A stretch of DNA of 16,260 bases from a virus: UHGV virus genome UHGV-0143875. The stretch is one strand, 5' to 3'. Within the stretch, counting starts at the first letter, position 1. The number at the start of each line of letters is the position of its first letter. Positions 1 through 16,260 of the stretch are shown one piece after another. Below the pieces are notes generated by a model. The model was not told where the DNA came from and did not search any database. It worked only from the letters and a program-made list of their open reading frames with translations. Made by a program: the position numbers and the translations under genes.

Positions 1-205
1 CTTCGGTATACGTTTTACCGAGCATGATGTCTTTTCCGGTGTGTCCGTGACATACGGTCCATACACCAACAATATCTTTGTATGGTATGTAGCTGACACC
101 CTCCAGACCATCGTTACCACTTGGGCCAGTGATTAGCACTGATGCTATAGCAATAGCCCCGCCACCAATAGCAGCTGCAACAGCTTTTCGTAATGATGGA
201 GGCAT
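1..205 (-). CDS. R: SAR endolysin (phage-21 R-type lysozyme), N-terminal portion only; gene continues beyond the window start
   Basis: Reverse-complement of 1-205 translates from ATG (203-205) as [61 protein letters not shown]..., a Gly/Ala-rich signal-anchor-release N-terminus followed by a lysozyme-like sequence. Its start overlaps the holin stop (TAATG). Matches phage 21 R from recall, not computed. Confidence 0.85.
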
Positions 206-420
206 TATTCACCTCTCGCAGCCTTTCTTCTGTCTTCTCTGATTTTGAAGTACAGATTTGTCAGATAGGTGAGAAAGCCCAACACAAGGCTTCCAAGCAC
301 TCCAATCGCAGCCCACTGTGATGGACTGACCTGATCCAACCACTGTAAAAACCAGTATCCCGCACTACCAGCGGATGTTCCGTAAGCAATGCCAGTTGAG
401 ATTTTGTCCATTGATTTCAT
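205..420 (-). CDS. S: Class II holin (pinholin, phage-21 S-type), 71 aa with dual-start motif
   Basis: ORF track 205..420: [71 protein letters not shown]. Two hydrophobic segments and a charged C-terminus; Met1-Lys-Ser-Met4 gives the holin/antiholin dual start; sits immediately upstream of the SAR endolysin. Confidence 0.9.
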
Positions 421-538
421 AGCAACGCCTCCGCCAGTAACGGATTGCGTAGTTCTTATATTGGGAAGGGGAAAAAAGAAGGCCGCAGCATAACTATCAC
501 TGATGAATTCAGAATAGCCAGTGGCTACGGCTCAGTAA

Positions 539-614
539 TGGTGCTGGTTAACGGACTTGAACCGCTACCCATTCGCTTACAAGGCGACTGCTCTACCATT
601 GGAGCTAAACCAGC
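539..614 (-). tRNA. tRNA gene, 76 nt, encoded CCA; predicted anticodon UGU (Thr)
   Basis: Minus-strand sequence GCTGGTT-TA-GCTC-CAATGGTA-GAGC-A-GTCGC-CTTGTAA-GCGAA-TGGGT-AGCGG-TTCAAGT-CCGTT-AACCAGC-A-CCA folds by hand into a cloverleaf: 7-bp acceptor stem, 4-bp D stem, TTCAAGT T-loop, U33 and A37 flanking UGU. The 27-43 pair is a G-A mismatch. Not run through tRNAscan. Confidence 0.7.
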
Positions 615-619
615 ATATT

Positions 620-694
620 TGGAGGGGCAGCGTGGACTCGAACCACGATAAGAAGGTTAACGGCCTTCCGTAATGACCTTTATACGACTGACCC
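620..694 (-). tRNA. tRNA-like element (atypical; possible Asn-GUU-like tRNA or pseudo-tRNA)
   Basis: Minus strand GGGTCAG-TC-...-GAAGG-CCGTTAA-CCTTC-TTAT-CGTGG-TTCGAGT-CCACG-CTGCCCC-T-CCA. Perfect T-arm (GGTTCGAGTCC), perfect 5-bp anticodon stem and encoded CCA, but C at position 33, one acceptor-stem mismatch and a poor D-arm. Lies 5 nt upstream of the other tRNA. Confidence 0.4.
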
Positions 695-740
695 AAATAA
701 AAAAAGCCACCGTTGCAACTTAAGAGTCACTAACGGCAGC
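695..740 (-). terminator. Intrinsic terminator after the late promoter (tR'-like)
   Basis: Minus strand GCUGCCGUU...AACGGUGGC stem (two G-U pairs) followed by UUUUUUUAUUU, about 20 nt downstream of the Q stop and just upstream of the tRNA-like genes. Confidence 0.5.
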
Positions 741-743
741 TTA

Positions 744-780
744 CCTTCTAATTATGGCTAAATGGATAATTGCATGTCAA
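744..780 (-). promoter_or_regulatory. Candidate late promoter pR' (and presumed qut region) overlapping the 3' end of Q
   Basis: Minus strand TTGACA (plus 775-780), 18-nt spacer, CATAAT (plus 751-756). Position at the Q 3' end matches the arrangement in 82/21-type Q modules. Promoter call is by eye only. Confidence 0.45.
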
Positions 781-1276
781 GACTTTTAACAGCAATATGT
801 TTAACTTTCTCAACACGTTTACGCATTTTGAAAGCATTTTGCATTGGTTGGTACAAAACAAATAATGATGCTTTCAGGATGTCGTCAATTTCATTTCTAC
901 AGGTTGCCAGTGAAGGTTTTCTCCATCCCTCGCCACCACGTCCACACATCTTGCGTGGCTTTGCAGTCGCGTGATAGTAGGATGCAATTGCTCGCTTAGA
1001 TGAACCATGAGCGTAGTAGCTGAGGAGGATGCCAAAGGCTTTCTTGTCAATGCACATGACGGAATCAACGACCTGAGAAATCAACATTCCATCATCATCA
1101 TTGCACATTGGCCTTGTCATAATTCTTCCCGGCTCTACGCTCTCCATGAACTTCGCTATTACGCTGCTCATGCGCTTTTCCAGACGACCTGAATAAACCC
1201 ATGCGCCCCACAGTTCAAGCCATCCATTCAGCCAATCGTGCTGTTCTTTGGTGAGGTTTAGTTCTCTTATACCCAT
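758..1276 (-). CDS. Q: Late-gene antitermination protein Q (non-lambda type)
   Basis: 172-aa ORF ([35 protein letters not shown]...MCNDDDGM...) in the Q position between the nin region and the lysis cassette; resembles Q proteins of lambdoid prophages from recall. ATG at 1274-1276 overlaps the NinI stop. Confidence 0.75.
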
Positions 1277-1938
1277 GCGACTTCTCCCTGTACCTGAATC
1301 AATGTGAGGTTTCCGCAGAACACTGCGCCGGTATCGATATACATCTGGTTGGCAAATTTGAGTGGTTTCACTGCTGGCGTATGACCAAAGATGAACGTGT
1401 CCGCGCCTTTGATTTCTTTCACGATCCCGTCTTGTGAGTTGCTGATTCGTTCGCGGTTCCAGATTATCTGCTGATGATCAACTGGCTTTCCGAACTCGTA
1501 TTCATCACAAGGATAATCGGCGTGGCAGATGACATATTTTTTATCTTTGCTCACCAGTTCGATGATTAACGGAAGTTCTTCTGCTTTATGGGCAAGAGCT
1601 TTAGCCAGAATTTCTTTGTCGTAATCGAGATTAAAGAACCAGCCACCGCCATCAAGCAGCCAGTGATTAACGTTTCCACGCTCTGATAAGCCATCAATCA
1701 TCATTTGCTCATGGTTTCCACGTACAGCTCTGAACCAGGGGAATGTGATTAATTCCAGACATTCGACGTTCTCTGTACCGCGATCAACCAAATCGCCCAC
1801 CGAGATAAGCAGGTCTTTTTTGTTGTCGAATCCAATCGTATCCAGTTTGTTCATCAGGTTCGTGTAGCATCCGTGCAGGTCGCCAGCTACCCAAATATTT
1901 CGGTATTTGCTGCCATCAATTCTTTCGTAGATATTCAT
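1267..1938 (-). CDS. ninI: Ser/Thr protein phosphatase (lambda NinI / ORF221 family, calcineurin-like metallophosphatase)
   Basis: 223 aa containing GDLHG, GDLVDRG and GNHE metallophosphatase motifs; near-identical by recall to lambda phosphatase ([43 protein letters not shown]...). Confidence 0.9.
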
Positions 1939-2549
1939 GCAGCCTCACTTCTGCTGTTTCGCAGTTTTTTAAGTTTCTGTTGATACTCCGCCTTGATGGT
2001 CTTGCACTCTTCGACAGTCCAGCGATGGCGGTTATGGTTTGATTCGATTTCCTCTACTGCTTCCTGCCCGATGCGGCTAATCAGTTCGACGCAATACGGA
2101 ACGAGATTTCCGCTTTTGTGCTGGTTGCACACCACGCATTGCTTGTGAATATTGCGTTCATCAAATCGGAGTTGAGGTGCCGCAGCAGTTGTCCGGTAAT
2201 GTCCGGCATCCCACTGAGCAGACGTGAGCGTTCCGCACGAGATACATGGTAAGTCGCGGTCTCTTTCTCTGATGAAGGCGTTTACGGCTTGTTGGGCTTG
2301 TTTAATCCAGTAACTGCGGGGCTTTAAGGCGAGTTTCCGAATCTTAAGTTTATCTTTCTGTTTCTGCTCCTCTCGTCGTCGTTTCTTCTCTGCTGCTTTT
2401 TCCGCTTTTTCGCGTTCTTTACTTCGTCGTTCGAGTGCTATCTTGGTTCCACACTCTGGAGAGCACCACCACTGATTAGCGAATGCAGGGTGAAACCATT
2501 CCCGGCATTCATCGTTTTTACATCGTCTTCGCGCTGGTTTAGCCATCAT
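1935..2549 (-). CDS. ninG: NinG (Rap-like recombination-promoting protein)
   Basis: 204 aa, Cys-rich with a basic coiled segment; matches lambda NinG by recall; ATGA overlap with ninI. Confidence 0.85.
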
Positions 2550-2733
2550 CTTCTTCCTCGTGCATCGAGCTATTCGGATCGCTCATCAGTTCTGCGCAGC
2601 AGTGCTCACACACGTGAACTTCCAGCACATGCAGCTTCTGACCGCAGTTAGCGCACGTTAAAGCTCGCTCGACGCTTTCTTGTTCGTAACTTCGATTTGT
2701 GTCAATCACCTTGTTTTCCTCATGCGGTTCCAT
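2539..2733 (-). CDS. ninF: NinF-like small zinc-ribbon protein
   Basis: Internal ATG at 2731-2733 of the long ORF 2539..3003 gives [64 protein letters not shown]; the C-terminal two thirds match lambda NinF by recall. The upstream part of the 154-aa ORF overlaps the next gene in another frame and is treated as non-coding. Confidence 0.6.
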
Positions 2734-2848
2734 TTGGCCTGTAACAGCCCGTAGACATAATCGAATGTCTTTACCTGGCTTTCTGTGGGGATTGGTTTCT
2801 TGCGGGATTTGGTGCGTTTGGTAGGAGTAAAAATCAGGTTGTCTAACG

Positions 2849-3022
2849 CTATTTGAGTAACGATTCGTCGCTGTCTCGCCATACGTCCTCCTTTTCCTGA
2901 GGTAGTGGTAACACCCCTGTTGGTGTTCTTTCACACCGGAGACACCATCGATTCCAGTAAGGTTGCCCGGGTCGAAAGCGATCGTCTTCCTTTCGCTCTC
3001 CACATCGATAACAGTGCTTCAT
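2849..3022 (-). CDS. 57-aa CxxC...CxxC zinc-ribbon protein (NinD/ORF57-like by size and position)
   Basis: Start moved to Met7 of ORF 2849..3040 ([34 protein letters not shown]...), giving an ATGA start/stop overlap with the upstream methyltransferase gene. Identity with lambda NinD is not verified. Confidence 0.5.
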
Positions 3023-3609
3023 GCGATCACCATTTTGCATGGTTTAATCGCCATGCCGGGAGCCAGTTCAAAATCGGAGTCGCACTGATTGCCCCACATA
3101 TCCCACCCGGTCACTTTGTCGCGGCTAAATAACTCACAGCGCGGCACGTCGCCAAGCAACTTAGCTAACATGTCTCTTACGATCGGTGGTTTTGCACTGT
3201 GCTCCATTCTCGGTGCGGTAAAGTGCTGGCATATTGAAGCGTCCATTCTCTCAGGCAACCGCCCTCGAACAGCAAACAAGCAATCCTCGCTATTTGCCCG
3301 GGTCATATGCCCCATTCCGATCGCACTGTTGCCTTTGTGCTTATTGGTTTTGTGCCAAGTAAAGCCTTTCATAGTCATCAACCTGAATCCCCACGCCTCA
3401 ATTACCTTTAGCGCTTCGGCTGGCTGTGTCGGCACCCACCACATCGCTAACAAGCAAGATTCTGGATCCGCTAAATCCCATACTGGCAGTCGGCAAATGT
3501 CCTGAACATTCATAACATCGTATTTATGTCCAGCACCGCGATTGCCATCGTTGGCTTTGTCGCGATATTGCCAAGGCGGATCTGCGTAAATAAGTCGGTA
3601 TTTGTTCAT
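3019..3609 (-). CDS. DNA N6-adenine methyltransferase, MT-A70/DPPW family (orphan, no restriction partner seen)
   Basis: 196 aa starting [15 protein letters not shown]...; the DPPW motif near the N-terminus is the catalytic signature of phage Dam-like adenine methyltransferases. Occupies the slot between ninB and ninD (the lambda ninC position). ATGA overlap with ninB. Confidence 0.8.
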
Positions 3610-4046
3610 GCAGCTTTATCTCCCCATCTCGCTTTCCACTCCAGAGCCAGTCGCGCTTCGTCTGACCACTTAACGCCACGTTCTGTACCGAATGCCTGTA
3701 TAAGCTCTAATAGCTCCGCAAATTCGCTTACACGCATCCTGCTGGTTGACTGGCCTATTACCACAAAGCCATTCCCGGCAAGGTTAGGAACAACGTCCTG
3801 CTGCTTTAATGCTGCGGTAAACACACACTTCCAGCTTTCTGCATCCAGCCAGCGACCATGCCATTCAACCTGACGAGAGACGTCACCAAGGCAAGCCCAA
3901 AGCTTTCGATTCTGGTCTAAGCTGCGGTTGCGTTCCTGAATGGTTACTACGATTGGTTTGGTTGGGTCTGGAAGGATTTGCTGTACTGCGTGAATAGCGT
4001 TTTGCTGATGTGCTGGAGATCGAATTTCAAAGGTTAGTTTTTTCAT
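3606..4046 (-). CDS. ninB: NinB (Orf family recombination mediator)
   Basis: From ATG at 4044-4046: MKKLTFEIRSPAHQQNAIHAVQQILPDPTKPIVVTIQERNRSLDQNRKLWACLG...; near-identical to lambda NinB/Orf by recall. The ORF-track start 18 nt upstream is probably a non-ATG artefact. Confidence 0.9.
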   Translation of the reverse strand: MKKLTFEIRSPAHQQNAIHAVQQILPDPTKPIVVTIQERNRSLDQNRKLWACLGDVSRQVEWHGRWLDAESWKCVFTAALKQQDVVPNLAGNGFVVIGQSTSRMRVSEFAELLELIQAFGTERGVKWSDEARLALEWKARWGDKAA

Positions 4047-4061
4047 GACTTCCCTCTCCCC

Positions 4062-4094
4062 CAAATAAAAAGGCCTGCGATTACCAGCAGGCCT
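4062..4094 (-). terminator. Intrinsic terminator tR2 (upstream of the nin region)
   Basis: Minus strand AGGCCTGCTGGTAATCGCAGGCCT (8-bp perfect stem) followed by TTTTTATTT, between ren and ninB, exactly where lambda tR2 lies. Confidence 0.8.
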
Positions 4095-4119
4095 GTTATT
4101 AGCTCAGTGATGTAGATGG

Positions 4120-4410
4120 TCATCTTTTAACTCCATATACCGCCAATACCCGTTTCATCGCGGCACTCTGGCGACACTCCTTAAAAATTAGGTTCGTGCT
4201 CATCTTTCCTTCCCGTTCTTCCTTGGTAGCAAACCGGTAATACACCGTTCGCCAGACCTTACCTTCGATAACCAGAAGACCTGCCCGTGCCATTTTAGCC
4301 GCGGCCTGATTTATGCTGGTTACTGTTGCGCCTGTTAGCGCGGCAACGTCCGGCGCACAGAAGCTATTATGCGTCCCCAGGTAATGAATAATTGCCTCTT
4401 TGCCCGTCAT
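4120..4410 (-). CDS. ren: Ren (Rex-exclusion escape protein)
   Basis: 96 aa MTGKEAIIHYLGTHNSFCAPDVAALTGATVTSINQAAAKMARAG...; matches lambda Ren by recall; positioned after P. Confidence 0.9.
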   Translation of the reverse strand: MTGKEAIIHYLGTHNSFCAPDVAALTGATVTSINQAAAKMARAGLLVIEGKVWRTVYYRFATKEEREGKMSTNLIFKECRQSAAMKRVLAVYGVKR

Positions 4411-5108
4411 ACACTTGCTCCTTTCAGTCCGAACTTAGCTTTGAGTTCTGCGATCTTCGCCAGAGCCTGTGCACGATTTAGAGGTCTACCGCCCATGACA
4501 GGAAGTTGTTTTACTGGTTCAGGGATCGCCTCACCACGGTTAATTCTCGCAGTCATATGGACAAGCTCATCTGCGGCCTTACGGCGTAATTCCGCATCAG
4601 TAAGCGCATTGGCCCGCATGTTCTGATACAGGTTGGTAACCAGCCAGTAGTGCGCGTTTGATTTCCACGGATAAGACTCCGCATCCGGATACAGGCCTCG
4701 CTTCCGGCAATACTCGTAAACCATATCAACCAGCTCGCTGACGTTTGGCAGTCCGGCGATAACGGATGCTTCTTCCCGGCACCATGCAACAAACTGCCCG
4801 GGTGATGGCAGAAATGGCCGATTCTGCCGACGGGCTACGCGCATTCCTGCGTTAACCTGTTCCATTGTGGTGATCCCGTTTTCCCGGAAAGCCAGAACCC
4901 ACTGGCGGCGGATTTCGTTCAGTTCGTTCTGGTCACGGTTAGCCAGACTCGCCGGGAAAGTTGCCAGTAACTGGCTGAACACACCGTTGATGATCTGCGC
5001 TACCTGCTGTACCTGCGGCTTTTCGTCGTACTGTTCCGGCATGTTGTTGGCGATCCTACGCATCTGCTCACGGTCAAAGTTAACCATCTGTGCGGCGATG
5101 TTTTTCAT
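4407..5108 (-). CDS. P: Replication protein P (DnaB helicase loader)
   Basis: 233 aa MKNIAAQMVNFDREQMRRIANNMPEQYDEKPQVQQVAQIINGVF...; lambda P by recall; overlaps O and ren at both ends. Confidence 0.95.
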   Translation of the reverse strand: MKNIAAQMVNFDREQMRRIANNMPEQYDEKPQVQQVAQIINGVFSQLLATFPASLANRDQNELNEIRRQWVLAFRENGITTMEQVNAGMRVARRQNRPFLPSPGQFVAWCREEASVIAGLPNVSELVDMVYEYCRKRGLYPDAESYPWKSNAHYWLVTNLYQNMRANALTDAELRRKAADELVHMTARINRGEAIPEPVKQLPVMGGRPLNRAQALAKIAELKAKFGLKGASV

Positions 5109-6004
5109 AGATCCACCCCGTAAATCCAGTCTGTGTTTGTCAGGTCGAGTTTTGGTTTGCTGGCTGTCACGACTGCCTGTTGCTTGTTACGGTTGATTTC
5201 GAGTTGGGTCCACTTGTCGCGGAGTTTGGCCGGACTTAGCACGTTACCGGACCAGAAGTTGTCCTGGCATGCCCAGCGGAACAGTACACACATGTCGCGG
5301 TGGTTACGTCCGTCACGTTCACGCATCAGGCGGATATCGTTAGCCCACCCTGCAAAATTCGGTTTTCTGGCTGATGGCGCGATGGTCTTCACCATGTCAA
5401 ACATCCACTCTGCGGCGGTCAGGTCTTCTGCTGTCCCCCACTTGCTGCCGCTCTGAATTGCAGCATCCGGTTTCACCACAGAAAGGTCGTTTTCTGGCTG
5501 GTCAGAGGATTCGCCAGAATTCTCTGACGAATAATCTTTTCTTTTTTCTTTTGTAATAGTGTCTTTTGTGTCCCCCTGTTTTGAGGGATAGCAATCCCCC
5601 AATTTGAGGGATGTTTTATCCCTCGTTTTAGGGGATTTTCCCTCGTTTTGAGGGATGCACCATTCTGAGATGTTTTTGTTTGGTCCAAACATGCCGCCTT
5701 GCTGCTTGATAATATTCATTCTGACGAGTTCTAACTTGGCTTCATTGCACCGTTTGACAGGTAACTTTGTAATCTCGCTAAGTTGAGAATCGGTGATTCT
5801 GTCCATTGGTTTATTCCACCCATAGGTTTTACGCAGAATGGCAAGCAGCACTTTAAACTGTCGCTTGGTCAGATCTGCGCCTGAATAAGCCTCAAGCAGC
5901 ATATTTGATAGTCTGGCGTAACCATCATCGAGATCTGCCACATTACGCTCCTGTCCGGCAAAGTTACCTCTGCCGAAGTTGAGTATTTTTGCTGTATTTG
6001 TCAT
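5105..6004 (-). CDS. O: Replication initiator protein O
   Basis: 299 aa MTNTAKILNFGRGNFAGQERNVADLDDGYARLSNMLLEAYSGADLTKRQF...; lambda O by recall; contains the origin iterons within its coding sequence. Confidence 0.95.
   Translation of the reverse strand: MTNTAKILNFGRGNFAGQERNVADLDDGYARLSNMLLEAYSGADLTKRQFKVLLAILRKTYGWNKPMDRITDSQLSEITKLPVKRCNEAKLELVRMNIIKQQGGMFGPNKNISEWCIPQNEGKSPKTRDKTSLKLGDCYPSKQGDTKDTITKEKRKDYSSENSGESSDQPENDLSVVKPDAAIQSGSKWGTAEDLTAAEWMFDMVKTIAPSARKPNFAGWANDIRLMRERDGRNHRDMCVLFRWACQDNFWSGNVLSPAKLRDKWTQLEINRNKQQAVVTASKPKLDLTNTDWIYGVDL
5537..5656. other. Origin of replication (ori-lambda type): four iterons plus adjacent A+T-rich region, inside O
   Basis: Four ~18-19-bp iterons of form TCCCTC-N6-GAGGGA at about 5571-5589, 5594-5612, 5618-5636 and 5639-5656, flanked at 5537-5570 by the A+T-rich tract ttttcttttttcttttgtaatagtgtcttttgtg. 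Confidence 0.9.
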
Positions 6005-6014
6005 AATGACTCCT

Positions 6015-6091
6015 GTTGATAGATCCAGTAATGACCTCAGAATTCCATCTGGATTTGTTCAGAACGCTCGGTTGCCGCCGGGCGTTTTTTA
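6015..6091 (+). ncRNA. oop: oop antisense RNA (about 77 nt, antisense to the cII 3' end) with its intrinsic terminator
   Basis: Plus strand GTTGATAGATCCAGTAATGACCTCAGAATTCCATCTGGATTTGTTCAGAACGCTCGGTTGCCGCCGGGCGTTTTTTATT: 8-bp stem ACGCUCGG/CCGGGCGU followed by a U-run, overlapping the cII stop at the cII-O junction. Matches the lambda oop region by recall. Confidence 0.7.
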
Positions 6092-6330
6092 TTGGTGAGA
6101 ATCGAAGCAACTTGTCGTGCCAATCGAGCCATGTCGTCGTCAACGACACCCCATTCAAGAACAGCAAGCAGCATTGAGAACTTTGGAATCCAGTCCCTCT
6201 TCCACCTGCTGATCTGCGACTTATCAACGCCCACAGCTTCCGCTGTCTTCTCAGTTCCAAGCATTGCGATTTTGTTAAGCAACGCACTCTCGATTCGTAG
6301 AGCCTCATTGCGTTTGTTTGCACGAACCAT
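6037..6330 (-). CDS. cII: Transcriptional activator cII
   Basis: From ATG at 6328-6330 (RBS AGGAAATACTTACAT upstream): MVRANKRNEALRIESALLNKIAMLGTEKTAEAVGVDKSQISRWKRDWIPKF..., 97 aa; lambda cII by recall. The ORF-track N-terminal extension is not coding. Confidence 0.95.
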   Translation of the reverse strand: MVRANKRNEALRIESALLNKIAMLGTEKTAEAVGVDKSQISRWKRDWIPKFSMLLAVLEWGVVDDDMARLARQVASILTNKKRPAATERSEQIQMEF

Positions 6331-6364
6331 ATGTAAGTATTTCCTTAGATAACAATTGATTGAA

Positions 6365-6441
6365 TGTATGCAAATAAATGCATACACCATAGGTGTGGTT
6401 TAATTTGATGCCCTTTTTCAGGGCTGGGATGTGTAAGAGCG
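6365..6441 (-). promoter_or_regulatory. nutR (boxA + boxB) and tR1 region
   Basis: Minus-strand boxA CGCTCTTA (plus 6434-6441) and boxB GCCCTGAAAAAGGGC (plus 6410-6424), followed by palindromes ACACCTATGGTGT and ATGCAAATAAATGCAT (6365-6400) matching the lambda tR1 region by recall. Confidence 0.75.
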
Positions 6442-6449
6442 GGAATGTC

Positions 6450-7804
<1,355 letters not shown>

Positions 7805-7854
7805 TCCCCACCTCAATCTCGATAACCAAAAAACAAACTATTTTCCGTTTAAAA

Positions 7855-7935
7855 ACAATGGAGTTTGTTTTTCATGCCCCTTTTTTACAATATTTATTGT
7901 TTACAACATACAATCTTTCTTGTAATTTTAAGCCA
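7855..7935 (+). promoter_or_regulatory. OL operators (three 434-type sites) and promoter pL
   Basis: ACAATGGAGTTTGT (7855-7868), ACAATATTTATTGT (7887-7900), ACAATCTTTCTTGT (7910-7923); candidate -35 TTTACA (7900-7905) and -10 TAATTT (7923-7928); leader beginning ATCAGCAGGACGCACTGACC matches the lambda pL transcript start by recall. Confidence 0.75.
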
Positions 7936-7967
7936 TCAGCAGGACGCACTGACCACCATGAAGGTGA

Positions 7968-7998
7968 CGCTCTTAAAAATTAAGCCCTGAAGAAGGGC
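7968..7998 (+). promoter_or_regulatory. nutL (boxA CGCTCTTA + boxB GCCCTGAAGAAGGGC)
   Basis: boxA at 7968-7975 and boxB hairpin at 7984-7998 in the pL leader upstream of N. Confidence 0.85.
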
Positions 7999-8108
7999 AG
8001 CATTCAAAGCAGAAGGCTTTGAGTAGCGCGAAATGCAGCTGCAAGACAGCAACCGTGGAGATAAGCATCACGGCGCGTTACTCAAAGCTAACTGACAGGA
8101 GAATCCAG

Positions 8109-8435
8109 ATGGATGCACAAACATGCCGCCGCGAACGTCGCGCAGAGAAACAGGCTCAATGGAAAACAGCAAACCCCCTGTTGGTTGGGGTAAGCGCAAA
8201 ACCAGTTAACCGCCCTATTCTCTCGCTGAATCGCAAACCGAAATCACGAGTAGAAAGCGCACTGAATCCGATAGACCTTACAGTGCTGGCTGAATACCAC
8301 GAACAGATTGAAAGCAACCTGCAGCGTATTGAGCGCAAGAATCAGCGCACATGGTACAGCAAGCCACGCAGTGAAATGGGTGTGACTTGTGTTGGTCGCC
8401 AGAAAATGAAATTAGGCAGCAAACCACTTATTTGA
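8109..8435 (+). CDS. N: Antitermination protein N
   Basis: From ATG at 8109: MDAQTCRRERRAEKQAQWKTANPLLVGVSAKPVNRPILSLNRKPKSRVESALNPIDLTVLAEYHEQIESNLQRIERKNQRTWYSKP...; arginine-rich motif at the N-terminus; lambda N by recall. The ORF-track upstream extension (8019-8108) is leader. Confidence 0.9.
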   Translation: MDAQTCRRERRAEKQAQWKTANPLLVGVSAKPVNRPILSLNRKPKSRVESALNPIDLTVLAEYHEQIESNLQRIERKNQRTWYSKPRSEMGVTCVGRQKMKLGSKPLI

Positions 8436-8446
8436 GAGGAATTAAT

Positions 8447-8983
8447 ATGTCATCAATCCGCTTAACTACGAGAATGAAAGAGAAAATCGCTCGTAACGCT
8501 TTAATTAAATCTGGGGTTTTCACTGAGCTTGAAGAAGTAACAAAGTTAAAGAACAAGCTTGCACTTGACGCCAGAGTTGTTGCGTTTGGCGGTAAAAAGA
8601 AAACTGAGGAAGTGGATCAGTTATCATCCAAGTTAATGGCTATAAGCGAAGAACTTGAAAAGCTGGGATGTTCATTTTACTCATGCGATGCCCGTTCAAC
8701 TTCAATTTATCTGACTGTATCTGGCAGAAGGGTTGGCTGGTATTCATATGGGAAAGACGGCAACGGCGAAGATATATTGCTCCCTACTCCGACCAAAGAT
8801 AAATGCATGTTTAGCGCAGAACACGAAATAACAAAAAGGTTTGATGAAATCTGCGCATTGCAACAAAAACTTGAAGCCAAGAAAAAGGATATCGAATCAA
8901 ATGTATGGGCTGCTTTGAACTCAGTCACAACAGTTAAGCGACTTATTGAAGTTTGGCCTGAAAGCAAAGAGTTGCTACCATAA
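8447..8983 (+). CDS. Hypothetical protein, 178 aa, in the N-proximal accessory slot (lambda ral/sieB position)
   Basis: ATG at 8447 preceded by GAGAGGA RBS; MSSIRLTTRMKEKIARNALIKSGVFTELEEVTKLKNKLALDARVVAFGGKKKTEEVDQ...; charged, Lys-rich, no obvious transmembrane segment; lower GC than flanks by eye; no resemblance to Ral or SieB as recalled. Confidence 0.6.
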   Translation: MSSIRLTTRMKEKIARNALIKSGVFTELEEVTKLKNKLALDARVVAFGGKKKTEEVDQLSSKLMAISEELEKLGCSFYSCDARSTSIYLTVSGRRVGWYSYGKDGNGEDILLPTPTKDKCMFSAEHEITKRFDEICALQQKLEAKKKDIESNVWAALNSVTTVKRLIEVWPESKELLP

Positions 8984-9204
8984 GAAGCAGATAAAGCAAG
9001 TACAGCACTTCCTGCTTTACGGGTAGAAGATTTGAATAAGATGATTGTACTTCCTTCCGAGGTCGCATAATCGTCCTTTATTTTTGGCATAAACAACAGA
9101 ATAAACACTGCACTGTGTATTCATTCCAACGAGTGAATACACGGAGCAATGTCGCTCGTAACCAAACAGGAGCCGACTTGTTCTGATTATTGGAAATCTT
9201 CTTT

Positions 9205-9230
9205 GCCCTCCAGTGTGAGGGCCTTTTTAT
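9205..9230 (+). terminator. Intrinsic terminator upstream of cIII (tL-type)
   Basis: GCCCTC-CAGTGT-GAGGGC hairpin followed by CTTTTTAT. Confidence 0.6.
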
Positions 9231-9294
9231 ATGCATACCAATAACGCTTCACTCGAGGCGTTTTCGTTATGCAATCAAACAGAAGGAGCATCCT

Positions 9295-9465
9295 ATGCAA
9301 CAGTTCGCTATTGCAGGGGCGGCATCGGTTCGCCCTTTCAACCCGATTTTATCGGTACAGCATTCACGAAAAAATATTTTAACCGGAGCAGACTTTAAAC
9401 AACCAAGAATGAAAAGCTTGCTCGAAAAGCTTTGGGATATTTTGAAACAACAAGGCCGCCCATGA
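9295..9465 (+). CDS. cIII: cIII-like protein (inhibitor of FtsH-mediated cII degradation)
   Basis: 56 aa MQQFAIAGAASVRPFNPILSVQHSRKNILTGADFKQPRMKSLLEKLWDILKQQGRP after RBS AAGGAG; same size, position and N-terminal MQ-x-AIAG motif as lambda cIII, otherwise diverged. Confidence 0.65.
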   Translation: MQQFAIAGAASVRPFNPILSVQHSRKNILTGADFKQPRMKSLLEKLWDILKQQGRP

Positions 9466-9569
9466 GTTTTACAGATAACTGGTCAGACGAAGAATTCATT
9501 CGTCAGATAAACAAAATGCTCAATCAGCACAAAGAACAGGAGAAAGATGATGATTCTGACTCTGAATGA
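9462..9569 (+). CDS. Possible small acidic protein (35 aa), ATGA-coupled to cIII
   Basis: MSFTDNWSDEEFIRQINKMLNQHKEQEKDDDSDSE; start overlaps the cIII stop; too short for the ORF track; coding status uncertain. Confidence 0.3.
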   Translation: MSFTDNWSDEEFIRQINKMLNQHKEQEKDDDSDSE

Positions 9570-9858
9570 TAAGCGTGAAATATCGCAAATTATCGCAACT
9601 TTTACTGATGAAGATTACGAACGAATCAACAGTGAAGTTGATCGCCTCTGCAAACGTTGCGACCCAATAAGCGAAATGCTTCGCTCATATAAACCAGATG
9701 AACACACTAAAGATGCTATCGACTGGCTGGAAGATGATGACTGTGACTATCAGGAAAAAGCCGCTGAATGGTTCTGGGATGCAATAACAGAAAGAGTTAA
9801 GGCTGAATATGCCTTCGCAATATTCAAACGCAGACAAATTTATGGAGAAGCAGCATGA
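9547..9858 (+). CDS. Hypothetical acidic protein, 103 aa, immediately upstream of and coupled to the RecT gene
   Basis: RBS AGGAG 5 nt before ATG; MMILTLNDKREISQIIATFTDEDYERINSEVDRLCKRCDPISEMLRSYKPDEH...; Asp/Glu-rich; stop overlaps the RecT start (ATGA). In the position lambda uses for kil/gam. Confidence 0.6.
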   Translation: MMILTLNDKREISQIIATFTDEDYERINSEVDRLCKRCDPISEMLRSYKPDEHTKDAIDWLEDDDCDYQEKAAEWFWDAITERVKAEYAFAIFKRRQIYGEAA

Positions 9859-10757
9859 GCAATATCGTTGAATTCGTTAAACATCAGGAGCAGTTATTCT
9901 GCGGGGCATTGACTGAACAGACGGTGACATGGGCTAAGGAAAGCCAGTTTGCAATTCAGTATTTCCAGAAAAATGATTACCTGGCTAAAACGGCACTGGC
10001 AAATCCAACCAGCGCACAGAACGCCATCATCAATGTTGCGGCGATCGGCATCACCTTAAACCCGGCTAGCAAACTGGCTTATCTAGTTCCGCGCGACGGC
10101 ATGGTTTGCCTTGATATAAGTTACATGGGATTACTTCACCTTGCACAGTCGACAGGATCAATTAAGTGGGGACAATGCAAACTGGTGTACTCAAACGACA
10201 CCTATGAATCGAATGGCCTTGATTCAGCACCCACTCACAAATACAACGCATTTGGTGAGCGAGGCTCTATTGTTGGTGGTTATTGCACGGTTAAAACAGC
10301 AGATGGTGACTACCTGACTGAAGAAATGAGTCTGACAGAAATTAAAGCCGTGGAAGCAACGAGCAAGGCAAAGAATGGACCGTGGATGACATTCTGGGAA
10401 GAGATGGCGCGTAAAACCATAGTTAAACGCGCCAGCAAATACTGGCCTAAAGCCCAGCGACTGGATAATGCCATTCACCTGCTTAACGAAGATGAAAGTA
10501 TGCATCAGGAACCAGTTATGCCGCATAAATCAGAGGAAGATATCCGCGAAGATGAACGGAAACGCCAGCAGGAAATAACGGATAAAGCACAACTTCTTTG
10601 TGATGAAATGGCTCAGGCTGAAAACATGGATGATTTGAAGAGATATTTTGCAGAAGCATATCGCCTGACATCTGGAATGAAATTGCAGCAGAACGTACAA
10701 GCCATTTACATAGAATGCAAAGCGAAACTGGAGGTTGCCAGTGAGCAAACTGTATGA
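9855..10757 (+). CDS. recT: RecT-family single-strand annealing recombinase
   Basis: 300 aa; contains the ...NGPWMTFWEEMARKTIVKRASKYWP... block characteristic of the RecT family (compare Rac RecT GPWVTHWEEMAKKT by recall); occupies the lambda bet position. Confidence 0.8.
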   Translation: MSNIVEFVKHQEQLFCGALTEQTVTWAKESQFAIQYFQKNDYLAKTALANPTSAQNAIINVAAIGITLNPASKLAYLVPRDGMVCLDISYMGLLHLAQSTGSIKWGQCKLVYSNDTYESNGLDSAPTHKYNAFGERGSIVGGYCTVKTADGDYLTEEMSLTEIKAVEATSKAKNGPWMTFWEEMARKTIVKRASKYWPKAQRLDNAIHLLNEDESMHQEPVMPHKSEEDIREDERKRQQEITDKAQLLCDEMAQAENMDDLKRYFAEAYRLTSGMKLQQNVQAIYIECKAKLEVASEQTV

Positions 10758-11223
10758 AATAGCCAATGAATACGCAAAGTTGATGGATTCGGATTTAGAG
10801 CCAGAGATGATTGCTGACACAATAGAAGGCATGGAAGGAGAATTTACCGATAAAATAGAGCAACTTCTTGCCATTATTAAAAATGAATCTGGTTATGCTG
10901 AACGCCTCAAGGACGAGGCAAAGTCACTGAATGAACGAGCAGCAGTAATTCAAAATAAGATTGATAGCATTATGGCATATATAGCGTCATCGCTTGAAAT
11001 GGTTGGCAAGAAAAAGATTCGAGCAGGTATTCACCAGGTAACAATCCGCAAACCGTCAGAAACTGTAGAAATCATCGACTCAAGCGCCCTTCCTCAAGAA
11101 TACGTTGAGTTTGAAACGACAATTAAAGCCGACAAGTTGGCAATAAAACACCAACTAAAAGCAGGAATAAATATCCCCGGCGCTCAACTCAAAGTTGGGA
11201 AACCTTCACTTCTTATCAAATAA
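10741..11223 (+). CDS. Hypothetical protein (~160 aa) downstream partner of RecT, probable GTG start
   Basis: GGAGG RBS 7 nt upstream of GTG at 10741; overlaps the RecT 3' end; predicted helical and charged: SKLYEIANEYAKLMDSDLEPEMIADTIEGMEGEFTDKIEQLLAIIKNESGYAERLKDEAKSLNERAAV.... Function unknown. Confidence 0.55.
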   Translation: MSKLYEIANEYAKLMDSDLEPEMIADTIEGMEGEFTDKIEQLLAIIKNESGYAERLKDEAKSLNERAAVIQNKIDSIMAYIASSLEMVGKKKIRAGIHQVTIRKPSETVEIIDSSALPQEYVEFETTIKADKLAIKHQLKAGINIPGAQLKVGKPSLLIK

Positions 11224-11234
11224 CGGTATCGCCT

Positions 11235-11549
11235 ATGAAAAAGACTCCATGGGAGAAATGGGAAGTCAATTTCTTGCGCGAAGTAGTGGCGACAATGCCA
11301 GTTGAAGTTATCGCTGAAAAACTGGAAAGGACTGAAAAAGCAGTAATGGCGAAAGCAACAAGGATTGGCGCTGACATTGTTAGCCGACTTCGTGGAAGAC
11401 GATGGACAAGAGCCGAAGTATCACTTTTCGGTAAGTTCTCCGCAGAAGAAATAGCAATTGCAACCTGCCGCTTAATTTATTCGGTAAGAGCTATGCGATA
11501 CAAGCTAAAAAAACTCGATGAAAAAAGAGCAGGCATACAAATAAATTAA
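11235..11549 (+). CDS. Hypothetical small basic protein, 104 aa, with two W/E/F-containing repeats (possible DNA-binding)
   Basis: MKKTPWEKWEVNFLREVVATMPVEVIAEKLERTEKAV...RRWTRAEVSLFGKFSAEEIAIATCR...; internal repeat noted by eye; fold unverified. Confidence 0.5.
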   Translation: MKKTPWEKWEVNFLREVVATMPVEVIAEKLERTEKAVMAKATRIGADIVSRLRGRRWTRAEVSLFGKFSAEEIAIATCRLIYSVRAMRYKLKKLDEKRAGIQIN

Positions 11550-11565
11550 CATGGAGTAATTAACA

Positions 11566-11847
11566 ATGAAGCTAAACATCGACCTCGGTAAATACGTTAT
11601 TACTGGAACAAAACACGACCTGATTCTTAATGAAAGAGGAATTATCAAAGAAGGTGAGAATGCAGGGAAAGAAACACTAAGCCGTATCGGTTATTACAGC
11701 AAGTTTGAGCATCTGGTCAAAGAGTTATGCAACCGTGAAATCCTGTTATCTCAGGCGCAGACGCTACAGGATATTCAGCAGCATATCGAAACTTTAGGTA
11801 TGTCACTTAGCATGGCTATTGACCAGTTCGTGGAGAGTAAATCATGA
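11566..11847 (+). CDS. Hypothetical protein, 93 aa
   Basis: ORF track; same strand, AT-rich, tightly spaced after the previous gene. Confidence 0.5.
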
Positions 11848-11978
11848 GAGGACTTGCATACAATCCCGGCATTCTTCCAGCAGAAATGATTATTCGCCAA
11901 CGCGTAAAGCCAATGCCATCGAGAGAGGAATTGCTTAAGAGAAATTCTTTTCCATCAGTGAATCAAACAAATATCTGA
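11844..11978 (+). CDS. Possible small protein (44 aa), ATGA-coupled to the preceding gene
   Basis: [44 protein letters not shown]; start overlaps the upstream stop; below the ORF-track size cutoff. Confidence 0.3.
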
Positions 11979-12006
11979 ATACGATGTGGCGCAAAGGAGG
12001 CAACCA

Positions 12007-12567
12007 GTGAGTGTAACGGTTGAAAAGATTGATGTGTTGTCATTCGTTATAACCGGTGCAGAGAGACTAGATCCGGTTCGAGTGATGATTGAAAACTACG
12101 AACCTGGAAAGGGAAGAATCACCATCACCTGCTACGGAAAAGCGTGGACTGCGGCTTGGTTTGCTATGGGCGGTGATGATGTGCAGACGTTCATTAAGCG
12201 AGTCAGCAACGATTATCTAATCGACAATTTCGACCCTCAACTGCTAAGCACGGTCGACGATGACAACGATGCAAATCTGCTTTTCGTGAAGTCAGAAATC
12301 ATAAAGTTACGAAGAGAGAGAGAAATAGACGTCGTACTGGCTCGCGAAATGTGGGACGAGGCGGAAAACGCCGATGACGTAAAAGAAAGCTGCTGCTGTT
12401 TCGGCGTCGGTAACAAACTACTGAATCTCTTTGGTGATGATCCGTGGTATGCCAACTGGCCAACGATACCAAACCCGAAATACCAGTATCTGGAACGCGT
12501 ACTTAATGCAGTGAGAGACGGTCTTAAGCAAATAGATGCAGGAGAGCAAAGCGATGAAAAACCGTAA
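12007..12567 (+). CDS. Hypothetical protein (~186 aa), probable GTG start
   Basis: AAGGAGG RBS at 11994-12000, GTG at 12007; ...VTVEKIDVLSFVITGAERLDPVRVMIENYEPGKGRITITCYGKAWTAAWFAMGGDD...; acidic central region; first gene of a tightly coupled five-gene block. Confidence 0.55.
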   Translation: MSVTVEKIDVLSFVITGAERLDPVRVMIENYEPGKGRITITCYGKAWTAAWFAMGGDDVQTFIKRVSNDYLIDNFDPQLLSTVDDDNDANLLFVKSEIIKLRREREIDVVLAREMWDEAENADDVKESCCCFGVGNKLLNLFGDDPWYANWPTIPNPKYQYLERVLNAVRDGLKQIDAGEQSDEKP

Positions 12568-12730
12568 GGCAAAACGACTTTTTTTACAGCGACCTGTGCG
12601 TGTGGTGGAGCTGGTTATTAGCAACCATAAGATAGCGGTACTCCATCCATTTGGTCAGGTGGCTTTTGCCGCAAAGCGTAAGCCTACTGCGTCACAGAAC
12701 AGGCGGAAGAAAGGGTACGCTGTAAGATGA
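12554..12730 (+). CDS. Small basic protein (58 aa), paralog 1 of a tandem pair
   Basis: ATG at 12554 (internal Met of ORF 12536..12730): MKNRKAKRLFLQRPVRVVELVISNHKIAVLHPFGQVAFAAKRKPTASQNRRKKGYAVR; Lys/Arg-rich. Confidence 0.5.
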   Translation: MKNRKAKRLFLQRPVRVVELVISNHKIAVLHPFGQVAFAAKRKPTASQNRRKKGYAVR

Positions 12731-12918
12731 AAAACCGTAAAGCAAAGATGCTTATTTCCCGTGTATACAGACGTTGCTATCCCAGCCAATGGTTGAGGGT
12801 TAGCAATCGCCGTGTGGTGTTGTTTTCATTTTCTGGAATTGCCAGAGAGGGAGTCAAAGATAAGCGTAGCGCGGCGCAAAACCGCTGGAAAAACCACTTG
12901 TGCACTAAAGGAGCGTGA
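12727..12918 (+). CDS. Small basic protein (63 aa), paralog 2 of a tandem pair
   Basis: MKNRKAKMLISRVYRRCYPSQWLRVSNRRVVLFSFSGIAREGVKDKRSAAQNRWKNHLCTKGA; ATGA-coupled to paralog 1; shares the MKNRKAK N-terminus and an S/A-QNR-R/W-K C-terminal block. Confidence 0.5.
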   Translation: MKNRKAKMLISRVYRRCYPSQWLRVSNRRVVLFSFSGIAREGVKDKRSAAQNRWKNHLCTKGA

Positions 12919-12919
12919 T

Positions 12920-13435
12920 ATGGCGTTAACACACCGCGAACTCTGTCAGATTGCGTACAAGTTCCTTAAGCGCAACGGGTTCAAGGTTTGTTTTCATGAC
13001 CGCTTTATAGCTGTAACCAGTACCGGAGAACAGCCAGATGCTATGGGATTCAGAAATTCAGCATCATGCCTGATAGAGGCGAAGTGTTCTCGTGCTGACT
13101 TGTTGGCAGATAGAAAAAAGCGTTTCCGTAAAAATCCGTCTCTTGGAATGGGCGACTGGCGATTCTTTATTAGTGAGCCGGGAATTATTTCAATTGAGGA
13201 TTTACCTCCCGGCTGGGGATTACTTCACGTTGTTAACGGAAGAGTACGGAAAGTACATGGATGGCCCAAGGGGAATTGCTGTTGGGGTAACCCTGAAGAT
13301 AAACCTTTTATTGGGAATAAGCAGGTTGAATGCGATTACATGTTATCTGCATTAAGGCGCATGGAGTTGAGAGGGCACCTTAATGAAATATATGACGGTG
13401 TAATTGTTAATAAGAAAGAAGGAAACGCGGCATGA
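12920..13435 (+). CDS. Hypothetical protein, 171 aa, with a PD-(D/E)xK-like motif (possible nuclease fold)
   Basis: ATG at 12920 after AAGGAG RBS: MALTHRELCQIAYKFLKRNGFKVCFHDRFIAVTSTGEQPDAMGFRNSASCLIEAKCSRADLL...; the D-x(n)-E-A-K arrangement resembles restriction-endonuclease-fold catalytic motifs. Inference only. Confidence 0.5.
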   Translation: MALTHRELCQIAYKFLKRNGFKVCFHDRFIAVTSTGEQPDAMGFRNSASCLIEAKCSRADLLADRKKRFRKNPSLGMGDWRFFISEPGIISIEDLPPGWGLLHVVNGRVRKVHGWPKGNCCWGNPEDKPFIGNKQVECDYMLSALRRMELRGHLNEIYDGVIVNKKEGNAA

Positions 13436-14364
13436 TCACTATTACCAAAGAGTTCACCAAAGAGCAGTTGATTGAGCAGGCTAAGAAGAATATTGAGGTT
13501 CTTCGCGTTGCGGTGGAAAGAGTCCCAGGCGCTTATGATGCGGCGGTTATTCATCTCAAGCTGGCTGAAATTACGCTGGCATCGCTGGAAGCAGAGCCTG
13601 TTCTGTATCAGTCCTGCACACGCCCCACCTGGAATAGCGGAGTTCCGTGGACGGAATGGAAAGAACGTAGTCGTGAGGGCTACGAAGACGATTTGCGCTT
13701 TACAGACACGCCTGACCATGCCGGTTGGATAAACAAATGTCGAAAACTATATACCACTCCGCCAGCACCGATAGCGTTAGAGGCCATTGAAAACGCAATT
13801 GAATATATCCGCAGTATCGCTTTTCACATCGATGAAGACGATTACCACGGCAAGCATATTGCGTATTTCATGCGACAAGCACTGGTCTGGCTGGAAGGGC
13901 ATTCATGCAGCAACGACAGACAGGGTAAAGCCGAGAATCAACCAGTACGCGGCAACCAGACTGCCGAATCCAATCGCGGTAATGAGTGGACCGGCAATCC
14001 TGATATTGATAACGCCATCATCATGCTCGATCGCATAGATACGCTGGAAAGTTGCGATGATGACCGTATTGAGGCGGTTAAGGCTGTTTTGCGTAGACTG
14101 GCTGGCAACTATCCGGTAACTCCGGATGGTTGGATAAGCTGTAGTGAGCGAATGCCAGAAATGGGAGAGCGACAATGCTATGTGTTAGCAGCTGACTTTA
14201 AAAACAACTACCCACCAAACATCCCCAACACTCAGGTCGGCGTATATGGCGACTGGTTTAATGATGGCAATCCCACTTGGGATGACGGTGATGGCGAAGA
14301 CCTGTATCTCAAAGAGGTAACCCACTGGATGCCGCTACCGGAACCGCCACAGGAGGTGAAATGA
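13432..14364 (+). CDS. Hypothetical phage protein, 310 aa, with a C-terminal region resembling the DUF551 prophage domain
   Basis: ATGA-coupled to the upstream gene; C-terminus ...QCYVLAADFKNNYPPNIPNTQVGVYGDWFNDGNPTWDDGDGEDLYLKEVTHWMPLPEPPQEVK resembles DUF551-type tails by recall; N-terminal two thirds unassigned. Confidence 0.55.
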   Translation: MITITKEFTKEQLIEQAKKNIEVLRVAVERVPGAYDAAVIHLKLAEITLASLEAEPVLYQSCTRPTWNSGVPWTEWKERSREGYEDDLRFTDTPDHAGWINKCRKLYTTPPAPIALEAIENAIEYIRSIAFHIDEDDYHGKHIAYFMRQALVWLEGHSCSNDRQGKAENQPVRGNQTAESNRGNEWTGNPDIDNAIIMLDRIDTLESCDDDRIEAVKAVLRRLAGNYPVTPDGWISCSERMPEMGERQCYVLAADFKNNYPPNIPNTQVGVYGDWFNDGNPTWDDGDGEDLYLKEVTHWMPLPEPPQEVK

Positions 14365-14425
14365 TGCTTGGCCTGAAGTATTTTATGTAATTGGTATTGC
14401 TATATTTTTATCTGGGGATAAACGA

Positions 14426-14668
14426 ATGTTCTCTCTGATTCAACGTGGTCAGATATACACCGATAGCGCTGGCTATCCAGTAAAAATCATTCGTAGTACT
14501 GATCACTCAGTGTTCTTCAAGAGGATGGATGGCTATCCTGGAAGGGTGTGCATCAGAAAATTCAATAATTTATTCGAACACATTGATCACAGAGAATATC
14601 ACCAGATCCTGGCTGAAACAGAACAGGAGAACCATCTGAAAAAATTACGTGCCATGCAAAGGAGATAA
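14426..14668 (+). CDS. Hypothetical protein, 80 aa
   Basis: ORF track; MFSLIQRGQIYTDSAGYPVKIIRSTDHSVFFKRMDGYPGRVCIRKFNNLFEHIDHREYHQILAETEQENHLKKLRAMQRR; same strand as the pL operon. Confidence 0.45.
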   Translation: MFSLIQRGQIYTDSAGYPVKIIRSTDHSVFFKRMDGYPGRVCIRKFNNLFEHIDHREYHQILAETEQENHLKKLRAMQRR

Positions 14669-14748
14669 ACCGGTAAAGGTGTTCGCGATAAAGGTGAATA
14701 TCGGCAATGAATAACAATCCTCGAACTCGCGGGGATTTCTTTTATCTG

Positions 14749-14773
14749 AACTCGCTACGGCGAGTTTTGTTTT
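14749..14773 (+). terminator. Candidate intrinsic terminator or attenuator
   Basis: AACTCGC-TACG-GCGAGTT hairpin followed by TTGTTTT; located between the 80-aa gene and the 55-aa ORF. Confidence 0.35.
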
Positions 14774-14786
14774 ATGGAGATGATAA

Positions 14787-14954
14787 ATGCACTTCCGAGT
14801 CACAGGTGAATGGAATGGAGAACCATTCAACAGAGTTATCGAAGCAGAGAACATCAACGACTGCTATGACCACTGGATGATATGGGCGCAGATAGCACAT
14901 GCAGACGTAACCAATATTTGTATTGAAGAACTGAAAGAACACCAAGCCGCCTGA
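14787..14954 (+). CDS. Small protein (55 aa) immediately upstream of xis (lambda orf55-like by position)
   Basis: MHFRVTGEWNGEPFNRVIEAENINDCYDHWMIWAQIAHADVTNICIEELKEHQAA; below the ORF-track cutoff; translated by hand. Confidence 0.45.
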   Translation: MHFRVTGEWNGEPFNRVIEAENINDCYDHWMIWAQIAHADVTNICIEELKEHQAA

Positions 14955-14967
14955 TGGCGGTTTTTTC
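14946..14967 (+). terminator. Hairpin plus T-run between the 55-aa ORF and xis
   Basis: GCCGCC-TGAT-GGCGGT followed by TTTTTTC; overlaps the stop of the 55-aa ORF. Confidence 0.5.
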
Positions 14968-14993
14968 TTGCGTGTAATTGCGGAGACTTTGCG

Positions 14994-15212
14994 ATGTACT
15001 TGACACTTCAGGAGTGGAACGCACGCCAGCGACGCCCAAGAAGCCTTGAAACAGTTCGTCGATGGGTACGCGAGTGCAGGATATTCCCTCCTCCGGTTAA
15101 GGATGGAAGAGAGTATCTGTTCCACGAATCAGCGGTAAAGGTTGACTTAAATCGACCAGTAACAGGTAGCCTTTTGAAGAGGATCAGAAATGGGAAGAAG
15201 GCGAAGTCATGA
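14994..15212 (+). CDS. xis: Excisionase Xis
   Basis: 72 aa MYLTLQEWNARQRRPRSLETVRRWVRECRIFPPPVKDGREYLFHESAVKVDLNRPVTGSLLKRIRNGKKAKS; lambda Xis by recall; 3' end overlaps int. Confidence 0.95.
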   Translation: MYLTLQEWNARQRRPRSLETVRRWVRECRIFPPPVKDGREYLFHESAVKVDLNRPVTGSLLKRIRNGKKAKS

Positions 15213-16260
15213 GCGCCGGGATTTACCCCCTAATCTTTATATAAGAAACAATGGATATTACTGCTACAGGGACCCAAGGACGGGTAAAGAGTTTGGATTA
15301 GGCCGAGACAGGAGGATAGCAATCACTGAAGCTATACAGGCCAACATTGAGTTATTTTCAGGACACAAACACAAGCCTCTGACAGCGAGAATCAACAGTG
15401 ATAATTCTGTTACGTTACATTCATGGCTTGATCGCTACGAAAAAATCCTCGCCAACAGAGGAATCAAGCAGAAGACACTCATAAATTACATGAGCAAAAT
15501 TAAAGCAATAAGGAGGAGTCTGCCTGATGCTCCACTTGAAGACATCACCACAAAAGAAATTGCAGCAATGCTCAATGGATACATAGACGAGGGCAAGGCG
15601 GCGTCAGCCAAGTTAATCAGATCAACACTGAGCGATGCATTCCGAGAGGCAATAGCTGAAGGCCATATAACAACAAACCCGGTCGCTGCCACTCGCGCAG
15701 CAAAATCAGAGGTAAGGAGATCAAGACTTACGGCTGACGAATACCTGAAAATTTATCAAGCAGCAGAATCATCACCATGTTGGCTCAGACTTGCAATGGA
15801 ACTGGCTGTTGTTACCGGGCAGCGAGTTGGTGATTTATGCGAAATGAAGTGGTCTGATATCGTAGATGGATATCTTTATGTCGAGCAAAGCAAAACAGGC
15901 GTAAAAATTGCCATCCCTACAACATTGCATGTTGATGCTCTCGGGATATCAATGAAGGAAACACTTGGTAAATGCAAAGAGATTCTTGGCGGAGAAACCA
16001 TAATTGCATCTACTCGTCGTGAACCGCTTTCATCCGGCACAGTATCAAGGTATTTTATGCGCGCACGAAAAGCATCAGGTCTTTCCTTCGAAGGGGATCC
16101 GCCTACCTTTCACGAGTTGCGCAGTTTGTCTGCAAGACTCTATGAGAAGCAGATAAGCGATAAGTTTGCTCAACATCTTCTCGGGCATAAGTCGGACACC
16201 ATGGCATCACAATATCGTGATGACAGAGGCAGGGAGTGGGACAAAATTGAAATCAAATAA
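15190..16260 (+). CDS. int: Tyrosine integrase Int (lambda type); stop codon is the last triplet of the window
   Basis: 356 aa MGRRRSHERRDLPPNLYIRNNGYYCYRDPRTGKEFGLGRDRRIAITEAIQANIELFSGHKHKPLTARINSDNSVTLHSWLDRYEK...HELRSLSARLYEKQISDKFAQHLLGHKSDTMASQYRDDRGREWDKIEIK; C-terminal R...H-x-x-R...Y catalytic signature; lambda Int by recall. Confidence 0.95.
   Translation: MGRRRSHERRDLPPNLYIRNNGYYCYRDPRTGKEFGLGRDRRIAITEAIQANIELFSGHKHKPLTARINSDNSVTLHSWLDRYEKILANRGIKQKTLINYMSKIKAIRRSLPDAPLEDITTKEIAAMLNGYIDEGKAASAKLIRSTLSDAFREAIAEGHITTNPVAATRAAKSEVRRSRLTADEYLKIYQAAESSPCWLRLAMELAVVTGQRVGDLCEMKWSDIVDGYLYVEQSKTGVKIAIPTTLHVDALGISMKETLGKCKEILGGETIIASTRREPLSSGTVSRYFMRARKASGLSFEGDPPTFHELRSLSARLYEKQISDKFAQHLLGHKSDTMASQYRDDRGREWDKIEIK

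Follow-up and report, generated by a model that had tools for sequence, protein, structure and literature searches.

Positions 539–694 of the viral DNA analysed here (virus genome UHGV-0143875; the whole stretch of 16,260 nucleotides is referred to as the window) probably represent a known cassette of spare tRNA genes with an anti-nuclease role, in which the tRNA-Asn member is present as a weakened allele; the probability of this reading is put at about 0.6. The cassette is already known and in itself brings nothing new. [quoted passage not shown]

Exactly two tRNA genes, both on the minus strand, are called by ARAGORN over the 16,260-base window, and both score above the Rfam gathering score of 29 for RF00005 (Table 1). 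A sequence-only reading of the window had proposed two adjacent phage tRNA genes with these same ends, the one at 539–614 with the anticodon UGU, and had left it to tRNA search tools to reject them; ARAGORN, which names the latter tRNA-Thr (tgt), and Rfam accept both. The siting that it had suggested, in the late-operon leader between Q with its tR' terminator and the lysis genes, is borne out by the placement of a Q21-type gene, a tR' fold and an S21-type pinholin gene. In the transcript, tRNA-Asn precedes tRNA-Thr.

Table 1. Features of the late-operon leader around the tRNA genes, in order of transcription (positions are those of the window)
Feature	Position	Strand	Basis and remarks
Q21-type late antiterminator gene, 172 aa	758–1276	−	PHROG 943 'anti-termination protein Q-like', E 1.8e-92; upstream of the cassette
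PR'-like late promoter: TTGACA, 18-nt spacer, CATAAT	751–780	−	Consensus scan, 11/12 matches
tR' late-leader terminator: hairpin 742–704 and U-tract	695–742	−	Fold −20.2 kcal/mol, z −4.64
tRNA-Asn(GUU), rare allele C33/C69/U73	620–694	−	ARAGORN; Rfam 48.8 bits
Spacer AAAUA, 5 nt, separating the two tRNAs	615–619	−	Read from sequence and alignment
tRNA-Thr(UGU), equal to phage 21 tRNA-Thr21	539–614	−	ARAGORN; Rfam 61.5 bits
Hairpin 531–482, then CUUCUUUUUU at 481–472	472–531	−	Fold −24.8 kcal/mol, z −4.0; 3' edge of the mobile block
S21-type pinholin/antiholin gene, 71 aa	205–420	−	PHROG holin families, E 2.8e-35; first lysis gene downstream

Homologues of the Q gene carry the Q annotation in Sf6, phage 21 and BTP1, and a PR' promoter is annotated at the equivalent position in Sf6. 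The tR' hairpin and its U-tract, which ends 3 nt ahead of G1 of tRNA-Asn, match the annotated terminator of phage 21 base for base (PMID 1704887 in the record), and the Sf6 terminator is the same except for one T fewer in the U-tract. A simple terminator scan of positions 1–1400, which permits only short loops, returned no terminator-like site and missed tR', so the terminator is confirmed by its folding and by its identity to that of phage 21. The pinholin gene has the length and the position of S21-71 in the phage 21 record. The hairpin behind tRNA-Thr is conserved throughout the family (π of 0.03–0.08 versus about 0.35 farther downstream), and a U-run follows it only in the S21-holin context. 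A role of this hairpin as a second terminator insulating the cassette was dropped as a general feature, most family members having no U-run.

The pair is annotated as tRNA-Asn and tRNA-Thr in Sf6 (as 'similar to phage 21'), phage 21, BTP1, SPN9CC and others, and the cassette was discussed for SfI, Sf6, ST64T, PS3 and p21 (PMC3636060). Phage 21 (OL657228) and Sf6 (AF547987), as well as SfI, BTP1 and SPN9CC, share with the window the layout Q, PR', tR', tRNA-Asn, 5 nt, tRNA-Thr and holin, so that the window holds the cassette in its usual place, between tR' and the first lysis gene, and in its usual order; phage 21 shares the pinholin context as well. The early region of the window, in contrast, is a different mosaic from that of the phage 21/Sf6 group. 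The conserved block extends from about 704 to about 476, with a π of 0.009 for the Asn gene and 0.014 for the Thr gene, as against 0.25 and 0.20 in the mosaic flanks. The tRNA-Asn is found in 364 of the 5,426 complete E. coli genomes (about 7%), and two more, divergent Asn(GUU) alleles were found paired with the same Thr gene. The sequence-only reading was unaware that the pair is an annotated cassette and that an anti-nuclease function has been published for a Thr gene identical to this one (PMC12445682).

That reading had seen a likeness in siting between the pair and the tRNA genes of Stx phages, with the toxin genes missing here, and the likeness stands. The ileZ-argN-argO genes of the 933W type also lie in a lambdoid late-operon leader, between Q/PR' and the next late genes. 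They are placed downstream of Q, serve the rare AUA, AGA and AGG codons and are followed by the toxin genes. The window pair is not such a set: it is specific for Asn and Thr, is not followed by toxin genes and resembles the Stx group only in lying downstream of Q.

Phage 21, Sf6 and E. coli VCSW7 each have a Thr gene identical over all 76 nucleotides to the tRNA-Thr of the window, whose identity with Thr21 is taken from the GenBank record of phage 21. ThrRS recognizes G1-C72 and C2-G71 in the acceptor stem, and the phage tRNA keeps both pairs, as thrU has them, together with G35 and U36, thus carrying the identity elements for charging. Of the universal tRNA nucleotides (U8, A14, G18-G19, U33, G53-T54-Ψ55-C56, A58, C61 and CCA) only A14 is missing, being C14 here in place of the A14 of the host and C or U across the family. 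A compensatory change from G5-C68 to U5-A68 is seen at 5 loci. The tRNA-Thr21 of phage 21 resists cleavage by P2-OLD and rescues cells from it (PMC12445682, 2025), and the anticodon arm of the window gene, GUCGC/CUUGUAA/GCGAA with a G27·A43 mismatch and U28-A42, matches the description given there. For the related Thr6, protection from P2-OLD depends on the UGU anticodon (PMC12445682).

P2-OLD kills by cleaving thrU where the anticodon stem has paired CNG motifs (PMC12445682), and host tRNA-Asn(GUU) is another of its substrates. [quoted passage not shown] The phage tRNA-Thr has the same anticodon loop as thrU, CUUGUAA, and the consensus phage tRNA-Asn the same loop as asnT, CUGUUAA, whereas the anticodon stems differ from those of the host at every nuclease-relevant position, and the acceptor stems differ too. 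The stem ACUGA/UCAGU of host tRNA-Thr corresponds to GUCGC/GCGAA in the phage, and GCGGA/UCCGU of host tRNA-Asn to GAAGG/CCUUC. In both phage tRNAs U39 and both CNG triplets are lost: tRNA-Thr has UCG/CGA, G27·A43 and G39/G41, and tRNA-Asn has AAG/CUU and C39/U41 in a stem that is not shortened.

Lying behind tR', the tRNA genes would be transcribed from PR' mainly on Q-driven read-through, and the host tRNA-processing enzymes would be expected to excise both tRNAs from the leader of the late transcript. The tRNA-Thr would then serve as a nuclease-resistant substitute for thrU, the single tRNA-Thr(UGU) of the host, which is the function published for the identical sequence, and ACA codons would stay readable when Toprim nucleases (P2-OLD and, by extension, AriB of PARIS) destroy thrU. 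It may also boost the supply for the ACA-rich genes of the phage. The tRNA-Asn of the family is most likely a spare of the same kind, host tRNA-Asn(GUU) being a secondary target of AriB and P2-OLD and the phage tRNA-Asn having the recognition motif of neither. AriB has three main targets, of which Thr(UGU) and Asn(GUU) are two, and both are also P2-OLD substrates; together with the altered recognition positions of both phage tRNAs, this offers a testable prediction for the tRNA-Asn, whose 'significance ... is not clear' (PMC3636060). Its full 5-bp anticodon stem and retained C40 speak against a rescue role; for thrU, OLD resistance required both the alteration of CNG and the shortening of the stem (PMC12445682). 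For the Asn gene of the family, and for either gene against AriB, the literature searched yielded no report of cleavage resistance or rescue.

T5 encodes Thr and Asn tRNAs with the same anticodons, in which likewise the A31-U39 pair is replaced by a G/C pair, position 41 is changed and the UAAU-C|N site is lost; its Thr arm GUUGC/GCAUC resembles GUCGC/GCGAA of the window. The tRNA genes are nevertheless not homologous overall, and T5 is a virulent phage with about 24 tRNAs, including an essential Lys variant. The lambdoid cassette, unlike T5, sits behind a Q-controlled terminator and contains no tRNA-Lys(UUU), the prime target of AriB. The bypass of PARIS required the T5 tRNA-Lys (PMC12409363), and because of its absence the cassette alone is unlikely to neutralize PARIS of strain B185. 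As to timing, tRNAs encoded behind tR' appear late, and such nucleases may be triggered early. The early region of the window encodes a DNA methyltransferase, RecT and a Mu-Gam-like protein, the last not being lambda Gam, the known trigger of OLD.

The details that the sequence-only reading had listed for 620–694 are all present. The anticodon loop is C32-C33-G34-U35-U36-A37-A38, the acceptor stem contains a U4·C69 mismatch, and the D-stem consists of three pairs and U13·U22, while the T-arm is perfect (CGUGG/CCACG with the loop UUCGAGU) and the CCA end is encoded. Of the three features offered as signs of decay, only C33 is specific to the lineage; the mismatch in the acceptor stem and the weakness of the D-arm are conserved family-wide. 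Position 4:69 is non-standard in 13 of the 15 distinct Asn alleles and 13:22 is paired in none. Over the same 15 alleles, 8 of the 21 pairs show compensatory changes and 90.4% of the cells are paired, values reached in none of 500 shuffles. Since 4:69 and 13:22 stay unpaired while other pairs co-vary, their non-pairing is not decay, and judged from this allele comparison both features are family-wide and selected. Nearly the same D-arm occurs in the E. coli tRNA-Gly(UCC) gene glyT (15 of 18 nucleotides, U13·U22 included). The covariation favours the cloverleaf, and all slid registers tried on the Asn alleles are far worse, against the idea that 620–694 folds better as part of a longer non-tRNA structure.

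What distinguishes the window gene are three nucleotides. It is identical in 72 of 75 positions to the Asn genes of phage 21 and Sf6, which carry U33, U69 and G73 in place of C33, C69 and U73. The sequence-only reading did not mention U73 and C69; elsewhere in the family the discriminator is G73. With C33 the window tRNA-Asn departs from the universal nucleotides at U33 only, which the consensus allele and the host have. The identity set of E. coli tRNA-Asn consists of G73 and the anticodon (PMC9976931), so that the consensus allele has what is needed for charging, and the window allele, with U73, has kept the anticodon but not the determinant at 73. The changes U33C, U69C and G73U appear to be derived and would remove the discriminator determinant for AsnRS and the uridine of the U-turn, and a competing helix is favoured in silico. 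The Rfam score falls from 55.3 bits in the consensus to 53.6 with C69/U73 and to 48.8 with all three changes. With C33, the anticodon stem drops in predicted probability from 0.68 to 0.05, and the minimum free energy fold of the isolated C33 75-mer is not a cloverleaf, a C25-G26-G27/C32-C33-G34 helix having a probability of 0.95; host thrU and asnT likewise fail to form cloverleaves in silico. Known identity rules and the two-dimensional folding of unmodified RNA thus point to an allele that is probably weakened and heading to decay, and no new kind of RNA. Of the three options offered earlier, a decaying tRNA fits best, although it describes just the window allele and does not extend to the gene family; a tRNA-derived regulatory RNA found no support.

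C33 is rare. Among about 140 other viral-contig copies only one has it, a contig 99.9% identical to positions 1–5429 of the window (about 5 differences in 5,429, 99.908%), so that the evidence on C33 comes from two nearly identical sequences. None of the 5,426 complete E. coli genomes carries it, the best match being 98.8%, and a metagenome scan with a 26-nt C33 pattern gave no match. Six matches of genome contigs to the C33 anticodon arm were set aside as chance, being in unrelated MAGs or Paenibacillus and lacking a tRNA context. Intermediates exist: C69/G73 was seen once, and C69/U73 in VCSW7, in three viral contigs and, among the 364 E. coli genomes with the tRNA-Asn, in 3.

The stepwise build-up in one lineage, from C69 to U73 to C33, at functionally loaded and non-random positions of a molecule whose T-arm and anticodon remain intact, could mean that the allele is adaptive, as an uncharged nuclease decoy, as an escapee from an anticodon-loop nuclease or as a tRNA avoiding queuosine, for which Tgt requires U33-G34-U35. 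Transfer RNAs with C33 are functional in some systems. We consider an adaptive allele unlikely, however, given the two near-identical carriers of C33 with none in E. coli and the rarity of C69/U73. Moreover, the same gene shows singleton lesions elsewhere (A33, a U35A change that creates an Ile anticodon, the loss of 1 nt from a stem and mismatches in the T-stem), which fit a mutation-selection balance in prophages, and the carriers are too few for a test of selection. It is improbable to much the same degree that the C33/C69/U73 tRNA-Asn is working and non-canonical and that the whole cassette is a matched countermeasure to the targets shared by P2-OLD and AriB. Still harder to credit is that 620–694 is not a tRNA in vivo but a piece of some longer structured RNA, a leader or a regulatory RNA, or that C33 came from an error in sequencing or assembly. 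The non-cloverleaf fold of the C33 75-mer and the conserved hairpins on either side of the cassette would suit a leader RNA, but the covariance model still gives 48.8 bits, the covariation backs no register other than the cloverleaf, and the misfolding in silico is shared with the two host tRNAs. A single read error does not explain C33, because it is shared by two sequences with about 5 differences in 5,429.

A more serious competitor, if still a doubtful one as the sole account, is that the tRNAs merely supply codons used more by the phage than by the host, with no need of a link to defence. Codon supply was proposed for the Asn-Thr cassette in SfI, where ACA stands at 17.3 against 7.1 in the host (PMC3636060). 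Phage genes are rich in ACA, which makes up 15.8 per 1000 codons in the window ORFs (31% of the Thr codons) and 10.5–11.3 in a related prophage with the same cassette, as against 6.0 (11%) in a baseline of 33 K-12 core genes, the 8 genes around asnT being unrepresentative (11–19 per 1000). Furthermore, thrU is the only E. coli tRNA with a UGU anticodon, and related cassettes also contain tRNA-Arg(UCU) and a tRNA with the anticodon CAU, for the rare codons AGA and possibly AUA. Codon supplementation has reportedly been proposed for ileZ/argN/argO of the Stx phages as well. Because of the ACA enrichment, plain codon supply is a live and non-exclusive explanation for tRNA-Thr. It leaves tRNA-Asn unexplained, however: Asn codons number 34.8 per 1000 in the late genes versus 34.3 in the host, K-12 has at least 3 asn genes in the stretch examined, and no Asn codon bias was found in PMC3636060 either. 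The ACA enrichment, besides, peaks in early genes, which are translated before the tR'-gated tRNA exists, and is weakest in the late genes of the VCSW7 relative (14.7% of the Thr codons). Nor does codon supply predict that phage and host tRNAs differ precisely at the nuclease recognition positions, or account for the OLD resistance of Thr21. The spare-tRNA cassette with a weakened Asn member is the preferred reading.

Two other explanations of the Asn allele were considered and rejected. Escape from a nuclease of the colicin E5 type would gain nothing from C33, since E5 needs just a pyrimidine at position 33. A switch of identity to Gly or Cys through U73 lacks, by the identity rules, the C2-G71 pair with C35/C36 for GlyRS and the GCA anticodon for CysRS. 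The allele series U33/G73, C69/U73 and C33/C69/U73 forms a natural set for studying how far a rescue tRNA tolerates the loss of identity elements and of the U-turn.

ARAGORN, run over the whole window, calls exactly two tRNA genes, both on the minus strand, and both exceed the gathering score of 29 of the Rfam tRNA model. Read 5' to 3' on that strand, tRNA-Asn comes first, followed by a 5-nt spacer and tRNA-Thr. The tRNA pair noticed in the sequence-only reading is thus confirmed, as is its placement between Q and the lysis genes, with a Q21-type antiterminator gene and tR' upstream and an S21-type pinholin gene downstream. The U-tract of tR' stops 3 nt short of G1 of tRNA-Asn. As had also been remarked, the window has no toxin genes downstream of the tRNAs. 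What remains of it is an early region of lambdoid type, coding for NinI, NinG, a DNA methyltransferase, NinB, P, O, an N-like protein, RecT, a Mu-Gam-like protein and an integrase.

Features of the late region around the two tRNA genes
Feature	Position	Strand	Evidence
Q21-type antiterminator gene	1276-758	minus	PHROG 943, E 1.8e-92
PR'-like promoter	780-751	minus	11/12 consensus matches
tR' hairpin + U-tract	hairpin 742-704	minus	-20.2 kcal/mol, z -4.6
tRNA-Asn	620-694	minus	ARAGORN, anticodon gtt; Rfam tRNA model 48.8 bits
tRNA-Thr	539-614	minus	ARAGORN, anticodon tgt; Rfam tRNA model 61.5 bits
Conserved hairpin	531-482	minus	-24.8 kcal/mol, z -4.0
S21-type pinholin gene, 71 aa	420-205	minus	

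The two genes form an already known cassette, and for its Thr member an anti-defence function has been published. A query of 501 bases from around the site matched 98 phage records, including Sf6, phage 21, BTP1, SPN9CC, Oslo and Bas106, many of them annotated with antitermination protein Q, tRNA-Thr and tRNA-Asn. In the Sf6 record both tRNA genes are labelled 'similar to phage 21', with PR', qut and tR' annotated directly upstream, and the phage 21 record has the same layout, with the S21 pinholin next. The pair was described in SfI and noted in Sf6, ST64T, PS3 and p21 (PMC3636060). The tRNA-Asn was found in 364 of 5,426 complete E. coli genomes. The tRNA-Thr of the window is identical to that of phage 21 and Sf6 (76/76), whereas its tRNA-Asn differs from theirs at three positions, U33C, U69C and G73U. 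In many E. coli O157:H7 genomes (e.g. NC_011353.1 2697977-2698049) the match is restricted to query positions 18-90, tR' together with the initial ~24 nt of tRNA-Asn, with no feature annotated there; these look like truncated cassette remnants.

The cassette is a conserved module amid varying Q and lysis alleles. Among 93 haplotypes, nucleotide diversity is 0.009 for the Asn and 0.014 for the Thr gene, values somewhat lowered by the search patterns, which fixed part of each anticodon arm, against 0.25 for the upstream flank (150 nt) and 0.20 for the downstream flank (130 nt). Binned at 10 nt, the conserved block extends from ~704 to ~476, and it therefore includes the hairpin that follows tRNA-Thr. 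This hairpin starts 7 nt after tRNA-Thr (whole element 472-531, minus strand) and carries no annotation in the phage 21 record. In the window it is followed by CUUCUUUUUU and is terminator-like in appearance; in most members of the family, whose lysis modules are different, CUUCUACACAUG takes the place of the U-run. The hairpin may serve in processing or stability, or be what is left of a terminator.

Among 125 copies ascertained via the Thr gene, 109 have the standard Asn gene upstream. The other 16 comprise copies with a divergent Asn(GUU) (L140; L145 type) or an Asn with an anticodon-arm lesion (L138, L141, L144), counted together with L150, which lies too near a contig end for its upstream tRNA to be judged; larger cassettes with a different tRNA directly upstream, e.g. 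Asn-Phe-Thr-Arg(UCU) or Ser(GCU)-Thr-Arg(UCU)-Met(CAU); and one copy in a Met(CAU)-Arg(UCU)-Gly(UCC)-Thr cassette. Larger or altered cassettes around the same Thr gene are found at loci L136, L139, L147 and L138, and in one of them U35A turns the Asn call into tRNA-Ile(GAU). The target list of HepS includes Ser(GCU) and Thr tRNAs (PMC13043305). At L009 and eight other IMG/VR loci the tRNA-Thr is chimeric: its 5' half (nt 1-26) is of phage type and its 3' part resembles host thrU. Eight of the nine have UCAUC on the 3' side of the anticodon stem, so that just 3 pairs remain and the CAG triplet is disrupted. An anticodon stem both shorter and changed in its motif may have been reached here independently.

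Every feature listed for tRNA-Asn in the sequence-only reading is present: C33, within an anticodon loop C32-C33-G34-U35-U36-A37-A38, a mismatched U4·C69 in the acceptor stem, a weak D-stem with three pairs besides U13·U22, a perfect T-arm and an encoded CCA end; the discriminator U73 had been missed. Their interpretation as possible decay was partly right. Across 15 distinct Asn alleles, 90.4% of the cells of the cloverleaf are paired and 8 pairs are changed on both sides, values reached by 0 of 500 shuffles, and every slid register is much worse. The 4:69 pair is nevertheless non-standard in 13 of the 15 (the consensus has U·U), and it stays so even where divergent alleles have compensated changes at 6:67, 7:66 and 28:42; 13:22 is never a standard pair. 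E. coli glyT has the same D-arm, U13·U22 included. Since they are retained across otherwise paired alleles, the acceptor mismatch and weak D-arm are conserved family traits and do not indicate decay; the true peculiarities of the window copy are C33 and U73, for which decay is the likelier reading.

Two divergent tRNA-Asn(GUU) alleles (L140/L142 and L145/L146/L148) accompany the same Thr gene, one with the changes at 6:67, 7:66 and 28:42, the other with wholly different D, anticodon and T arms on the same acceptor stem. All retain U4·U69 and G73, which suggests that the mismatch is selected. The D-arm of the phage tRNA-Asn (UCGUAUAAAGGUCAUUAC) matches that of E. coli tRNA-Gly(UCC) (glyT, L003:674-748) at 15 of 18 nt. 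In two viral contigs, for which L040 stands, the Asn 5' part is fused to a glyT-like 3' end, and in L147 the Asn slot is occupied by a glyT-like tRNA-Gly. Together these hint that the phage gene originated from a gene of the tRNA-Gly(UCC) type or recombines with one.

The tRNA-Asn of the window is probably a rare, weakened allele. Among ~140 further copies gathered from IMG/VR contigs the phage 21/Sf6 type is commonest (98 copies), C69/U73 with U33 occurs in four, E. coli VCSW7 among them, and C69 with G73 in one. C33 occurs elsewhere only in the viral contig L125, 99.9% identical to window 1-5429; it was found in none of 5,426 E. coli genomes (best match 98.8%, in three genomes) nor in a metagenome scan, and six hits in genome contigs, all in unrelated organisms, were due to chance. 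The three changes were thus gained step by step within one shallow lineage. Along this series the Rfam score declines, from 55.3 bits for the consensus to 53.6 for C69/U73 and 48.8 for the window. U33 is the near-universal U-turn base, and it belongs to the U33-G34-U35 determinant recognised by tRNA-guanine transglycosylase. In folding predictions C33 gives rise to a competing helix C25-G26-G27/C32-C33-G34 and lowers the predicted probability of the anticodon stem from 0.68 to 0.05, a mis-fold that is suggestive at most since host thrU and asnT are likewise not predicted as cloverleafs. The identity set of E. coli tRNA-Asn consists of G73 and the anticodon (PMC9976931, citing Li, Pelka and Schulman 1993). 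Other copies carry singleton lesions (A33, U35A with an ARAGORN call of tRNA-Ile, a 1-nt stem deletion, T-stem mismatches), the pattern expected of mutation-selection balance in prophages.

The closest complete relative with a C69/U73 Asn, the lambda-like VCSW7 prophage (L134, NZ_CP082357.1 2835000-2884000), encodes Gam and Ral, unlike the window phage, which has the Mu-Gam-like protein instead of lambda Gam. The major capsid gene of the VCSW7 prophage is interrupted by an ~11 kb element that resembles a phage satellite: it carries an integrase, a primase, an Icd-like protein, separate capsid and decoration genes, and an 'abortive infection family protein'.

Killing by P2-OLD, the effector in P2-lambda interference, results from cleavage of thrU, the one host tRNA with a UGU anticodon, at CNG motifs that are paired in the anticodon stem (nt 28-30 and 40-42), and cells are rescued by phage tRNA-Thr(UGU) genes; tRNA-Thr21 of phage 21 protects and resists cleavage in vitro, with a shorter anticodon stem plus C28U/G42A (PMC12445682). 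Host tRNA-Asn(GUU) is also a P2-OLD substrate, cleaved more slowly. The PARIS nuclease AriB cuts host Lys(UUU) and Thr(UGU) tRNAs, with Asn(GUU) as a secondary target, at a U36-A-A-U-C|N site; the cut falls between positions 40 and 41, and changes at 39 and 41 block it (PMC12409363). In the Thr arm (27-31/39-43), ACUGA/UCAGU of thrU is replaced by GUCGC/GCGAA, giving a G27·A43 mismatch, U28-A42, G39 and G41 with no in-register CNG triplet. In the Asn arm, GCGGA/UCCGU of asnT becomes GAAGG/CCUUC, with C39, U41 and a CNG triplet on neither strand. The Thr and Asn variants of T5 likewise have the A31-U39 pair replaced.

From the layout, Q-dependent read-through of tR' would express both tRNAs and host processing enzymes would excise them. 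The Thr would then be a nuclease-resistant replacement that keeps ACA readable, a mechanism shown for the identical sequence, and the Asn, judged from target lists and motif loss, would be another. A literature search found no paper testing the tRNA-Asn of this cassette in this role, and a family tRNA-Asn acting as a second rescue tRNA would extend known work. Against OLD resistance of the Asn, its anticodon stem retains the full 5 bp and C40, whereas resistance of thrU required both motif change and stem shortening. Further caveats are that the cassette lacks a tRNA-Lys, the prime AriB target, that the window phage carries the Mu-Gam-like protein and not lambda Gam, and that tRNAs made only after Q action may lag behind nuclease activation.

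For tRNA-Thr, codon supply is a real alternative, compatible with the rescue role, as ACA is commoner in window ORFs (15.8 per 1000 codons, 31% of Thr codons) than in 33 K-12 core genes (6.0, 11%); in the VCSW7 prophage it stands at 11.3 (26.7%) in early and 10.5 (14.7%) in late and lysis genes. It fails for tRNA-Asn, because Asn codons in late and lysis genes of VCSW7 (34.8 per 1000) match the core genes (34.3) and the host has several asn genes; the frequency of Asn codons is 45.7 in window ORFs and 45.5 in VCSW7 early genes. Codon supply also leaves unexplained why the phage-host tRNA differences sit on nuclease recognition positions.

A14, the partner of U8, is almost always present in tRNAs. 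The phage tRNA-Thr (539-614; loci L005-L161) has C14, with C or U at this position across the family, and the identical phage 21 gene works in published assays notwithstanding. AriB is reported to contact the D-loop, and C14 may be relevant to nuclease evasion.

Follow-up and report, generated by a model that had tools for sequence, protein, structure and literature searches.

A 196-aa MT-A70 family N6-adenine methyltransferase is encoded in the nin region of a lambdoid prophage, where its gene has replaced ninC gene for gene, with both junctions at gene boundaries. By analogy with characterised relatives, and with somewhat better than even confidence, we favour the reading that it would serve as a stand-alone, delayed-early, Dam-like DNA adenine methylase of a lambda/434-type prophage, topping up GATC methylation on replicating phage DNA. 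The window, i.e. the whole 16,260-nt stretch of virus genome UHGV-0143875 that was analysed, is the early region of this prophage in reverse orientation. The order on the minus strand is cro, cII, O, P, ren, a terminator, ninB, the methylase gene, ninD, ninE, ninG, a NinI-type phosphatase gene and Q, and the plus strand carries a 434-type cI, N and the genes for a RecT recombinase and an integrase. The window cI matches the 434 repressor of the PDB with E=9e-38, which indicates 434-type immunity. In comparison with lambda, ninH is missing from the window. The features used below are as follows.

758-1276, minus strand: Q
1267-1938, minus strand: gene for a NinI-type phosphatase
1935-2549, minus strand: ninG
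2706-2882, minus strand: ninE
2849..3022, minus strand: ninD, the downstream translationally coupled gene (Pfam NinD PF17466, E=9.3e-37), inside a block 90% identical to lambda
3019..3022, minus strand: ATGA overlap of the methylase stop TGA with the ninD start ATG ('tcat' on the plus strand, read directly)
3019..3609, minus strand: coding sequence of the 196-aa MT-A70 family N6-adenine methyltransferase, stop codon included, with an ATG start (ORF list and translation)
3025..3605, minus strand: cassette-private DNA, 581 bp without a lambda counterpart, in place of lambda ninC 41085-41947 (863 bp), by blastn
3571..3582, minus strand: codons of catalytic motif IV, residues 10-13; the reverse complement of the plus strand is GATCCGCCTTGG, translated as D-P-P-W
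3606..3609, minus strand: ATGA overlap of the ninB stop TGA with the methylase start ATG ('tcat' on the plus strand, read directly)
3606..4049, minus strand: ninB (orf), the upstream translationally coupled gene (Pfam NinB PF05772, E=1.1e-54; 98% nucleotide identity to lambda)
4071..4094, minus strand: tR2-like intrinsic terminator in the ren/ninB gap, found by scan (8-bp stem with 6 G-C pairs, then TTTTATTT)
4120-4410, minus strand: ren
4407-5108, minus strand: P
5105-6004, minus strand: O
6693..6721, minus strand: pR-like promoter (TTGACA, 17 nt, GAAAAT) in the 434-type cI/cro gap, from a consensus scan alone with 10/12 matches

A sequence-only reading of this DNA had proposed an MT-A70/DPPW methyltransferase of 196 aa, with no strand given; the gene lies on the minus strand, and the family assignment is borne out. 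The protein covers the Pfam MT-A70 profile PF05063 from end to end (profile positions 1-172 of 172) and scores 88.9 bits where the cut-off is 23.9 (E=4.8e-25); at such a score chance is excluded as the source of the match. It was also assigned to phrog_359 ('DNA methyltransferase') in PHROGs with E=8e-107 and matches the PADLOC model MTase_II ('Type II methyltransferase') with E=4.9e-70, and NCBIfam gave zero matches for it or for the other ORFs of the window. Motif IV, (D/N)PP(W/Y), is present near the N terminus as DPPW. An alignment of 32 homologues from many genera has no substitution at D10, P11 or W13, shows P12 conserved at 90% or more, and contains 60 further invariant positions (63 in total); because of these invariant residues the enzyme looks functional.

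The AF2 model, which was built with the 32 homologues as input (pLDDT 79, pTM 0.81), forms a single catalytic domain, lacks a separate target-recognition domain, and has two loops (residues 19-24 and 97-103) that are flexible or modelled with low confidence. When the model was submitted to Foldseek, the top matches were METTL3, MTA1 and METTL4 (E~1e-12, TM ~0.66-0.70), the best being METTL3 with E=6.9e-13 and TM 0.68, with MTA1 at E~4e-12; the MT-A70 fold, for which the earlier reading had suggested a check, is thus confirmed at the level of a model. A PDB sequence search returned Tetrahymena MTA1-type MT-A70 chains at E~1e-10 and METTL3 at E~1e-6. The eukaryotic MT-A70 enzymes METTL3 and ciliate MTA1 have the catalytic fold and the DPPW motif in common with the window methylase; however, the eukaryotic enzymes pair with an inactive paralogue to form heterodimers and have additional domains, whereas the window enzyme is a single 196-aa domain with no paralogue. 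From the precedent of beta-class enzymes (PMC7544214) we assume that it would form a homodimer. Altogether, these data show a member of the MT-A70 family with a Rossmann-type fold and an intact DPPW motif, and the best explanation of its sequence is a predicted SAM-dependent, beta-class, adenine-N6-methylating enzyme.

The same reading had put the gene in the slot that lambda gives to ninC, with ATGA coupling on either side, and in this it was right: the flanks are NinB and NinD by Pfam, the lambda order is ninB-ninC-ninD, and the two ATGA overlaps are present at 3606-3609 and 3019-3022. Its description of the gene as inserted in the nin region has to be replaced by that of a precise swap. In blastn against lambda, window 5190-3606 corresponds to lambda 39500-41084 at 98.2% identity and ends exactly at the ninB stop codon, while window 3024-1935 corresponds to lambda 41948-43043 at 90.4%, with homology restarting 2 nt before the ninD ATG. 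Homology to lambda breaks at the ninB stop and at the ninD ATG, and therefore the 581 bp of methylase DNA have been swapped for the 863 bp of ninC. This is shown to be a gene-for-gene replacement with junctions at gene boundaries, not an insertion. Lambda ninC itself, between ninB and ninD, spans 41081-41953 and has the same 4-base overlaps as the methylase gene. NinC (PAPS-reductase-like, 290 aa) thus sits in the identical slot with identical ATGA overlaps to ninB and ninD, but it belongs to an unrelated family with zero sequence homology to the methylase by blastn, and the likeness is positional only.

The ribosome-binding stretch GGGGAGATAAAGCTGC 5' of the methylase gene is within the shared ninB block that is 98% identical to lambda, and on the other side the 57-aa NinD that starts at the 3019..3022 overlap matches positions 1-53 of 57 of the Pfam NinD profile. 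ATGA overlaps are used habitually in nin regions (PMC8022706). The locus has what marks a lambdoid nin-region cassette, namely a place between P/ren and Q, tight packing, ATGA overlaps and exchange at gene ends. In GC content the cassette (50.4%) is no different from its flanks (49.4-52.7%).

The terminator at 4094-4071 lies upstream of the methylase gene in the pR operon, within the 98%-identity match to lambda 39500-41084, and its place in the ren/ninB gap is where tR2 lies in lambda. A scan of the minus strand found no promoter-like site between this terminator and the methylase gene. Because of the terminator at the tR2 position and the lack of an intervening promoter-like site, the methylase would be read from pR only after N antitermination and would be repressed in a lysogen. 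The pR-like promoter at 6693..6721 is the presumed source of the transcript. Transcription from pR after N-mediated readthrough of tR1 and tR2 would make the methylase a delayed-early lytic gene, and both lambda homology and the consensus scan suggest that it is probably made only in lytic growth and silent in the lysogen.

Among 5426 complete E. coli genomes, 39 carry the same gene at 95-99.7% nucleotide identity, all 39 copies being chromosomal, and among the E. coli matches listed every row is annotated as NinB, MT-A70 family methyltransferase and NinD in succession. One of the 39 carriers is a P22-like prophage. It is found in strain 09-00049, whose copy (RefSeq WP_001046389.1, named 'MT-A70 family methyltransferase' and known from E. 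coli prophages) is the same gene, with 99.7% nucleotide identity and 196 aa, and like the window gene is flanked by ninB and ninD and overlaps both of them at its start and stop codons; this prophage, however, has a DnaB-type helicase and RusA, whereas the window has a lambda O-P-ren backbone and 434 immunity. The best coverage of the window by any complete E. coli genome is 63%, and the window is a new mosaic of known modules. With a more sensitive search, which reaches more distant alleles, MT-A70 genes were found in 867 of the 5426 genomes (~16%); all are annotated as MT-A70 family methyltransferase, and most of this wider set adjoin a PerC-family gene.

Beyond E. coli chromosomes, tblastn found relatives of the methylase in 517 phage records, including epsilon15 and phiV10, with 119 named Stx2- or Stx2a-converting phages and 189 Vibrio phages among them. 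In a large protein collection 1078 clusters match at E<=1e-10, the nearest of which (a 90%-identity cluster with 228 members) is 99% identical to the window protein. Genomic context was compared between 41 loci, taken from one genome per species, and the annotated phages, and two arrangements recur. In the first, the gene comes after NinB or elsewhere in the nin region, as in Erwinia phage 59 and in prophages of Izhakiella, Rahnella, Ewingella, Erwinia tracheiphila and Sodalis; NinB is directly upstream in Erwinia phage 59 and in the Izhakiella, Rahnella and Ewingella prophages. The second is an early-left operon near AlpA, PerC, DUF1317 and integrase genes, in epsilon15-like prophages of Citrobacter, Klebsiella and Kluyvera. 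The methylases of epsilon15 (Salmonella), phiV10 (E. coli) and Erwinia phage vB_EhrS_59 are 78-83% identical to the window protein and of equal length. The vB_EhrS_59 copy follows NinB in the nin region as in the window, whereas in epsilon15 and phiV10 the gene belongs to the early-left operon, with PerC-like, DUF1317 and integrase genes nearby. The papers searched hold no biochemical characterisation of these three enzymes. The recurrence of NinB followed by MT-A70 in unrelated prophages fits a functional link, and conservation of nin gene order explains it equally well. The methylase is a common, movable phage gene that travels as a one-gene cassette. RefSeq already lists both the gene and where it sits, the family is widespread with characterised members, and the finding is an ordinary one.

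The DNA target, which the sequence-only reading had held to be beyond inference, now looks more accessible, as the tested members of the clade, i.e. BZS1 p32, the Tn1549 enzyme and M.EcoGV, are GATC-specific. PhiBZS1_p32 of Serratia phage vB_SspM_BZS1 is, like the window gene, a phage MT-A70 orphan methylase, and BLASTP gives it 44% identity to the window protein. In a dam- host it rendered plasmid DNA MboI-resistant and DpnI-sensitive, i.e. it is GATC-specific (PMC7556043). It differs from the window enzyme in that it is 220 aa long and has 24 extra residues inserted in the loop matching window residues ~93-94, and its gene adjoins integrase and excisionase genes and is not in a nin region. 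M.EfaBMDam of Tn1549 (Enterococcus) is the founding prokaryotic MT-A70 DNA methylase and is GATC-specific according to Radlinska et al. 2005, as cited in PMC7556043; its gene is part of a conjugation module in a Gram-positive transposon rather than of a phage. For a Tn1549-like copy from E. faecium the identity to the window protein is ~43%, and from its context and a matching 41% identity to BZS1 p32 we infer that this copy is the published M.EfaBMDam. M.EcoGV, from the Stx phage of O104:H4, is listed as GATC in PMC6602927 and PMC10810198, the latter of which describes it as highly similar to M.EcoPA8orf6770P.

Over the full domain the window protein is 43-66% identical to these three GATC reference proteins or their proxies, which places it in the same prokaryotic MT-A70 subclade, with the caution that methyltransferase specificity can change at 44-66% identity. 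By sequence it is nested among enzymes that have GATC specificity in common across wide divergence. In the window itself GATC is moderately under-represented (41 sites observed against 63-76 expected), a count that neither supports nor refutes the GATC reading.

Other substrates have to be weighed against this. The Stx2a-phage enzymes M.EcoPA8orf6770P/M.EcoGV are, like the window enzyme, prophage-borne single-domain MT-A70 proteins with DPPW and without an endonuclease. M.EcoPA8orf6770P, the only close relative that has been purified, is almost inactive alone on dam- DNA in vitro; when complexed with PNB-2, which the upstream winged-helix gene encodes, it is reported to prefer 16S rRNA and 30S subunits, with a >13-fold preference for RNA over DNA (PMC10810198). 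TL-2011c gp13, used as a proxy for M.EcoPA8orf6770P/M.EcoGV, is 65% identical to the window protein over residues 3-187, and the TL-2011c locus shares synteny with phiPA8, as an exact match to the published terminator lies between its PNB-1-type and PNB-2-type genes. These data, and the fact that METTL3 and METTL4, both RNA enzymes, are among the nearest solved structures by fold, speak for an RNA methyltransferase that would act on 16S rRNA or other RNA in phage development and alter translation, with DNA as a side substrate at most, a scenario that we consider rather unlikely. MTA1, a DNA enzyme, matches the fold no less well than METTL3, methylation of GATC in DNA in vivo is known from other members of the clade (PMC7556043), and the modified rRNA base was not identified in PMC10810198. 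Moreover, rRNA targeting needs PNB-2. The window has a catalytic subunit homologous to that of the PNB-2 holoenzyme, but the gene upstream is ninB where a co-transcribed PNB-2 gene would be adjacent, and the C-terminal tail (last ~27 aa) that the authors of PMC10810198 tie to PNB-2-bearing strains is absent; the TL-2011c alignment stops at residue 189/208 and the last 9 residues of the window protein are unrelated. With tblastn there was no PNB-2 homologue in the window better than E=7.6, queries with PerC-like protein and epsilon15 gp31 against the window were negative, and PNB-2 adjoins a methylase homologue at none of the 41 genome loci. The Stx-phage gene also lies near int in the early-left region and is reported to be transcribed from a stationary-phase promoter (PMC10810198), features that the window gene lacks. 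Because PNB-2 and the tail are missing and shorter variants without PNB-2 do occur, as acknowledged in PMC10810198, the 16S rRNA route is less likely here. At a minority of loci a small winged-helix protein is encoded beside the MT-A70 gene, and the window has no such neighbour; two of these proteins reach Pfam thresholds, Tyrion gp30 and the product of the Izhakiella downstream gene, and their mutual similarity is marginal. Ren, which is wHTH-like and encoded two genes upstream of the methylase, was considered as kin of these proteins and rejected (best BLASTP E=0.04 in a 13-sequence database, not significant), its Pfam signals being below threshold. If DNA is the substrate, the enzyme might still recognise a motif other than GATC, or have a relaxed, near non-specific activity like that of M.EcoGII and provide broad restriction protection. 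The small size, the lack of a target-recognition domain and the single-domain model with its two loops would suit such an activity, non-specific prophage adenine methylases exist (e.g. M.EcoGII and OS31 p25), and purified M.EcoPA8orf6770P alone has weak, non-specific activity (PMC10810198). We nevertheless regard this as unlikely: the papers present the M.EcoGII/OS31 p25 type as separate from the MT-A70 enzyme, and GATC is every published DNA specificity in this MT-A70 subclade.

A different question is whether the methylase could be the modification half of a restriction-modification or defence system whose nuclease partner went unrecognised. The PADLOC Type II methyltransferase match could be read in this sense; a Type II system would have a cognate endonuclease adjoining the methylase, and here the neighbours are NinB and NinD, as the flanking genes are in lambda. 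Neither next to the methylase nor elsewhere in the window was a nuclease family recognised by Pfam, PHROGs, PADLOC or NCBIfam, in agreement with the sequence-only reading, which had seen no restriction endonuclease partner. The one candidate that emerged is the uncharacterised ORF 12920-13435, in which the family-invariant residues E37, D40 and E53-x-K55 form a PD-(D/E)xK-like motif; its model has a pLDDT of 86, and its Foldseek matches are weak, all of them being PD-(D/E)xK nucleases and none reaching E<=0.001. As a hidden partner it was rejected, being 9.3 kb away in the opposite operon and unlinked to the methylase: it is missing from the fetched integrase-to-tail region of the P22-like prophage with the 99.7%-identical methylase, and its protein clusters have 1363 and 729 members against 228 for the methylase, which makes it far more widespread. 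Clustering of the neighbours at 47 loci revealed no conserved or universal one; they are heterogeneous, and the largest families have 6 members each (NinB upstream, PerC upstream and RusA downstream). A restriction partner is thus extremely improbable in our view, and the orphan status of the methylase stands for the window, which does not extend to the late half of the prophage, where a distant partner might lie. A link to Nmad5 was likewise rejected; the two co-occur in some prophages, but Nmad5 is carried by 211 genomes and the methylase allele by 39, and the P22-like prophage with the same methylase has no Nmad5 in its fetched region. Very improbable, too, is an inactive or decaying passenger gene without function. 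It is true that nin-region genes are dispensable in lambda (PMC8022706) and that many prophage methylases are inactive in lysogen methylomes (PMC6602927); however, the reading frame is full-length, the profile is covered end to end, DPPW is intact, the 63 positions are invariant across homologues from many genera, and the annotated E. coli copies are CDS, with no pseudogene flag on the single fully tabulated one.

In the reading that we favour, that of a delayed-early Dam-like DNA methylase, the enzyme would act on replicating phage DNA and incidentally on host DNA, with GATC, the site of the tested relatives, as the most likely target. Host Dam is known to leave the virion DNA of lambda and P22 under-methylated (PMC8022706). 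Where replication outruns host Dam, the methylase would give progeny DNA that is fully methylated in the Dam manner. This would shield the progeny DNA from restriction systems that cut GATC, and could influence further Dam-dependent processes too. An anti-restriction role, as the sequence-only reading had proposed, would thus be plausible. A further reading, which we hold to be distinctly improbable, is that the nin-region version is something other than a simple anti-restriction Dam mimic; the enzyme might act on rRNA or mRNA without PNB-2, or its Dam-like activity might serve the flanking recombination genes, ninB/Orf directly upstream and ninG/Rap ~0.5 kb downstream. If this were true, full GATC methylation would deprive MutH of hemimethylated sites and so weaken the mismatch-repair barrier between diverged lambdoid genomes.

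In a dam+ lysogen the methylase gene is probably not expressed and host Dam would hide any GATC mark, so that the methylome of such a lysogen would probably be blank; therefore a finding of no new motif in a dam+ host would not refute methylase activity. The practical value of the analysis is small and lies in a corrected annotation picture, with a swap in place of an insertion, and in a predicted GATC specificity. Concerning small phage MT-A70 enzymes in general, the literature conflicts on whether DNA or RNA is the substrate, with GATC methylation in vivo on one side and 16S rRNA with PNB-2 on the other, and the partner-less nin-region allele described here would be a clean test case for this question.

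Small winged-helix proteins of the MarR/TrmB-like type were found immediately adjoining MT-A70 genes, recurrently, in a minority of prophages. Among the compared loci carrying MT-A70 genes (L-numbers), such neighbours are encoded at:

L002, 3067-3498 and 4329-4682 (two winged-helix neighbours)
L006, 2278-2505 (one)
L008, 4588-4875 (one)
L011, 3558-4001 (one)
L012, 3486-3998 (one)

The proteins display marginal similarity to one another and some of them have a PerC-like C terminus. They may be analogues of the targeting subunit PNB-2, the winged-helix partner of the Stx-phage MT-A70 homologue M.EcoPA8orf6770P.

Directly following gene N in the window, at the ral/ea10 position of lambda, lies:

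8447-8983, plus strand, Nmad5-family protein ("nucleotide modification associated domain 5"; Pfam PF18757, E=2.9e-58)

The product of the nmad5 gene in Dhillonvirus phages is sensed by the Tmn defence system (PMC11846954). The Nmad5 gene was found in 211 of the 5426 E. coli genomes, and it was rejected as a methylase-linked gene, no linkage being observed in the E. coli genome counts and the P22-like prophage comparison.

The immunity region is of the phage 434 type and is joined to an O-P-ren-ninB block displaying 98% identity to lambda. An ORF occupies the rex slot of lambda directly 3' of cI:

6450-7403, phage-434-type immunity region (cI N-terminal domain against the 434 repressor in PDB, E=9e-38)
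7328-7804, plus strand, phrog_2651 ORF (function unassigned in PHROGs)

Within this ORF, a signal-peptide-like stretch of 20 residues comes after an internal start, and the product may be a secreted protein or a lipoprotein made in the lysogen.

Further along the same strand, a candidate nuclease-like protein is encoded:

12920-13435, plus strand, 171-aa protein with a PD-(D/E)xK-like motif

It has no match in Pfam, NCBIfam or PDB sequences, and its homologues are widespread among enterobacterial prophages, with E37, D40 and E53-x-K55 invariant, which forms the PD-(D/E)xK-like motif. With the AF2 model (pLDDT 86), Foldseek returned weak matches, none at E<=0.001, that are nucleases throughout (e.g. 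Hjc, R2 endonuclease, HincII and AF1548). The protein may represent an undescribed nuclease family.

At the other end of the window, two features were observed around ninG and Q:

539-694, minus strand, tRNA-Thr(TGT) and tRNA-Asn(GTT), two genes immediately 3' of the gene for the Q antiterminator
1929-1938, overlap of the ninG stop with the NinI-type phosphatase start, ninH being absent when compared to lambda

Lambda 43044-43232 is skipped in the homology between window and lambda. Stx phages, too, carry tRNAs at the position after Q, where they precede the toxin genes. The window stops short of whatever comes after the tRNA pair.

MT-A70 genes and other methylases were also found in further settings. 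In some E. coli genomes an MT-A70 gene has as its neighbour not PerC or NinB but a gene encoding a DGQHR-domain protein, a distinct context that may be defence-related:

NZ_CP023853.1, ~2853404, and NZ_CP178656.1, ~1405853 (matches H158 and H162 of the E. coli search), MT-A70 beside a DGQHR-domain protein

Erwinia phage vB_EhrS_59 carries, a few genes past its MT-A70 gene in the nin region:

L005, 4368-5432, Dcm-type cytosine methylase

Mannheimia phages have an MT-A70 or Dam-family gene between the replication genes upstream and ninG downstream. Methylase cassettes appear to land commonly in the nin region.

Follow-up and report, generated by a model that had tools for sequence, protein, structure and literature searches.

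The window (the whole 16,260-nt stretch of DNA that was analysed) belongs to a lambda-like prophage, and its + strand runs in the pL direction. The open reading frame under study starts on this strand with ATG 8447, ends with TAA 8981-8983 and encodes 178 amino acids. It is the first gene after that for antiterminator N, and its product is a member of the Nmad5 family. The region contains the following features.

6679-6714: OR operators of the 434 type, with ACAA-N6-TTGT matches at 6679 and 6701
6771-7403: cI, encoding a 210-aa repressor
7855-7923, + strand: OL/pL region, which drives the operon, with three 434-type operators at 7855, 7887 and 7910
7968-7998, + strand: nutL as read from the sequence, with boxA CGCTCTTAA at 7968-7976 and boxB GCCCTGAAGAAGGGC at 7984-7998
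8109-8435, + strand: antiterminator N, lambda type, 108 aa (Pfam N36, E=5e-25), stop codon at 8433-8435
8411-9074, + strand: cassette without lambda or 434 DNA homology (blastn breakpoints against lambda at 8410 and 9075)
8981-8983, + strand: premature TAA at codon 179 of the Nmad5 gene (K179*), caused by a private A-to-T change at 8981 (AAA to TAA)
8984-9070, + strand: orphaned in-frame 3′ remainder, encoding the conserved C-terminal motif, with the ancestral stop at 9068-9070
9113-9144, + strand: strong RNA hairpin of 14 bp in an intergenic region common to lambda
9205-9231, + strand: first intrinsic-terminator-like site past pL (GCCCTC..GAGGGC followed by a T run)
9295-9465, + strand: cIII homolog, the next backbone gene downstream of the Nmad5 gene, from the gene call on the twin contig L003

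As judged from the sequence, the immunity of the prophage is of the phage 434 type (imm434), since the window contains five ACAA-N6-TTGT operators where 0.42 would be expected by chance, encodes a repressor of 210 amino acids and is 98% identical to phage 434 over positions 6700-8021 (blastn). N and nutL, in contrast, are of the lambda type: the N gene shares 93% DNA identity with lambda N, and positions 7934-8021 are 100% identical to lambda around the annotated NutL site. The exact position of pL within the 7855-7923 region is one that we infer. Downstream, the DNA at 9295-9465 is 79% identical to the cIII region of lambda, and the RefSeq name of the corresponding gene in locus L002 is cIII. 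The Logan contig L003 represents the same prophage as the window and is referred to here as its twin; just past its integrase gene lies a pectinesterase gene, which we take to be ybhC and which would put the prophage at the lambda attachment site.

The nin region contains, on the - strand, a gene for an MT-A70-family DNA methyltransferase (3019-3609, E=4.7e-25), and the nin region of phage 434 carries an annotated DNA adenine methyltransferase at this position. The recombination module at 9855-11223 consists of RecT (300 aa) and Sipho_Gp157, in place of lambda exo/bet/gam, and a 103-aa ORF without Pfam match (9547-9858) is located just upstream of it. No Gam or Abc2 homolog was found among the window ORFs scanned.

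The ORF at 8447-8983 is a real gene. It starts 11 nt past the end of N and is preceded by a GAGG ribosome-binding site (8436-8439, 7 nt before the ATG) which overlaps the N stop codon. The encoded polypeptide contains 21 lysines (30 K+R, 26 D+E; pI 8.8) and is, from its sequence, soluble and without a membrane segment. A previous interpretation of this DNA, made from the letters only (the sequence-only reading), had described an ORF next to N with a good ribosome-binding site and a charged, Lys-rich product, and both descriptions are accurate. It had also claimed a lower GC content than the flanks. The GC content of the ORF (0.402, GC3 0.376) is indeed below that of N (0.495), the upstream (0.44) and downstream (0.43) DNA and the whole window (0.46), but the dip is modest and clear only in comparison to N, the downstream early region being nearly as AT-rich. 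The long antisense ORF at 8707-9108 (- strand), already suspected to be spurious, is rejected as a gene and regarded as a shadow ORF, with no family match in Pfam or PADLOC. Its being open in all 80 close relatives says little because its third codon position coincides with the wobble position of the sense frame. Its conservation does not extend to distant homologs, in which the longest antisense open stretch ranges from 60 to 174 aa.

The cassette in which the gene resides replaces lambda 35062-34081, comprising the end of N, sieB, orf28 and ral, and homology resumes at window position 9075, which corresponds to lambda 34080, immediately beyond ral. Similar to lambda ral and sieB, the Nmad5 gene is an accessory, variable gene, flanked by N and by the conserved DNA that precedes cIII, but the proteins share no sequence similarity. 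In phage 434, 8 nt past the same N and behind the same immunity region, the slot is occupied by CPT_434B_48 ("Nun C-terminal peptide-containing protein"), an unrelated protein of 289 aa, and no DNA homology of 434 to window positions 8391-9090 was detected. Other E. coli prophages with the same N harbor Ral, SieB, DUF2528 or DUF7167 in this slot. The proposal of a replacement hotspot after N is thus borne out, as is the recurrence of the gene at this position: in 84 loci with close homologs the gene is preceded by a lambda-type N in 57 cases, by Ral in nine and by an arginine-rich N-like protein in six, and it is followed by cIII in 49 out of 79. In most loci the gene stands alone between N and cIII, as expected for the single-gene cassette that had been suggested.

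A lambda-type Ral (66 aa) is encoded directly upstream of Nmad5, 37 nt apart, in 9/82 related loci (L019-L021, L033, L059, L061, L065, L069 and L083). The slot can hold tandem accessory cassettes, and Nmad5 and Ral are therefore not simple alternatives; the notion that they exclude each other was abandoned. Neither is Nmad5 a Ral protein itself: the two are not homologous, the protein is assigned to Nmad5, and Ral is a separate neighbour in these nine loci. No SieB homolog was found in the 82 Nmad5 loci.

The protein had been considered unknown, a view that can be discarded. It matches Pfam PF18757 (Nmad5, for nucleotide modification associated domain 5) with E=2e-58 and 198.3 bits, the gathering threshold being 27 bits, as well as PHROG 1965 (E=4.5e-66), a family of unknown function. 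The family was reportedly named by Iyer and coworkers in 2013. NCBI already lists the identical 178-aa sequence (P0283), named "Nmad5 family putative nucleotide modification protein" and seen on 82 contigs. Among 5426 complete E. coli genomes, 211 (about 4%) carry the RefSeq Nmad5 name, and the gene is also found in phages HK542, HK244, mEp235, Kapi1 and PhiR12 as well as in Stx1 and Stx2 phages. An exhaustive profile search showed that the family comprises 2062 clusters at 50% identity; among the best 150 of these, most proteins are 190-220 aa long and match end to end. All contexts examined were of phage or prophage origin, with Nmad5 occurring as a stand-alone protein of about 200 aa, and in these respects the window copy and its relatives are alike. 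The gene is an ordinary member of an already catalogued family. No match was found in NCBIfam or PADLOC-DB (for PADLOC, none at E up to 0.1 with either the 178-aa or the 207-aa form), and single-sequence and profile searches of the PDB yielded chance matches only.

The motifs of the family are RLT..R..I..NA..K.G near the N-terminus, GG, TTxK[KR]L, WPE and a C-terminal LPAxxVxDLNxxIGLP. The window copy lacks the last of these, and no base-modification genes adjoin it. The loss is explained by the premature stop. The Nmad5 gene of HK542, 624 bp long (207 aa), reads AAA at the codon that is TAA in the window. Of 83 loci fetched, 78 have AAA at codon 179 and 4 have GAA; only L003, the twin of the window, shares the TAA. 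All 80 intact relatives fetched encode 207 aa. The natural gene therefore has 207 codons and extends to 9070, and what had been called a 178-aa gene is a truncated form of it. In agreement with this, the Pfam alignment of the window protein covers profile positions 1-181 of 206, so that the domain is not full-length, whereas the orphaned tail alone matches positions 172-206 of the Nmad5 profile with 53 bits. Three changes, Q37K (8555), K179* (8981) and G201V (9048), set the window apart from all 80 intact copies; the placement of two of them in the tail departs only marginally from chance (p about 0.05, our own estimate).

The LPAxxVxDLNxxIGLP segment removed by K179* is, according to sequence alignment, among the most conserved parts of the family. 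It occupies profile positions of about 182-206 and is separated from WPExxELLP by a variable linker of 8-10 residues. An alignment of 95 Nmad5 representatives (25-57% identity) shows just two invariant positions, G48 and N197, and the positions conserved in at least 90% of the sequences include P178, P189, L196, G201 and P203. Six of the 18 most conserved positions of the family are located in the lost tail (P189, L196, N197, G201 and P203) or adjacent to it (P178). Among 64 distinct alleles of close relatives dN/dS is about 0.33, and the intact gene is therefore under purifying selection. The motif was not encountered outside Nmad5 genes in about 100 loci, and the idea that it is a docking peptide common to other phage proteins was dropped. 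The tail also bears a loose likeness to the ClpX-binding peptide of SspB (PALRV) and to beta-clamp motifs; as the shared residues are not the conserved ones, this presumably is due to chance and was not used.

Structure prediction gives a consistent picture of what was removed. In AlphaFold2 models the core (residues 1-178) is confident; with the deeper alignment the mean pLDDT is 90.5, a helix at 193-200 has a pLDDT of about 80, and the linker at 182-189, below 50, is predicted to be disordered. On these models, K179* cuts at the boundary of the folded core and removes the variable linker together with the family-conserved C-terminal helix, which would either pack on the core or bind a partner. 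The predicted fold has no match among solved structures, and a Foldseek search against BFVD gave only other uncharacterised Nmad5 proteins. The modelled fold does not appear enzyme-like, nor do the conserved residues suggest an enzyme. A DNA-mimic anti-restriction protein of the Ocr/ArdA type was also considered and rejected in view of the pI (8.8 for the truncated and 6.05 for the 207-aa protein), the balance of K+R and D+E and the lack of a structural match.

Relatives of the window gene have been inactivated independently by other routes. In Stx2a phages the Nmad5 gene is interrupted after about codon 36 by an insertion of about 1.3 kb, an IS3-family element, and the copy in L065 has an early stop. 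In the Stx2a phage LC616047 (L104) the element, at about 2195-3505, contains two opposite-strand ORFs (108 and 296 aa), and the upstream antiterminator in the IS-split phages resembles P22 gene 24. The insertion leaves a downstream ORF of 152 aa, which is probably the source of a 232-member cluster (P0012) of proteins of the same length.

Loss of the C-terminal helix has probably inactivated or weakened the window copy. It is also conceivable that the tail is dispensable or auto-inhibitory and that the 178-aa allele is functional and possibly even selected, an explanation to which we assign a small chance. Its presence in identical form on 82 contigs, some of which are complete chromosomes, does mean that the allele may keep some activity, and it would fit this explanation that the truncation falls exactly at the core boundary and spares the motif around R165 that is relevant to the Tmn defence system (see below). 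These 82 contigs may, however, represent a single clonal lineage, and among the 84 loci (window included) the stop is confined to the window and its twin. Furthermore, the explanation is difficult to reconcile with a tail motif that is among the most conserved features of the 95 representatives, in a family of 2062 clusters, and the replacement of a near-invariant glycine in the orphaned tail (G201V) fits relaxed constraint. A truncated and probably impaired copy thus remains the preferred description of the window gene.

Indications about the role of intact Nmad5 come from its occurrence in other phages. In N4-like phages the gene order is helicase, DNA polymerase A, DUF6378, ThyX, Nmad5, a PD-(D/E)XK-like protein, a 720-aa protein and an AAA_24 protein. 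In Yuavirus, Nmad5 is located between aGPT-Pplase1 and a thymidylate-synthase-like gene in the thymidine-hypermodification cluster. In SPN3UB it is found in the nin region, two genes away from a queuine-tRNA-ribosyltransferase-like gene of the DpdA type. Because in virulent phages the gene lies in such replication or nucleotide modules, a link of Nmad5 to DNA metabolism is indicated; its location inside head modules in some phages fits poorly with a purely replicative role. The family owes its name to an association with neighbouring genes for DNA base modification, but the window does not show it: no aGPT-Pplase, 5-hmdU kinase or DpdA-type gene was present among the gene calls of the twin contig or the window ORFs scanned.

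On the strength of the family name and this repeated siting next to DNA-modification genes, a real role in base modification could hold. Nmad5 would then be a true accessory subunit of modification pathways that targets or scaffolds the enzymes after replication, with a phage or host DNA-modifying enzyme, for example the nin-region methyltransferase, as its partner in lambdoid phages. The position of Nmad5 within the Yuavirus cluster and directly after ThyX in N4-like phages, its proximity to the DpdA-type gene of SPN3UB and the MT-A70 gene of the window all speak for such a role. We nevertheless regard it as quite unlikely. The 16-kb window contains no hypermodification gene, in most loci the lambdoid cassette consists of Nmad5 alone, flanked by N and cIII, and the Nmad5 fold does not resemble an enzyme. 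Linkage to the nin-region methyltransferase found no support, as an MT-A70 gene is present in only one of the 82 related loci, a count for which the 6-kb flanks limit the test. No hypermodification of lambdoid phage DNA is known.

The only functional study that emerged from a literature search for Nmad5, PF18757 and the RefSeq accession concerns the Tmn defence system (PMC11846954). Yamashita et al. (2025) found that the K296E/K216E substitution in nmad5 of a Dhillonvirus (SM_S22 CDS6) allows escape from Tmn, that deletion of the gene does not, and that wild-type nmad5 could not be cloned and appeared toxic (PMC11846954). Since a lysine-to-glutamate change in this gene gives escape from Tmn, a connection of Nmad5 to defence is also indicated. 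The Dhillonvirus protein belongs to the same Pfam family (E=4.5e-56, read from M81), and the escape residue (K296/K216) aligns with R165 of the window protein, part of the conserved TTxK[K/R]L motif that is still present in the truncated copy. It differs in being larger (about 254 aa) due to a longer central insert, in showing only ~32% identity to the window protein, restricted to the C-terminal 82 residues, and in the location of its gene, which lies antisense among the head genes of a virulent siphovirus instead of in an early operon.

In the prophage, expression of the Nmad5 gene appears to be tied to that of N. Because the gap between the genes is 11 nt and neither a promoter nor a terminator was found between pL and the end of the gene, we infer that Nmad5 is co-transcribed with N, as an immediate-early lytic product that would be silent in the lysogen. 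The consensus scan showed no promoter-like site on the + strand from 7653 to 9467 and no terminator-like site on the + strand from pL to 9205, a crude search that a weak internal promoter or a Rho-dependent terminator could escape. Further downstream, region 9071-9300 is strongly structured (fold z = -5.96), with a second terminator-like hairpin at 9243-9262, and positions 9075-9232 are 96.8% identical to lambda 34080-33923; we take this region to be probably the tL2 terminator region of lambda. A search of Rfam with 7700-9700 gave nothing significant.

The sequence-only reading had called the gene a moron, which implies a promoter of its own and expression in the lysogen, and the scan argues, if weakly, against this; with the gene repressed in the lysogen, abortive infection or exclusion is therefore the least likely of the functions it had listed, and anti-restriction or host takeover are conceivable. 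A lysogen-expressed moron that guards the host by abortive infection or superinfection exclusion in the manner of sieB or rexAB is accordingly very unlikely: the slot is that of lambda sieB, the GC content is below that of the flanks and some predicted or validated defence operons carry nucleotide-modification-associated domains (PMC13092281), but the gene abuts N in the pL operon with no promoter-like site upstream, the protein is soluble without a membrane segment and has no PADLOC match, Nmad5 is widespread in strictly virulent phages (N4-like, Yuavirus), and the gene is repeatedly disrupted in prophages.

The window ORF is thus a truncated prophage copy of Nmad5, the first gene of the pL operon after N. 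Taken as a whole, the view that combines this with a role of Nmad5 as an early binding factor is the one that we favour, though tentatively and with rather less than even confidence. The functional part of this view, with Nmad5 as a non-enzymatic early binding factor acting in phage DNA metabolism, host takeover or counter-defence, is possible but doubtful when considered by itself. Binding would occur via a conserved basic surface (R5, K21, R43, K52 and K164/R165) together with the C-terminal helix, and the protein would, right at the onset of infection, engage either phage DNA or a conserved protein of DNA handling or surveillance.

In practical terms, the annotation is corrected from a new 178-aa protein to an Nmad5 gene truncated by a nonsense mutation. 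Of broader interest is the family, which has more than 2000 clusters at 50% identity, occupies the first slot after N and has one published genetic link to Tmn. The natural K179* truncation and the intact 207-aa alleles provide a ready allelic pair for examining the role of the C-terminal helix. In an extended and rather unlikely version of the binding-factor proposal, Nmad5 would be a widespread non-enzymatic immediate-early effector, with the basic face and the C-terminal helix, acting as a latch, engaging a conserved bacterial DNA-handling or immune-sensing component; it would be toxic to the host or trigger sensors such as Tmn, and hence be repeatedly disarmed in prophages. If this is true, K179*, the IS insertion in Stx2a phages and the early stops would be examples of such disarming, and the name "nucleotide modification" would be a misnomer for the family.

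Follow-up and report, generated by a model that had tools for sequence, protein, structure and literature searches.

An acidic, all-helical protein family at the head of lambdoid recombination modules is a candidate third sequence type of lambda-Gam-like RecBCD inhibitor

A survey of 325 lambdoid phages, the most comprehensive one of their recombination modules, distinguished four anti-RecBCD types, namely Gam, GamL, Abc2 and MuGam (PMC12315714, Genome Res 2025). According to the same work, GamL counts as a RecBCD inhibitor with the Gam fold in spite of its 'very different' sequence, the predicted folds being similar, and Mu Gam binds DNA ends, not RecBCD. The annealing protein of phi80 is of the SAP-4 type, which is also found in HK140, itself closely related to the phage described here (PMC12315714). 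For anti-RecBCD functions, HK140 was scored as MuGam only, and the SEN22 module type was scored without any anti-RecBCD protein and with 0 Chi sites (PMC12315714). Chi avoidance is known as a signature of phages encoding RecBCD inhibitors (PMC3784561). In addition, HK75 Gp33 is by itself sufficient to trigger OLD toxicity, an effect that RecBCD inhibitors also have, and was proposed as a new RecBCD inhibitor or manipulator (10.64898/2026.07.10.737580).

The window, which is the whole stretch of 16,260 nucleotides analysed from the virus genome UHGV-0143875, comes from a lambdoid phage or prophage of E. coli and corresponds to its immunity and early region. This region displays 97% identity to phages E212 and EC.P3 and to numerous E. 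coli prophages, and ~91% identity to mEpX1, HK140 and Gally. Its features are as follows:

Minus strand: genes for NinG, a phosphoesterase, an MT-A70 methyltransferase, P, O and cII
Plus strand: cI-type repressor gene and the leftward operon; lambda-type integrase gene at the end
8447-8983, plus strand: Nmad5-domain gene
9205-9222 and 9243-9262, plus strand: two terminator-like hairpins upstream of cIII (pattern scan)
9295-9465, plus strand: cIII, 56 aa (phrog_550 'CIII', E 1e-22)
9462-9569, plus strand: orf35, a 35-aa acidic peptide
9538-9542, plus strand: Shine-Dalgarno (SD) sequence AGGAG for orf103, within orf35 (sequence reading)
9547/9550-9858, plus strand: orf103, acidic and predicted all-helical, a phrog_3486 member
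9733-9756, plus strand: motif DDDCDYQE, orf103 codons 63-70, where helices 4 and 5 meet
9843-9858, plus strand: coupling junction, with GGAG in the last orf103 codons (…YGEAA), then ATGA with recT
9855-10757, plus strand: RecT-family single-strand annealing protein, 300 aa (PF03837, E 1.3e-32; phrog_148, E 4e-90)
10735-11223, plus strand: Sipho_Gp157 gene (PF05565, E 2.7e-36; phrog_253, E 9e-53)

The initial annotation had described two acidic ORFs of 35 and 103 aa between cIII and recT, the longer one with a strong ribosome-binding site (RBS) and an ATGA junction into recT, and each of these points holds. Indeed, orf35 (MSFTDNWSDEEFIRQINKMLNQHKEQEKDDDSDSE) has a D+E content of 31%, a net charge of -7 and a pI of 4.3, and orf103 has a D+E content of 24%, a net charge of -10 and a pI of 4.5. 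The cIII TGA overlaps the orf35 ATG (ccATGAgt, 9462-9465), the last 20-23 nt of orf35 are also read, in another frame, as the beginning of orf103, and the stop codon of orf103 runs into the start codon of recT (gcATGAgc, 9855-9858). The AGGAG at 9538-9542 stands 4 nt before the first ATG of orf103 (9547) and 7 nt before the second one (9550); because of this spacing, the second ATG is the likelier start and would lead to a protein of 102 aa, which is the length of most orf103 homologues. The start of the Sipho_Gp157 gene is ambiguous (either TTG at 10735, which would overlap recT, or an ATG further downstream); its PHROGs label is 'Mu Gam-like end protection', and a D5-like regulator gene comes next on the plus strand. 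Upstream of cIII, the hairpins at 9205-9262 look like tL-type terminators read through by N-antiterminated PL transcription, and mEpX1 has a rho-independent terminator annotated at the equivalent place. Note that the number of Chi sites in the window (0 observed vs 0.4 expected) is uninformative.

Using a sample of close relatives (80 IMG/VR loci, with frame statistics over 81 loci and 57 distinct haplotypes), we found that orf103 is unquestionably a genuine coding gene, since its pN/pS is 0.09 in frame vs 2.0 and 3.0 out of frame; moreover, third positions account for 23 of its 31 variable sites. The protein matches phrog_3486 over its full length (E 5.5e-58, residues 2-103 on positions 1-102 of the 102-position profile), a ~100-aa all-helical family of Enterobacterales phages annotated as 'unknown function'. 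The family has no Pfam or NCBIfam model, the Pfam families listed for 37 members at E<=10 included nothing meaningful, and a PDB sequence search with orf103 gave no relative. A HMMER scan of 1.8 billion representative proteins provided 54 matches, 30 of them at E<=1e-10, mostly 97-110 aa in length and with identities down to 23%. The word-indexed protein search returned close Enterobacteriaceae relatives only, and a search of genome contigs with the single orf103 protein returned no related loci. Isolated phages with a homologue have hosts in Escherichia, Salmonella, Cronobacter, Erwinia and Pantoea; in all of them the homologue is labelled 'hypothetical protein', and no paper recognising the family was found in the literature searched.

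As proposed from synteny in the initial annotation, the orf103 family sits in the position of lambda gam (cIII-kil-gam-bet order). The homologue is the first gene of the recombination (Rec) module in 9/9 distant relatives and in the five annotated phages examined (SEN22, Kapi1, mEpX1, ENT47670 and PA-1), and in all of these it abuts or overlaps the next Rec gene. What follows it varies among the nine distant members, i.e., RecT and YqaJ (four members), a DUF3799/RecE-like nuclease with or without RecT (two), RecT alone on a short contig (one), Y8K6, RecT and Gp157 (one), and an unassigned 281-aa protein with Gp157 (one). On the upstream side, about one distant locus in two shows cIII and/or a Kil-like ORF; some of the loci are too short to tell, and those with sequence on this side often have one or both. 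In SEN22, the homologue (93% identity) precedes, and is coupled to, an exonuclease VIII homologue and not RecT, in a module without Gp157. The C-terminal E-[AV]-A tail of the family encodes the SD of the downstream gene, and the stop codon is overlapped or directly followed by the ATG of that gene; this layout is the same in 13 family loci. The conservation of this tail was rejected as evidence of protein homology, since the tail encodes the SD of the next gene; the embedded SD found at the ends of both orf103 and lambda gam shows a common coupling design, not protein homology.

The same arrangement, in which orf103 always adjoins the first Rec gene and is usually translationally coupled with it, also speaks for an accessory factor of the recombinase module, like P22 Arf/Abc1, which would act on the annealing protein, the nuclease or the host SSB, and not on RecBCD. 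This reading gains from the presence of Gp157, with its end-protection label, in the module, and from the T4 UvsY mediator chains that recur in the Foldseek list for orf103, though at E 2.7-7.7. We consider it unlikely. The gene order in phage Dewey argues for a Gam-like function: Dewey displays the order cIII-kil-(80 aa)-lambda-type Gam-RecT-Gp157, and its RecT and Gp157 genes share ~85% nucleotide identity with those of the window over the matched parts. A true lambda gam thus precedes a closely related RecT in this phage, so that one and the same slot can be filled by either gam or orf103. In addition, tblastn for Gam, GamL, Abc2 and Abc1 found none of them in 93 orf103-family loci, of which ~80 are near-identical, so that independent lineages number roughly a dozen. 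The orf103-family gene was not counted in the 2025 Rec-module survey (PMC12315714). As for HK140, we infer from the RefSeq label of the gene that its MuGam-type protein is its Gp157 homologue. Edno5, which was also scored inhibitor-less, is absent from the tblastn matches to two orf103-family members.

It was initially stated that neither ORF product resembles Gam, and this remains correct for ordinary sequence searches only, since orf103 does resemble Gam in its predicted fold and in one short motif at a colinear position. The lambda Gam HMM (PF06064) does not match orf103 at E<=0.1 and is not among the families listed for 37 orf103-family members at E<=10; no member matches GamL (PF28165) either. 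When the orf103 family was aligned with 18 or 98 Gam sequences by hhalign, E-values of 8e-4 to 3e-3 were obtained with a probability of only 11-25%, over a colinear stretch of 27-28 columns (orf103 residues 53-80 vs GamS 57-84). The core of this stretch pairs DDDCDYQE of orf103 with DDDVEFQE of Gam at matching positions, and the paired motif is the best conserved of each family (DDDxDYQE in the orf103 family, and DDDVEFQE, invariant in Gam); the pairing of the motifs is also supported by BLASTP. In a control with 300 column-shuffled Gam alignments, all scores stayed below the 20.2 observed (mean 10.9, sd 2.1, maximum 20.1). The global hhalign alignment is not significant (E 0.53) and places D8/K9/E11 of orf103 colinear with D8/R9/E11 of Gam, and P40 with P40. 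The N-terminal helix motif of Gam and GamL (MNAYxxxDRxExxxW) is absent from orf103, which has only D8-K9-x-E11 at equivalent positions, as judged by eye and from the non-significant global alignment. This helix is the sole part common to Gam and GamL (hhalign 95.7%, PHROG cross-matches at E ~0.05). GamL of phi80 was considered as a bridge between orf103 and Gam and was rejected, given the lack of detectable similarity to orf103 by hhalign (probability 0.4% with the 107-sequence alignment and 4.3% with the single sequence).

With a 37-sequence alignment, AlphaFold2 predicted, with good confidence, a five-helix orf103 monomer (pLDDT 91.7, pTM 0.78), all five models having a pLDDT of at least 90.5; an earlier AlphaFold run with 5 close sequences (pLDDT 76, other four models 45-51) was excluded from the fold searches. 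In Foldseek against the PDB, the best match of the orf103 model is lambda GamS (probability 0.47, TM-score 0.54, E >1), and no match was found at E<1. GamS (2uv1, 2uuz and 5mbv) provides 6 of the 48 listed chains, all at E >1, with TM-scores of 0.31-0.54. The predicted fold has the GamS layout, in which a long helix at the N-terminus is followed by two short ones and by a C-terminal helix, with a kink predicted at residues 18-20 of the N-terminal helix. Against BFVD nothing significant was found, the top match (E 0.03) being a 107-aa unnamed protein that is probably an orf103 family member. That GamS heads the PDB matches, and that gam occupies the same slot in lambda, is the strongest single argument for the Gam-likeness of orf103. 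The marginal sequence statistics and the Foldseek matches without significance would also fit a chance likeness among small helical proteins, in which case orf103 would have an unrelated function and orf35 would be what is left of a mosaic junction, without a function of its own and kept open for the coupling signals it carries. We hold this to be very unlikely.

A Gam-like protein could also have another target. The acidity of orf103 (pI 4.5), an N-terminal helix that differs from the RecB-channel helix conserved in both Gam and GamL, and the description of the PL recombination region as an anti-defence hotspot (10.64898/2026.07.10.737580) are consistent with a Gam-like acidic DNA mimic directed at SbcCD, a restriction enzyme or another defence nuclease. 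We regard a different target as decidedly unlikely.

Concerning orf35, the ORF is intact at 35 codons in 79/81 loci. Its pN/pS of 0.44 in frame barely beats one of the alternatives (0.62 and 5.6 out of frame), and third positions make up 12 of its 20 variable sites, which together suggests that orf35 is translated and under weak constraint. In the window clade, orf35 and orf103 always occur together; they follow cIII in 39 loci and a separate Kil in 37, in each case through an ATGA overlap. The initial annotation had put orf35 in the place of kil; an identity with Kil was rejected, since Kapi1 and 37/81 loci have a separate Kil (…LPWYRRK) directly before orf35, and no Kil PHROG matches the peptide. 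It does match phrog_17766 (E 2e-15, residues 1-32) and, in part only, phrog_2123 (E 1.7e-9, residues 1-20 of orf35 against a 52-position profile). The first 15 codons of orf35 (MSFTDNWSDEEFIRQ) are nucleotide-identical to those of HK97 gp42.1, Sf6 gp30 and HK75 gp33; HK75 Gp33 has 15 of the first 16 residues in common with orf35, and the likeness is confined to residues 1-15/16. Up to codon 28, orf35 resembles a 59-aa ORF of SPN9CC-type P22-like phages (phrog_17766). The tails are unrelated past residue 16 (phrog_2123) or 28 (phrog_17766), and the tail of orf35, within which the RBS of orf103 is located, belongs to the orf103 cassette alone. Altogether, this has the appearance of a mosaic junction at which the head of orf35 is conserved.

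The idea that orf35 is a mere remnant of such a junction draws on the same observations: the identity of its first 45 nt in distant phages fits recent recombination over protein selection, and orf35-type ORFs differ in their tails, with lengths of 35, 52, 56, 59 and 83 aa. On the functional side, the P22 Arf HMM (phrog_2445) gives a weak match to orf35 (E 0.076) and matches Gp33, gp42.1 and the SPN9CC ORF at E 0.04-0.07 over the same 22-24 residues, these matches being non-independent; pairwise BLASTP of orf35 against P22 Arf gives E 0.002 over ~12 residues, via [FW]SDEEFI. The peptide may modulate recombination or RecBCD, or it may mainly be a coupling and RBS-bearing linker.

Taken together, our preferred reading, to which we give a probability of about 0.6, is that orf103 represents a third, unannotated sequence type of lambda-Gam-like host-nuclease (RecBCD) inhibitor. 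The anti-RecBCD role first guessed for this slot is, from synteny, predicted fold and the Dewey arrangement, the best-supported reading of orf103, which would be 'DNA-mimic-like' in its action; as for orf35, it is not a Kil substitute. Under the preferred reading, N-antiterminated PL transcription would pass the tL-like hairpins into cIII-orf35-orf103-recT-gp157, and the overlapping junctions would hand ribosomes from one gene to the next, from cIII through gp157, with the translation of recT coupled to that of orf103 via the embedded SD and the ATGA overlap. The orf103 protein would then act like Gam on host RecBCD and keep ExoV from attacking the ends of linear phage DNA, namely of rolling-circle replication products and of RecT substrates, so that RecT could act.

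The constant association of orf35 with orf103, and their surroundings (behind cIII or kil and before RecT or a RecE-like nuclease), also lend themselves to a more ambitious proposal, in which both would form a two-part cassette travelling as a unit. Here, a Gam-fold protein whose N-terminal probe helix differs from that of Gam and GamL would engage RecBCD in a new way, or another nuclease or defence sensor, and the small Gp33/Arf-like peptide would be a second, independent RecBCD manipulator. We find this proposal unlikely; if it were true, lambdoid Rec modules would hold an unrecognised class of counter-defence proteins, and the cassette proteins could trigger OLD- or retron-type guards.

If orf103 is indeed a third Gam-fold type, part of the anti-RecBCD gap in Rec modules (none in SEN22, MuGam only in HK140) would close, and the orf103 homologue would explain why SEN22 is without Chi sites. 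It would also provide Pfam, NCBIfam and PHROGs with a function for a family that so far goes as 'hypothetical', and RecT recombineering with a natural Gam-like partner. Moreover, orf103 is a candidate trigger of RecBCD-guarding systems (OLD, retrons Ec48 and Se72), and orf35 links the module of the window to HK75 Gp33, the newly reported OLD trigger.

Among the described systems, P22 Arf is comparable to orf35 as a small acidic peptide encoded close to the start of the recombination module (just before erf in P22) with [FW]SDEEFI near its N-terminus. However, only ~12 residues align, and Arf has Erf and not RecT as its partner (PMC12315714). HK75 Gp33, HK97 gp42.1 and Sf6 gp30 likewise stand at the head of the Rec module and are ATGA-coupled to kil or cIII, but they are 52-83 aa in size, vs 35 aa for orf35, and are followed by erf instead of orf103.

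Sipho_Gp157 (PF05565) resembles orf103 as a putative end-protection protein of the same module, but it is another protein with another fold, and its gene is located after recT. A second end-protection function might seem redundant beside Gp157; Dewey and HK639 also pair a Gam-type with a MuGam-type protein.

GamL of phi80 (PF28165, phrog_1050) is, like orf103, a small helical protein encoded directly upstream of a RecT-type annealing protein, and differs by its Gam-type N-terminal helix, which orf103 does not have. In the phi80 record, gamL is annotated as toxic without its partner Mog, encoded by the adjacent gene; no Mog-like partner gene was seen beside orf103.

Finally, the closest comparison is with lambda Gam (GamS; PF06064, phrog_259; PDB 2uuz, 2uv1 and 5mbv). 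On the one hand, orf103 lacks HMMER-level similarity to Gam, its last helix is predicted to be longer, and its N-terminal helix is predicted to be kinked, whereas that of Gam enters the ssDNA channel of RecB. The partners differ as well, being Bet/Exo in lambda and RecT or a RecE-like nuclease for the orf103 family. Gam acts as a dimer, and orf103, modelled as a single chain, may dimerise too. On the other hand, both proteins are acidic and of similar size (98 vs 102-103 aa), and both are all-helical with the helices in the same order, as predicted for orf103. They have in common the DDDx[DE][FY]QE motif before the last helix, and their genes occupy the slot after cIII-kil, directly before the annealing-protein gene, with lambda gam carrying the SD for bet (GAGG) embedded in its last codons (…SEV) as orf103 carries that of recT.

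The orf35 and orf103 genes, which encode the acidic 35-aa and 102/103-aa proteins between cIII and recT, carry within the window a 31-nt direct repeat (9544-9574 and 9731-9761, 74% identical), the first copy of which covers the start of orf103 and also the end of orf35, while the second lies in the region of orf103 encoding the DDDCDYQE motif. A 69-aa E. coli database protein (P0025) consists of the orf103 C-terminus joined onto the orf35 head, and it corresponds exactly to the in-frame deletion fusion predicted for recombination between the two repeat copies.

The orf103-family C-terminus is also linked to the next gene. The conserved E-[AV]-A residues encode the GGAG/GAGG Shine-Dalgarno of this gene (window 9843-9858 and 12 other family loci), whose ATG overlaps or abuts the stop of the orf103-family gene (ATGA, TGATG or TAATG). 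E-[AV]-A conservation is the protein-level shadow of the Shine-Dalgarno serving the next gene.

At the other end of the cassette, the first 45 nt of orf35 were the same in HK97 and Sf6, with zero synonymous differences, and were also present in Kapi1 and SEN22, while HK75 encodes the same 15 residues.

Positions of the 45-nt orf35 head and of the HK97/Sf6 comparison
Window, 9462-9506: orf35 head
HK97 locus (L015), 2501-2545: same head
Sf6 locus (L016), 2501-2545: same head
Locus L018, 2001-2045: same head
HK97 locus, 2501-2752, versus Sf6 locus, 2501-2750: gp42.1 compared with gp30/gp29

Downstream of these 45 nt the modules differ (Erf versus RecT), and the shared stretch looks like a mosaic boundary sequence heading lambdoid recombination (Rec) modules. 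Note that HK97 gp42.1 (83 aa) corresponds to the Sf6 gp30 head fused with the Sf6 gp29 body (phrog_2123 and phrog_1723). Sf6 itself encodes gp30 and gp29 in two distinct ORFs that overlap but are read in different frames; the arrangement could be a frameshift variant or reflect alternative products.

Other genes in the window
3019-3609, minus strand: MT-A70-family DNA methyltransferase gene, nin region of the rightward operon
7328-7804: 158-aa ORF overlapping the end of the cI-type repressor gene
8447-8983: Nmad5 (nucleotide-modification-associated domain 5) protein gene, PL operon, between N and cIII (E 2e-58)
10735-11223: Sipho_Gp157 gene after recT, labelled 'Mu Gam-like end protection' in PHROGs

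The Nmad5 protein has a homologue in Kapi1 (Kapi1_018). The 158-aa ORF, with zero Pfam matches and a hydrophobic signal-peptide-like segment near its N-terminus, may be a prophage-expressed moron at the rexAB position of lambda. The Sipho_Gp157 gene has two possible starts, TTG 10735 (overlapping recT by 23 nt) and a downstream ATG used in the mEpX1 annotation, and its product matches Mu Gam itself weakly in Pfam (E 0.018).

In other phages, proteins beginning M(S/K)EFKGTPGPWF… occur in the Rec-module neighbourhood. Dewey has one between kil and gam (L014 1868-2110), and an uncultured phage has one after the orf103 homologue and before RecT (L010 3806-4129), the latter protein matching Pfam Phage_P22_Y8K6; their gene looks like a further shuffling accessory gene of Rec modules. 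In Salmonella phage SEN22 (L003 3347-5045), the partners coupled to the orf35-orf103 cassette are a 282-aa homologue of exonuclease VIII and a protein of 189 aa, in place of the RecT and Gp157 of the window; this is a module type scored in a published survey as having neither an annealing protein nor an anti-RecBCD protein (PMC12315714).

Follow-up and report, generated by a model that had tools for sequence, protein, structure and literature searches.

The module most like the one studied here is the Rec module of phage HK140 (gp42-gp41-gp40-gp39; also in mEpX1, Kapi1, Gally and vB_EcoP-683R2), which a 2025 Genome Research survey lists as a SAP-4 (RecT-type) annealase with a MuGam anti-RecBCD protein, no nuclease and no SSB (PMC12315714). 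In that survey 84 of 246 lambdoid Rec modules are without a nuclease, with P22 as the prototype (PMC12315714), so a missing exonuclease is not unusual. The arf-erf-abc1-abc2 genes of P22 lie in the early-left operon and combine the annealase Erf with anti-RecBCD activity, without a phage exonuclease or an SSB, and RecBCD is handled by the RecC-binding Abc2 as given there (PMC12315714). Lambda Red (gam-bet-exo) likewise joins an annealase to RecBCD protection and sits between cIII and xis, its antagonist mimicking DNA inside RecBCD. Phage TL-2011c has a RecET-like module of GamL, RecT, YqaJ exonuclease and SSB, that is, with a lambda-Gam-like gene and no Gp157. In phage Mu, gp9 adjoins gam and no annealase lies beside the pair; Mu Gam has been described as a Ku homologue, and end-binders of the GamMu type block the loading of RecBCD, while phages that carry them are reportedly targeted by Gabija (PMC12407980). 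The slot adjacent to erf and sak4 genes is held by Sipho_gp157 or Mu gam-like genes alike (PMC8093625).

The window, i.e. the whole 16,260-nt stretch of the viral genome UHGV-0143875, carries a recombination cassette in the cIII-xis slot that differs from lambda gam-bet-exo. The lambda-like backbone claimed by the sequence-only reading was confirmed, as Int, Xis and N are 98%, 99% and 90% identical to their lambda counterparts, CII, O, P, an S24-type repressor and Cro were recognised through Pfam, and cIII through PHROGs. The ORFs of the block are all intact, have good ribosome-binding sites and are tightly packed, with an ATGA overlap, a 17-nt overlap and gaps of 11-16 nt:

9462-9569, + strand: small ORF, 35 aa from an internal ATG, first gene of the conserved block
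9547-9858, + strand: orf103, acidic protein of 103 aa, stop overlapping the recT start (ATGA)
9855-10757, + strand: recT, RecT-family predicted single-strand annealing protein, ATG to TGA, 300 aa, intact
10741-11223, + strand: gp157, Sipho_Gp157-family protein of 160 aa, GTG start (PF05565, PHROG 253)
11235-11549, + strand: orf104, 104-aa homologue of phage Mu gp9, two helix-turn-helix-like repeats
11566-11847, + strand: DUF5405 protein of 93 aa (Pfam DUF5405 4.4e-6, PHROG 154 2.8e-32), variable member of the block
11844-11978, + strand: DUF2737 protein of 44 aa (Pfam DUF2737 7.7e-25), last gene of the conserved block

Over 2.4 kb this arrangement has the same gene order as the HK140 module at ~92% nucleotide identity, the common genes being orf103, RecT, Gp157, orf104, DUF5405 and DUF2737. 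Only the flanks differ: N (90%), Xis and Int (98-99%) of the window are of the lambda type, as are cII, O and P, and its ea-region is another one and includes an Nmad5 gene. In HK140 the immunity region is HK620/P22-like and the integrase is not the same. The cassette is ~92% identical in the plaque-forming phages HK140, mEpX1, Kapi1 and Gally, and of 5426 complete E. coli genomes 301 carry it. Among the 65 related IMG/VR contigs, which are those whose flanks were long enough, 64-65 keep the block orf45-orf103-RecT-Gp157-orf104-DUF2737 (small ORF and orf103 in 64 each, orf104 and DUF2737 in all 65), and the DUF5405 gene is present in just 26. Across 80 viral contigs the block has a median amino-acid identity of 95-99%, with 97% for RecT.

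The RecT-type assignment and the ORF coordinates of the sequence-only reading, which had seen an annealase gene followed by an overlapping partner, were borne out. A GGAG lies 7 nt upstream of the recT ATG at 9855, and the product matches Pfam RecT (PF03837) with 113.5 bits (cutoff 24; 1.3e-32; profile positions 5-187 of 198), PHROG 148 at 3.7e-90 and TIGR00616 with 74.9 bits (cutoff 52.65). It also aligns to the solved Listeria RecT (PDB 7ub2) at 3.9e-4. With 90.3 bits it remains below the cutoff of 296 for the Rac-prophage RecT equivalog (NCBIfam NF007351); by profile assignment it is a member of the RecT family and not the Rac RecT equivalog. Truncation of the annealase, which had been named as a finding that would refute the sequence-only reading, was not observed, as the protein is full length and covers the whole Pfam domain. 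We regard it as an intact RecT-family protein and a predicted single-strand annealing protein.

The mechanical call starts the partner at TTG 10735 (162 aa). GTG 10741 is by far the likelier start, because GGAGG lies 7 nt upstream of it, homologues begin with MSKLYEIA and PGAP gives the gene 483 nt in E. coli genomes. With this start the ORF overlaps recT by 17 nt. The partner had been taken for an unknown protein, which does not hold: it is a full-length member of PF05565 (125.5 bits against a gathering threshold of 28.6; 2.7e-36; residues 5-162 of the 162-aa translation on profile positions 1-162 of 162) and of PHROG 253, 'Mu Gam-like end protection' (8.6e-53), it is already named 'Mu Gam-like end protection' in RefSeq E. 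coli genomes, and the corresponding protein of the HK140 module is of the MuGam type in the literature. PF05565 was also matched by all 144 diverse Gp157 relatives. In an AlphaFold2 model (pLDDT 78) residues 21-87 form a single long helix and the C-terminal half after it is rich in beta structure, so that the earlier description of a helical protein fits only in part. Exonuclease and SSB had both been considered for this protein, and no sign of either was detected in it.

Comparison of Gp157 with Mu Gam gave a similarity that is colinear and below threshold. Pfam Phage_Mu_Gam (PF07352) scored 15.5 bits (gathering threshold 28.3; E 0.017), aligning residues 39-159 with profile positions 29-147 of 149, and it was matched by 18 of the 144 diverse Gp157 representatives (best 6.1e-7). 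In the reverse direction Mu Gam proteins scored 13-19 bits with a Gp157 family HMM, HMM positions 57-158 falling on Gam residues 52-160, while none of 4000 shuffled sequences reached 13.5 bits and reversed sequences gave at most 4.8. Alignment of deeper profiles by hhalign led to an E-value of 4e-4 at a probability of 34-35%, and with shallow profiles it was not significant. The solved Gam-like protein 2p2u scored just 5.7 bits, and a PDB profile search found neither Gam nor Ku. At the level of profiles the relationship is thus suggestive. The gene neighbourhood points in the same direction: gp157 is followed by the Mu gp9 homologue orf104, and gp9 is the neighbour of gam in Mu. Across 80 species-representative genomes, RecT (14), Sak4-like AAA_24 (26), ERF (1) and Sak (1) occur among the nearest ORFs of at least 100 aa beside Gp157, whereas YqaJ never does. 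We infer from the remote homology, the neighbouring genes and the position that Gp157 is a Mu Gam-like protein that binds double-stranded DNA ends and counteracts RecBCD. Our literature search found no biochemical study of any Gp157-family protein or of the conserved accessory ORFs, and this role consequently rests on remote homology.

The absence of a recognisable 5'-3' exonuclease, as claimed before, was supported. None of Exo, YqaJ, Bet, lambda Gam, SSB, Erf or Abc2 was found in the six frames of the window; lambda Exo and TL-2011c YqaJ as tblastn queries returned nothing in six frames; and the early-left-operon ORFs of 45 aa or more, scanned with Pfam and PHROGs, gave no YqaJ, RecE or DnaQ family, RecE being looked for through these family scans only. 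In the 65 related IMG/VR contigs no exonuclease (within 4 kb), SSB or Abc2 was detected either. The stretch 11235-11978, suspected of hiding a cryptic exonuclease, holds three small ORFs (the gp9-like protein of 104 aa, DUF5405 of 93 aa and DUF2737 of 44 aa), none of which matches a nuclease family. As for the features by which P22-type functional modules are defined (PMC12315714), RecT is present, and the searches revealed neither a nuclease family nor an SSB family. No Chi site occurs on either strand of the window, which is uninformative because chance alone would give only ~0.5 in 16 kb.

We therefore favour, with a probability of roughly 0.6, a lambdoid module of the P22 functional type, with an annealase and an anti-RecBCD protein and with neither nuclease nor SSB, in which Gp157 would be a distant relative of Mu Gam and RecT would use single-stranded DNA made elsewhere. 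The genes, in the order small ORF, orf103, recT, gp157, orf104, (DUF5405), DUF2737, form one inherited unit transcribed from PL, with cIII on one side and the ea/xis/int region on the other. Gp157 might dimerise through its long helix, as Mu Gam does, bind double-stranded DNA ends and so keep RecBCD off linear phage DNA, and RecT would anneal single strands not generated by the phage, whose source may be host nucleases and helicases or gaps at replication forks. If RecT uses such strands, the absent exonuclease would be a normal design feature, with no hidden gene filling a gap. The early-left position is shared with P22, and on this reading the functional type would be as well; the annealase is RecT instead of Erf, and a putative end-binding Gam-like protein stands in place of Abc2. 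The slot is that of lambda Red, and the logic would be the same; Exo is missing, RecT replaces Bet, there is no sequence similarity in any frame, and the presumed antagonist would act on DNA ends and not inside RecBCD. The Mu gp9-Gam pair has adjacent counterparts in the window in reversed order, with a firm match for gp9 and a remote one for Gam.

The gp9-like gene invites a broader reading. The orf104 product matches PHROG 323 at 1.1e-19, a family also matched by Mu gp9 (5.2e-29) and P22 Abc1 (1.3e-23); BLASTP against Mu gp9 gave 2e-5, and the orf104 family HMM scored Mu gp9 with 26.3 bits at a shuffle maximum of 9.3. Here orf104 adjoins gp157 as gp9 adjoins gam in Mu. What is inherited is thus not a two-gene pair; the fixed block comprises six genes (small ORF, orf103, RecT, Gp157, orf104, DUF2737). 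It is conceivable, at a low probability, that orf104 serves Gam-like end-binding proteins in general as a cofactor, so that block and RecT together would make up a self-contained, exonuclease-independent machine for end recombination that goes beyond an annealase with a RecBCD shield. An identification of orf104 with P22 Abc1, as in the GenBank entry of Gally ('Anti-RecBCD protein 1, similar to P22 Abc1'), was rejected, as BLASTP gave no alignment and the HMM score of 8.5 bits was inside the shuffle range; the common PHROG 323 is the sole tie between the two and was kept as a lead, not as a finding.

Assignments for the two upstream genes were also considered. The small ORF, mechanically called from TTG 9432 with 45 aa, matches PHROG 17766 (5.2e-15) and PHROG 2123 ('recombinase', category 'other'; 1.8e-9), and both matches begin at residue 11. 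For a relation to P22 Arf the similarity is confined to 11 residues and the PHROGs differ, which is insufficient for a call. Orf103 matches PHROG 3486 at 5.5e-58 (labelled unknown function) and neither Pfam nor NCBIfam gave a match; in the ORF call of an Izhakiella locus (L107) it is fused in-frame to RecT. Although it is acidic and in the position of gam, its only match to lambda Gam is an acidic stretch of 21 residues, which we judged not credible as a sign of an analogue.

A different role for Gp157 must be weighed, namely that of a cofactor specific for RecT, which might, for example, recruit the annealase to ends or load it by touching its C-terminal tail, without being a general antagonist of RecBCD. 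The 17-nt overlap of the two genes is in favour of this, and so is the distribution of the tail: the last ~55 residues of RecT are shared with the Erf of Pantoea phage PdC23, where a Gp157 gene likewise follows, while the TL-2011c RecT, with a core 72.6% identical over 215 residues, differs in its C-terminal ~100 residues and has YqaJ and SSB downstream. In 16 enterobacterial loci the gene directly upstream of Gp157 carries the tail; an HNH-like ORF lies between the two in one of these loci. The association did not persist among 80 Erf loci, of which 15 have a tail-like C-terminus (by weaker matches of 18-28 bits) without Gp157, seven have Gp157 without the tail and none has both, and the tail as an exclusive Gp157-interaction domain thus failed this two-by-two test. 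In all five tail-only Erf loci that were inspected, out of the 15, an SSB gene is found downstream. Gp157 also occurs beside Sak4-type recombinases without such a tail, and its co-occurrence with the tail in enterobacteria can be explained by inheritance of a single block. We consider a mainly RecT-specific function unlikely.

Much less probable is that Gp157 is unrelated to recombination and acts in replication or in 'phage resistance', as Pfam description and labels may suggest. The family takes its name from a replication-region ORF of Streptococcus thermophilus phages (PMC8093625), and 'resistance protein' is among its database names. Against this, Gp157 lies across phyla directly beside a recombinase (RecT, Erf, Sak or Sak4), where bona fide Mu Gam homologues are placed as well, and its remote similarity to Mu Gam is colinear. 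The original resistance phenotype has reportedly been attributed to a non-coding origin fragment and not to the Gp157 protein, which also counts against a resistance function.

One nuclease-fold gene of the window, which bears on the statement that no nuclease lies nearby and is not linked to the module, had been overlooked in the sequence-only reading:

12920-13435, + strand: PD-(D/E)xK-fold protein of 171 aa, outside the module, stop overlapping the start of a DUF551 gene (13432-14364)

It has a restriction-endonuclease-like fold with the conserved acidic and lysine catalytic residues and might be proposed as a hidden enzyme that does the resection for RecT. The structure closest to it is 3dnx (an uncharacterised protein), followed by endonucleases, and not processive exonucleases of the lambda-Exo or RecE type. 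Moreover, it was found in just 4 of 65 RecT-Gp157 contigs, is lacking in HK140, mEpX1, Kapi1 and Gally over the early-left region that was aligned, occurs in TL-2011c beside a complete GamL-RecT-YqaJ-SSB module and also in Stx phages and P1, and is consistently coupled to the DUF551 gene and not to recT. By this lack of linkage the proposal is largely refuted and retains very little probability. Least credible of all is a decaying module with an inactive RecT, for which nothing specific was observed here, although related loci do decay (replacement of recT by an IS insertion in L103, a frameshifted RecT C-terminus in L111), since the block ORFs are intact with good ribosome-binding sites, the whole Pfam RecT domain is covered, median identities are 95-99% in 80 viral contigs and the block is present in plaque-forming phages.

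The cassette is ordinary and already known, as standard pipelines already name both genes and the 2025 survey describes this type of module for a phage of ~92% identity. Nevertheless, RecT and Gp157 could serve as a compact, exonuclease-free recombineering cassette to try, and the locus is a reminder that many lambdoid phages depend on their host for resection.

On its + strand, the window has an early-left operon of the lambda type, with Int, Xis and N 98%, 99% and 90% identical to their lambda counterparts, and cII, O, P, an S24-type repressor and Cro were detected with Pfam on the opposite strand, which confirms the lambda-like backbone assumed in the sequence-only reading. The features relevant here are as follows.

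7328-7804, + strand: ORF of up to 158 aa (PHROG 2651), 3' of the repressor gene, at the lambda rexAB position
8109-8435, + strand: N, in the early-left operon
8447-8983, + strand: Nmad5-domain ORF directly after N (Pfam PF18757, 2.9e-58; PHROG 1965)
9295-9465, + strand: cIII, followed by a run of tightly packed ORFs
ATG 9855 to TGA 10757, + strand: recT, 300 aa
GTG 10741 to 11223, + strand: partner ORF, Gp157
11235-11549, + strand: orf104, 104 aa (PHROG 323)
12536-12730 and 12727-12918, + strand: two tandem paralogous small ORFs of 64 and 63 aa (both PHROG 1380)
14994-15212, + strand: xis, after the packed ORF run
15190-16260, + strand: int, after xis

Nmad5 stands for 'nucleotide modification associated domain 5', and the ORF is rare among relatives of the module (3/65 contigs). 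The ORF at the rexAB position, which contains a hydrophobic, signal-peptide-like stretch of 20 residues, possibly serves in lysogenic conversion or exclusion. Chi sites were absent from both strands of the window (about 0.5 expected by chance). In no complete E. coli genome did a single place cover 80% or more of the 16-kb window (best coverage 63%); as a mosaic that joins lambda int/xis/N to the RecT-Gp157 cassette and this ea-region, the window has no counterpart as such in these genomes.

The two overlapping ORFs proposed within 9855-11223 were recovered at these coordinates. A mechanical ORF call had placed the start of Gp157 at TTG 10735, a codon that falls within the GGAGG ribosome-binding site and was therefore rejected. 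GTG 10741 sits 7 nt 3' of GGAGG, yields the N-terminus MSKLYEIA common to homologues and agrees with the 483-nt gene called by PGAP in E. coli genomes, so that the partner comprises 160 aa and its ORF overlaps recT by 17 nt. The 300-aa product of recT matched Pfam RecT with 113.5 bits (cutoff 24; profile positions 5-187 of 198), PHROG 148 at 3.7e-90 and TIGR00616 beyond its cutoff, and could be aligned to Listeria RecT, whose structure is solved (7ub2); the score against the Rac RecT equivalog model fell short of its cutoff (90 vs 296 bits). As claimed before, it is a RecT-family annealase by its sequence, and the protein is intact. The partner can no longer be called unknown, as Pfam PF05565 (Sipho_Gp157) was matched end to end (2.7e-36), PHROG 253, 'Mu Gam-like end protection', was hit at 8.6e-53, and RefSeq labels the same gene pair 'RecT family recombinase | siphovirus Gp157 family protein'.

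Direct tests for a likeness of Gp157 to Mu Gam gave mixed evidence. The match to Pfam Phage_Mu_Gam was colinear and sub-threshold (E 0.017; residues 39-159 against profile positions 29-147 of 149), the gathering score not being attained, and 18 of 144 diverse family representatives drawn from a search of 1.8 billion proteins matched this profile at E <= 0.01 (best 6.1e-7). An HMM built from 143 representatives and the window protein aligned Mu Gam residues 52-160 colinearly with 13-19 bits; 0/4000 shuffles reached 13.5 bits, and reversed sequences gave at most 4.8. An hhalign comparison with the deep profile led to an E of 4e-4. Against the likeness, the hhalign probability was only ~35%, the solved Gam-like protein 2p2u scored 5.7 bits, near the 99th percentile of the shuffled sequences, and a PDB profile search returned neither Gam nor Ku. 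We therefore file Gp157, as judged from its sequence, under Sipho_Gp157 and consider a distant relationship to Mu Gam no more than probable. The Gam reading is also supported by gene order, independently of this sequence comparison. The gene immediately 3' of Gp157, orf104, is similar to Mu gp9 (BLASTP 2e-5; family HMM 26.3 bits, shuffle maximum 9.3) and is a solid gp9 homologue by these scores. In Mu (L006, 5482-6325), gp9 lies directly upstream of gam, and gp9-like and Gam-like genes are thus adjacent in both phages. P22 Abc1 belongs to the same PHROG (323), and a direct similarity between it and orf104 could not be demonstrated.

No recognisable exonuclease was found nearby, in agreement with the sequence-only reading: six-frame tblastn of the window was negative for lambda Exo, Bet and Gam, for the YqaJ exonuclease, GamL and SSB of phage TL-2011c, and for P22 Erf, Abc1 and Abc2. 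The block 11235-11978, where a cryptic exonuclease had been suspected, consists of three ORFs (the 104-aa orf104, a 93-aa DUF5405 and a 44-aa DUF2737 protein), none of which matched a nuclease family. A PD-(D/E)xK gene at 12920-13435 (+ strand, 171 aa) was rejected as RecT partner, as it occurs in only 4/65 module-bearing contigs. HK140, mEpX1 and Gally lack it where their early-left regions align, and TL-2011c carries it 3.7 kb downstream from an entire GamL-RecT-YqaJ-SSB module. It is directly followed by a DUF551 gene in the window and TL-2011c; EC.W1-9 has a gene annotated as ea22 in that position. The tandem PHROG 1380 ORFs just upstream share MKNRKAK near their N-termini.

RecT itself is a domain mosaic (window 10497-10754, residues 215-300; loci L007 and L010), with a core 72.6% identical to TL-2011c RecT and the last ~55 residues differing from it and instead common to Erf of Pantoea phage PdC23, whose gene also precedes a Gp157 gene. 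Sixteen loci from enterobacterial genomes also have this tail on the gene that precedes Gp157, a pattern that suggested a docking domain for Gp157. Among 80 Erf loci, however, 15 had a tail-like C-terminus without Gp157, seven had Gp157 without the tail and none had both, so an exclusive association was rejected and the tail is not a specific marker of the partnership. The tail-only loci carry a weaker version of the tail, with SSB downstream in all five read of the 15.

To describe the neighbourhood of Gp157, the nearest same-strand ORFs of at least 100 aa on each side were collected from 80 species-representative genome loci. RecT was the upstream neighbour in 14/80, all within the enterobacterial clade of the closest Gp157 relatives; downstream, a Sak4-like AAA_24 ATPase was found in 26/80 (among individually read loci, in Clostridia and Dialister), ERF in 1/80 and Sak in 1/80, and a YqaJ-type exonuclease was a neighbour in none of the 80. 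This is consistent with a survey of Firmicutes phages, in which sipho_gp157, Mu gam-like, DUF2483 and DUF1351 genes share a slot beside erf-ssb and sak4 (PMC8093625). Two loci represent decay or variation of related loci: Pseudenterobacter L103 (2774-3942) has transposase-like ORFs (Pfam rve) at the expected recT site upstream of Gp157, and Escherichia sp. ESNIH1 L111 (2822-3885) has a lambda-Gam-like gene followed by a RecT with an apparently frameshifted C-terminus. A different context was seen in Proteus, Providencia and E. whittamii (L115-L118, L122, L172), where distant Gp157 homologues of 31-35% identity lie directly 3' of a 655-737-aa protein lacking a Pfam match at E <=1e-5, with an integrase-sized ORF 1-1.5 kb further 3' in L115, L117, L122 and L172.

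Over 2.4 kb, HK140, mEpX1, Kapi1, Gally, vB_EcoP-683R2 and other phages share the cassette at ~92% identity, and it is present in 301/5426 complete E. coli genomes. An IMG/VR sample gave 80 contigs with a near-identical Gp157, 65 of them with enough flank; the block of a small ORF, the acidic 103-aa orf103, RecT, Gp157, orf104 and DUF2737 was present in 64-65 of these 65 and DUF5405 in 26, and lambda Exo, YqaJ exonuclease, SSB, Abc2 and lambda Gam in 0/65. An intact RecT is encoded in a co-inherited, tightly overlapping gene block without nuclease or SSB. A survey of 325 lambdoid phages, published in Genome Research in 2025, names HK140 explicitly: its annealase, of sequence type 4, works 'with no phage-encoded nuclease', SSB is lacking, and the anti-RecBCD protein is of the MuGam type. 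The survey counts 84/246 nuclease-free modules and 46 phages of the P22 functional type with anti-RecBCD and annealase only (PMC12315714). The module had therefore already been described, and its presentation as unusual for lacking an exonuclease was overstated.

GamMu-type proteins reportedly attach to DNA ends and prevent RecBCD from loading (PMC12407980). In the window phage, Gp157 dimers would cap dsDNA ends and keep RecBCD out, and RecT would anneal ssDNA provided by host enzymes or replication-fork gaps. The RecT-Gp157 feature is real and intact, and it is an ordinary, already catalogued recombination module.

Follow-up and report, generated by a model that had tools for sequence, protein, structure and literature searches.

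The three small plus-strand genes at positions 11235 to 11978 of the viral genome UHGV-0143875, analyzed here as one stretch of 16,260 nucleotides (the window), are genes of the early-left (PL) operon of an Escherichia coli lambda-like (lambdoid) prophage. They are real but ordinary, and all of them fall into already catalogued families. We consider it probable that they are three separate, non-essential early genes at the tail of a recombination (Rec) module, which are cotranscribed from PL and translationally linked and which do not make up one functional unit. The original prediction had reported open reading frames (ORFs) of 104, 93, and 44 amino acids (aa), all of which are present together with the peptides quoted from them, and had found nothing in them that was recognizable. 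This last statement did not hold: ORF93 is a member of Pfam family DUF5405, ORF44 belongs to Pfam family DUF2737, and ORF104 matches phrog_323 and phrog_11492.

The genes of the window run in the order cI-type repressor, N, Nmad5, RecT, Gp157, ORF104, ORF93, ORF44, DUF551, Xis, and Int, which places the trio directly 3′ of RecT and Gp157 (Table 1). Between positions 9500 and 11991, the window shares ~92% identity with phages HK140, mEpX1, and Gally. The module of HK140 is the same as that of the window, and HK140 has been classed as SAP-4, that paper's RecT-type annealing protein, plus MuGam (PMC12315714). Gp157 is presumed to provide the anti-RecBCD function of the RecT-Gp157 module. The similarity to HK140-type sequence ends at a mosaic junction at ~11991, and the gene downstream of the trio varies among E. 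coli genomes (DUF551, DUF7446, DUF7739, or Ea22). On the other side of the module, orf103 precedes RecT in nearly all related loci; a homologue of orf103 was also seen 5′ of a different (DUF3799) module in locus L186. A consensus scan for sigma-70-like signals, which weak promoters could escape, gave no plus-strand promoter or terminator candidate between 10843 and 12200. The trio therefore lies inside the N-antiterminated PL transcript, and this transcript is repressed in the lysogen.

Table 1. Features of the trio and its surroundings, in window coordinates
Feature	Position	Strand	Evidence or remark
orf103 (103 aa, phrog_3486)	9547..9858	+	Conserved small gene 5′ of the recombination module; context
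RecT-family single-strand annealing protein	9855..10757	+	Pfam RecT 1.3e-32; phrog_148; recombination module core
Siphovirus Gp157 / "Mu Gam-like end protection" protein	10735..11223	+	Pfam Sipho_Gp157 2.7e-36; phrog_253
ORF104, basic, 104 aa, two tandem helix-turn-helix (HTH) units, Abc1 class	11235..11549	+	phrog_11492 (1.2e-21), phrog_323 (1.1e-19)
HTH unit 1 of ORF104, residues ~5-46, W-x-x-W-E ... IAEKLERTEKAV	11247..11372	+	hhalign versus Abc1 C-terminal HTH
HTH unit 2 of ORF104, residues ~55-98, R-W-T-x-x-E ... IAIATCRLIYSVRAMR	11397..11528	+	hhalign; predicted helices
GGAG ribosome-binding site, 9 nt 5′ of ORF93 start codon	11553..11556	+	Read from sequence
ORF93, 93 aa, DUF5405 (P2/186 Orf83, Sf6 gp24)	11566..11847	+	Pfam 27.5 bits (cutoff 21.6); phrog_154 2.8e-32
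GGAG Shine-Dalgarno motif 5′ of ORF44	11832-11835		Read from sequence
ORF44, 44 aa, truncated DUF2737 (P22 orf56, HK97 gp38, HK620 HkaI)	11844..11978	+	Pfam 87 bits (cutoff 25)
Ancestral DUF2737 gene extent	11844..12010	+	With the A restored, 55 aa; TGA overlaps GTG start of next gene
A-run with one A lost (AATCAAAACAAATAT in relatives, AATCAAACAAATAT here)	11965..11967	+	DNA alignment with HK140, Louie, Gally, and P22
AAGGAGG ribosome-binding site and probable GTG start (12007) of 186-aa gene (phrog_3451)	11994..12009	+	

The 104-aa protein is basic, as predicted, with a pI of 10.2 and 23 lysines and arginines versus 13 aspartates and glutamates. The internal two-repeat pattern that had been noticed in it is also real, but it is seen mainly through relatives. 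By hhalign, unit 1 matched the C-terminal HTH of P22 Abc1 (88%, E 3.1e-6), and unit 2 matched the third unit of 153-aa relatives (96%, E 4e-9) as well as the Abc1 HTH (56%, E 1.1e-4), whereas the direct comparison of unit 1 with unit 2 was weak (E 0.019). The further guess that these are tandem DNA-binding repeats of a Myb- or HTH-like kind was upheld at the level of sequence profiles by the phrog_323 match (E 1e-19) and the Abc1 HTH matches. The ORF104 profile also matched the NarL HTH weakly, in unit 1 (E 0.013). The two units resemble Myb/SANT, Sigma70 region 4, and LuxR-type HTH domains in having an N-terminal W-x-x-E helix that is followed by a helix-turn-helix, and their tandem arrangement is like that of Myb R2R3. 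They differ from these domains in that ORF104 gave no match to Pfam models of these families at E ≤ 1, including Myb (PF00249), except for a spurious HTH_12 fragment; none of the Pfam HTH models reached its threshold on ORF104. P22 Abc1 itself gave sub-threshold matches to Sigma70_r4 and to Myb (PF00249; 17 bits, below the cutoff of 24.4).

Structure prediction had been proposed as a check for HTH or Myb-like repeats, and its outcome was mixed. AlphaFold predicted a helical ORF104 with a three-helix unit at residues 59 to 98 (helices at 59-66, 70-77, and 81-98), but confidence was low (pLDDT 61), and a Foldseek search with this low-confidence model returned no significant match, the top weak matches all being HTH domains at an E of ~1 each. 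PDB sequence searches with the single proteins gave no matches, and a search of BFVD gave uncharacterized phage proteins only.

P22 Abc1 (94 aa, named "anti-RecBCD protein 1") is like ORF104 in several respects. Both proteins are small and basic (Abc1 has a pI of 10.3), both belong to phrog_323 (E 1.3e-23 for Abc1), both have an HTH unit with the signature W-[ST]-x-x-E ... R-[ST]-x-x-[SA]-V, and the genes of both lie in the PL operon, immediately 3′ of the part of the Rec module that encodes the annealing protein. On the phrog_323 profile of 319 positions, their alignments are shifted relative to each other (145-269 for ORF104, 93-190 for Abc1), which is expected for repeat units. Abc1 differs in carrying the HTH unit at its C terminus only, where ORF104 has two copies, and the N-terminal half of Abc1 matched neither ORF104 unit. 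The partner module of ORF104 also differs, consisting of RecT and a MuGam-like protein without Abc2, and neither the window nor any of the ORF104-anchored loci had an Abc2 homologue. P22-type Abc1 was located after Erf, after a Rad52-type annealing protein, and, in locus L188, after a DUF3799 module without Abc2. Since P22-type Abc1 lacks Abc2 in L188, the Abc2 partnership may not define the Abc1 class. Because BLASTP of ORF104 against P22 Abc1 produced no alignment, whole-alignment hhalign reached only 48% probability (E 1.9e-4), and the structural model was of low confidence with a null fold search, DNA binding by ORF104 is something that we still infer from sequence profiles.

The genomic position of ORF104 was constant. 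It directly followed RecT-Gp157 in 80 of 80 related viral loci, although this sample, like the other 80-locus samples described below, consists mostly of close relatives (≥95% identity), so that such counts are not independent observations. Relatives at 53 to 58% identity are also found at the 3′ end of Rec modules, either after Gp157 or after a Gam-?-YqaJ module. In P22, a link between Abc1 and recombination is known from genetics, and Abc1 helps recombination while being dispensable for it (PMC12315714). Abc1 has an HTH and triggers P4-dependent cell death, a toxicity put down to possible interference with P4 transcription (bioRxiv 10.1101/2023.04.06.535777), and it sensitizes wild E. coli to phages (bioRxiv 10.1101/2023.04.06.535777; PMC12373910). 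In our reading, ORF104 is an Abc1-class protein whose gene invariably closes the RecT-Gp157 (MuGam-like) module, and by analogy with P22 Abc1 it may assist phage recombination or the takeover of the host without being required for either. During lytic growth, it would bind through its HTH units to DNA or possibly to a host factor.

ORF93 is predicted by AlphaFold to form a four-stranded beta-meander followed by a helical hairpin (pLDDT 88). It is 97% identical to Sf6 gp24, and by tblastn it is 33.7% identical to P2 orf83 over 95% of the query (E 1e-9) and 37% identical to 186 Orf83 (E 3e-8); these homologues share its size and its early-operon location. Pfam DUF5405 was also matched by 27 of 42 distant relatives, and 466 representatives of the family were counted at E ≤ 1e-3 in 1.84 billion proteins. 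The gene is separable from its neighbors, being missing from 44 of the 80 ORF104 loci and present or absent between otherwise identical flanks. When ORF93 was used as the anchor, its upstream neighbor was Abc2 in 63 of 80 loci and ORF104 in 16, and DUF2737 followed it in all 80 of these close loci. A profile scan of genome contigs with the closer alignment produced only 7 loci. In 14 more divergent loci, which represent five module types, the ORF93 homologue always lay ≤0.9 kb downstream of a Rec module, and DUF5405 was just downstream of the recombination module in every lambdoid locus examined. P2-like phages differ from the window and from other lambdoid phages in this regard, with DUF5405 preceding the replication nickase gene A, away from any Rec module. 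In a T4-like phage, DUF5405 comes after gp46/47.

ORF93 is an optional cassette, and its place in lambdoid phages is immediately 3′ of the Rec module, whichever type of module that is. Its product may be a small protein-binding accessory factor tied to DNA-end or recombination metabolism. BLASTP of ORF93 against Abc2 gave no alignment.

The smallest ORF had been described as a coupled 44-aa gene, and its coupling and its coding potential both stood up. It overlaps the end of ORF93 in an ATGA (ATG at 11844, TGA at 11845 to 11847), and it has a strong coding signal, with the 34 nucleotide differences from P22 orf56 distributed 11, 2, and 21 over the three codon positions and 78% identity to the P22 protein over its first 41 residues. 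However, 44 aa is not the native length, since this is a frameshifted copy of a gene of 54 to 56 aa. Homologues of DUF2737 are 54 to 55 aa long in 145 of 154 cases, and only the window copy has 44 aa. A 1-nucleotide deletion in an A-run shifts the frame and truncates the protein, which covers positions 1 to 41 of the 53-position Pfam profile. ORF44 would then be the 5′ four-fifths of a DUF2737 gene for a small basic peptide. Like P22 orf56, HK97 gp38, and HK620 HkaI, it lies at the far end of the Rec/abc region, and unlike them, it is without the conserved NKYLN-x-M/L-W/L-R tail. It is better annotated as a frameshifted DUF2737 gene.

Co-occurrence of the homologues, another proposed check, revealed no obligate pairing. 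Among 5426 E. coli genomes, ORF104 was found in 299, ORF93 in 342, and DUF2737 in 1265, and the contiguous block was found in only 142. These results are consistent with three separate early genes, which may act in recombination or in the takeover of the host. Their location next to Rec modules could instead mirror a recombination-prone mosaic boundary and no common function, and it is possible, if rather unlikely, that the trio consists of general counter-defense or host-takeover accessory genes at a mosaic-exchange hot spot and is unrelated to recombination. Mosaic junctions do fall exactly here, where HK140 homology ends and the downstream gene varies, ORF93 comes and goes between otherwise identical flanks, and P22 Abc1 behaved in screens as a broad phage-sensitizing accessory gene (bioRxiv 10.1101/2023.04.06.535777; PMC12373910). 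This explanation does not account well for the gene order Rec module, Abc1-class HTH, Abc2, DUF5405, and DUF2737, which is kept across five Rec-module types and at least eight enterobacterial genera, nor for the place of DUF5405 after gp46/47 in a T4-like phage, nor for the tie between Abc1 and recombination in P22 genetics (PMC12315714).

Within our preferred reading of three separate genes at the Rec-module tail, the conserved order of Rec module, Abc1-class HTH, (Abc2), DUF5405, and DUF2737 across several unrelated Rec-module types provides a modest lead. A survey of lambdoid Rec modules from 2025 left Abc1-class genes, DUF5405, and DUF2737 out of its tally of module genes. It is unlikely, but conceivable, that the Abc1-class tandem-HTH gene and DUF5405, perhaps with DUF2737, constitute an unrecognized conserved "tail" of Rec modules that acts in recombination or in the control of host nucleases. 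Such a tail could, for example, provide nuclease-less RecT/MuGam modules, that of the window among them, with the nuclease-recruiting or nuclease-taming step that they are missing. If the conserved order is functional, it would offer new components for phage recombination systems, which serve in recombineering and themselves interact with RecBCD-centered immunity.

We think it improbable that ORF104 is a transcription regulator of phage genes, or of satellite or prophage genes, that works independently of the Rec module. The name of phrog_323 ("transcriptional regulator, D5-like"), the Sigma70_r4 or LuxR type of the repeat units, and the attribution of P4-dependent Abc1 toxicity to possible interference with P4 transcription all point in that direction, but the PHROG name has no tested function behind it and ORF104 matched no Pfam HTH model at threshold. 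Furthermore, no repeated operator-like sequences, direct or inverted, occurred between 11000 and 13000 except at the starts of two paralogous downstream genes, and strict linkage to a Rec module is unexpected for a general phage regulator.

It is very improbable that ORF93 is a replication-initiation accessory factor, as PHROGs and RefSeq annotation have it, which could help a nickase in the manner of a relaxosome accessory protein. This idea draws on the name of phrog_154 ("replication initiation protein"), on the overlap of the P2 homologue orf83 with the start of nickase gene A, and on a weak match of the family profile to the relaxosome accessory factor PcfF. The PcfF match, which lies entirely within the helical hairpin, falls short of significance (E 0.0074 overall, domain E 0.11), and we rejected it. 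In addition, the record of phage 186 lists Orf83 as "unknown function; not essential," and lambdoid carriers use O/P-type replication from another operon, without an HUH nickase.

The original prediction made ORF104 the DNA-binding regulator or antitoxin of a toxin-antitoxin or lysogeny-modulating module, with ORF93 and ORF44 as the effectors. In its favor is the compact layout, in which small coupled ORFs come after an HTH protein, but it is so improbable that it can be dropped. The genes assort independently (ORF93 absent from 44 of 80 ORF104 loci and ORF104 from 63 of 80 ORF93 loci), the plus-strand consensus scan, which weak promoters could escape, gave no promoter of their own, and a place inside the cI-repressed PL operon speaks against expression in the lysogen. 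In addition, ORF44 is a truncated version of a longer gene, and no toxin, antitoxin, or defense family in Pfam, PADLOC, or NCBIfam matched the trio.

The region is thus one of routine lambdoid early-left accessory genes, already listed as DUFs or hypothetical proteins in public annotation, and our results change little in this picture. Literature searches on DUF2737, DUF5405, and orf83 found no functional study, and the supplements of the accessory-gene screen gave Pfam descriptions of the families only, with the three protein fragments not found in the text searched. The labels "Anti-RecBCD protein 1," "transcriptional regulator, D5-like," and "replication initiation protein" are based on position or remote similarity and not on tested function. 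The trio had also been said to have a lower GC content than the backbone, and it is indeed below the window as a whole (41.1% versus 46.0%, with 4.8% of 744-nucleotide segments equally low), but this is not specific to the trio, since the nearby Gp157 (40.1%) and orf103 (40.7%) genes are equally low.

We found that the three small genes behind the recombination (Rec) module of UHGV-0143875, named ORF104, ORF93, and ORF44 for their lengths in amino acids, are not a module. The original prediction likened their layout to a regulator with effectors, of the toxin-antitoxin or lysogeny-modulating kind, with nothing recognizable among them. All three instead belong to catalogued families: phrog_323 (the class of P22 Abc1, an "anti-RecBCD" protein), Pfam DUF5405, and Pfam DUF2737. 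They are already present in HK140, mEpX1, Sf6, and hundreds of E. coli genomes, mostly as hypothetical proteins. ORF93 was missing from 44 of 80 ORF104 loci (e.g., Gally and mEpX1), and ORF104 was missing from most ORF93 loci. In 5,426 complete E. coli genomes, we detected ORF104 DNA in 299, ORF93 in 342, and DUF2737, about four times commoner than either, in 1,265; the contiguous block occurred in 142, showing that the partners are not kept together. Toxin, antitoxin, and defense-system models in Pfam, PADLOC, and NCBIfam gave no matches to the trio.

The window covers a lambdoid prophage's immunity and early-left region, and its 9500-11991 segment is ~92% identical to HK140, mEpX1, Gally, Louie, and Kapi1. 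The ORF positions, lengths, and peptides were as predicted. The trio is followed on the + strand by small accessory genes, a DUF551 protein gene, an excisionase gene, and then the integrase gene, and the O and P replication genes are on the opposite strand. GGAG lies 9 nt upstream of the ORF93 ATG, and ORF44, which has a GGAG of its own, overlaps the ORF93 stop with its start codon (ATGA). We found no promoter-like or terminator-like site on the + strand from 10843 to 12200 and therefore place the trio in the PL transcript. The trio does have a lower GC content than the window (41.1% versus 46.0%), but Gp157, a Sipho_Gp157/MuGam-like gene (40.1%), and orf103, a 103-aa gene (40.7%), are as GC poor, so low GC is no mark of the trio.

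Features of the window around the three genes
Feature	Position	Strand	Remarks
cI-type repressor	6771-7403	+	
N antiterminator	8019-8435	+	
Nmad5 (nucleotide modification associated domain 5) protein	8387-8983	+	Overlaps end of N gene; upstream of Rec module
orf103	9547-9858	+	phrog_3486
RecT	9855-10757	+	
Gp157	10735-11223	+	
ORF104	11235-11549	+	
ORF93	11566-11847	+	
ORF44	11844-11978	+	
Next gene, 186 aa	12007-12567	+	phrog_3451; probable GTG start; AAGGAGG at 11994-12000
Tandem paralogous small basic genes	12554-12730, 12727-12918		Both phrog_1380; start MKNRKAK
Lambda-type integrase	15190-16260	+	

No Pfam family matched ORF104 at threshold. The protein matched phrog_11492 (1.2e-21) and phrog_323, "transcriptional regulator, D5-like" (1.1e-19), to which P22 Abc1 also belongs (1.3e-23); the C-terminal half of Abc1 matched Sigma70_r4_2 above threshold and Myb below it. 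BLASTP gave no alignment between ORF104 and Abc1, and whole-profile hhalign gave a probability of just 48%. When hhalign was run by repeat unit, the C-terminal HTH of Abc1 was matched by unit 1 (88%, E = 3e-6) and by unit 2 (56%, E = 1e-4); for unit 2 against the additional third unit found in 153-aa relatives, the probability was 96% (E = 4e-9). These matches bear out the two repeats predicted for this protein, which is indeed basic (pI 10.2, nearly that of Abc1, 10.3). Each unit has the consensus W-[ST]-x-x-E, helix, IA-x-x-(L/T)-x-R-[ST]-x-x-[SA]-V-[RK]. Judging from the alignments, ORF104 consists of two tandem copies of the HTH unit seen at the Abc1 C terminus, a small addition of the present analysis. 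A weak profile match to the NarL HTH was also seen (E = 0.013). Structure prediction, proposed as a check for HTH or Myb-like repeats, gave an all-helical AlphaFold model in which residues 59 to 98 form a clear three-helix unit, but confidence was low (pLDDT 61) and a fold search with this model returned nothing informative. The family range is narrow (Escherichia, Salmonella, and Citrobacter).

The order (orf103) RecT, Gp157, ORF104 was found in 80/80 ORF104-anchored viral contigs. Relatives at 53 to 58% identity were again the last Rec-module gene, after Gp157 or a lambda-type Gam-?-YqaJ exonuclease module, and in P22, Abc1 correspondingly comes after erf. True Abc1 homologues are found behind Erf (in P22), behind a Rad52-type annealing protein, or behind a DUF3799 module without Abc2. 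We observed P22-type Abc1 with Abc2 in a Salmonella locus (L182, 2876-3160) and without it in a Pluralibacter MAG, after a DUF3799-x197 module (L188, 4696-5004); thus, Abc1 has no obligate tie to Abc2, despite its name.

ORF93 passed the DUF5405 threshold, matched phrog_154, and shares 97% identity with Sf6 gp24 and ~34% with Orf83 of P2 and of 186, the latter recorded as "unknown function; not essential." We found no experimental basis for the family's common label, "replication initiation protein." A profile search retrieved 466 family members from 1.84 billion representative proteins (E ≤ 1e-3); nearly all have 85 to 105 aa. The AlphaFold model was good (pLDDT 88), a four-stranded beta-meander followed by a helical hairpin, a fold found in BFVD among uncharacterized phage proteins (hosts Salmonella, Morganella, Providencia, Bacillus, Lactobacillus, and Cellulophaga). 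PcfF, a relaxosome factor, gave a weak profile match that was not significant.

Directly upstream of ORF93 we found Abc2 in 63 of 80 anchored contigs and ORF104 in just 16; DUF2737 was downstream in all 80. Fourteen more divergent ORF93 loci (Klebsiella, Enterobacter, Salmonella, Pseudocitrobacter, Cedecea, Pluralibacter, Buttiauxella, Citrobacter, and a bat-fly virome) always lay ≤0.9 kb downstream of a Rec module, most but not all with DUF2737 following. The modules were of five types: RecT-Gp157; RecT or Gam with YqaJ; Erf or Rad52-type with SSB and Abc2; Rad52-type with Abc1 and Abc2; and DUF3799-x197. A T4-like Morganella phage has the homologue after the gp47/gp46 recombination nuclease, whereas P2-like phages have it upstream of nickase gene A. 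Abc1-class and DUF5405 genes recur as a tail behind Rec modules that are otherwise unrelated, again a small addition. For HK140, a lambdoid Rec-module survey published in 2025 gives an annealing protein and MuGam only, leaving the trio genes uncounted (PMC12315714).

ORF44 belongs to DUF2737 (87 bits), with the match limited to positions 1 to 41 of the 53 in the profile. Its coding signal is clear: 34 nucleotide differences from P22 orf56 fall 11/2/21 by codon position, with 14 synonymous and 9 replacement codons, mostly conservative. DUF2737 was 54 to 55 aa long in 145 of 154 genes of the fetched loci and 44 aa in the window copy only. Alignment with HK140, Louie, Gally, and P22 showed the window to be one A short in the run at 11965-11967; restoring it gives a 55-aa product whose TGA overlaps the GTG at 12007. 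By this comparison the 44-aa ORF is a frameshifted DUF2737 allele, also a small addition, and the frameshift may reflect either a true mutation or an error in sequencing. This GTG, and not 11986, is the probable start of the next gene.

Homology to HK140-type phages ends at ~11991, inside the C-terminal DUF2737 codons, which double as the ribosome-binding site of the next gene. The two alternative DUF2737 tails (...WRSGKK and ...WRKGGNQ) each occur with different downstream genes, and a 32-nt direct repeat (81% identical) marks the starts of both phrog_1380 genes. ORF104 of the window has three private substitutions, D12N, A18V, and S80L (0/99 full-length homologues), and S80 is at the conserved R-S-x-x-S-V-R start of the predicted unit 2 recognition helix. 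These substitutions and the frameshift hint at erosion of a prophage copy or at sequence errors. One ENA metagenome protein (P0108, 161 aa), from a locus without ORF93, is an ORF104 homologue fused by read-through to DUF2737, probably through a stop-codon mutation or a gene-calling artifact.

P22 genetics showed that Abc1 helps recombination but is not essential, its molecular function being unknown (cited in PMC12315714). In an accessory-gene screen, Abc1, which has an HTH, caused P4-prophage-dependent cell death and made several wild E. coli strains phage sensitive, with no clear binding partner (bioRxiv 10.1101/2023.04.06.535777, PMC12373910). Beyond the identities, architecture, order, and separability observed here, we infer from homology and fixed position that ORF104 most likely plays a comparable part alongside the RecT/MuGam-type module, where it would bind nucleic acids during lytic growth as a dispensable helper. 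For ORF93 and DUF2737, position behind many kinds of Rec module suggests a possible role tied to host nucleases, recombination, or DNA ends. The main rival explanation is that the Rec-module border is simply a favored mosaic-exchange site that gathers unrelated counter-defense genes.

At the other end of the module, orf103 is a conserved ~102-aa acidic gene directly before Rec modules of differing types, RecT in the window and a DUF3799 exonuclease module in an Enterobacter prophage (L186, 3108-3416; 52% identity), and it may be another unrecognized Rec-module companion.

Follow-up and report, generated by a model that had tools for sequence, protein, structure and literature searches.

Do five genes that are packed end to end in the early-left arm of a lambdoid prophage act together as one module, or have they been brought together gene by gene? 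The question is raised by the window analysed here, a stretch of 16,260 nucleotides (UHGV virus genome UHGV-0143875), in which the five genes lie on the + strand. The first, g1 (12007-12567), starts with GTG, stops with TAA and encodes 186 aa. It is followed by g2 (12554-12730, 58 aa) and g3 (12727-12918, 63 aa), which encode copies A and B of a small basic protein (phrog_1380), by g4 (12920-13435), which encodes a PD-(D/E)xK nuclease-fold protein of 171 aa, and by g5 (13432-14364, 310 aa). The g2 ATG is located inside g1 with a 14-nt overlap, the g2/g3 and g4/g5 junctions are ATGA overlaps, and 1 nt separates the g3 stop from the g4 ATG. These reading frames and junctions, reported in the initial annotation, were confirmed from the ORF list and the sequence. 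The GTG at 12007 is favoured over the GTG at 11986 as g1 start because an SD sequence, AAGGAGG, can be read at 11994..12000 on the same strand, and gene callers also assigned 186 aa to the g1 product on identical contigs. The five ORFs are more than chance, and variable columns at the three codon positions amount to 43/29/116 in g1, 23/11/125 in g4, 16/12/24 in g3 and 1/1/6 in g2.

The block indeed lies where it had been placed, between a recombination module, here RecT/Gp157, and xis/int in the pL operon. It belongs to the lambdoid early-left region and is the same-strand counterpart of the lambda ea/exo-xis region. Gene order in the window is canonical for lambdoid phages, with Q, NinG, NinB, P, O and cII on one strand and cI, N, RecT, Gp157, the block, xis and int on the other. 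The tight junctions had been taken as an argument for co-translation as one unit, an argument that loses its force once the operon is viewed as a whole. A junction spacing of at most 28 nt extends across 12 consecutive pL-operon genes (9547-14364), and upstream of the block the junctions comprise two overlaps (9858/9855 and 11847/11844) as well as short gaps (11223 to 11235, 11549 to 11566 and 11978 to 12007). Packing is identical over the whole operon from 9547 onwards, so that the tight junctions are a trait of the entire operon and not peculiar to the five genes. Promoter-like sites were not found on the + strand within the block, a single weak terminator-like hairpin is present on its coding strand (14061-14080), and an Rfam scan of the window returned two tRNAs only, neither of them in g2/g3. 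As it has no internal promoter, the block is probably silent in a lysogen, which argues weakly against a prophage-borne defence system.

Such a system had been considered at the outset. According to this explanation, the g4 nuclease, the basic g2/g3 proteins, the acidic g1 protein and the DUF551 protein g5 would be co-translated as one defence or anti-defence module. It draws on the tightly coupled start and stop codons, on the likeness that a nuclease accompanied by small basic proteins may bear to some defence and anti-defence loci, and on a five-gene order that recurs unchanged in several E. coli assemblies, following either of two different recombination modules. The junction style is common to the whole operon, however, and no credible support for a defence composition came from PADLOC-DB v2, in which four of the proteins had no match and g1 alone matched, over 57 residues, a model of a type II restriction enzyme (15 bits, E 0.0027). 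The restriction-enzyme reading is unsupported by the fold search with the g1 model. Neighbourhood data also weigh against a single module. At least 80% of the block in one place was found in none of 50,697 phage records and in none of 5,426 complete E. coli genomes. Homologues of g4 were located in 52 species genomes ranging from Enterobacterales to Bacteroidota, where g2/g3 relatives occurred within 5 kb in no genome and g1 in one; no conserved neighbour common to these g4 homologues was found across the 52 genomes, the neighbours being assorted mobile-element genes such as methylases, Ead/Ea22, NinG, RusA and TraC. Among the matches listed, 80 viral loci seeded with g3 had g4 as the next gene in 22 (28%) and g1 in none, and 80 loci seeded with g1 had g2/g3 in one and g4 in three; both sets of loci are redundant, which makes the frequencies rough. 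The acidic g1 is thus almost never accompanied by g2/g3 or g4.

Within the genomes compared, the full five-gene set is restricted to one E. coli prophage lineage, in which the arrangement is identical (L217-L221). The exact g5 protein occurs in 214 blocks of the assembly collection, and 24 contigs were read. Inside this single E. coli lineage the five genes stay together, which counts against their independence. Distribution differs gene by gene and is not that of a conserved multi-gene module. The initial proposal of one co-inherited unit is not borne out, as linkage is not conserved and the genes are largely scattered, and a defence or anti-defence module, already largely refuted by the neighbourhood data, is very unlikely.

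Mosaic breakpoints coincide with gene boundaries, at 11990 and at about 14711. The first one, directly 5' of g1, became visible by comparison with a second E. coli prophage (L220) that carries an ERF/Abc2 recombination module in place of RecT and is 99.7% identical from 11990 through the end of int. What is shared with this prophage is the whole arm from g1 to int, and therefore nothing specific to the five genes, which again speaks against a one-module explanation. The variable region is bordered on its right by a + strand segment that is ~98% identical to phage lambda (14711..16260; orf-55, xis and int), and the host flank ybhC shows 100% identity to E. coli. A Salmonella host, which the flanking genes had suggested at first, was rejected because of this identity. 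In P1-like phage-plasmids g2, g3, g4 and the N-terminal part of g5 are found together at ~94% identity, so some sub-blocks persist across very different replicons.

The explanation that we consider likely is that the block consists of four independently acquired accessory cassettes, namely g1, the g2-g3 tandem pair, g4 and g5, in the N-antiterminated pL operon of a lambda-like E. coli prophage at the lambda attB beside ybhC. Once the phage infects or the prophage is induced, the genes would ride as passengers on the long pL transcript, and each would be translated from its own SD with the stop/start coupling usual across the operon. The tight junctions would then result from compaction of the genome and from recombination at gene boundaries rather than from a shared function. 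Overall this amounts to an ordinary lambdoid mosaic accessory region, in which the interchangeable cargo behind g3 is a modest new point.

None of the five products had at first been recognisable. That statement now needs some qualification, as g1 falls within PF26211, the g4 protein is MmcB-like and g5 combines an EaA-like region with DUF551. PHROGs labels all five products 'unknown function'. An NCBIfam scan of the five proteins found no match, and DUF551 was the sole match in a Pfam scan with a set that did not contain the PF26211 model.

The g1 product, predicted to be acidic and indeed with a pI of 4.4, is a conserved acidic phage protein of Pfam family PF26211 (Phage_phiTE_072; phrog_3451). 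Membership is given by a precomputed match on the identical 186-aa product from the source contigs, and the same precomputed match exists for all g1 homologues among the matches listed (120). The structural model shows an N-terminal four-stranded beta unit and a helical bundle, and C42, C129 and C130 are invariant. No match to a known fold was obtained in the fold search with this model, and a literature search for PF26211 returned nothing specific to such phage proteins.

The two small proteins that follow are basic, as had been noted (pI 12.0 for g2 and 11.7 for g3), and their proposed paralogy is supported by 41% identity (E 5e-6). They form a narrow, fast-evolving family of small basic proteins, detected in Escherichia, Salmonella and Citrobacter only (45 clusters at 50% identity in a set of 1.84 billion proteins). 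Conserved motifs in g3 are MKNRKAK, (W)LxxSNR and AAQNRWKNH, and S26, N27, Q51, N52 and R53 are invariant in the protein sequence. The arginine/lysine-rich products probably bind nucleic acid. At the nucleotide level, the 5' ends of the two genes constitute a direct repeat on the + strand (copy 1, 12553..12584; copy 2, 12726-12757; 81% identity, spacing 173), at which ATGAAAAACCGTAAAGCAAAG is 93-99% conserved over 60 unique small basic units. The 5' 21 nt and the 3' ~30-50 nt of the small basic gene are 80-99% conserved, and its middle mostly shows ~55-75% identity with indels. The SD of the downstream gene (AAAGGAG) sits within the last codons of g3, and at least 14 gene families occupy the position after the small basic unit, mostly via the identical 1-nt junction. 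The commonest successor of g3 encodes a Cys-rich protein of 69 aa. Most likely, the small basic gene provides, at its 3' end, the RBS for whichever gene comes next.

Taken to its extreme, this pattern would mean that g2 and g3 are non-functional as proteins and serve as junction linkers, with a frame kept open only to hand ribosomes on and with ends that act as short homologies. The conserved ends around a variable middle, the weak codon-position bias of g3 (16/12/24), the 14 alternative downstream families mostly at the same joint and the SD in the last g3 codons all agree with this idea, as does the RecT recombinase carried by the phage. The use of short homologies by RecT and Red-beta is established knowledge. 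The ORF is nevertheless open, at 58-63 aa, in 59 of the 60 unique variants; the invariant residues include the mid-gene LxxSNR motif away from the junctions, each copy has its own SD and some third-position excess is seen. An RNA element in g2/g3 was also rejected, as RNAalifold gave a weak structure (-10.2 kcal/mol, covariation term -0.8) with almost no covariation and the search for a conserved RNA structure remained negative. Linkers devoid of protein function are accordingly improbable.

A related and more far-reaching possibility, to which we give little credence, is that of a portable 'leader cassette', in which the conserved ends of g2/g3-type genes would be homology arms for a recombinase-mediated swap of the downstream gene, the 3' end would supply the next RBS and the arginine-rich product might act together with the cargo. 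The product might, for example, bind nucleic acid and thereby target or restrain the g4 nuclease. If true, this would represent a device for homology-based exchange of gene cassettes in lambdoid and P1-like accessory regions. A literature search found no published description of a recurring small basic ORF before interchangeable genes.

The third component, g4, had been credited with a PD-(D/E)xK-like motif. This motif, D40...E53-x-K55, whose three residues are the catalytic candidates, proved invariant in 32 close and in 39 distant homologues, and E37 is likewise invariant. In the g4 model (pLDDT 85.7) the motif is found at the start of strand 41-45 and at the end of strand 48-54, within the alpha-beta-beta-beta-alpha-beta core of the PD-(D/E)xK superfamily. 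A search of the PDB with the g4 family profile yielded a single match, 3dnx (E 1.8e-4), and SPO1766/3dnx is the closest relative by structure and profile similarity; PDB searches with single g1, g4 and g5 sequences gave nothing significant. 3dnx is the listed structure of PF06319/DUF1052, PD-(D/E)XK group 92 (PMC3424549), to which MmcB is related as a PD-(D/E)xK endonuclease that protects Caulobacter against mitomycin C and cisplatin (PMC9578287). Matches to PF06319 were obtained for 6 of 39 g4 family members, and the gathering score of 22 bits was reached by one of them (L053, 22.2 bits); the g4 protein of the window had no Pfam match at E<=1 and so stays below this threshold. A literature search for MmcB or DUF1052 in phages returned nothing specific to such phage proteins. 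Most likely, g4 encodes a PD-(D/E)xK superfamily DNA endonuclease that depends on Mg2+ and whose nearest relatives are DUF1052/MmcB-like, and the enzyme probably acts on damaged or branched DNA in phage DNA metabolism. The MmcB-like assignment of this previously unassigned protein is modestly new.

The adjacency of g3 and g4 in 28% of the listed loci and the fusion-like profile of PHROG 9263 could reflect a functional pair. In such a pair g3, with or without g2, would serve the MmcB-like nuclease as an adaptor, as an inhibitor or as a subunit that targets it to DNA. In lambdoid as well as P1-like contexts g4 follows the small basic gene directly, with the identical 1-nt junction, in the 22 of 80 listed loci, and the PHROG 9263 profile consists of a g3-like segment (1-61) followed by g4 (62-230). 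As 'Rosetta stone' evidence the longer fused database entries were discarded, since those inspected are mixed-neighbour fusions or upstream-start artefacts. Moreover, g4 homologues stand without a g2/g3 relative in all 52 species genomes, also at loci of 90% identity (L004 and L005). The g4 family is distributed much more widely than the small basic family, being present in 641 phage records, which include virulent Ackermannviridae as well as Vibrio phages. With 13 other gene families also following the small basic gene, a dedicated g3-g4 pair appears unlikely.

Alternatively, g4 could belong to the recombination module, either as the missing nuclease partner of RecT or as a Holliday-junction resolvase. 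No exonuclease gene can be recognised beside RecT (9855-10757), and the exonucleases that act as partners, lambda Exo and RecE among them, are PD-(D/E)xK enzymes. In addition, 14 of 39 g4 family members show weak HMM matches to Hjc (PF01870; best E 7.9e-4). On the other hand, g4 is 2.2 kb and five genes away from RecT, NinG is already encoded on the opposite arm, and close homologues of RecT, Bet or Exo were found by tblastn, which covers close relatives only, within 5 kb of g4 homologues in 0 of 52 genomes. A recombination partner is hence quite doubtful, and an independently acquired nuclease cassette is preferred.

The g5 protein is most likely modular, of EaA type, and carries a portable DUF551 tail. 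An EaA-like region (phrog_60; 13432..14127, + strand) makes up its N-terminal two thirds and shares 70-81% identity with the 'EaA protein' of P1-like phage-plasmids. The DUF551-like tail that had been suspected is a genuine Pfam domain (PF04448; residues 233-307, 14128..14364, + strand), covered over the full model length with 74.1 bits at a gathering cutoff of 22. In Stx phages a different protein ends in a tail that is 98.9% identical to this one, and because the N-terminal part and the tail match different proteins, g5 is itself a chimera. A DUF551 tail occurs also in the Ea22_V2 variant of Stx phages (PMC10834534). An orthologue of Ea22 was considered and rejected, as g5 has no PF13935 (Ead_Ea22) match at E<=1 and BLASTP against lambda Ea22 gave an E of 22. 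By position, g5 may be regarded as analogous to the lambda ea genes. These genes modulate the lysis-lysogeny decision.

For annotation, these results mean that a functional module should not be read from overlapping start and stop codons in a phage early operon, and that the five genes are best annotated and studied separately. A widespread 'hypothetical' phage family, which also occurs in many bacterial mobile elements, can now be placed beside the DUF1052/MmcB-like nucleases, which leads to a biochemical hypothesis, the metal-dependent cleavage of damaged or branched DNA. The small basic ORF with its interchangeable cargo may help to explain the shuffling of accessory genes among lambdoid prophages, Stx phages and P1-like plasmids. 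The current picture of lambdoid mosaicism is left intact.

Among known systems, the exo-xis/ea region of lambda and the ea genes of P22 resemble the block most closely in setting. They likewise lie in the pL operon between recombination genes and xis/int, and they are small, packed, mosaic and mostly uncharacterised; relatives of g5 are annotated as 'EaA protein'. Unlike lambda, the window has RecT/Gp157 instead of Exo/Bet/Gam, lambda's own genes ea8.5, ea22, orf61, orf63 and orf60a are all absent, and lambda Ea22 has no similarity to g5. The g4 family and the DUF1052/MmcB-like nucleases (PF06319, 3dnx SPO1766 and Caulobacter MmcB) are both single-domain proteins of ~150-170 aa that share the motif hD...hhE-x-K-x-SR-x-DF-x-AD. 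The g4 protein of the window differs from DUF1052 members in falling short of the Pfam threshold, and its family has further invariants (G76, G78 and R81 of GMGDWRF, and the WGLL motif) and a C-terminal helical extension. The carriers of this family are phages and other mobile elements and not alphaproteobacterial chromosomes, and the role of MmcB in crosslink tolerance and the SOS response is known for Caulobacter only (PMC9578287), whereas g4 sits in a phage pL operon. Archaeal Hjc-type resolvases have the PD-(D/E)xK core in common with g4 and are linked to its family by the weak HMM matches. Finally, the exchange at gene boundaries that characterises the modular evolution of lambdoid phages is mirrored in the block by the same kind of breakpoints, by separate distributions and by conserved short flanks, but a small basic ORF that precedes at least 14 different genes is a more regular arrangement than the generic case.

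The block between the recombination module and xis contains five same-strand genes joined by the junctions that the initial annotation had described. The ORF list and the raw sequence agree on their limits, all on the plus strand: g1 from the GTG at 12007 to 12567 (186 aa), g2 at 12554-12730 (58 aa), g3 at 12727-12918 (63 aa), g4 at 12920-13435 (171 aa) and g5 at 13432-14364 (310 aa). The start of g1 at 12007 is favoured over an upstream GTG at 11986 by an AAGGAGG at 11994-12000. Consecutive genes are connected, in order, by a 14-nt overlap, ATGA, TGA-T-ATG and ATGA. The g1 product is acidic (pI 4.4); those of g2 and g3 are strongly basic (pI 12.0 and 11.7) and, as had been supposed, paralogous (41% identity); the 5' ends of both genes are marked by a 32-nt direct repeat. 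Among close homologues, variable columns per codon position number 43/29/116 in g1 and 23/11/125 in g4, with a weaker bias in g3 (16/12/24) and g2 (1/1/6). This weaker bias might suggest that g2 and g3 are non-coding junction sequences, a reading of low probability: in 59 of 60 unique variants the small basic ORF is uninterrupted, at 58-63 aa, and a search for an RNA explanation of its conservation revealed neither a conserved RNA structure nor an Rfam family. All five genes are real.

The window has the canonical make-up of a lambdoid prophage segment. The minus strand carries Q, a metallophosphatase, NinG, NinF, an MT-A70 methylase, NinB, P, O and cII, and the plus strand carries cI, N, an Nmad5-domain protein, RecT, Sipho_Gp157, DUF5405 and DUF2737 before the block and DUF4222, xis and int after it; from this layout the plus strand corresponds to the leftward pL operon. 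Between ~14711 and the window end, identity to phage lambda is ~98% (orf-55, xis, int), and in identical contigs the prophage lies at lambda attB beside a ybhC that is 100% identical to that of E. coli. The block occupies the place of the lambda ea / exo-xis genes, as proposed. No sigma-70-like promoter was found on the coding strand inside it, and the only terminator-like hairpin there is weak (14061-14080). The tight junctions had been read as the sign of a five-gene unit. However, twelve consecutive genes (9547-14364) are joined by stop/start overlaps or gaps of at most 28 nt, so that tight coupling is a property of the operon and not of these five genes.

Several other features of the segment deserve mention. 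The Nmad5 ('nucleotide modification associated domain 5') protein (198 aa, 8387-8983, plus strand, E 2.9e-58) directly follows the N antiterminator gene (8019-8435) and is an unusual occupant of that position. RecT (9855-10757), within 9547-11223 on the plus strand, is flanked by a 103-aa uncharacterised product and Sipho_Gp157. On the minus strand, tRNA-Thr(TGT) and tRNA-Asn(GTT) (539-694) are found downstream of Q (antiterminator gene, 758-1276), and the MT-A70-family methyltransferase (3019-3609), a possible orphan methylase, belongs to the nin region, with NinB on one side and NinF on the other. The lambda-like part contains terminator-like hairpins (14716-14767 and 14944-14963), and sharp mosaic joints are seen at ~14711 (lambda-like to the right) and ~11990 (to the right of which the window resembles L220, an E. 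coli prophage).

Comparative evidence speaks against the five genes as one unit, as first suggested, and a five-gene module is of low probability. The complete order is seen again in one lineage of E. coli prophages (loci L217-L221). One member, L220, has an ERF/Abc2 recombination module in place of RecT and 99.7% identity from 11990 through int, so the shared piece is the whole right arm and not the block. Elsewhere the genes are largely found separately and with no conserved linkage, the pattern named at the outset as evidence against a unit. A megablast search of 50,697 phage records and 5,426 complete E. coli genomes with 11900-14450 revealed no place where 80% or more of the block is covered; coverage peaks at 59%, at ~94% identity, on P1-like phage-plasmids, which hold g2, a g3-like copy, g4 and the N-terminal part of g5. 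When bacterial species were scanned with one genome each, 52 loci with a g4 homologue emerged, ranging from Enterobacterales, by way of Shewanella, Marinobacter and Stenotrophomonas, to Pedobacter, Flavobacterium and a Bacillota MAG. No locus of the 52 carries a relative of g2/g3 within 5 kb; a g1 relative lies at 3 kb in one, and some DUF551 gene is nearby in four. Clustering of four genes on each side revealed no conserved neighbour of g4 beyond a loosely assorted group of Ea22/DUF551-type genes in seven Enterobacteriaceae; the neighbours are mixed mobile-element genes (DNA methylases, Ead_Ea22, NinG, RusA, RdgC, TraC/TraG). Among the 80 g3-seeded viral contigs listed, g4 came next in 22, a second small basic copy occurred in ~31 and g1 in none; among the 80 g1-seeded contigs listed, g2/g3 occurred in one and g4 in three. 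In phage EC.W1-9, two unrelated genes separate g1 from g4. Salinicola acroporae (L032) is the only non-enterobacterial species genome with relatives of g1 (distant, 29% identity) and g4 within 3 kb (2039-2575 and 5001-5486), which may be a coincidence.

The g4 family is conserved and widespread. Nine residues (E37, D40, E53, K55, D60, D64, K67, R70 and R81) are invariant even across a distant set of 39 members, and the AlphaFold model built with 32 homologues (pLDDT 85.7) has an alpha-beta-beta-beta-alpha-beta nuclease core. The sole significant match of the family profile to PDB sequences is 3dnx (E 1.8e-4), with which it has the motif IE-x-K-x-SR-x-DF-x-AD in common. This structure was given for Pfam PF06319 (DUF1052) in a census of PD-(D/E)XK proteins (PMC3424549), and the named DUF1052 member, Caulobacter MmcB, is an SOS-regulated endonuclease conferring protection from mitomycin C and cisplatin (PMC9578287). 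For the window's own g4 protein Pfam gives no match, and 6 of 39 relatives touch PF06319, one of them at threshold; g4, whose PD-(D/E)xK-like motif had already been noticed, is therefore best described as a predicted PD-(D/E)xK nuclease nearest the MmcB-like family and not as a threshold member. No recognisable exonuclease partner (Exo, RecE, YqaJ type) adjoins RecT and 14 of 39 relatives have weaker Hjc matches, which could hint that g4 is a RecT partner or a resolvase; this is considered unlikely. The g4 family is found in 641 phage records, those of virulent Ackermannviridae and Vibrio siphophages among them, always annotated as 'hypothetical'; this favours a function in phage DNA metabolism over prophage-borne defence. 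In the Stx1a phage LC744193.1 (L003), an insertion of ~1.26 kb (5096-6361), probably an insertion sequence, splits the homologue at residue 33. In the P1-like plasmid NZ_CP074794.1 (L002, 4391-4903), RefSeq has a frameshifted pseudogene plus partial CDS where tblastn finds an unbroken 171-aa ORF 100% identical to g4; the pseudogene call is probably an annotation artefact from fused reference proteins.

The g2/g3 family has a narrow range (Escherichia, Salmonella, Citrobacter); in a set of 1.84 billion proteins it accounts for only 45 clusters (50% identity). Almost every member stands alone as a protein of 55-90 aa. Variable, indel-prone stretches lie between the conserved motifs MKNRKAK, LxxSNR and AAQNRWKNH. 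Nucleotide conservation is 80-99% in the first 21 nt and in the 3' AGCGCGGCGCAAAACCGCTGGAAAAACCAC core, and the AAAGGAG of the next gene sits in the last codons. That next gene is exchangeable: at the 80 loci listed it belongs to 14 different families, mostly starting 1 nt past the stop, among them a 69-aa cysteine-rich protein (36 loci), g4 (22) and an HNH-like protein. The frequency of g4 in this position could argue for g3 and g4 as a pair, an interpretation rendered improbable by the variety of these genes and by the 52 species loci. A further reading, of low probability, is that the small basic ORF serves as a leader or homology cassette through which cargo genes are exchanged. The cysteine-rich protein (MAIAASYTMHLYCDCRQCTNGKY..., for example at 4194-4403 of locus L056), the commonest follower, is possibly zinc-binding.

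The g1 protein is a member of Pfam PF26211 (Phage_phiTE_072) and phrog_3451, strongly conserved and with three invariant cysteines; many homologues lie on contigs of ~100-110 kb, possibly phage-plasmids. The g5 protein is chimeric. Over its first 223 residues it shares 70-81% identity with the 'EaA protein' of P1-like elements, and its tail, a full-length DUF551 domain as expected (74 bits, cutoff 22), shares 98.9% identity with a different Stx-phage protein. The DUF551 tail is portable: Ea22_V2 of Stx phages, YfdS and MazZ-type pyrophosphohydrolases carry it too (PMC10834534). Kinship of g5 with Ea22 was rejected, as it has no similarity to lambda Ea22 and no Ead_Ea22 domain.

The analysis establishes the gene structure, operon context and mosaic distribution of the block, the nuclease fold and motif of g4 and the exchangeable genes behind g3. 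Expression of the block genes probably depends on pL alone and follows infection or induction. The g4 nuclease would cleave DNA in a metal-dependent manner, with damaged or branched DNA as its probable substrates, and the g2/g3 products may be nucleic-acid-binding peptides whose gene would also supply the translation start region for the next cassette; g5 and g1 are predicted modulators. What is usefully added is a position for g4 next to the DUF1052/MmcB-like nucleases, a family name for g1 (PF26211) and the recurrence of the small basic ORF ahead of many alternative genes. Overall, the block is a commonplace instance of the mosaic accessory region that lambdoid phages carry in early-left position.

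Follow-up and report, generated by a model that had tools for sequence, protein, structure and literature searches.

Two tandem small basic genes of a lambdoid prophage as ancient phrog_1380 paralogs in an array probably built by recombination

The stretch of DNA analysed here (hereafter the window; 16,260 nt of UHGV virus genome UHGV-0143875) is a lambdoid prophage with a cI-type repressor gene on the + strand (6771-7403) and cII-like and O-like genes on the - strand. Two small genes, ORF-A and ORF-B, lie head to tail on the + strand and overlap by the four bases ATGA; they belong to a run of small accessory genes that follows the genes for RecT and a Mu-Gam-like protein (Table 1). Since cI, RecT, the Gam-like gene and Int are all on the same strand as the pair, we place the pair in the early-left operon, where it is part of the P_L accessory (ea/b-like) region. 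Within positions 11900-13500, no terminator-like sites and no excess of promoter-like sites were found. The two genes probably encode small basic accessory proteins, with early expression from P_L predicted from their position.

Table 1 Features at and around the ORF-A/ORF-B locus (positions are those of the window).
Feature	Position	Strand	Description
RecT	9855-10757	+	
Mu-Gam-like gene	10735-11223	+	
Upstream accessory gene	11986-12567	+	193 aa, phrog_3451; stop codon TAA at 12565-12567, inside the ORF-A 5' block
ORF-A Shine-Dalgarno region and spacer	12539-12553	+	CAGGAG at 12539-12544; upstream part of a portable start module of ~40 nt
ORF-A	12554-12730	+	58 aa, MKNRKAKRLF...SQNRRKKGYAVR-stop; type-A phrog_1380 member with internal tail; pI 12.0, net charge +15
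ORF-A 5' block (MKNRKAK)	12554-12574	+	both other frames stopped (TGA 12555-12557, TAA 12565-12567)
ORF-A central conserved block S-N-H-K (ISNHK)	12620-12631	+	S and N invariant in the family; synonymous variation AGC/AGT and AAT/AAC
ORF-A internal tail/junction module QNRRKKGYAVR-stop	12695-12730	+	ends in the ATGA overlap with ORF-B
ORF-B	12727-12918	+	63 aa, MKNRKAKMLI...AAQNRWKNHLCTKGA-stop; type-B phrog_1380 member with terminal tail; pI 11.7, net charge +15
ORF-B 5' block (MKNRKAK)	12727-12747	+	19 of 21 nt as in the ORF-A block; both differences are synonymous Lys codons
ORF-B central conserved block S-N-R-R (VSNRR)	12802-12813	+	from the family alignment and codon tables
ORF-B terminal tail module (QNRWKNHLCTKGA-stop)	12877-12918	+	holds the Shine-Dalgarno sequence of the downstream gene, AAGGAG, 12908-12913
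Downstream accessory gene	12920-13435	+	171 aa, phrog_631/9263; starts 2 nt past the ORF-B stop
DUF551 protein	13432-14364	+	
DUF4222		+	
Lambda-type integrase	from 15190	+	

With an upstream stop codon inside the start block of ORF-A and the ATGA overlap between the two genes, translation of ORF-A and ORF-B is probably coupled to that of their neighbours, and the AAGGAG in the tail of ORF-B would serve the next gene in coupled translation. This junction layout is the usual one in phage operons with coupled translation, and from it we infer probable coupling. Across the loci of the family the geometry is fixed. Specifically, upstream genes stop in the 5' block at either aTGA (+3) or ccgTAA (+13), and downstream genes begin 2 nt past the stop codon or share 4 nt with it. 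The neighbours themselves are diverse, with at least 16 unrelated gene clusters on the downstream side and at least 11 on the upstream side, which rules out a fixed partner gene such as the downstream 171-aa protein. When positions 12000-13500 were compared by megablast, 157 phage records shared pieces of the region at 90-99% identity with differing break points, as did 1190 of 5426 complete E. coli genomes at the same range of identity. Many genomes matched by megablast in the last ~60 nt of ORF-B only.

The two + strand units with near-identical 5' ends lie where the original prediction had put them. Their first 25 nt agree at 20 positions (19 of the first 20), and the 16.3-kb window holds exactly two occurrences of the pattern ATGAAAAACCGTAARGCAAA, where 0.00 were expected from 200 shuffles. 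These starts form a direct repeat (12553-12584 and 12726-12757; 81% identity over 32 nt, spacing 173) that is the sole direct repeat in 12400-13000. Homology of the two units, which had been described as tandem, small and basic with conserved ends, is borne out by a nucleotide local alignment score of 64 (26.5 +/- 4.8 for shuffles) and a protein global alignment score of 46 (-21 +/- 10 for shuffles). The similarity is not confined to the first ~25 nt as a shared start context would be, given that the frame-1/frame-1 protein comparison still yielded z = 5.5 after removal of the first 24 nt. The C-terminal re-convergence of the two proteins (SQNRRKK and AQNRWKN) turned out to be the conserved C-block of a protein family.

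That family is phrog_1380 (PHROGs, no assigned function), and we detected no difference between it and either ORF. Residues 1-58 of ORF-A match positions 1-60 of the 62 in the phrog_1380 profile (E 6.5e-23), and residues 1-62 of ORF-B match positions 1-61 (E 1.2e-32). The family is narrow, and its members are small, extremely basic phage proteins (~58-65 aa, pI 10.8-12.0) that share three in-frame blocks, MKNRKA (M(K/N)NRKA in the form used for testing), (I/V)SN(R/H) and (S/T)A(A/S)QNR, separated by variable stretches. ORF-A and ORF-B each carry all three blocks in one reading frame. The eleven columns M1, K2, N3, R4, K5, A6, S26, N27, Q51, N52 and R53 were invariant among 22 sequences and are kept in distant members, and the residue types conserved in the family are Asn, Arg, Lys, Gln, Ser and Trp. 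The central block (ISNHK in ORF-A, VSNRR in ORF-B) is a third conserved block that was absent from the original prediction.

The divergence between the two proteins had been attributed to frameshifting, that is, to a local tandem duplication followed by a frameshift in the middle of one of the copies, so that the proteins would share only their ends while the DNA stayed homologous throughout. To the eye the middles of the two proteins do look unrelated, and a weak frame-2/frame-2 score (z 4.9 with the 5' block) could be read in the same direction, although it dropped to 2.6 without the first 24 nt. We scored all three frames of both ORFs against a profile built from types C, D and F and distant members only, from which A- and B-type sequences were excluded to avoid circularity. 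Both ORFs matched this independent profile end to end in frame 1 (ORF-A, E 2.3e-19; ORF-B, E 1e-32), as they matched phrog_1380 itself, whereas every shifted frame of either ORF gave E >= 0.5. A middle that matches only in a shifted frame was not found, with cross-frame pairwise z of at most 2.6. The central S-N-(R/H)-(R/K) motif, G37 and K46 are kept in frame in both ORFs, and the nucleotide identity of the middles (~57% with gaps) is at background level. Because the profile matches are restricted to frame 1, we reject frameshift divergence, which we consider to have close to no chance of being correct.

To evaluate constraint on the protein, we used 80 family-encoding viral contigs, in which the family HMM located 109 copies with 72 distinct coding sequences. 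All 109 copies in the collected loci keep an open frame that matches most or all of the profile. Every invariant residue is encoded by several synonymous codons among the 72 coding sequences, as for K7 (AAG 36, AAA 35), N27 (AAT 52, AAC 20), Q51 (CAA 40, CAG 29), R28 (CGC, CGA, CGT and AGA), R53 (CGC, AGG and AGA) and G37, which has four codons. Synonymous variation is found at each of the mid-protein invariant residues S26, N27, G37 and K46, and the Q-N-R codons read CAG AAC AGG in ORF-A and CAA AAC CGC in ORF-B. Nei-Gojobori counts were pooled over sequence pairs, and the number of independent events is overstated in them by the phylogenetic relatedness of the sequences. Between types, the three blocks in order had pS of 0.55, 0.86 and 0.68 against pN of 0.06, 0.12 and 0.11. 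Within types pN/pS ranged from 0.00 to 0.44; type F (18 sequences) had pS 0.46 and pN 0.063, and the value for type B (0.43) was only moderately low. Mean column entropy at the first, second and third codon positions was 0.82, 0.65 and 1.12, the third position being the most variable, and distant members with diverged DNA keep the blocks as protein.

The block values (pS 0.55-0.86 against pN 0.06-0.12) reflect constraint on the protein rather than on the nucleotides. At the level of codon comparison, these substitution patterns demonstrate purifying selection on the protein in the family of ORF-A and ORF-B. Synonymous divergence was lower in the 5' block (pS 0.55), and over the first nine codons, than in the rest, and the codon for K2 was AAA throughout. 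A degree of constraint on the nucleotides, or homogenization by recombination, is also at work in this block, and its nucleotide conservation is the pattern that translation-initiation constraint together with recombinational homogenization would produce.

It had also been suggested that a structured RNA or repeated regulatory site might underlie the conserved blocks; a repeated binding site belongs to the same reading, in which the ORFs would be incidental. The conservation of the 5' block and of 18 nt upstream of it as nucleotides would be consistent with this suggestion (the 21-nt block is 19-21/21 identical in every compared pair and between all types), as would the tails, which are near-identical as nucleotides behind unrelated middles. 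However, the region 11900-13500 had no Rfam 15 match at E <= 1, folding of the two units was in no way unusual (z-scores -0.9 and -1.3), and neither inverted repeats at the pair nor a terminator was found. Between types, the synonymous sites of the blocks are heavily substituted, as the Q-N-R codons of ORF-A and ORF-B illustrate, and the conservation of the start region coincides with the Shine-Dalgarno sequence, the start codon and A-rich early codons, that is, with ordinary translation initiation. We regard an RNA or site origin of the blocks as very improbable.

The same comparison of coding sequences bears on the age of the pair. ORF-A and ORF-B differ at 75% of synonymous sites (pS 0.75, saturated) and at 47% of non-synonymous sites; on the basis of this saturation they are ancient paralogs, and by the same sequence measure their duplication is old relative to the surrounding, nearly identical prophage DNA. 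The tandem duplication in the original prediction holds insofar as the units are homologous tandem paralogs, and fails as local duplication followed by divergence, in view of the saturated pS and of the closer relatives that each ORF has in other phages than in its neighbour. A recent in-situ duplication with rapid divergence in the same frame would readily give the head-to-tail arrangement and the identical junction geometry. It sits poorly with a synonymous divergence at saturation in prophage DNA that is 92-98% identical to other phages, with B copies that are paired elsewhere with A, A2, C or D (and A also with D), and with close relatives of the middles that occur alone (D solo; the A2-like solo protein P0057). 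We consider this scenario highly unlikely.

Among 83 sequences (82 loci and the window), 58 carried a single copy, 24 carried two and one (locus L030) carried three, and all 26 junctions between copies were ATGA overlaps. The multi-copy architectures were A+B (8), C+B (7), D+B (5), A2+B (4) and A+D+B (1); solo copies were of type B, D, E or F, and an A+D array was found on a 108-kb phage-plasmid. A copy that is followed by another ends in QNRRKKGYAVR-stop or a close variant (QNRREKGYAVR, RNRREKG(Y/D/G)AVR), and in Escherichia lambdoid types the last or solo copy ends in QNRWKNHLRTKG(E/D/A)-stop. Tails and middles assort separately in these copies. D-solo and D-internal copies are identical at 105 of 111 positions in the middle and at 24 of 42 in the tail, while D-solo and B copies agree at 65 of 114 in the middle and 40 of 42 in the tail, and D-internal and A-internal copies at 64 of 111 and 34 of 36. 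The internal tail module as a whole keeps an identity of 34-35/36 nt whether the middle ahead of it is of type A, C or D, which are unrelated, and the terminal tail of ORF-B shares 40 of 42 nt with that of solo D-type copies with unrelated middles. The switch point of the tails is at the K-P-(S/T)-A-(A/S) codons just ahead of QNR.

That the C-terminal tail follows array position and not middle type points to recombination inside the conserved end blocks; in the sequences compared, the variable middles behave as cassettes with mosaic breakpoints in these blocks. The array would thus have been assembled from family members that had diverged beforehand, by homologous recombination with crossovers in the conserved ends. 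A middle could be replaced by double crossover or gene conversion, a copy could be added by unequal crossover in the 5' block (e.g., A+D+B), and the tail after QNR would travel with whatever lies downstream. This mechanism is the simplest account of the pattern. The saturated pS, the closer relatives elsewhere and the arrays with other first copies all argue for assembly by recombination and against local duplication. Taken together, ORF-A and ORF-B are in all likelihood same-frame genes and ancient phrog_1380 paralogs in an array built by recombination, whose products are most likely nucleic-acid binders. The locus is a compact and well-resolved example of how an accessory region is rebuilt via recombination in short conserved gene ends.

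When 1.84 billion cluster representatives were searched exhaustively with a profile of the family, only 46 proteins were found, and those inspected were short and unannotated; one of the 46 (P0088) is a spurious repetitive sequence. By tblastn, the family was present in 144 of 50,697 phage records, mostly Stx-converting and other Escherichia phages. Its carriers include 933W, VT2-Sakai, phiV10, TL-2011b and P1-like D6, as well as Salmonella Sashavirus phages (tblastn) and Escherichia phage Av-05 (BFVD). The taxonomic range was drawn from protein-source names (Escherichia, Salmonella, Citrobacter) and phage records. A species-level genome scan with the protein pattern confirmed no family member, and a species-level scan with a 21-nt degenerate DNA pattern gave chance matches from unrelated phyla, none with the family. 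In our literature search, no paper that names phrog_1380 or the MKNRKAK peptide was found.

Public catalogues already list both genes, as hypothetical proteins; records that correspond to ORF-A are F365_gp16 (TL-2011b) and WP_000797289.1, and those that correspond to ORF-B are WP_071783682.1 and PhiV10p51. The paralogy has been noticed before, as the phiV10 record likens p51 to p50 and VT2-Sa p08 (GenBank note on p51: similar to VT2-Sap08 and PhiV10p50). Gene calls for the family are inconsistent. In the 933W record the family gene lacks a CDS, and an overlapping +1-frame ORF is annotated in its place (ST933Wp08, by its appearance the downstream gene called too long); the sequence upstream of this 933W copy is the same as the Shine-Dalgarno region of ORF-A. 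Copy A is missed by PGAP on a phage-plasmid. The result is mainly an annotation clean-up, in that two genuine genes of one family are called inconsistently in public records. We see no sign of an unusual mechanism, and the gene content is that of an ordinary mosaic phage. A functional assignment would be useful, given how widely the family occurs in Stx-converting phages, which are of medical relevance.

With regard to function, neither ORF matched Pfam, NCBIfam or PDB sequences, and no family of the PADLOC-DB defence models was matched at E <= 1. An AlphaFold2 model from a 32-sequence alignment was of moderate confidence (pLDDT 74.3) and predicted a helix (4-13), three strands (20-26, 29-34 and 39-44) and a second helix (49-62). 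The comparison of this predicted model with known folds gave no match. Its alpha-beta-beta-beta-alpha topology suggested two leads. The first was a dsRBD-like fold, for which there was no structural match to solved dsRBD domains; the second was a beta-sheet DNA-binding domain of the integrase arm-binding/AP2 type, to which we detected neither profile nor fold similarity. Charge and residue composition are the features that suggest that the ORF-A and ORF-B proteins probably bind nucleic acid.

The conserved gene ends invite comparison with the boundary sequences of lambdoid phages, which are said to have been originally described in the HK620 genome paper. If the units were of this kind, they would persist mainly as portable homology for the shuffling of accessory genes, with peptides that do little or nothing in their own right. 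Several observations are in keeping with this. A stretch conserved as nucleotides does lie at the module junction between unrelated flanks, from about -18 to +21 in 55 distinct start contexts behind unrelated upstream genes, and unrelated genes with a fixed junction geometry are found on both sides. Because stops in the start module close both other frames, out-of-frame upstream genes end at most 14 nt from the start; breakpoints lie inside the end blocks; many genomes share just the ~60-nt terminal tail; and a boundary-sequence model of lambdoid phage mosaicism has already been published, as outlined in PMC3233612. Set against this, the middles too are under purifying selection within types (pN/pS 0.14 in F, 0.15 in E and 0.33 in D), S26, N27, G37 and K46 are invariant yet synonymously variable, none of the 109 copies has lost its open frame, and the conservation of the blocks extends at the protein level to distant members with diverged DNA. 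Conservation from a recombination role alone is not what we observed, as the blocks are kept as amino acids while their synonymous sites are substituted. We consider it unlikely that the units are mainly portable homology.

A somewhat less improbable, though still doubtful, extension is that each unit is a dual-purpose adaptor gene, with ends that serve as shuffling and coupling cassette ends and a variable middle that determines specificity and is driven by conflict. The ~40-nt start module would then provide a Shine-Dalgarno sequence, a start codon and a stop in each of the two other frames, and position-specific tail modules would carry the Shine-Dalgarno sequence of the next gene. If true, lambdoid, P1-like and other enterobacterial phages could use such genes to swap accessory genes and stack copies, and the hypervariable middle, set between fixed basic ends, would be the surface of a small protein that binds nucleic acid or a host factor, with counter-defence and host takeover as conceivable roles. 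What the data show is the recombination pattern and the purifying selection; a selected role in shuffling and a target are conjectural.

Paralogs of one family, equally in tandem, are found in Escherichia phage phiV10 (PhiV10p50/PhiV10p51), and VT2-Sa p08 is of the same family. In phiV10 (locus L029) the first copy is of type C and the second of type B, whereas the first copy here is type A, and the phiV10 p51 gene call is over-extended at its N-terminus such that it overlaps p50. A near-identical A+B pair is found in phage TL-2011b (F365_gp16), where nucleotide identity is ~96% over the two units together with the downstream gene, and in E. coli FDAARGOS_1059 (WP_000797289.1, WP_071783682.1), with 95% across both units. 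In TL-2011b, however, only copy A is annotated and copy B is absent from the annotation, and the pair sits between replication and terminase genes, whereas here it precedes the integrase. The two proteins resemble small basic nucleic-acid-binding phage proteins in size, in extreme positive charge and in conserved Arg, Asn, Gln, Lys and Trp; the likeness is a functional analogy, as no sequence or fold relationship was detected. With the lambdoid boundary sequences, as characterized in PMC3233612, the locus shares short conserved nucleotide stretches at junctions, unrelated flanking genes and breakpoints inside the stretches. It differs from them in that the stretches are the two ends of a coding gene under purifying selection and not non-coding linkers.

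Annotation of the phrog_1380 family, to which the small, very basic proteins of ORF-A and ORF-B belong, is inconsistent among the public records of TL-2011b, a phage-plasmid (NZ_CP062896.1) and phiV10. The TL-2011b record includes copy A and omits copy B, and PGAP calls the second copy on the phage-plasmid and omits copy A. Both copies are annotated in phiV10, where the p51 call is over-extended. The family gene of phage 933W is without annotation, and ST933Wp08, in the +1 frame, is annotated instead; ST933Wp08 seems to be the 933W downstream gene with its call extended too far. As in 933W, the +1 frame is open in our window, from a GTG within ORF-B into the downstream gene, and phrog_9263 (230 aa) joins the small protein and the 171-aa protein in one fusion.

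Features and their coordinates in the window and in related loci (L-numbers, loci carrying the family).
Feature	Location	Record or length
TL-2011b family region	L001 2705-2893	
Phage-plasmid family region	L085 ~1515-1691	NZ_CP062896.1
933W family gene	L206 1501-1686	
ST933Wp08	L206 1619-1906	
933W downstream gene (ATG)	L206 1688	
58-aa upstream ORF	L084 1342-1518	WP_001261528.1; also PhiV10p49
Upstream gene	window 11986-12567	193 aa
5' block, +2 frame	window 12553-12567	
Open +1 frame (GTG at 12812)	window 12812-13435	
Downstream gene	window 12920-13435	171 aa

Gene calls also vary at the 5' side of the family. In the window and related loci, the +2 frame of the 5' block (the conserved MKNRKAK start of each copy) encodes D-E-K-P-stop. 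DEKP is therefore the C-terminus of upstream proteins that stop at the TAA within the block, for example the one in this window and those of the L007 cluster. An in-frame upstream sequence leads gene callers to output 82-103-aa "fusions", such as P0002, named ead/Ea22-like, and P0017 (90 aa), found on 231 contigs. The commonest gene immediately 5' of the family (31/80 viral loci) is a separate ORF of 58 aa, MRVACI(G/D)LLPYPTRFW...AAKKRRR(A/T)KR, whose tail is very basic. This ORF lies outside phrog_1380, and its junction with the family gene is likewise an ATGA overlap.

With regard to the flanking proteins, the upstream 193-aa protein (phrog_3451) matched a PADLOC model for Type II restriction enzymes weakly, at E 0.0032 and 15 bits, a match that is probably not meaningful. 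The downstream 171-aa protein had no match in Pfam, NCBIfam or PDB sequences. It matched phrog_5429, "DNA repair protein", weakly (E 0.003), and carries a PD...E-A-K-like motif recognized by eye (QPDAMGF...CLIEAKC); it may be a PD-(D/E)xK-type nuclease.

At P0050 / P0051 (E. coli), one family copy breaks off after residue ~35 and runs on as unrelated sequence, and an overlapping product bears the name "transposase"; an IS element may thus have inserted into a family gene.

When window 12540-12925 was compared with E. coli genomes by megablast, more of the places bearing the family segment were plasmid-borne (310) than chromosomal (269). At ~50-130 kb, the majority of the listed family-bearing plasmids are as large as P1-like phage-plasmids typically are, and the 108-kb phage-plasmid L085 carries an A+D array. 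Judged from these sequence placements, the family circulates among lambdoid prophages and phage-plasmids alike.

Follow-up and report, generated by a model that had tools for sequence, protein, structure and literature searches.

A predicted PD-(D/E)xK nuclease-fold gene in the leftward early operon of a lambda/434-type phage, from a putative unmodelled sister family of the MmcB-like proteins

Gene content and genomic setting

The DNA analysed was a 16,260-nt stretch of virus genome UHGV-0143875, referred to below as the window, which comes from a lambda/434-type temperate phage and is read on the minus strand of lambda. Phage 434 matches the window over 51% of its length with 97% identity, and both the immunity region (6771-7403) and the lysis/nin end (1-4100) match phage 434 rather than lambda. 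Positions 9318-14711 have no nucleotide similarity to lambda and stand in place of its kil-gam-bet-exo-ea segment; the window is a 434/lambda-type mosaic whose pL operon contains a foreign accessory segment. The features of this operon and of the gene treated here (hereafter the target) are collected in Table 1. The target would be transcribed within the pL operon, where it falls between a RecT/Gam-like module and the run DUF551-DUF4222-xis-int, and since this is the leftward early operon its product presumably appears soon after infection or induction.

Table 1. Genes of the pL operon, sequence features of the target and retention of target residues among representatives of the family
Feature	Position	Strand	Remarks
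N-like	8019-8435	+	
PHROG 1965	8387-8983	+	
cIII	9190-9465	+	
PHROG 3486	9547-9858	+	
RecT	9855-10757	+	PF03837, E 1.3e-32
Gp157 / Mu Gam-like	10735-11223	+	
D5-like regulator	11235-11549	+	
DUF5405	11566-11847	+	
PHROG 3451 (193 aa)	11986-12567	+	no Pfam match
Two small PHROG 1380 genes (58 and 63 aa)	12554-12730, 12727-12918	+	E 6.5e-23, 1.2e-32
AAGGAG ribosome-binding site	12908-12913	+	read from sequence; 6 nt 5' of target ATG
Target, predicted PD-(D/E)xK-fold CDS	12920-13435	+	PHROG 631/9263
D27 codon	12998-13000	+	D or E in 141/143 representatives
Predicted catalytic core codons	13034-13111	+	P39-D40 13034-13039, E53-A-K55 13076-13084, then S57-R58-x-D60-x-x-x-D64
E37			kept in 147/148 representatives
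D40			kept in 147/148 representatives
E53			kept in 150/151 representatives
K55			kept in 150/151 representatives
D60			kept in 151/151 representatives
D64			kept in 150/152 representatives
K67			kept in 151/152 representatives
R70			kept in 151/151 representatives
R81			kept in 151/152 representatives
C-terminal helix segment	13328-13360	+	E137 132/135, R146 121/134, R147 121/133; helix 134-150 in model
DUF551 ('EaA'-type)	13432-14364	+	Pfam PF04448, E 1.7e-20
DUF4222	14426-14668	+	
xis, int	14994-15212, 15190-16260	+	

The target resembles genes of the lambda exo-xis (ea) region in lying between the recombination genes and xis/int, in its early pL transcription and in having Ea22-like and DUF551/'EaA' genes as neighbours. 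It differs in that a tblastn search with the target gave no match at E < 0.5 in lambda, 434 or HK140, which bears out the statement of the sequence-only reading that lambda has no such gene at this position. A modelling paper on the exo-xis region contains none of the terms 'nuclease', 'endonuclease' and 'resolvase' (PMC8614690).

The ATG of the DUF551 gene overlaps the TGA of the target (ATGA at 13432-13435), and the same 4-nt overlap is present in P7 and Shigella phage 75/02; the two genes are probably coupled in translation. Terminator-like hairpins were found only after 14716, and a consensus scan, which is weak evidence, predicted no plus-strand promoter-like site before the target; the arrangement fits expression of the target as part of the pL transcript. 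Upstream, the two PHROG 1380 genes are tandem diverged paralogues with very basic products that both start MKNRKAK, and a 32-nt direct repeat marks the beginning of each gene. ATGA/TGAnATG overlaps link the two genes and the target in a chain, and all three are in one transcription unit. A non-coding RNA was considered for the ~350-bp gap upstream of the target and rejected: Rfam gave no matches in 11800-13600, and the gap consists of the two PHROG 1380 genes. The RecT and Gam-like 'end protection' module is also carried by HK140, mEpX1 and Kapi1, and no known exonuclease family (YqaJ, RecE or Exo) was recognised in the pL operon of the window. In a PADLOC search the PHROG 3451 protein weakly matched a type II restriction enzyme model (residues 66-122, E 0.0032), which may be noise or may point to another nuclease-like accessory protein.

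Reading frame, start codon and motif

The target ORF is complete, comprising 171 codons and a stop from ATG 12920 to TGA 13433-13435, exactly where the sequence-only reading had placed it. The stop codon of the preceding small ORF (TGA 12916-12918) falls between the AAGGAG and the target ATG, an arrangement suggestive of translational coupling. A GTG at 12812 is in frame and would yield a protein of 207 aa, but it was rejected as the start because homologues start at M-[AS]-L-T-H and a gene in a different frame fills the upstream stretch.

The peptide from which a nuclease had been proposed, GEQPDAMGFRNSASCLIEAKCSRAD, comprises target residues 36-60 (nt 13025-13099). Both elements noted there, an Asp and a following E-A-K, are present as D40 (codon 13037-13039) and E53-A54-K55, at a spacing of 13 residues and not the approximately 14 that had been given. 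The adjoining S57-R58-x-D60-x-x-x-D64 forms an extended motif that is common to the target and MmcB-like proteins. As a bare pattern the motif is weak evidence, since its loose version (D-x(10-20)-[DE]-x-K) was found in 45% of 5000 shuffles of the target protein, and among the 33 ORFs in the window that reach 100 aa it was present in 13; caution about a short motif read by eye was therefore justified. A version with hydrophobic context ([PVILMFA]D followed by two hydrophobic residues-[DE]-x-K) occurred in 2.7% of shuffles, and the target was its only carrier among the window ORFs. It is conservation and fold, not the bare pattern, that give the motif its meaning.

Conservation across the family

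A family profile was built from 33 close relatives and searched against 1.84 billion cluster representatives; it matched 3,284 clusters (50% identity) with E <= 1e-3, of which 2,463 reached E <= 1e-10. Residue retention was counted in 152 representatives of 50%-identity clusters, the sampled ones being 34-55% identical to the target (Table 1). Directly after strand 1 stands the acidic residue D27, a candidate additional metal ligand, which in the alignment with PF06319 sequences pairs with the E of their 'EEF' motif. The C-terminal helix segment carrying E137 and R146-R147 is probably a DNA-contacting or structural element. Judged from the alignment, the retention pattern appears to be that of a maintained active site together with a basic DNA-binding surface, and the target is quite probably catalytically active. 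Some PD-(D/E)xK-fold proteins are non-catalytic, and by that general precedent the target might have kept the nuclease fold as a DNA-binding protein or regulator; this is very improbable given that D40, E53, K55 and further acidic residues are ~99% conserved among representatives as divergent as those sampled.

Predicted structure and relation to known nucleases

An AlphaFold2 model computed from the 33-sequence alignment had a pLDDT of 88.1 and a pTM of 0.82. Its elements follow in the order helix 5-18, strands 23-26, 41-45 and 48-54, helix 58-66 and strand 80-85, then a hairpin (100-105, 108-113) and a long helix at 134-150. D40 lies directly before strand 41-45, and E53 and K55 lie at the end of strand 48-54, so that an Asp at the start of strand 2, a (D/E)-x-K in strand 3 and family-wide conservation of both, as expected of the PD-(D/E)xK phosphodiesterase superfamily, are all found. 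A Foldseek search of the PDB, a check that had been suggested along with the original proposal, returned the nuclease-fold structure 3dnx (E 1.2e-5) as the only match below 1e-3. Against BFVD, Foldseek listed family members first; behind them, at E 1e-7 to 1e-3, came phage proteins that bear the names 'MmcB family DNA repair protein' or 'MmcB-like'. Conservation, the structural match to 3dnx and the profile comparison described below all support the nuclease fold that had been proposed, and the target almost certainly has the PD-(D/E)xK (restriction-endonuclease) fold.

Single-sequence searches detected none of this: Pfam and NCBIfam scans of the target protein gave no match at E <= 1, and phmmer with the target against the PDB gave only noise. 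Its PHROGs, 631 and 9263, are both of unknown function, and PHROG 9263 is a fused call that joins the second small PHROG 1380 gene to the target. The structure 3dnx (SPO1766) is listed for DUF1052/PF06319/COG5321 in a census of PD-(D/E)XK proteins, in which DUF1052 is described as mostly alphaproteobacterial (PMC3424549). A broad family profile searched against 177,635 PDB sequences found 3dnx at E 1.6e-4, with Hjc next at E 0.36-0.95. Nine database proteins were retrieved with a 43-residue piece of 3dnx, and all carry PF06319. When the family was compared by hhalign with these nine PF06319 fragments, the probability was 96.3% (E 1.8e-9, 77 columns); as the 3dnx-piece search gave fragments only (51-76 aa), this test is limited to the N-terminal core. 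Common to both families is the signature D...[IV]-E-x-K-S-[SR]-x-D-F-x-x-D followed by a D-[RW]-R-[FY]-F strand, and the target core was aligned on 'D...IECKSSRADFqaD' of 3dnx. Among 43 divergent relatives scanned singly against Pfam, 12 had sub-threshold PF06319 matches (best E 2.9e-4).

Homology to MmcB-like members and to 3dnx was thus detectable, while the target falls below the curated PF06319 and NCBIfam MmcB thresholds. By these profile comparisons the target family appears homologous to the MmcB-like proteins (PF06319, formerly DUF1052, COG5321), yet outside their model, and its failure to reach the Pfam and NCBIfam thresholds marks it as a putative sister family that lacks a model of its own and numbers 3,284 or more clusters at 50% identity. 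Identity between the target and the MmcB-like proteins, which include Caulobacter MmcB, is about 24%. The target family differs from them in being phage-borne in Enterobacterales and Vibrio, and it has motifs of its own (H5, G-E37-x-P-D, K66-K67-x-F-R70, G76-M-G78, W99-G-L, E137 and R146-R147). Caulobacter mmcB is SOS-regulated, encodes a PD-(D/E)XK endonuclease and is required to withstand mitomycin C and cisplatin, and MmcB has been hypothesised to work with translesion polymerases in crosslink repair (PMC9578287; bioRxiv 10.1101/2022.06.10.495655). No functional work on the target family or on MmcB-like proteins of phages turned up in a literature search, and gene identifiers gave no matches.

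The kin first suggested for the target, a Holliday-junction resolvase or a VRR-NUC-like protein, gave way to MmcB-like proteins as the closest family. Archaeal Hjc/Hje (PF01870; 1hh1, 1ob8) has the same minimal PD-(D/E)xK core, and P39-D40/E53/K55 of the target align on P41-D42/E55/K57 of Hjc. Sub-threshold Hjc matches were found in 24 of the 43 divergent members (best E 1.3e-4), and the target lies 2 kb downstream of RecT, all of which would suit an Hjc-type Holliday-junction/branched-DNA resolvase acting on RecT-made recombination intermediates. Such a role is nevertheless unlikely: NinG/Rap is already there, the structural score to Hjc is low, and the target neither reaches the Pfam threshold for PF01870 nor has close structural similarity to Hjc. 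VRR-NUC and YraN/UPF0102 are small single-domain nucleases of the same superfamily; UPF0102 gave weak matches in 2 of the 43 relatives, and neither a VRR-NUC profile match nor a close structural match to VRR-NUC was found for the target.

Distribution

Target DNA was found at 97-99% identity in 137 phage records, comprising Stx1- and Stx2-converting phages, Shigella phages 75/02 and POCJ13, and P1/P7, in which the copy is upf89.0; most of the Stx-converting phages sampled carry it. A screen of 5426 complete E. coli genomes found it in 931 (17%), with 250 of 1300 places on plasmids. Protein-level relatives were found in 643 of 50,697 phage records, including temperate phages of Vibrio and Klebsiella. 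Shorter relatives, which cover residues 4-113 (the core without the C-terminal helix), occur in phages of ~158 kb whose hosts are Salmonella, Klebsiella and Dickeya (e.g. Salmonella phages PS5 and SKML-39 and Dickeya phage phiDP10.3). These phages are apparently virulent and of Ackermannviridae type, and the family is accordingly not confined to temperate phages.

A cassette of Ea22-like gene, target and DUF551 gene is intact in P7 (89016-90826) and Shigella phage 75/02. In a comparison that included E. coli 2012C-4502, its copies in lambdoid phages, short-tailed Stx phages and the P1/P7 plasmid prophages were 97-99% identical in nucleotide sequence, which points to recent exchange between unrelated phage types. 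Factors directed at the host or at competitors are typical of moron-rich accessory regions, and the target could be a nuclease of this sort, serving defence, superinfection exclusion or host takeover. Its place in a mosaic accessory segment that lambda lacks, the exchange of its cassette between lambdoid phages and P1/P7, its abundance in complete E. coli genomes and its homologues in the apparently virulent phages are all in keeping with such a role. We regard it as improbable, however, as no family in PADLOC-DB 2.0 matched the target at E <= 1 and no methylase, immunity or sensor gene recurs beside it. No promoter of its own was predicted, weak evidence though the scan is, which makes expression in a repressed lysogen doubtful.

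Gene neighbours and domain fusions

Neighbours were analysed by calling and clustering ORFs in 80 IMG/VR loci, 69 of which had a called homologue of the target. Temperate-phage early genes (integrase, CI-like repressor, replication O, DnaB, NinG, NinB and phosphatase) surround the target in these 69 viral loci. The only recurrent close neighbours were DUF551, in 22 loci and mostly directly downstream, and coiled-coil proteins, in ~17 loci each, which are without a Pfam match and were taken to be Ea22-like. No methylase, immunity, sensor, ATPase or recombinase gene was consistently linked to the family in the 69 loci. As no neighbour occurs in more than 22 of them, there seems to be no obligatory partner, and the target looks like a stand-alone enzyme.

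In the window, lambda exo-bet-gam is swapped for RecT plus a Gp157/Mu Gam-like gene without a known exonuclease family, and the target, as the only clear nuclease-fold gene in the pL operon, might be taken for the missing exonuclease partner of RecT. This reading was rejected: HK140 also carries the RecT/Gam-like module (92% identity), yet no target homologue lies between its N and int. It is made more remote still by the absence of RecT from the recurrent neighbours in the 69 loci, by the presence of the target in P1/P7 and short-tailed Stx phages away from any RecT, and by a fold that is nearest to endonucleases and not to the toroidal exonucleases of the lambda Exo/RecE type.

Some relatives carry additional domains. 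In the metagenomic relative P0170 (428 aa, L003 6001-7287) a TniB-like AAA+ ATPase is fused N-terminally (Pfam TniB, E 3.2e-6), and several others have unrelated C-terminal extensions of 100-270 aa; no consistent theme emerged from these fusions.

Proposed function

The interpretation of function starts from the gene, its fold, the conservation of its motif and its homology as established above. On balance the target is best read as an active, metal-dependent DNA endonuclease of MmcB/Hjc type that is made early and acts on damaged or branched DNA, a reading held with somewhat better than even confidence. D27, D40 and E53 would bind Mg2+ and K55 would place the water molecule for attack; the DNA may be held by basic residues that are conserved in the family (K66, K67, R70, R81, R146 and R147). 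By analogy with MmcB and Hjc, the enzyme would cut damaged or branched DNA and not a specific sequence. It may thereby serve as an accessory repair or recombination nuclease, although a role in repair or recombination specifically can be put forward only tentatively.

A more speculative extension, to which we assign a low probability, is that the family is a phage-specific MmcB-type branch that processes crosslinked or damaged phage DNA at SOS-triggered induction or, alternatively, supplies the nuclease missing from RecT/Gam-like modules. The link to induction comes from the protection that MmcB gives against mitomycin C, a classical prophage inducer. The pL operon would be de-repressed on SOS induction of the prophage, and the target would then be expressed from pL once the repressor is cleaved. 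If so, phage yield after DNA-damaging induction would be higher and, for Stx phages, toxin output as well; any effect of the nuclease on phage yield under these conditions would bear on the biology of Shiga-toxin phages.

Annotation

With its assignment to PD-(D/E)xK, MmcB-like proteins, a 'hypothetical' gene gains a testable activity and three clear sites for point mutation. The target represents an unmodelled sister family within a well-known enzyme superfamily, which is a sound annotation and not new biology; it is useful for Stx, lambdoid and P1-type phages, and the mechanism is not new. The size of the family merits a Pfam or NCBIfam model of its own. In nearly all records examined its members are named 'hypothetical protein', and the UniRef entry of one relative reads 'YraN family protein'. 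The P7 copy, upf89.0, is labelled 'minor tail protein' in RefSeq record NC_050152.1, and the P1 records MH422554, MH445380 and MH445381 use 'EaA protein', which is properly the name of the DUF551 neighbour. The E. coli genome NZ_CP027440.1 has the target annotated as a 'frameshifted' pseudogene.
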